Assembly (NCBI GenBank): GCA_002269645.1
Contig: NIVC01005164.1
Span: 1 to 24,077 of the forward strand
Reading direction: 5' to 3'
Length of the DNA: 24,077 bases
Origin: Macrostomum lignano
Taxonomy: Eukaryota
A model generated the notes under the pieces. It saw only the letters and a program-made list of their open reading frames with translations, had not been told where the DNA came from and made no database searches. The position numbers and the translations under genes are program-made. This document shows positions 1 through 24,077 of the stretch, one piece after another (within the stretch, counting starts at the first letter, position 1; each line of letters starts with the position of its first letter).

Positions 1-1
1 G

Positions 2-118
2 AAAGCTGCAAATGACTTTCATTAGGTTGTAGATTTCTCGCTGCCGAACATTAAGCGATTCAACACTGTTTATCGGCATGTCAGCGACCTCTCTTGCGCC
101 AAGTTTTAGGGTCGCTAC
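2..118 (-). pseudogene. Beginning of the Pif1-like helicase region of Rep/Hel (partial), after an in-frame TAA at 119-121
   Basis: The frame of ORF 119..1219 continues past the stop as VATLKLGAREVADMPINSVESLNVRQREIYNLMKVICSF. LNxxQxxIY resembles the motif that precedes Walker A in Helitron helicases. An ATG is present at 79-77. Confidence 0.6.
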
Positions 119-1219
119 TTAAAAACGCCTTTGCTTCTCCAACCGTTGAAACTGGCCGCCACTAGCTGCGCTCCAGTCAAAATTTTCTGGCGGCTTTGGC
201 AATTGATCTTCTGGACAGGCCAATAGATTTCTCTCGCGATGAAGTGCCCCCACTGCAACCATCCAATCTTCTTGCTCTTCGTGCTCATAAGTTGGCTGAG
301 CAGCAGATTGCGCATTTGCGTTGGTCATTTCGGGTAGCTCCGCAACTGCTTCGACTTCTTCGTCAGCTTCGTCGTTGCGCAAATCGTCCAAATTGGGCAG
401 CTGCAGCTCGCATCGATTCTCAGCAGGCATGGCTTCGTACGCTTGCTGCCAGCTTGTGTGCAAACCTTTGGCTTCTCGCTCATTTCGCCAACAACTGTAC
501 AACAAAACCTGCTGCCGATAATAGCCTTCGCGTCTTTCGTCTGATTGCTCATTCGGTCGAAAAAATGGACTGATTAGCAAAACTACTTGTTTCGGCCTTT
601 TTGTGCACCTCCCATTAGGGCTGAGACAGTAGTCGGAAAAGAAACGAAACATTGTTACATTTTCCAAATTCTTTGCACGCTTTGAATACTTGTCGCAACT
701 ATTCCTGCAAACACCCTTTTCCTCCACTGCGCGGGTTTCGCCAGTCTGAACAAAAACAAATTCTCGCGAACCCTTGTACATTGACGTCTGCAATAGCAAA
801 TGCATTGCCTCTTGCGCCGAATAATCACGCGCTCCAACTTGCGCCATCAAGTGTTGTTGTACAACACGCCTTGCAGTGTTGCTACGCTGAAAATTGTTAT
901 CGGCATTCTGTTCTGCATTATCTTCCAACTCCTTATGAAGACGCTTTGTCAGCTCCGCCATATAATCCGACTCCTTTTCGCTTTTTGTCGCATACTTGAT
1001 CAAATAGCGAATCAAATTCTTCACGGACGAAATCATTTGAACATCGACATTGGCTCTCCACATGCACAGCAACTGCGGACTGTGAGAAATCATTCGCTCG
1101 TCGTTGCGCTGCGTCTCAACTTGCCAATTTAAACGGGATACTCGCTTTGCAACAGTCTTTTCCTGCGGCTCGCGCGGATACTTGAATCGGCACTCTTGTT
1201 TGCCTTTTACTGTTCGCAA
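119..1219 (-). pseudogene. Helitron Rep C-terminal half (catalytic YxxxY motif and linker)
   Basis: LRTVKGKQECRFKYP, RNDERMISHSP..WRANVDVQ, YLIKYATKSE and RDYSAQEAMHLL are typical Helitron Rep blocks. It is joined to the upstream ORF by a frameshift near 1215-1222. Confidence 0.85.
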
Positions 1220-4200
1220 GCACTTTTACTGCAAATAGTGTGCCTCTCTGTCAAATGCGAAATTAACTGCAAATCTTGCTTGTCATTTTCAATCTCTTCC
1301 GGTTTCAGTTGAGCTGGATGACCTTGACCTGCTAAACTGCCATTCAAAACTTGATTTCCATAATCCGATTCGTCCATGGCCAAATTCCAACTACAGATGT
1401 ACTTGTCAACAAAGCTCGTCAATTCTTCTGCATTCAATGTATTCGATGTCACATCAACACCATCTGGCATCCAAATGCAACCGTGAACGTGTGGACTTCC
1501 GCGACTCTGATATTCTATGCGAAACCAATAATCGTTTACTTTCCAGTGCTCGACCAAAAAACGTTTCAAACATGTTTCAAATCGCAACCAAAACACAGTG
1601 TCTGCCATTCCGGGATCTTTTTGCAACTTTGACAACATTTCTGCTCTTAGTTCTACATTGCTTTCATATTGCTCTGCATCGATTCCCCAGGCATGCTGCA
1701 ACTCTGGCCAATGTACATCTGCTGCCGATAGTGTCACGAAAAAATGAGGAACACCAAGCGTTCGAATCATGGCTTCCAATTGCCGTCCTTTACTCTGCCA
1801 ATAAGCGCTTGTGCCTCGCAAATCTGATGCTCGAACTGACACGCTAGCCAATACTGCCGGGTCATTTAGTGCTTCAATCATTTCCTTGGCACTTAATCCA
1901 GCATACTTGTTGTCGTGTACAAACACGCGACCAACTTCCAGCGCCCTCCAACGCATCACCATATTTTCAATGTAAAATTTAAACCGCAAATCGGTACGAA
2001 ATCTTGGACACCGGAATTGCATCAAATGCTTTGCATAGTCGCCCAAACTTAGTCCAAAATTACGTGGCGTACTATAATCTCCTGCTCCATCCGGAAAGAG
2101 ATGAGGATAAGCCAATGTAAAATATCCTTCATCCTGAAATTCGTTTACCGGCTCGTTGCTTCTTGCTGGCCATTTCAATTTTTCACTCAAAAATTTGTCT
2201 CGTACTGCCGATTCCAATCGACGCAAAGGAGTCTCCAACAGCGAACTAATTGTTTCCTCGAGCTCGTTCGTCTCGTCCGCATTTTTTTCTACTTGTTGCT
2301 GCAATCGCTCAGCTCTGGCTGAGCCGCCTTCTTGCTGTGCCGCCTCGAAATTCACTTCATTGTCAGACTGCATTTCGACAATCATACCTTCTACTTGATG
2401 AGCATAACCATCTTCAGGCAGATGTAGCAACGCATCATTATTCATTGAAACCTGATACTGTCTAAAGTACTTGTTGTTTGCCATTAAATAGCGCATCGCA
2501 TTAGTCACTTTGTCGCGTCGAACTCGCAAATTGTTCATTGTGCCGCTTTGCGCTTCTCCAGGCTGAACACGGGCTCTTTCGTCGTACATTAAAACAACTG
2601 GCAGAGATCGTCTTGGCAGCTCTCGCAAAACGTGCGACTGATCTTGAGGCAACATGATTCCGTGTCCTCTCGATTTTGTTTGCTTTTGGGGAAAAATTTG
2701 TACCACAACAATAACCGACAAAACTGGCGAAATCAACATTTGCTCTGCTACACTCAAATCTTGCAAATCTTCTGGCTGCTCCAACATCGGAATCGCATTG
2801 TTTTCTTGGCTAAACGATTTCGGCTCATTGTCATCTCTGAAACAACGATCGCACATGTCTTCAGAATCGATGCTAAAATATTTTCCAGGAAACTTTTCCC
2901 TACACACGTAGCACTGTTTCAAATGTGATACTTTTGTTATGTTTTCATTGAAAAAGTCTTGCCTCATCTTTTTGAACTGGTCTGTGAACGGATTGCGAAG
3001 GCACTTTGGCAGATTAGGATCTCCGATTTCATCTTCAACAATTGGAGCATCTTGAGCGCTCTCTTCTGAAGTGCTGCTCTGCGGAACATTTTCTTTAGCT
3101 GGCTGCTGCTCCATTGTAGGCCGCTTTCTGGGTGACGAACGGATCGCTTCATCAGGCTTCTCCTGAGTAGCACGTGTCTTTCGTGGTGATGAATACGTAG
3201 AAGTAGCTGGAATATTATCAGACTGACGTTTATCTTGCTGCTCCTGCTGCAAAGGTGCCGTCTTCCTAGGCGACGATCGAACGGGTTCGCAGATATGATT
3301 TTCTGCGTTTGTCAATCTCTGTTTCCGTGGTAAAGAATTTGCATAGTTGACCACTTGCTGCTGGTTTTTCAAACGCTCGCTGCGACGAGTAGGAGCACTT
3401 GGTACAACGTCGCTCTTCTTTTCTCGACCTCTTCCTTTTTCCAAATGGCAAGAAACGCTTGAAACCGCCGAAACTGAGTCGCCACAACCGATGCAACTGC
3501 AACATGGTGCTCTCCGAGTGCGACTGCTTCTTCTCAATAAGCTCTGACCAGATACACTAGAGGCTGCAACAGACACAGACTCTAATGTGTTTGCTTTAGC
3601 GCTCAGTCGACTACTCCGACGCGTAGCGCAACTTGCCTTCCCAACATCCTTTTTACGCCGACTGCGCCGCGGAACATTTGATGGCACGGACTCTGACACA
3701 CGATCACTTTTAACTGACTCTGACACATGCTCAATTTCAACTGACTCTGCGCTATCCTCCGCGTCAAGATCGACATTCCAATTCCAGACAGAGTTGTTCC
3801 GATCCCGAAGCACTTCATATGAATTCGGATGCGCAAACAAACTCGTATTATTTTCCAAGGACTTTGCTTGATTTCTACAACGTCCCTTCCAATGCCTACT
3901 TTGAACTCGGGTCCAGTCTGCAACCTTTTCAAAAGGCGTCATTGGTGGAGCTGGAGGTGGCATCATTACAACAGGATCTTCGACAACATGAACATTCTCG
4001 TTGAGAGGGGGCATTTCCACATTCTTGGCGCTCAAATCTCCTTGGCCAGTCGGCCGAACTGAGCTTGCTTCATTAACTTCCAAATCATTGACACGAACGA
4101 TTTCGTAGTGTTGACTACCAGGATTAAACAACAATCGAATAGTAGCCAAACGTTCTCCAATATTCGGTCGGGAATAATGGCCAGGCCGCGCTAGATTAAG

Positions 4201-4601
4201 CATGTTTGACTGATAAATAAACACTTCTAGCCGCAACAGTTCACCAATTAGTTCTGGAACTCCGCATGGCACGTACATACGGGGACGCCTTGTATCGTCG
4301 CGCACTTTTTCCCAATTCAGTCCTGTTTGCATAATTCTTTCCTGATTATTGACATCGCGATGCACCCATTGCTCGAATTCTGCAGCAACCGCATCTCGAA
4401 AATCTTCTACGCTTAGCGATTGATAGGCGGAAAAACCTGGCAGTTCTTGTAATTGTCTCAATATGGCCGTGAAAAAACAGTTGCCGTCACCTCGTACATT
4501 CTCAACGCGACACGAAGAAAAAGGAACCCATACAGGTTGGACTTGTACAGCAGCAGTTACATGACCTTCGGCAAAATCCATTGCAGTAGCACCTGTTTCA
4601 T
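1207..4601 (-). CDS. Helitron Rep/Hel protein, main exon: OTU protease domain, basic/Ser-rich linker, Cys cluster, Helitron N-terminal region and HUH Rep motifs 1-2
   Basis: VRGDGNCFF...QHYE (OTU Cys/His at about 4478 and 4107), CYVC..CDRC, NEF..EGYFTLAYPHLFP.G.GD, GTSAYW, FFVTLSAAD and SPHVHG. A splice acceptor ttttacag|AT precedes 4601. Confidence 0.88.
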
Positions 4602-4786
4602 CTGTAAAAGAATACAACTCTTAAACAGTGAGGTATGATAATTTTAAGGAATTGAGCATTAATTGTATTTTGCACAAGTCGTAAACACTAAAATCTAATT
4701 TTCAATATTCGCAAGCAAAGTCAGATGTAAGAAAGAAAATTAACTTGTACTATGCATAGAAATTCAATAAAAAATAAAACTCTCAC
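4602..4786 (-). other. GT-AG intron (185 nt), phase 1
   Basis: Donor GCTG|gtgaga at 4786 and acceptor ttttacag|AT at 4602. The sequence is AT-rich, and splicing keeps the frame (G+AT = Asp). Confidence 0.75.
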
Positions 4787-5158
4787 CAGCACTCAAGTAG
4801 CCTATAAGTTGCTCATTGTAAGCAGCACCAGAATTGGGCACTTCAGCATCACCTTCGACCACGGGGTATTCCGAAGCAGCCAGAGCGTCGGCCAGAGCAG
4901 CATCATGTTCAGCTAGCAGGGCAGCCAGACCAGCCTCGTCCAGCTTAATCACAGACTCAGTTTTAGCAGCAGCATCAGCAGAAGCACCAGCTTTAGTCCC
5001 AGCAGCGGCAATAGAAGAGGCAGCAGCAGCTTCCGGTTGTACATCTGGCTCTTGAATCTGTTCTTCGCCAGCAGTTAAATCACCGACAGCAGCAACTTTA
5101 ATATTATTCTTGGAGCGGCTCCAGTTTTTCTTCTTCGGCCGTCCGCACTTTTTCGCAC
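4787..5158 (-). CDS. Rep/Hel upstream coding exon 2 (372 nt; GRPKK basic motif, then Ala/Glu-rich)
   Basis: Open frame AKKCGRPKKKNWSRSK...YNEQLIGYLSA, flanked by acceptor aaacag|GT and donor G|gtgag. It is a symmetric phase-1 exon of 124 codons. Confidence 0.7.
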
Positions 5159-5199
5159 CTGTTTAAAGTCACAGTAAAAAAGAAATTTATAAATCTACC

Positions 5200-5221
5200 T
5201 ATATATATATATATATATATA
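5200..5221. repeat. (TA)11 microsatellite
   Basis: Direct reading. Confidence 0.95.
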
Positions 5222-5442
5222 TGTCTGTCCATCTATTTCGCTCTAGAGCGTGCCATTCTTGATCAATTTTGATAGCGTTTTTTCTAAACTATTGCAGATT
5301 TTGCACTGATTATACAGTGGTCAAAATTTCTTAAATCTGCTCAAATTCTAAGGGTGTTAAACATTCGAAAATAGAGTTTCTATAATTATTTTAATGATCT
5401 GTCAAACAAGGTCAGATTCCAATTGAATTTATTCCCTTTGTC

Positions 5443-5624
5443 AAACTATTCAGTCGAAACTACTCAGTCGAAACTATTGAGTTCACACTATTCAGTCAAA
5501 ACTACTCAGTCAAGATTATTAAGTCTAAACTATTCAGTTGTAACTATTCAGTTGAAATTATTCTGTCTGTCAAAACTATTCAGGCGAAACTATTCAATCT
5601 AAACTATTGAGTGTGAACTATTGA
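5443..5624 (+). repeat. 14-bp minisatellite, consensus AAACTATTCAGTCG, about 13 diverged copies; about 3 more degenerate units resume at 5704-5740
   Basis: Units aaactattcagtcg, aaactactcagtcg, aaactattgagttc, acactattcagtca and so on can be read directly. Confidence 0.9.
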
Positions 5625-5936
5625 TTTGAGCTGCGTCAGTTAAGAGTTTGAAAAATTCACATTTTTAGACATCTGAAAAACACTTTTTTACAGAATTACC
5701 TGTGAACTATTCAGTGTGAGTTATAGTGTGAACAATTGAGATTTATTGTTTGGTAAATAAATTGTGTAGTGCAGGAACTTTTTAGTTTGTCTGTTGCCCA
5801 AATGGGCAGCCAAGAATGCTAGTAAAAGCTGGTTTCCTAAGGTGTGAATATTAATAATAAAGGTAGGATTGCTTTGAAACTATTCCTGAAAGTAGCACCT
5901 ATCACCTGCAAGTTGCAACAAATGTACAAAACTTAC

Positions 5937-6015
5937 TATTGGCAGCAACAGAAGAAGCACTTGTATCCTTGTTAATGCTAGTGTTGTCCTTGATGCTGTT
6001 TTTGTCGTTGCCCAT
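5937..6015 (-). CDS. Predicted first coding exon of Rep/Hel (MGNDKNSIKDNTSINKDTSASSVAAN)
   Basis: ATG at 6015, 26 codons plus 1 nt, then a consensus gtaagt donor. Its phase 1 matches the acceptor at 5159. Confidence 0.55.
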
Positions 6016-7508
6016 CCTGTCTAAATAAACATGTTAGTAAATATTTCAGAATGATAAAGAAACTAATTAGCTAAACACAGAAAACATGCTACTCTTTACC
6101 AAGTTAACTCAACTCTTTTCTGGTGGCAAATTTAGTTAAACTACGAACACTAGCACTGCTACTGGATTGTGGATTAATATGCTGCAGCATAATATACTGG
6201 CATATAGGCGGTGTGTGCCATGTAGTTTTTGTGCTTTCAACATTTTTTCTTGGATTTAGTGCATATTTTCTAGAGTTTTTTCAGGCATATTCCATGTTTT
6301 TGTACATGCTTCTAGGAATTCTATATCAGCAAAAAAACATCCCTTGGTAAAAATTCACCATAAACTAAGTGTCTAGCACTTTCAAGCATTGCTTGATATA
6401 AGGAGCATTGGCATGTATATATTGTCTAGCAAAAATGCTAAATTTATAATAAATTGAGCAGAATTTATAAAAAGTGTCCACAAACTTCTACCATTAAGCA
6501 GAGTACTACAGATATTTGTACTATGCTAAACATATGAAGAAATAAAAAGAATACTTACTTCAAAACTAAAGTCTTAAGTCAAAATTATGCAAACAAAAGG
6601 AAAATTCAAGTTAAATTTGACTGATAACTACAAAATAAAATGTGAAAGGATGAGTACTTTTAAAAGATATATGTAAATATGACTATAATTTATAAAAATA
6701 TGGAGCAAAAAGCAAAGCAGAGAAAAAAAACGTAAATATTTGGCAGAATACAATTAATTAGCTATAAAATAATATTAAAGTACTATACTTCAGTTATATT
6801 TCAAATAAAATTTGAAGCTTACACTTACAGTGTAAAACTGATAACAATTGAATATATTACAATTAAAACTTGTACTTGTAGAATATAATATATTGTACAA
6901 TAATTATATATAATGTAGTAGGATACGAATAAATAGCGTAACAAAACCGAATATTATAGCTACAGATTGAAGCTTGAAAATATTTCAGATTTAGATAGCG
7001 TTTGCTTAGATAAGTTGCTTTGAAAATTTGGGGTCAAATTTGTCCTACAGCAATAAACTACTGTTAACATAACCGATTTAAATTTAAATTTTTGTAGAAA
7101 TTATAAGGAACAGAACGACTGAAATGTACAGTTTAATTATTTCAAAATTAAATAATTTCGAATTCTATTTTACCTTATTGCTTTCTTCAATTAAATTTTG
7201 TTATACAATTTATAAAATGCCTATTTTCAAAATATACCTCAAAAAGTAAGTTCAACAGCTTTAAAAATGCGCACGTTTTTACACTTCACGGCTCCAAAAA
7301 GTCACCATAGAAGATTTTTGCAGGACGCAAGACTTTTTACGTTACAAAATAGCACTTTTATGTGCATTTTTTATTCAGTTTCAAAAGGCTTTTTAGTTAC
7401 CTATTTGGTATTTTTTGTTTTAAAGATTTTTGCGAAATCAGGTCATTTTAACTTGTTACGAAACTGTGGACCCACACTTTTACGCAACGCAATGCGCATG
7501 ATGTCATC

Positions 7509-8563
7509 TTAAAGCACTTGCTAAATGCTATTTATTGACACTACACTGAAGGCCTGGCGTAGGATAGTTAATAAATGGCAGCGTGAAATATAGCAAAAAA
7601 ACGCATAGTACCGGAACCTCGTAATTCGGTAAAATGTTAATAGCGTCAAAATACGAATTTTCGCACACTAACGAAGATGGCAGTCATCTGTACGTGTTTA
7701 CTGGGCACAATAGTGCTCTTGGAAGCTAAGAACCTCATAGCGAAAATTAATATATTTTCCGCCCTATGTAGTGCTCAAATGGGTTGTTTTTGCACAAAAT
7801 CACGTTTTTCGATTTTGAGAGTCAATTAAAAATTTTTTTTGCAACTGACAGACGTGAATGTCACTTTTTCTGAGAGTATTCATCTAGATGTTTCTAATAA
7901 GTACTAATATGGGTCATTCTTATGCTTCACCTATCCTTAGTATAGGTACAAAGTCATTATTTCATTTCCAGCAAGTCACGTGACCTGGCCTGAGGTGTAC
8001 AACGCATCGTGCAATGCCAGCGAACATACACTCAAATTAAAGCACTTTTTAAATGCTAACTATTGACACCACACTGAAGGCCTGGCGTAGCATCGTTAAT
8101 AAATGGCAGCGTGAAATATAGCAAAAAAACGCATAACACCGGAACCTCGTAATTCGGTAAATGTTATTAGCGTAAAAATACGAATTTTCGCACACTAACG
8201 AAGATAGCAGTCATCTGTACGTGTTTACTGGGCACAATAGTGCTCTTGGAAGCTAAGAACCTCATAGCGAAAATCAATAAATTTTTCACCCTATGTGTGC
8301 TCATATAGGTTGTTTTTGCACAAAATCACGTTTTTCGATTTTAAAAGTCAATTATAACAAAATTTTGCAACTGACAGACGTGAATATCATTTTTTCTGAC
8401 AGTAGTCATCTAGGTGTTTCTAATAAGTACAAATTTTGGTTCATTCTTACGCTTCACCTATCCTTAGTATAGGTACAAAGTCATTATTTCATTTCCAGCA
8501 AGTCACGTGACCTGACCTGAGGTGTACAACGCATCGTGCAATGACAGCGAACATACATTCAAA
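7509..8563 (+). repeat. Tandem dimer of a ~528-bp unit (7509-8036 and 8037-8563), roughly 90% identical by eye
   Basis: Both copies begin TTAAAGCAC and share long blocks such as cactgaaggcctggcgtag, gaagctaagaacctcatagcgaaaat and caagtcacgtgacctg. A third TTAAAGTAC start follows at 8564. Confidence 0.92.
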
Positions 8564-9121
8564 TTAAAGTACATCTAAAATGTAGTTCAATGACACCAAG
8601 CGCGTCGCGCTCCGGTAATCCGCTCAAAAGTTACAGGCTAAAAAGTATGTTCGATATGCAAGCCCCCGTACCGTCGTTAAAGTACATTTCTGTACCGGCA
8701 GCGACTTCAATAAACTAAGACGAAATTTCAAAATATACATATTGTGCGCAATTTAGTTGTGCACCTTGCCTAAAAAGTCTGATTTTCCTAGCATGTCGTC
8801 GTTTCTTATTTTTTGTACATTTGTATCATGAAAAATACATAAAAATAGCCTAAATCACGTTTATCGACTTTAGCAGTGTATGGCTCAGAGTCAGTGCAAC
8901 GAAACGGCTCAAAATGTATTATAAACATGTAGATCTTACCTAAATGACCGCATTCATGTACTTTTTAGAGTCTCGCAACAAGGTTGAATTTCCTTTATTT
9001 CGGTTCGAATACCTACCCGTCGAATATTCGAATGTAATTAACAGGTGCGAATGTACAGTTAAAGTGAGTATCTTGGTTAAAGTCGTGCGTCATGTAAGAG
9101 TCCCAGGTGCCATTGTTAGAA

Positions 9122-9169
9122 TGACGCAGCTCAAAGGTCGCGCTGACGCGCGACCTTTGAGCTGCGTCA
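9122..9169. repeat. Perfect 22-bp inverted repeat with a 4-nt loop
   Basis: tgacgcagctcaaaggtcgcgc-TGAC-gcgcgacctttgagctgcgtca. Confidence 0.95.
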
Positions 9170-9582
9170 GTTGAAAGTTGATAAAAATGCGCATTTTTTG
9201 ACACTTAAAAAACACACTTTTACAGAATTACCTATCAAGGTAAGCATTTAGCGGAAAATAACCAATCAGTGTCTTGAAGGTCTGAAAATTCGCCAAAAGT
9301 TGGGTTCAATCAATTTTTGACTCCATATTGTGAATCCTTATTTTTTGAGATTCAAGATTTGGACGGGTCTAAAAAAAGTCACTTTTTTGTTGCCATGGCA
9401 ACCAAGACGCGTTGCTATGGAACTTTCACGTCACACATCTTGTAGCCCTAAATGTTTTACGTCCATAGAGGGGTCACACATGGTTTCATCTCAAGTGGTT
9501 TTAACTCTGCATCAATTTTATTTTCTAAAACGTTGATTTTACGTTGGGGGAGTCTCCGGGACATCTTATCTCGGTCTCGTTT

Positions 9583-9655
9583 GTCCGAAAAAATTGCCAA
9601 CGAGGAGCTACGCTCGCTTCGCTCGCTTCGCTCCTCGTTGGCAATTTTTCCGGAC
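9583..9655. repeat. 26-bp inverted repeat (25/26 match) with a 21-nt loop carrying (GCTCGCTTC)x2; candidate terminal stem-loop of a rolling-circle-type element
   Basis: gtccgaaaaaattgccaacgaggagc ... gctcctcgttggcaatttttccggac. The repeat is certain; the functional assignment is inference. Confidence 0.8.
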
Positions 9656-9772
9656 TGCACTTCGACCTAATTACAGCCAGTGGCCTCTATAACGGTAAAG
9701 TAATTATTACCTGAGCATGGCTGGATGTTCATATACGATATGATAAGGAGAGGGCATGCATGTACAAATTAC

Positions 9773-9780
9773 TATATAAG
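9773..9780 (+). promoter_or_regulatory. Candidate TATA box (TATATAAG) of the 13169 gene in the pre-insertion allele
   Basis: Consensus-like TATAWAWR. Removing the Chapaev element places it about 110 nt upstream of ATG 13169. Confidence 0.4.
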
Positions 9781-9803
9781 CAGCCACGCAAGTACAAATA
9801 AAC

Positions 9804-10044
9804 CACAGCACCCATGGAACATCTTTTAGGGAGAAAAAAAGTACGAAGCAATCCATTCAACTTTTCTTGTTCCATAGACACCTGTAGATGAAAAAAATGA
9901 AAAACAGAAAAAAATTTGCGATAGCTTCATGTTTTATTGCACTTTTTGAATTTTCATGTACTTTTAATTGGCAAAACAGGAAGACATTCCATAAAAACTG
10001 CCATTTCAGCTTACAGGTCATTAGCGAAATAAATTCAGCTACCT
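9804..10044 (+). repeat. Left terminal inverted repeat (241 bp)
   Basis: Reverse complement of 12845-13085, with about 5 mismatches that cluster at the inner end. Confidence 0.95.
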
Positions 10045-10548
10045 TTCTATCCCATACAGCCAAATAAATAACTAAAGACTTGTTTACATTGAAGCTAGTA
10101 TCTCTGCGAGTCACACACTGTTCAAATTAAAGTACCACTAGTCTTGCACAAAGTCTAGATTGATTTGAGTATTCAATGATCTACAGAGTAACTAAACCTT
10201 TATTTCTGGCTCACATAATCGATAGCATTTGATTGGCCAAATCGTTGTACACGCAGCTAAGCTGAATGAAATCAACCAATCGATTGCTTAACTTTAGGCG
10301 GCCAGTTTTTAACTTAACAGATGTACATCCACCAGACATTTACAATGCTGCACTCGTCTGAAAATTTCATGCCCGCAAGCAGGCCAACTATAAGGTTCAA
10401 TGAAAATGTACAATCATGCACTACAAACTCAGTAAACATCTCACAGTGATAGGAAAATCCACTCTATCCTAGCATAAAACAACGCCAACAAACTTCAAAT
10501 AAAGTTATATTCTATCATCAGTTTTATAGCACTTTTGATAGCTCTGCA

Positions 10549-12654
10549 ATGCCTTCAACGGCTTTAACTCATTCGGAGAATCGATTGAAAGTATGCCTGA
10601 TCTGCTTTAAAAAAGGAGCATCTCATGAACCTATTCGTGACGCAAATCTACAACGCATCAATCGAAATTTTATCGAAGATATTGACATCACTGATGAAAG
10701 TCTTCCAGCATCTTTGTGCGCTCGGTGTCGCAAACTTCTTCTTGATGTCGACAGTGGTAGAAAGCCAGTGGATGCTCTGCCCCAACCATATGACTTCTCA
10801 AAAGTGAAGCAGACAGCAGTCACACGACAGAATCCCCTGTGCCATTGTGATCTGTGTGAAGTCGCCCGGATGACTCCGATTGGTCAGGGGCTTGGCTCTG
10901 CCAAAGTTCCGGCTCACCCGATTGGCCGGCCGAAGAAATCCAACGACCAGCTGCCTGTAGCTTTGCCAGCTAAAATCTGCCGACGCTGCCTTTGCATCCT
11001 CCGGCGAGGAGTCAGTCACTGCTGTACCATCACTCAACGCAGGGAAAACCTGTGCACAGAGTACTCTGTGGACCAGCGAGGGGCTGAGATGCACGCAGCC
11101 AAAGTAATCAAAAGAAAAGCTGTCGATGCGCACGGTGCTGCTCCAATTCAACTGGCAACTCGTGGGCGTAATCTAACACTCAGTCTCCTAGCCCCATCAC
11201 AAGCTAAAAACTCGGCTGCTTTTTACGATTCGCCGATCTCAGCATCTGAAATGAGCTGCTTTCAGCAGGCGCTGAGTCTAAGCAGACGGCAAACGAGGAC
11301 TGCAGCGCAATTCTTCCGTAAGTGGAAAGGGCGGAAGTCAATTGAAGCAGGCCTGGAGTCGAAGTTGCAGCAGCTGGACAGCAGCCTCAGCGAGTATTTT
11401 TCGGTGACCGATGCAGAGTTTGAGATCAGCGGCGGTCAGAAGAAGCGCTGCTCCGTCGTATTCTGCAGGGACCCAGCAGGTCTCATTGATTACATGCTGC
11501 AACACCGGAGGGCGCCTTTTGGTTCTGAGTTCGTTGCAAAAGTTGGAATGGACAGTGGTGGTGATTTTCTGAAAATCTGTCTCAGCCTCATAGTTGACAC
11601 ATCAACTGATGCAAGTGACTTCGAGACTCAGGCTGCCGATGTCTGCTCAAGCCACTTTGCCGAAGGAGGTGTCAAGAGACTCATGCTACTAGGAATTGTT
11701 CAAGGAGTGAAAGAAACGTATGCCAACCTTAAGACCATGCTGGATCTTTTGAATATGAAAGGCGTCCGATATTACTGCTCGATGGACATGAAGATGGCCA
11801 ACATCTTCCTTGGGCTTCAGGCATGCAGCAGCTTGCATCCGTGTCCTTGGTGCGAGTGCAGGCGGAACCTTTTTGGTGATGCGCATCGTGACATCCAGCT
11901 GCGGACGCTCGGTGCCATTCGAAGAAATGCAGCCCAGTATCAGCAGGCAGCTCGGCAGCATCGGGGCAGTTTGCAGCTTGGAGCTGCCAACTTCAAGAAT
12001 TGTGTGCATGATCCACTAACAGATCTGCCTGACGACACCGAGGTTCTAACGATCGTGCCTCCAATGGAACTGCACCTGATGCTGGGAATTACCAACCGGC
12101 TGCTGGAAGAACTGGACACGCGACTCCAAGCGACAAATGACTGTTCGGTGCGCATTGATGACTGGCTTGCTCGACTGGGAGTTCAGCGACAGCCTCAGCA
12201 TGGCAGGCAGATAAACGGCAATGACTGCGCAAAGGTGCTGGAGTCAGTAGATCAGTTGGAGCAGATGGTCCGAGACTGCGATGCTTGCCTGGGAATGCCC
12301 GTTGTGTTTGCTCTGCGGTGCTTTCGAGAGGTAAAGAGAACCTGCTTCAGCCTTGAACTGCGCGATGGCTTCGAGACCGCCGTGGCTCACTTTGCTCAGG
12401 CTTACGCGGATCTCGGTATTAGCACCACGCCGAAGGTGCACGCGCTGATTGACCACGTGGTGCCTTTCCTCTCAAGCGCTGACAACAGGGAAGCCCGACA
12501 TGGACTAGGCTTTTGGTCTGAGCAAGCTGGCGAAGCTGTGCATCGCGATTTCAACAGCCTGTGGTGCCGCAGCTACAAAGTTAGTCCTACAAATCCTCAG
12601 TATGCACAACAGCTGCTGAAGTGCACTGTTGCGTACTGCTCGCGGCATTTGTGA
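10549..12654 (+). CDS. Chapaev/Transib/RAG1-core-related DDE transposase (701 aa)
   Basis: N-terminal Zn-finger-like CLIC..CARC and CHCDLC. Acidic triad candidates GMDSGG, SMDMK and SEQAGEAVH. RAG1-type Zn module CPWCEC ... TPKVHALIDH, plus ELHLMLG. Confidence 0.88.
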   Translation: MPSTALTHSENRLKVCLICFKKGASHEPIRDANLQRINRNFIEDIDITDESLPASLCARCRKLLLDVDSGRKPVDALPQPYDFSKVKQTAVTRQNPLCHCDLCEVARMTPIGQGLGSAKVPAHPIGRPKKSNDQLPVALPAKICRRCLCILRRGVSHCCTITQRRENLCTEYSVDQRGAEMHAAKVIKRKAVDAHGAAPIQLATRGRNLTLSLLAPSQAKNSAAFYDSPISASEMSCFQQALSLSRRQTRTAAQFFRKWKGRKSIEAGLESKLQQLDSSLSEYFSVTDAEFEISGGQKKRCSVVFCRDPAGLIDYMLQHRRAPFGSEFVAKVGMDSGGDFLKICLSLIVDTSTDASDFETQAADVCSSHFAEGGVKRLMLLGIVQGVKETYANLKTMLDLLNMKGVRYYCSMDMKMANIFLGLQACSSLHPCPWCECRRNLFGDAHRDIQLRTLGAIRRNAAQYQQAARQHRGSLQLGAANFKNCVHDPLTDLPDDTEVLTIVPPMELHLMLGITNRLLEELDTRLQATNDCSVRIDDWLARLGVQRQPQHGRQINGNDCAKVLESVDQLEQMVRDCDACLGMPVVFALRCFREVKRTCFSLELRDGFETAVAHFAQAYADLGISTTPKVHALIDHVVPFLSSADNREARHGLGFWSEQAGEAVHRDFNSLWCRSYKVSPTNPQYAQQLLKCTVAYCSRHL

Positions 12655-12844
12655 CCTGCTTTAATAGTAAGAACATTTTCTTTTTCTAAGTCTTTTTTTG
12701 TTTGCAATAGCAGATAGAAAAAATGTGTCTTTAAGCTATCTATAATATTTGTTTATGGTAAAAACTTATTTAAAAAACACTATTTAAAGTAGCCTAATGC
12801 ACTGCATATAAGTTTTTTTATCGGCCTGATAGTTTAAGTTAAGC

Positions 12845-13085
12845 AGGTAGCTGAATTTAATACGCTGATGACCTGCAAGCTGAAATGGCAGTTTTTATGG
12901 AATGTCTTCCTGTTTTGCCAATTAAAAGTACATGAAAATTCAAAAGGTGCAATAAAACATGAAGCTATCGCAAATTTTTTTCTGTTTTTCATTTTTTTCA
13001 TCTACAGGTGTCTATGGAACAAGAAAAGTTGAATGGATTGCTTCGTACTTTTTTTCTCCCTAAAAGATGTTCCATGGGTGCTGTG
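12845..13085 (-). repeat. Right terminal inverted repeat (241 bp)
   Basis: Ends ...GGGTGCTGTG and is followed by the TSD AAAC. Confidence 0.95.
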
Positions 13086-13168
13086 AAACAAATAGACAAA
13101 AACAGAATTGTATAAAATGATTTTTAAAAACCTTACTACTTCTAAAAAACAACTCTTTCTCTTTCAAA

Positions 13169-14539
13169 ATGAAAACTTTTAAAAGTTGTCATAGAGACCT
13201 CTATGAGGTCTGTATAAGCTGCGAAGTGTGCCTGCTTGGAGGCGTGTCCCCAAGACACAACGAGAATGAGAACTGTCTGGTCTCATGCTGGTTGGCATGC
13301 GACCAGTGCGGCACCGTCGAAGCTCTGCAGGAGGGAAAAATTCCAGCATATCATCGAGGACACAGGATCGTCAGCGATGACAAGAAAAAGCAAGAAAGTA
13401 ACCGCTGGAAAGTAATCCGCGCCATCAAAAAGAGCAACGAGAGAGAAAAGAAGATCCAGCAGAAAAAAGGAGCCAGCAGGAGTCTGCTATCAGCTCACTT
13501 GAGTCAAGTAATTGACTCTACATTGAAGAGGATGAGGCCAAGCGGGTCTTCAGCAGCTGCAGAATTTGAAGTTGAGCTGTCTGCTGGAGTCGAGGCTGCT
13601 GGAGTCGAGGCTGCTGGAGTCGAGGCTGCTGGAGTCGAGGCTGCTGGAGTCGAGGCTGCTGGAGTCGAGGCTGCTGGAGTCGAGGCTGCTGGAGTCGAGG
13701 CTGCTGGAGTTGAGGCCGCTGGAGTCGAGGCTGCTGGAGTCGAGGCTGCTGGAGTCGAGGCTGCTGCTGTCATAAACTTCATAGAGGAAGATGTCCTGGA
13801 TCAGTTCCTCAGGGAATTCAACGCTGGTCAGCAGCAGCAGCAACCTGTCTCTTCGGTTCCGGTGATTGCTGGAAAACAACTTCATCTAATTGAAGACGAC
13901 CACGAAATGGAAATCCTAGAAGAGGAGGGCAGCGACAATGAGTCGCATAATGCAATTGTGCCACCTGCAGCTCCAGCCGCCCCAGCTGCTCTGGCCGCCC
14001 CAGCTGCTCTGGCCGCCCCAGCTGCTCTGGCCGCCCCAGCTGCTCTGGCCGCCCCAGCTGCTCTGGCCGCCCCAGCTGCTCTGGCCGCCCCAGCTGCTCT
14101 GGCCGCCCCAGCTGCTCTGGCCGCCCCAGCTGCTCTGGCCGCCCCAGCTGCTCTGGCCGCCCCAGCTGCTCTGGCCGCCCCAGCTGCTCTGGCCGCCCCA
14201 GCTGCTCTGGCCGCCCCAGCTGCTCTGGCCGCCCCAGCTGCTCTGGCCGCCCCAGCTGCTCTGGCCGCCCCAGCTGCTCCAGCCGCCCCAGCTGCTCTGG
14301 CCGCCCCAGCTGCTCTGGCCGCCCCAGCTGCTCTGGCCGCCCCAGCTGCTCCAGCCGCCCCAGCTGCTCTGGCTGCCCCAGCTGCTCCAGCCGCCCCAGC
14401 TGCAGCCTCTACAATTCCAGCTTCTCAATCCGAAACTCCACCCGTGCCAGCTGGAGTTGCCTTCTTTCTGCCTCCTGTCGGCGGGGCTGGGTACGAGGTA
14501 ACGATTTTCGAAAATCGTATTAGAATTGTGCCGCTGTGA
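13169..14539 (+). CDS. Hypothetical protein (456 aa): Cys/His-rich N-terminus, Lys-rich segment and two tandem-repeat tracts
   Basis: Long ORF with non-repetitive N- and C-terminal parts (CxxC and CxxxCxxC motifs) and an AT-rich 5' and 3' context. No family recognised. Confidence 0.6.
   Translation: MKTFKSCHRDLYEVCISCEVCLLGGVSPRHNENENCLVSCWLACDQCGTVEALQEGKIPAYHRGHRIVSDDKKKQESNRWKVIRAIKKSNEREKKIQQKKGASRSLLSAHLSQVIDSTLKRMRPSGSSAAAEFEVELSAGVEAAGVEAAGVEAAGVEAAGVEAAGVEAAGVEAAGVEAAGVEAAGVEAAGVEAAGVEAAAVINFIEEDVLDQFLREFNAGQQQQQPVSSVPVIAGKQLHLIEDDHEMEILEEEGSDNESHNAIVPPAAPAAPAALAAPAALAAPAALAAPAALAAPAALAAPAALAAPAALAAPAALAAPAALAAPAALAAPAALAAPAALAAPAALAAPAALAAPAALAAPAALAAPAAPAAPAALAAPAALAAPAALAAPAAPAAPAALAAPAAPAAPAAASTIPASQSETPPVPAGVAFFLPPVGGAGYEVTIFENRIRIVPL
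13586..13765 (+). repeat. 15-bp coding minisatellite x12 (GGAGTCGAGGCTGCT; GVEAA)
   Basis: Direct reading; the copies are almost identical. Confidence 0.95.
13978..14407 (+). repeat. 18-bp coding minisatellite, about 24 copies (GCCCCAGCTGCTCTGGCC; APAALA, with APAAPA variants)
   Basis: Direct reading. Confidence 0.95.
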
Positions 14540-15421
14540 CTAAGCAATTTTTGTACTTTTTTGCTTTCTGTGTGGAGTGAGAAATCTACCCATTTATTGC
14601 AATTATTGCTAAAACTTTATTTCAACTAGCTTTTTAAAGTTGAAAGTAGGTACATTAATTAATGATTTGATCATCTCATAACTCTGTATTCGCTTCTAGG
14701 AATCTTGCTTATAAGTTTTCAGTTTTCATTTCCAAATTAGTTTTAAAAAAAGCTCGTAGCTCGTAGTGGCAACCAATATTTTTTTGGTATCCGAGGTAAA
14801 AAAAAATATTTGAAAAGTAGGTGAAACATTATACAGTTGAATTTAACAAATTAAAATCAACATAACATACTTTCAATAAATTGGTGATGTTTCGTATGCT
14901 TGGTGCGATTGATTAGGTATAATTTTCTTTCTACTGCTTTGACGCGGTGTTTCCTCATTCTTTAATTATTGAACTTTTCAGCTATATTTCTGCTTCTAAA
15001 CTCTCGTCTGTATTTGTAATTCATTGTTCCATGCATTGTTTATTGACTATGATTGCACCATGTGAATTCGATAATTTTTTTTAAAAATATATATATAATG
15101 TCAGCATTTTTCCACTCGGTGATTGGTTTGTTAATTAACTATTGGCTTCATTTTGCATTTTTTACCGATTGAGTCTGCGTAGGAGGCAAATAGAAACGAA
15201 CTTTTACGAATAGGGATCAATAGAATATGCATGCAGAGAGCTAGCTTAAGGGAGAACCAAAAAAATATAACCAGCATCTACTAGCTTGTAAGTGTGGATA
15301 TTGTACCAGTATTGCAGCAATAAAGACTTACGAAAAAGATTTCCAATATTCACTCCCAGTTGCTTATGACACTCAGTTGCAGCCAGTAAACACTGTCAGC
15401 TTTTAACTGCTTGCCTTTTCT

Positions 15422-15860
15422 ATGGTTGAGCACTCCTGGATGGAGCAGGAGAATGACCACTCATGGATGGAGAATGACCATTCATGGATGGAGAATGACC
15501 ACTCATGGATGGAGAATGACCACTCATGGATGGAGAATGACCACTGATGGATGGAGAATGACCACTCATGGATGGAGAATGGCTACTCGTGGATGGAGGA
15601 TGACCACTCGTGGATCGAGTATGACCACCCTTGGGTGGACCATGACGTCAGCAGCGAGTCAGCAGCCAGCAGCGAGTCGGCAGCCAGCAGCGAGTCGGCA
15701 GCCAGCAGCGAGTCGGCAGCCAGCAGCGAGTCGGCAGCCAGCAGCGAGTCAGCAGCCAGCAGCGAGTCAGCAGCCAGCAGCGAGTCAGCAGCCAGCAGCG
15801 AGTCAGCAGCCAGCAGCGAGTCAGCAGCCAACAGCGAGTCGGTGACTGATGCACACCAAG
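15422..15860 (+). CDS. Predicted first exon of pPolB, made of WMENDHS heptads and SSESAA repeats; contains one TCA>TGA stop at 15545-15547
   Basis: ATG at 15422. The frame is open except for the TGA, which sits where other units have TCA. It ends at a consensus donor CAAG|gtaagt (phase 1). Confidence 0.55.
15437..15649 (+). repeat. 21-bp repeat, about 10 units (TGGATGGAGAATGACCACTCA), degenerating to the right
   Basis: Direct reading. Confidence 0.92.
15650..15841 (+). repeat. 18-bp repeat, about 10.7 units (AGCAGCGAGTCRGCAGCC; SSESAA)
   Basis: Direct reading. Confidence 0.95.
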
Positions 15861-16076
15861 GTAAGTGCCTTTATTTATCCTTTTCAACTTACTTAAAAAT
15901 TTTCTTATCAATGCGATGTATATTATGCAGTCTAAAATTTTAGTCCAAAGAATGGGAGAAGGGGAGATAAAAGACTTTATACCGGTAGGGTTGTACATGT
16001 ATGCTTGGGTACAGACGTTTAGTTTAGTATCTTTGGCAGCAAAAAACAAAAATATTATCCTAAAACCACAAACCAG
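15861..16076 (+). other. Predicted GT-AG intron (216 nt) in the pPolB gene
   Basis: gtaagt donor, AT-rich body and accag|GT acceptor. Splicing gives G|GT (Gly), in frame with the PolB reading frame, which is closed by TAA at 16061. Confidence 0.55.
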
Positions 16077-19000
16077 GTTCAACAGTCAGCTTCAGCAGAG
16101 TTGCCCAAGCCTATGATCAATCACTGGAAATACTGAGGCTCAGATCGAGTCACCCAGACACGCTTCCGTCAGAATTTTTTGTCCAAGCTGGAGACAAAAT
16201 TATTGAGGCAGTTCAGCAAAGAATTTCAAGACATCATTACAAAGTTCAGCTAAAGGCGAATATTCGAATGGTCCGAATAAGAGATGGGGAGATGCTTGCC
16301 GAAGAGGACAGATGGATAAGCTGTAAAATGCAAGCCCTAGACCTAGGTGGTGAAGCAGGCCGTTTAAACAACTGGTTGATTGAGCAGGAGCAGGAGTTGG
16401 AGAGGATCTGTAGTATGATTAATACGAACGGCAGTGGCTGGACAATTAAACAAATTAATTTTCTAGACATCAACCTTGCCAGGTACAATCCAATTCGATT
16501 TCGCCAGGGCAGAGCCGTTAGATTCAATCTTCCTGCCAGTTTGAAGAACAAAAAGGCTGTTATCAATCCACCGAGCACAGGCAAAGACTGTTTCCTGTAC
16601 GCCTGTCTCGCTGCACTGCACAGCGCCGATCCGAAAGTTCAGAAATCGCCCAACAGAATATCCTCTTACGATGAATGGTTGCGTGAGCTGGACTTTGCAG
16701 AAATCTCCATGCCAGTGAGTGTCGCTGATATCGATCGCGTCGAGTCTAACAATCCAGGAATTTGCATTTCTGCGTTCTCTTGGCAGCAGGGCAGTGTGAC
16801 TCTTCTCCGTCGCCGCAAGCATGAGTCAGATGACCGAAGACACCTCATGCTTTTGCTGTTAAAGACAGCTACGGATCGGAGCACTGGTGTGCAATTACTA
16901 ATTTTGACAGGTTAATGAACAGTCGTAATGGTCCCGCCATGAGGAAGTGGTGCACGAAATGTTTAACATCATTTTATAGCAACGAGAGGCTTCAAGAGCA
17001 CAGGAACGAATGCAGCATTACTGCAGAAAATCCTGTCAAAGAAACGCTTCCAGTTCCAGGACAGAATGAAATAAAGTTCCAAACTGTCAAAACACTGTCA
17101 GTCCACCATTCGTTGCCTATGCCGACCTGGAAGCCATTTTGCGAGCGAACACAGACCCTGCTAACCTGATCTCAAAGCATGAACCATGTGCAGCAGCTTT
17201 TCTTGCAGTGCCTCGTGAAGGCATGACAGGACCTCCGCTTAGGCCAGAAGGAGACATGTACAAGGTCTTTTGCAATGCGGACCCTGATGAGTGTATCCTT
17301 GGTTTTCTCAAATCTCTTGAAAGCCTGGCTCAGGATATATTTCACTGGAACCAGAAGCATAGCCACCAGCCGGCTGACCGATCATCCGCGACCGTCATGG
17401 ATGATTTCAATTCTGCTGAGGTATGTCACTACTGCAAGAAGAACTTTAAAAGTTCTACAGATAAACATTTTGACCACGATCATTTAAATGGACAGTACAA
17501 AGGTGCAGCATGTCAAGAATGCAACCTGCGAGCACAGCTCCGACGCCGGTTTCTGCCCCTGGTTTTTCACAACTTAGGCGGCTACGACCTTCATCTTCTA
17601 CTTTCCACTGCGCTTGGGAGCATGAAAAATTGGAAACTTAGTGTTGTTCCGCAATCATCCGAGCGATACTTGTCACTAAGGGCGGAATTCCCGTTGCAAG
17701 TTACGTAAAGAACGGAAAAGTTGTGCCAATCATGTTTACAATTCAGTTCATCGACTCGCTCTGCTTTTTGAAGGGAAGTTTGTCCAATTTGTTTGCTAAT
17801 CTTCCCGAAGCTGAATGCAAGCTGACAATGCAAATGCTTGAGTCAAGACCACATCTTTCAAGAGAGCTACTTCGAAAAAAAGGGATTTCCCATATGATTA
17901 CCTCACAGGATTTGAGATTCTCGAGCAGTCGGTTTTGCCGCCTAAAGATGCTTTTTTTAATCGACTTTCCGATAGGGGAATTTCCGACGACGACTACAAT
18001 AGAGCAAGAGCGGCATGGGCGGCATTTCAATGCAAAAGTTTGAAGGATTATATGCTCGCCTATCTTGAAATGGATGTAAGGCAGCTGGCTGACATTTTCG
18101 AGACATTCCGACAGGCCAGTCTGAAAGAGGACGGATTGGATCCGGTACACTACTTTACTACTCCTGGTTTGTCTTACGACTCAGCTCTAAAGTCGACTGG
18201 AGTGGTTCTAGAGCAGCTGACTGATGCTGACATGTATCATCTGTTTGAGAAGGGAATACGAGGAGGCATGTCCTTCATTAATGTGCATTGCGTCAAAGGT
18301 AATAATCCTAGCTTGCCAGGTTATGATGATCAGCAAGAGAGTGTAAGCCTCATGCCGATCGATATGAACAACTTGTATGGCTTTGCCCTGTCGCTTCCGC
18401 TTCCATGCAGGGAATTCAGGTGGGTACCGGAACAGGAAATCCAGTTCTGGGACTCCAATCGGTTTCTGTCACTCAATCCAGAAGCCGAGATCGCCTACCT
18501 TGTTCAACTCGATCTAGAATACCCAGCTGAGATTCACGATTCGACTCAGGAGTTACCGTTTGCACCTGAAAAATCAAAACCACAGCCAGATCAATTCTCG
18601 CCGTACATGGCCGAACTATGGAAAGAGATTGCTGAACAGCGAACTGGCAATGCTGAAGCTAAGTTTCAAGCAACGGAGAAGCTTCTACTCACCTGTACCG
18701 ACAAGGATTCTTACGTAGTTCACAGCACCGTTTTAAGATTTTACCTGCAACACGGAATGCGGATCAAGTGCGTCAAAAAAATGATTTCGTTCAAGCAGGA
18801 AAATATTTTCGCGCCGTACATTGCCAGCAACAATGAAAAAAGAGCTTTGGCAACTTCCGAGTTTGCTAAGGATTTTTACAAATTGAAAAACAATTCTCTC
18901 TTTGGAAAAACTATGGAGAACGTTCGAAAAAGATGCGATGTTCGAATTTGCACTAACCAGACTCAAGCAGAAACTTGCGCCTCTCGACCAAACTGTGCCG

Positions 19001-19722
19001 CATTCTCGATTATCAATGAGTCGTTGAGCATTTTTCAGCTCAAAAAAGATAAAGTCACGCTTGACAAGGCCATTTTCGTTGGCCAGGCAGTTCTCGATCT
19101 CTCTAAGATGGCCATGTACAGCCTACTATATGACAGGCTCCGACCGCTGTTCTGTCATTCAGACGGTTCCAGAGACATGATGCTTTGCGGAGGTGATACT
19201 GACTCATTTTTTCTAGCTTTCAAGAATCATGATTTAACATCGGAGGTAATCCCGAAGCTTAGAGAGGAAAAAATACTTGACACATCCAACTATTCTCGAG
19301 ACCATCCGCATTTCTCTGAAGAGTTAAAAGGAAAGCTGGGCTGCGTTAAAGATGAATCTGCTGGTGGAATTTACCAGGAGTGGATTCTTTTGCGTCCAAA
19401 ACTTTATTCGTTTCTCCCTGCCGAGAATTCGAGTGCAAAGATCAAGAAAACTGCCAAAGGCGTGAAGCAGTCAGTAGTAAGACAGCAAATTTCGCATGCG
19501 AACTATGTCGACGCGTTCGAGTCCAAGCAAGAGCAGATGGTTGCCATGACAGCGATTGTTTCCAAGAAACACGAAATCTTCACGTCGGTCATGGAGAAAA
19601 GAAGCCTATCGGTGTGGGAGGATAAGCGAGTGTGGCTTAGCAGTAATCGAAGCCTGCCCTACGGACACTATGCGCTGACGCCCGCATCCCACGATCAGCT
19701 GAAGCGCATCCGACTGGTCTAG
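16077..19722 (+). CDS. polB: Protein-primed family B DNA polymerase (Maverick pPolB), split by four apparent 1-nt deletions (about 16862, 17082, 17691 and 17888)
   Basis: After frame repair: NKKAVINP..DCF.YA, HWCAI, a C2H2-like CTKC..H..C, ExoI YADLE, an EndoVII-like CHYC..DHDH..ACQECN, ExoII HNLGGYD, FIDS, KGIFPYDY, YLEMDV, motif A DMNNLYG, motif B KLKNNSLFGK, motif C GDTDS, RPKLY and KTAKGVK. Confidence 0.93.
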
Positions 19723-20296
19723 TGCGGGTGTTTAACAGACTGTTTAGTACTTTTTCTTGCTTTTAGAGTTGTTTAAATTGCCAAATTCTGTTTTAAATGT
19801 AGTGACTTGCATGTAGTAACTTTTACAAATTTGTATGCTTGGCTAATTGCGCTAGATTTAGCTGTCAATTTGTTTTTGCGGCGTGAAATATTGATATCAA
19901 TTTAAGTTTTACTTTTTATAAAGCTGTGGCAAGTGCGCTCATACAATATTAATTCATTTTTGTTTGCTTTGTGTACTACTTGTTTAAAATGTGTTTTTGG
20001 TTTTTATCTGACATAAATTGTTCCTGTAAATTCAATCAGCGTTTTAATCATATTTTCTCTATCACTTTTCTATTTCTCTTCTCTCGGTGCACATCGTTTG
20101 TTATAACGATGGTAGTATTGTTTACTTTCGGATTTGATATGCGTTTTGCGATACTTTTGGTGATGGGCTAAATACGTTTTTGAAGTGTTCCATAGCTGTC
20201 TGCCTGGGAAAATGAATGTAAAGAATACTAAGTTTATCCTTTTATTCACTTTTCACTAATCATTGAAATATTTGCGGCAAATTGCTTGACTTGACT

Positions 20297-20308
20297 TTTA
20301 TTTTTATT
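20297..20308 (-). promoter_or_regulatory. Tandem AATAAA polyadenylation signals overlapping the TBP-like stop codon; another at 20241-20246
   Basis: The minus strand reads GAATAAAAATAAAA at the end of the ORF. Confidence 0.5.
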
Positions 20309-20876
20309 CAATGGAAAGAACTACATTGAGTAGACGCATGCTATCGGTATGCAACTGATTCAAGGACCGAGCTCCACTGAGAACAAAAGAGCCGCTGTGA
20401 AAAAGCAGACATTTACAAAAGTTTAAATTGAAAATTAAAGCAGAAAAGGATTCTGGTTCATATTCGGCGTTTGGGATAATTGATTTTAACATTAATAAGG
20501 AAAGTGCGGAATGAACTGGGAGCTGTCCATGAGCAGTAATAGTTTTAATTCGAACACAAATTGTTTGATGAGGCAGCAGTTGAGCCGGCACTCTCCGATG
20601 CAGCATAGCCACGAAGCGACGGGCAGCCCTTTTGGCGTCTGCGTGGGTCTTGGCACCGCAGATGCTCAGTTGCCCAGTAGGGTAGAGTAGGAGAGTCACT
20701 CTGGGAATCCGCATCCGCTTGATGAGCACCCGGGGCCAGACGGGCCGGTAGATCACATGAGCCATGCTGAGAGCCAGTTCCCGTAGAGGCAGCTGAGCGC
20801 CCCTGCCACCATCCAGTCTCAGATCTACTCCGCCAACCAGATTGGTCACTCTTAGGGCTGTAGCTGGTGGGCTCAT
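20304..20876 (-). CDS. Divergent TATA-box-binding protein (TBP)-fold protein, about 190 aa, core only
   Basis: Two TBP repeats: LRVTNLVGGVDL..LPLRELAL..YRP..LIKRMRIPRVTLLLYPTGQLSICGAKTHADAKRAARRF, and IKTITA..NAEYEPESFSALIF..LLFHSGSFVLSGARS. First ATG at 20876; the ORF track starts it at a TTG at 20915. Confidence 0.85.
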   Translation of the reverse strand: MSPPATALRVTNLVGGVDLRLDGGRGAQLPLRELALSMAHVIYRPVWPRVLIKRMRIPRVTLLLYPTGQLSICGAKTHADAKRAARRFVAMLHRRVPAQLLPHQTICVRIKTITAHGQLPVHSALSLLMLKSIIPNAEYEPESFSALIFNLNFCKCLLFHSGSFVLSGARSLNQLHTDSMRLLNVVLSIE

Positions 20877-20917
20877 TTCGATCGTCAACTTCTTCACCAA
20901 ATCTGCTTCTGCCAACT

Positions 20918-21395
20918 TTACTGCTCGTGTGCCACGGACACTGCTCGCTTCTTAAGTTGATGCAGAACTTTGGCTTAAGCCAACTGTAGTGCAGCAACGA
21001 ATTTCTCACTGCACAGCCAGTATCTGAATCTTCAGTCGAGGGTGCTCCCAAATCTTCTAGGTTATAAACCTGTCTTCCAAGCAGCTCAGTCAGAAAAATC
21101 GACTTCCTTTCCCCATTTGACCAGATCGGACCACTGGCAATGCTCAGAATGTCTTCCGCCAGTTCCATGTACGGACGGGTTCCATCATTCCACTTAAACT
21201 GGTGCAGACTCTTAGATAGCTGTCTGTAGTAAACTCGCATGTCAGGTGAGACTCTCTCCCATGGATACGGAGGTGCGTACACATGGTGAGCAATGCGGTA
21301 GCTCCCCGCTCTGATTTGAACAACTGCCAACTCCTTCACAACAAATTTTTTGCTTGTGCTGTTGCACGGAATCCTTGGAAGTCAATGTAGTTCAT
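20918..21395 (-). CDS. Maverick-associated small protein with a DEDD-exonuclease-like N-terminal motif; frameshifted at about 21348, C-terminal end uncertain
   Basis: Repaired start MNYIDFQGF...KKFVVKELAVV, followed by PPYPW, LHQFKWNDG, NGERK..FL, VYNLEDLGAP and CAVRN..L..WL. I recall this pattern from arthropod-type Maverick ORFs. Confidence 0.6.
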
Positions 21396-21424
21396 GATGC
21401 AGCTTTCCTTCGAAAATTTCGGAG

Positions 21425-22117
21425 TCAGTCCACCTTCTTATATACTTTTCTGGCAGGCAGTTTCAGCCAGGCTGTGTTGCTCCCGTACCCCTTGACTAGA
21501 CTCTCCTGTTCTTTCTCCAGTTCACCCCCTCTGCTGGTTGCCATTTTCTTCTTAACTGATTTACCAATAGCGGAAAGCGGAACATTAAGCTTTTTCTGCT
21601 GCAGAAAATCGATGAACTCGTTCCACCCAACTGGTTCACGCTCACATGGCGAATCCCTCACTGTGTGCTGAATCAAGTCCAGTATGTTTGAGGAAGGGAT
21701 TGACGTGCCTGCGATTTCCACCTCCCCGTTTTCACAAACTCGAATCAGCTCTGGATTGGTGGACAGGATCGTCCACAGACTGCGAGCCCTGGTTTTGAAT
21801 TTCTGTGGCACCGACTTGCTGATCTTCTCTTCCCAGGTGCTTATCTGGGGTGTCTCTGTTTTCATCAACTTGGCTTCAGTATTGCGTGCTCCTTCTTTTC
21901 CAGCGTGCTTGCGCTTGGCCAGCAAACTTTGCATTGCACTTTGGTACATGGCGGTTTTCACATCTTCTGGACAATCCTCGGCATACAAGATGTCATCGCA
22001 TTTCTTCTGAGCCTGCTTCAAGTCAGCTTCAGTGGTAGTCTCATTTGGCTTCAAATTCTGCATCAACATCTCATACTCTGCTTTAGGAATCAGAACCATT
22101 TCTGAAAATTTGTTCAT
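21425..22117 (-). CDS. Conserved Maverick hypothetical protein (230 aa)
   Basis: Intact ATG ORF with MVLIP, RARSLW.IL, GEVEIAG..IPSSNILDLI, PVGW.EF and NVPLS.IG, a pattern I recognise from Maverick ORFs near the ATPase. Confidence 0.7.
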   Translation of the reverse strand: MNKFSEMVLIPKAEYEMLMQNLKPNETTTEADLKQAQKKCDDILYAEDCPEDVKTAMYQSAMQSLLAKRKHAGKEGARNTEAKLMKTETPQISTWEEKISKSVPQKFKTRARSLWTILSTNPELIRVCENGEVEIAGTSIPSSNILDLIQHTVRDSPCEREPVGWNEFIDFLQQKKLNVPLSAIGKSVKKKMATSRGGELEKEQESLVKGYGSNTAWLKLPARKVYKKVD

Positions 22118-22421
22118 TTTGCTTCTTCTTCTTTACCAGCTTAAGCAGAATCGGGAGTATTTTGATGAAGCCAGCCTTCAACAAGTCTGTCTTTCTTCTT
22201 TTGTGAGTAATTTTTCGAATTATCTCTTTTGACTTTGCAAGAACAGCTTTTTCATCGAGCGAAAACGATAGATTGTTTTGTAAGAGATTATGGCAGGCCT
22301 CGACAAGAAAATAACGCACTTCTTTTGGACAATTTTTTATCAACAGCCGCTTGAAGCGCACGGTATATTTAGGTGACGCAAGAACCGCAAACAGACTTGC
22401 ATATGAATCAAGCACTTCCAT
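22083..22421 (-). CDS. Small basic conserved Maverick protein (about 112 aa from ATG 22421)
   Basis: LLIKNC....FLVEACHNLLQNNL...KEIIRKI...GFIKILPILL. It lies directly downstream of the ATPase, as is common in Mavericks. Confidence 0.65.
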   Translation of the reverse strand: MEVLDSYASLFAVLASPKYTVRFKRLLIKNCPKEVRYFLVEACHNLLQNNLSFSLDEKAVLAKSKEIIRKITHKRRKTDLLKAGFIKILPILLKLVKKKKQNEQIFRNGSDS

Positions 22422-22454
22422 AGCGATGAAAACAATAGCTGATAAAAACAAGCT

Positions 22455-23105
22455 TCACTTTCTTAAGCAAATACAAGATGGGGTCGCTGGTTGGGCAAAT
22501 TCTGGCCCGCACTCGCAGCTCATCGGGAGTTGATGGGTGAAATCCAGGAACAGGTAGCTCCCCTGCCCTGCGCGGTCACGTGCTTGAACACTGACAGCAG
22601 AAAGCCGGGCTTCTCTGTAAAGCACTGCCTGCCCAGTGCTGCAATCTGCAGCTGGTCTCTGGGGTTTTTCAAGATAGCTAAATACATTACATTCAAGCTC
22701 ATTGTTCGCGACTCTTTTCCCTTGAAAAATATATTCTGAGTCAGCATCACCAAAAAGCACGGCAAGTGATGTGCGATTCCTGTGAAAAAATTTCGCATTG
22801 AAGCAGAGTTTGAAGTTTCCTCTATTAAGTCATCGAAAACAACCAGGTCATTGGCCTAAGTGCTGCCTCGATGTTGGTGGGAAATCCCTGGCGCAGCTGC
22901 ACACCTAGGCTGCTCAGTTCTGCATGGCCTGCCTGTGAGATCCCATAGTACCACAGAACTCTGCCAGGCTTCACATCAAACATGACGTCTCTGTACTGGA
23001 TCAGGTGTTTGACAAAGGTTGTTTTTCCTGCATTGGTGGGCCGCAGACAATCATGCAGCTTCCCTGCCTGAGGCGGATATCGTAGCAAACTTGCTTTTCT
23101 CCCAT
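22455..23105 (-). CDS. FtsK/HerA-type (A32-like) packaging ATPase, split by four apparent 1-nt deletions (about 23039, 22853, 22561 and 22526)
   Basis: Repaired sequence: MGEKQVCYDIRL..CMIVCGPTNAGKTTFV (Walker A), LVVFDDL (Walker B), FTGIAHH, TQNIF, RTMSLN, KNPRDQLQI, YLFLDF and ELRVR. Confidence 0.88.
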
Positions 23106-23139
23106 GTTTAATGCATAAATATAGTCACGACATCTTTTT

Positions 23140-23634
23140 CTTAAGTTGGCTTCAAACCTCTGTAAGATTCTATCATTCAAATGATTTTTTTCATTAGCAT
23201 GCAAATGCTTCAAAATCCCTCAAATGACCGATTGAACAGAAACTTTTGATAAGCAAAATAGATGCAAAACATCCGCATTTATTAGAGTTAGCACATTGAA
23301 CTCTGTTTATATTGCTTCGGAGCCAAAAGCCAGTTGTTTTAATCTCTCGAAACAAATTATAAACCAAAGATAAAATTTCAGGTTCCCAGCCGAGGGAGTT
23401 GAACAACTCAATGCGATTTCCTTGCCCAACATAGCACACCACCCAGTGACCAAATGAGCCATTGTGCTGAAGTAGGACAAAAACAAACTTGTTTTCAAAG
23501 GAAATTGATGATCTAAATTTTCTTTTTACATTCAAGGGCAGAGAATTTTTATAGCGCAAATGTAAAGTAACTATGAGAAATTTTTGGTAAGGCAAAAATT
23601 TTCTGGCGAGATTAAGTAGTTGAATTGCATCCAT
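23140..23634 (-). CDS. Adenain-like cysteine maturation protease, with two apparent 1-nt deletions near the C-terminus (about 23267 and 23218); 3' end approximate
   Basis: GHWV (His), ELFNSLG (Asn in place of the usual Asp), VQ...NKCG (Gln/Cys). The repaired tail is FCIYFAYQK..SFEGIL..NDRILQRF. Confidence 0.85.
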
Positions 23635-23639
23635 GTCAA

Positions 23640-24077
23640 TTAAGATGAATAGTCCAGCAAAAGCTCCCGGTGCTTGGTGACCTCAATCAACGAGTCATAC
23701 AGGCACATAGCAATCAGGGACACCCGCTTCATTCAGAGCCTGTTGGAAGCGAATCTCCAGCCGCAGGTTGCCCTCCTTCTGTCCGTACCACAGAGCCGCT
23801 CCCTCGGGTGTGAGATCGAATGCAAACACCGTGCTGTTGTTGGAGAAGAGCTGGTAGGGGATCCACGGACCGAGTTTGTGTGGCTTGCAGATTGACAGCT
23901 TTTCAGGTAGTGCAAGTATTCTCTTAGAAAGGAATTGTTTTCAGGTGTGAAGGCGCCGTGGCACACGGTTTCCCCACCTTTCTTTAGAGCCAATCGGCTA
24001 AGGTTGAAGCTCTGGAACTGGAACGGGCTCGCGTGATGATGACCGTTGAATGCTCGGTGGCTCACGAAGGCCAGCAT
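23640..24077 (-). CDS. Major capsid protein C-terminus (partial), with frameshifts at about 23901 (-1) and 23724 (+1)
   Basis: AFNG...SPFQFQSFNL, REY, then in the repaired frames TVFAFDLTPE...GNLRLEIRF..AL and YDSLIEVTKHRELLLDY*, which match the Maverick MCP C-terminal pattern. Confidence 0.87.

Follow-up and report, generated by a model that had tools for sequence, protein, structure and literature searches.

What would a virus-like transposable element of an animal do with a TATA-binding protein (TBP) of its own? The question is raised by a Maverick/Polinton in a stretch of 24,077 nt from Macrostomum lignano (contig NIVC01005164.1; here called the window), in which an initial annotation, made from the letters alone, had noticed an intronless, indel-free open reading frame (ORF) of about 190 codons made only of two TBP repeats and had suggested that it encodes either a promoter-specificity factor or a decoy. 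The gene and its repeats lie as follows:

20304..20876, minus strand: TBP-like gene, 190 aa, two TBP repeats, N-terminal tail absent
20598..20852, minus strand: TBP repeat 1, residues 9-93, GC 0.58, wholly overlapped by the upstream ORF
20325..20558, minus strand: TBP repeat 2, about residues 107-184, GC 0.37, strongly divergent between subfamilies

We found this description of the ORF to be correct: it runs from ATG to TAA without an intron, and its 190-aa product matched the Pfam TBP family over two stretches (PF00352, E value = 7.9e-25, 87 bits against a cut-off of 22.9). Freedom from indels holds for the reading frame but not for the alignment with cellular TBP, which contains small insertions and deletions. 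The best sequence match in the PDB was an archaeal TBP (1mp9, E value = 2.1e-18). Structure prediction found the TBP fold as well: the best of five AlphaFold models (pLDDT 85.9, pTM 0.73; the other four, pLDDT 62-72) matched TBP crystals in Foldseek (E value = 2.5e-13, TM 0.75-0.81). Judged by sequence and model, the protein is a two-repeat member of the TBP family with a saddle fold. It is not a canonical TBP, which is defined by four intercalating Phe residues and two central Asn residues, a set that the aligned sequence does not contain in full.

Next, we looked at the genes around the TBP. The initial annotation placed it within a minus-strand Maverick gene block, and the gene order was confirmed: the end of the major capsid gene, protease, ATPase, a 112-aa ORF, a 230-aa ORF, an exonuclease-like ORF, and the TBP, with a protein-primed DNA polymerase B (pPolB) gene converging on the plus strand.

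23695..24077, minus strand: major capsid gene, 3' end, in pieces, ends at the contig end
23194..23634, minus strand: adenain-like protease (Peptidase_C5 E value = 0.004, below cut-off), no candidate promoter word upstream
22455..23124, minus strand: packaging-ATPase-like gene with P-loop, broken into pieces in the window copy
22083..22421, minus strand: 112-aa basic conserved ORF, no family match
21425..22117, minus strand: 230-aa conserved Maverick ORF, no family match, no candidate promoter word upstream
20545..21395, minus strand: upstream "exonuclease-like" ORF, running with its final 111 codons over TBP repeat 1 in a different frame
20297..20308, minus strand: candidate poly(A) signal, a pair of AATAAA hexamers at the stop of the TBP gene
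16268..19722, plus strand: pPolB gene, in pieces in the window copy, no private word in this arm
13169..14539, plus strand: 456-aa repeat-rich left-arm ORF, with a canonical TATA-like TATAAAA at 13111, 58 nt upstream
9667..9803, no strand: Maverick left-arm remnant, resuming at 13086 past an inserted transposon

The pPolB gene matched DNA_pol_B_2 (E value = 2.4e-9 in the window and 7e-14 in stretch L043). The capsid, ATPase, and protease assignments are putative and draw on weak matches together with position. For the ATPase, P-loop matches were below the cut-off and Pox_A32 was not matched, and its position and motifs fit; the 427-aa capsid candidate had no Pfam match, and its size and position fit. 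The first Atlas match of this capsid candidate (0.98) was a cluster with a DJR-like domain in 24% of its members, at a recognition score under the tool's bar. The label "exonuclease-like" survived only in part: a short motif is present, but there was no Pfam, PHROG, or significant PDB match, and the predicted fold reached a pLDDT of 31. This ORF is 283 aa long in other copies and is frameshifted near its 5' end in the window. A look-alike adjoins a TBP in one other stretch (L096), where the BLASTP comparison was not significant. In the window copy the pPolB, capsid, ATPase, and upstream ORFs are frameshifted, and the TBP gene is identical in DNA to 24 other loci. The AATAAA reported to overlap the TBP stop was also found, with hexamers at 20303-20308 (overlapping) and 20297-20302; an AATAAA lies near the stop in 24/29 distinct copies. 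Among the sequencing runs that contain the stretch, none is recorded as RNA; in four runs that might be RNA, contigs covered the gap between the converging genes evenly in three and were interrupted there in one, with no joints visible, and we base no conclusion on them.

A search of the M. lignano genome with the TBP gave 152 matches, which fell into groups near 100, 89, 80, 77, 75, and 38% identity; among the 150 matches listed, 28 had internal stops. A protein 99% identical to the TBP is assigned to M. lignano by its source. The 38% group is a second family (family B, about 26 near-full-length matches), whose TBP is 37% identical to that of the window's family (family A). The exonuclease-like gene stood directly upstream of the TBP in 58/58 loci with an unbroken TBP ORF, so that the gene recurs at the same position in sister Maverick copies and in the second family, and capsid, ATPase, or pPolB genes flanked it in 8/8 long contexts, as in a Maverick; the copies examined were mainly the best-scoring ones. 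The integrase lies beyond the window's end and was seen in a sister copy (L042; rve E value = 1.8e-12, plus a chromodomain). A family-B copy (G000:C291) of 12,862 bp has inverted repeats of ~1 kb, AGTAGT ends, and identical 6-bp flanks indicating a target duplication, and several of its ORFs are split in the assembly. A family-A copy on C1785 has an AGTAGT left end and a matching repeat at the contig end, and a family-A copy measures ~23 kb including a 6-kb insertion, which makes an element of ~17 kb. These elements share with known Mavericks/Polintons the pPolB, the rve integrase with chromodomain, the putative ATPase, protease, and capsid-like genes, the AGTAGT termini, the terminal inverted repeats, and the 6-bp target duplication. 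Beyond this set they have the TBP, a gene whose product contains a PC4 coactivator domain, and a word that recurs upstream of their genes. The PC4-domain gene is present in both families (E values of 5.5e-8 and 8.2e-5 in family A and 0.0044 in family B, of which only 5.5e-8 exceeds the cut-off), at positions that differ between the families and with a canonical TATA before each:

L135:8281-9057, L042:7130-7858, and L151:3130-3510: PC4-domain genes

Its product could have a role in transcription or could bind single-stranded DNA in replication. The family-B element on G000:C291 (L150-L151) sits inside a tandem repeat between exons of what ORF motifs suggest is an ABC-transporter-like host gene. 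A third capsid group, 52% identical, is deleted beyond the ATPase.

We then compared the residues of the TBP across these families, using what we take to be yeast-type residue numbers, anchored on the host TBP core. Repeat 1 keeps N69 and V71 and has Pro for F99, Tyr for F116, Ser for V122, Cys for T124, and Gly for T73; repeat 2 keeps F190, F207, and the E186-P-E188 loop and has Thr for N159, Thr for V161, and Ser for P191. The earlier reading of F190 and F207 as kept, F99 and F116 as altered, and N159 as Thr is thereby upheld against the host core. Among 18 aligned rows of element proteins and their relatives, N69, V71, F190, F207, E186, and E188 were kept in 18/18 and Y116, P117, C124, G73, and T159 were common to 18/18; V161 (Thr or Ser), V122 (Ser or Thr), and P191 (Ser, Thr, or Asn) varied. 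Position 99 is Pro in family A, with Trp at 98; the family-B alignment is uncertain there, and a Pro-Arg pair is present. The loss of F99 recalls TBP-related factor 2 (TRF2). The basic residues of helix 2 in repeat 1, which presumably bind Mot1 and NC2, are mostly kept in family A, and family B is without the basic patch. We assume that E186 and E188 form the acidic loop that contacts TFIIB and that V122 and T124 lie near TATA bases 5-6; all base contacts beyond those of the Phe pairs are likewise taken as given here. On alignment evidence, the protein retains the TFIIB-contact loop and has a remodelled DNA face. The same DNA-face changes recur in outside relatives and in two families that are only 37% identical, which suggests that a new surface was selected and speaks against decay. 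The conservation of the E186-P-E188 loop may serve folding. As described in PMC3142196, the first TATA step is kinked by TBP's C-terminal pair of Phe residues and the last step by the N-terminal pair; given these roles and the kept and changed residues, the half of the protein that reads the 5' end of a TATA element is kept and the half that reads the 3' end is remodelled alike in both families.

The remodelled first repeat is also the part of the gene that is overlapped by another frame, an overlap that the initial annotation had missed. The upstream ORF stays open for 108-130 codons into the TBP gene in 28/29 distinct copies, in both families, and the chance of such an open overlap arising from codon usage was 0.007-0.018 per family. 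Silent divergence was 0.48-0.67 in the overlap, about half that of the upstream domain (0.98-1.16); changes in the overlap follow the TBP frame, and the sequence of the extension is not clearly conserved. In one gene model (P0011) the two frames are joined into one. Where the overlapping ORF stops, there is also a breakpoint in identity:

20531..20546, no strand: approximate fixed subfamily exchange point, where the TBP repeats meet and the overlapping ORF stops

In 8/8 pairs identity dropped within the TBP gene, near +330 to +345, falling in six pairs from 92-100% to 65-75% in repeat 2 and ~45% past the stop, and in the window's subfamily GC changes from 0.58 to 0.37 at this point. Across five subfamilies, identity was 86-98% for repeat 1, 55-69% for repeat 2, and 51-76% for pPolB. 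The drop and the subfamily identities together indicate that the structural block has been re-joined to different pPolB sides inside the TBP gene. Dual coding was rejected as the main cause of the similarity of repeat 1 between close subfamilies; since the upstream genes are equally similar, we attribute that similarity to the exchange point. Exchange of replication and morphogenic modules has been described for this virus group (10.64898/2026.10.13.758929).

To ask whether the gene is maintained, we estimated dN/dS among nine family-A copies, whose pairs are not independent. For repeat 1, dN/dS was 0.05-0.30 in 36/36 pairs, and for repeat 2 it was 0.06-0.32 in 24/36 pairs, the other 12 being saturated. 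Values of 0.05-0.32 are far below 1, with none of the near-neutral decay of a host retrocopy envisaged in the initial annotation, and the family-A TBP is under purifying selection. Three older family-B copies gave dN/dS of 0.67-0.75, as expected of dead insertions, and young family-B copies, which have few differing sites, showed 4-6 replacement and 2-5 silent changes in repeat 1. Both families have an open frame, as do outside relatives that are 31-76% identical.

We also asked where the TBP came from. The host genome has a canonical TBP and a TRF2; each was seen at three loci, with the core in a single open frame (L068-L073). The element TBP is 24-29% identical to host TBP and 20-27% identical to host TRF2, and it did not group with either one: a single clade with host TBP was rejected (p-AU = 0.013), as was one with host TRF2 (p-AU = 0.0045). 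The element TBPs and six outside relatives formed a single clade with a support of 98 (FastTree, 158 rows) and 99 (IQ-TREE, 33 chosen rows). This clade was placed among short metagenome TBPs with a support of 95, a placement made unsure by long branches. With the element TBP alignment, we found no close relatives in viral or metagenome contig collections, and with the capsid and with a further alignment (A3), none in viral contigs. None of 47 loci found via neighbouring short TBP alignments had a tblastn match to the element's other genes, and the loci inspected among them were giant-virus-like, archaeal, or cellular. The only one of those loci that was Polinton-like by Pfam lies on metagenome contig WNGO01029324.1 (L108, 707-3078), where an A32 ATPase, a double jelly-roll capsid gene, and a less divergent TBP stand in a row, with a canonical TATA before the TBP. 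Its TBP falls outside the element clade, which hints at a separate capture of TBP, possibly by a Polinton-like element.

If the element TBP selects promoters, its target genes might share an upstream word. We compared the 150 nt upstream of each gene, and the top k-mers in one family-A copy were TTAAGAA and CTTAAGAA, from which we derived the pattern [CT][ACT]TAAGAA, tuned after its discovery on that family-A copy. The word is TATA-like and takes the form CTTAAGAA, with mostly TATAAGAA or TATAAAAG in family B. In three copies it was found upstream of 8/11 and 8/12 genes (family A) and 5/12 genes (family B). In the two family-A copies, which are ~70% alike in DNA, 8/8 sense matches in each lay 42-149 nt before a gene start, and antisense matches numbered 0 in one and 1 in the other. 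The genes behind the word in family A are those for the integrase, minor capsid, a small ORF, major capsid, ATPase, the 112-aa ORF, the exonuclease-like ORF, and the TBP; no word was found upstream of the protease or the 230-aa ORF in this family. The five family-B occurrences (expected, 0.55) are at positions matching those of family A, and one word there is just 12 nt before its ATG. The P values for word placement (5e-5) are post hoc. The window contains the following matches:

20949..20956, minus strand: CTTAAGAA, 80 nt before the TBP start and inside the upstream ORF, candidate private promoter
21435..21442, minus strand: TATAAGAA, 47 nt before the exonuclease-like ORF
22460..22467, minus strand: CTTAAGAA, 46 nt before the 112-aa ORF
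23138..23145, minus strand: CTTAAGAA, 44 nt before the ATPase gene

In stretch L136, CTTAAGAA occurred 5 times against 0.53 expected (1 of 200 shuffles); over the whole window it was not enriched, with 3 matches, a number reached by 13 of 100 shuffles. The word occurs in all three codon phases and outside ORFs, and it is therefore not a peptide motif. It is kept upstream of the TBP itself: CTTAAGAA lies 65-83 nt upstream in 26/26 distinct family-A copies, and TATAAAAG lies at -53 in 3/3 family-B copies. The pPolB arm had no sense match to the word in three stretches. A canonical TATA stands before the PC4-domain genes (at -112, -84, and -56) and before the family-B pPolB (at -98).

As a control, we used two other Polinton families of the same genome, found by a capsid-family search. 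The TBP HMM matched 0/10 stretches of these families (14-20 kb, some ending at contig ends) and recovered 2/2 positive controls. In four copies of the two TBP-less families, the word stood before 0/12, 0/9, 0/10, and 0/9 genes (0/40). This control contrasts two related TBP families with two other lineages, and shared ancestry could explain the match of the word between the TBP families; its absence from the TBP-less families is supportive, not proof. Of the two TBP-less families (L160-L179), one has TATTCAA before 5/12 and 5/9 genes, which could be a motif of its own or chance, and in stretches of the other no integrase match was seen.

Support for a role as a promoter factor comes from the TBP fold, the fixed position of the gene in both families, the purifying selection seen in family A, the presence of the word here and not in TBP-less Polintons, and the retention of the loop beside a remodelled DNA face. 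Of the two functions initially proposed, the promoter-specificity option gained support, from the shared upstream word that TBP-less Polintons of the genome do not have. We think it probable that the element TBP binds the word, and probable too that it recruits host TFIIB and RNA polymerase II (Pol II) for a late gene programme. In such a scheme, host TBP would first read pPolB, the PC4-domain gene, and the 456-aa ORF from ordinary TATA boxes. The element TBP would then be made, from the canonical TATAAAAG in family B and from the private word in family A, where a TBP gene behind its own word would give positive feedback. The protein would bind the word through the minor groove, with its two kept Phe residues kinking the 5' end and its changed first repeat suiting the G in TAAGAA. 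Finally, TFIIB would dock via the kept loop, possibly with help from the element's PC4-domain protein, and the late targets would be the integrase, capsid, and packaging genes and, in family A, the TBP itself. A more far-reaching version, which we advance tentatively and credit with slightly less than an even chance, is that an animal Maverick lineage has a minimal one-protein viral pre-initiation system, independent of herpesviruses, in which a re-specified TBP and a private TATA word sort early from late genes, the TBP regulates itself and is helped by PC4, and the second lobe is exchanged at a fixed point so that chimeric TBPs are routine.

Another explanation, which we consider rather unlikely, is that host TBP or TRF2 reads the word as an ordinary, weak TATA box and that the element TBP is a decoy or repressor, soaking up TFIIB, TFIIA, NC2, or Mot1 or blocking promoters and so tilting transcription toward the element or quieting it. 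The DNA face gives this explanation some substance, as F99 is lost and F116, N159, and T124 are changed, and TRF2 offers a precedent, being described as without TATA binding, able to bind TFIIA and TFIIB, and able to inhibit by sequestering TFIIA (PMC3142196). The family-B words are near or equal to a canonical TATA, so that host TBP could be able to read them, and PDB titles include complexes of wild-type TBP with the TATA variants G(-26) and T(-30). Family A keeps the basic helix-2 residues to which we ascribe Mot1/NC2 binding, but family B is without that patch. Moreover, a decoy accounts poorly for the same DNA-face changes across families (Y116, P117, C124, and T159 in 18/18 rows), which suggest a selected surface, for the retention of F190, F207, N69, and V71, and for the absence of the word from TBP-less families. 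It is more doubtful still that the element TBP reads the word but starts transcription through an element-encoded partner, as herpesvirus ORF24 does, or through a TFIIB relative such as Brf for Pol III. Several conserved ORFs without a family match and the PC4-domain gene could supply a partner, whereas the protein is confined to the TBP core and has none of ORF24's additional domains, its TFIIB loop is kept, and the downstream genes are protein-coding with AATAAA signals.

Two further explanations dispense with promoter recognition altogether. We think it very improbable that the TBP fold serves as a DNA bender in replication, integration, or packaging and that the word is unrelated. That repeat 2 changes along with the downstream pPolB side between subfamilies would fit such a role, but across the five subfamilies the identity of repeat 2 follows that of pPolB only loosely, and the word is tied to gene starts and the coding strand. 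Least credible is passive cargo, in which a copy of host TBP was captured and then multiplied as the element amplified: 25 identical loci show that many copies are recent, and older family-B copies decay nearly neutrally, but dN/dS is far below 1 at saturated silent sites, the frame is open in two families and outside relatives (31-76% identity), and the protein does not group with host genes, so that this explanation is already largely refuted. A promoter factor acting through host TFIIB and Pol II is the reading that we carry into the comparison with known systems.

The closest functional parallel is found in beta- and gammaherpesviruses, whose viral TBPs (EBV BcRF1, KSHV/MHV68 ORF24, HCMV UL87) are described as redirecting host Pol II to late promoters with the word TATT (PMC4893493). 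Both systems combine a TBP-fold protein, no RNA polymerase of their own, and structural genes with a non-canonical TATA word, and by this analogy the element TBP most likely works like a herpesvirus viral TBP. The word common to the structural genes is analogous to that of the viral pre-initiation complex (vPIC) but is a different word. The proteins differ as well: as far as that source describes them, herpesvirus viral TBPs are large, multi-domain, ~10% identical to TBP, and part of a six-protein complex that binds Pol II directly, whereas the element TBP consists of no more than a 190-aa core that shares 24-29% identity with host TBP and retains the TFIIB loop, and its element measures 13-17 kb; no homology of the accessory proteins was noted. 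On this comparison the element TBP is not a member of the vPIC class, which is marked by a multi-domain protein with five partners; at most it would work alike.

Among cellular proteins, the element TBP shares the saddle fold with TBP and TRF2, and TRF2 has likewise lost intercalating Phe residues and keeps the E186-P-E188 loop; the element TBP keeps F190 and F207, which host TRF2 partly changes, and shows no orthology to host TBP or TRF2. TRF2 is described as not binding TATA (PMC3142196, PMC10005294). The TBPs of Nucleocytoviricota and mirusviruses are alike in being viral proteins with the TBP fold, and structural matches in BFVD reached an E value of 2e-10 at a sequence identity of at most 20%. 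These viruses are far larger than the elements and generally have RNA polymerase subunits of their own, and two NCLDV-like contig TBPs fell outside the element clade. A TATA-binding protein is listed as a core mirusvirus gene (PMC10132985), and among the elements treated in the relevant part of PMC10675990, TBP is given only for mirusvirus-like ones.

[quoted passage not shown] Starrett et al. (2021) mark a "TBP" where they map the genes of MELD viruses (PMC8502044, Fig. 5 legend; preprint 10.1101/697771, legends of Figs 5 and 6), so that a gene resembling TBP has been marked before in a linear, midsize DNA virus or related element with an adintovirus-like PolB; in those legends it is a label only, with the carrier element not stated and no promoter word, selection test, or mechanism attached, and section 3.4 of the article does not take it up. 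Beyond this label, a search whose scope left out most subscription journals and Repbase found no report of a Polinton TBP. The initial annotation's remark that it knew of no such system is to be softened in view of the MELD label and the established viral TBPs of herpesviruses; within that search, the system itself was not described for Mavericks. The outcome is an element-borne TBP under selection, to which the present analysis adds a candidate private word and its absence from a negative control; herpesviruses already provide the logic. If the proposed mechanism is true, one small protein suffices for an element of 13-17 kb to take charge of promoter choice by Pol II, in parallel with herpesviruses. 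For the control of Maverick genes, and for a virus-like early/late cycle in animals, a private TBP and its word give a concrete and cheap test, and they would offer TBP variants from nature, altered in their DNA face and with a target word already predicted, in an experimental-model host, M. lignano.

The window also shows other features in and around this copy. The left end of the Maverick is absent before 9667, and hairpins were seen at 9122-9169 and 9583-9655. A DNA transposon, which we take to be Chapaev/Transib-like, occupies 9804-13085 inside the left arm; its inverted repeats are 241 nt long and start CAC, and it carries a transposase-like ORF of 701 aa (10549-12654), with no Pfam match over the cut-off; the empty site in G000:C1785 shows a 4-bp duplication. 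Helitron-like Rep/helicase ORFs lie on the minus strand at 119-4581 (Helitron_like_N, E value = 1.3e-30), with an OTU-like start. Long tandem repeats with units of 15, 18, and 21 nt lie inside the left-arm ORFs at 13536-14503 and 15406-15882, and their copy numbers vary between copies of the element.
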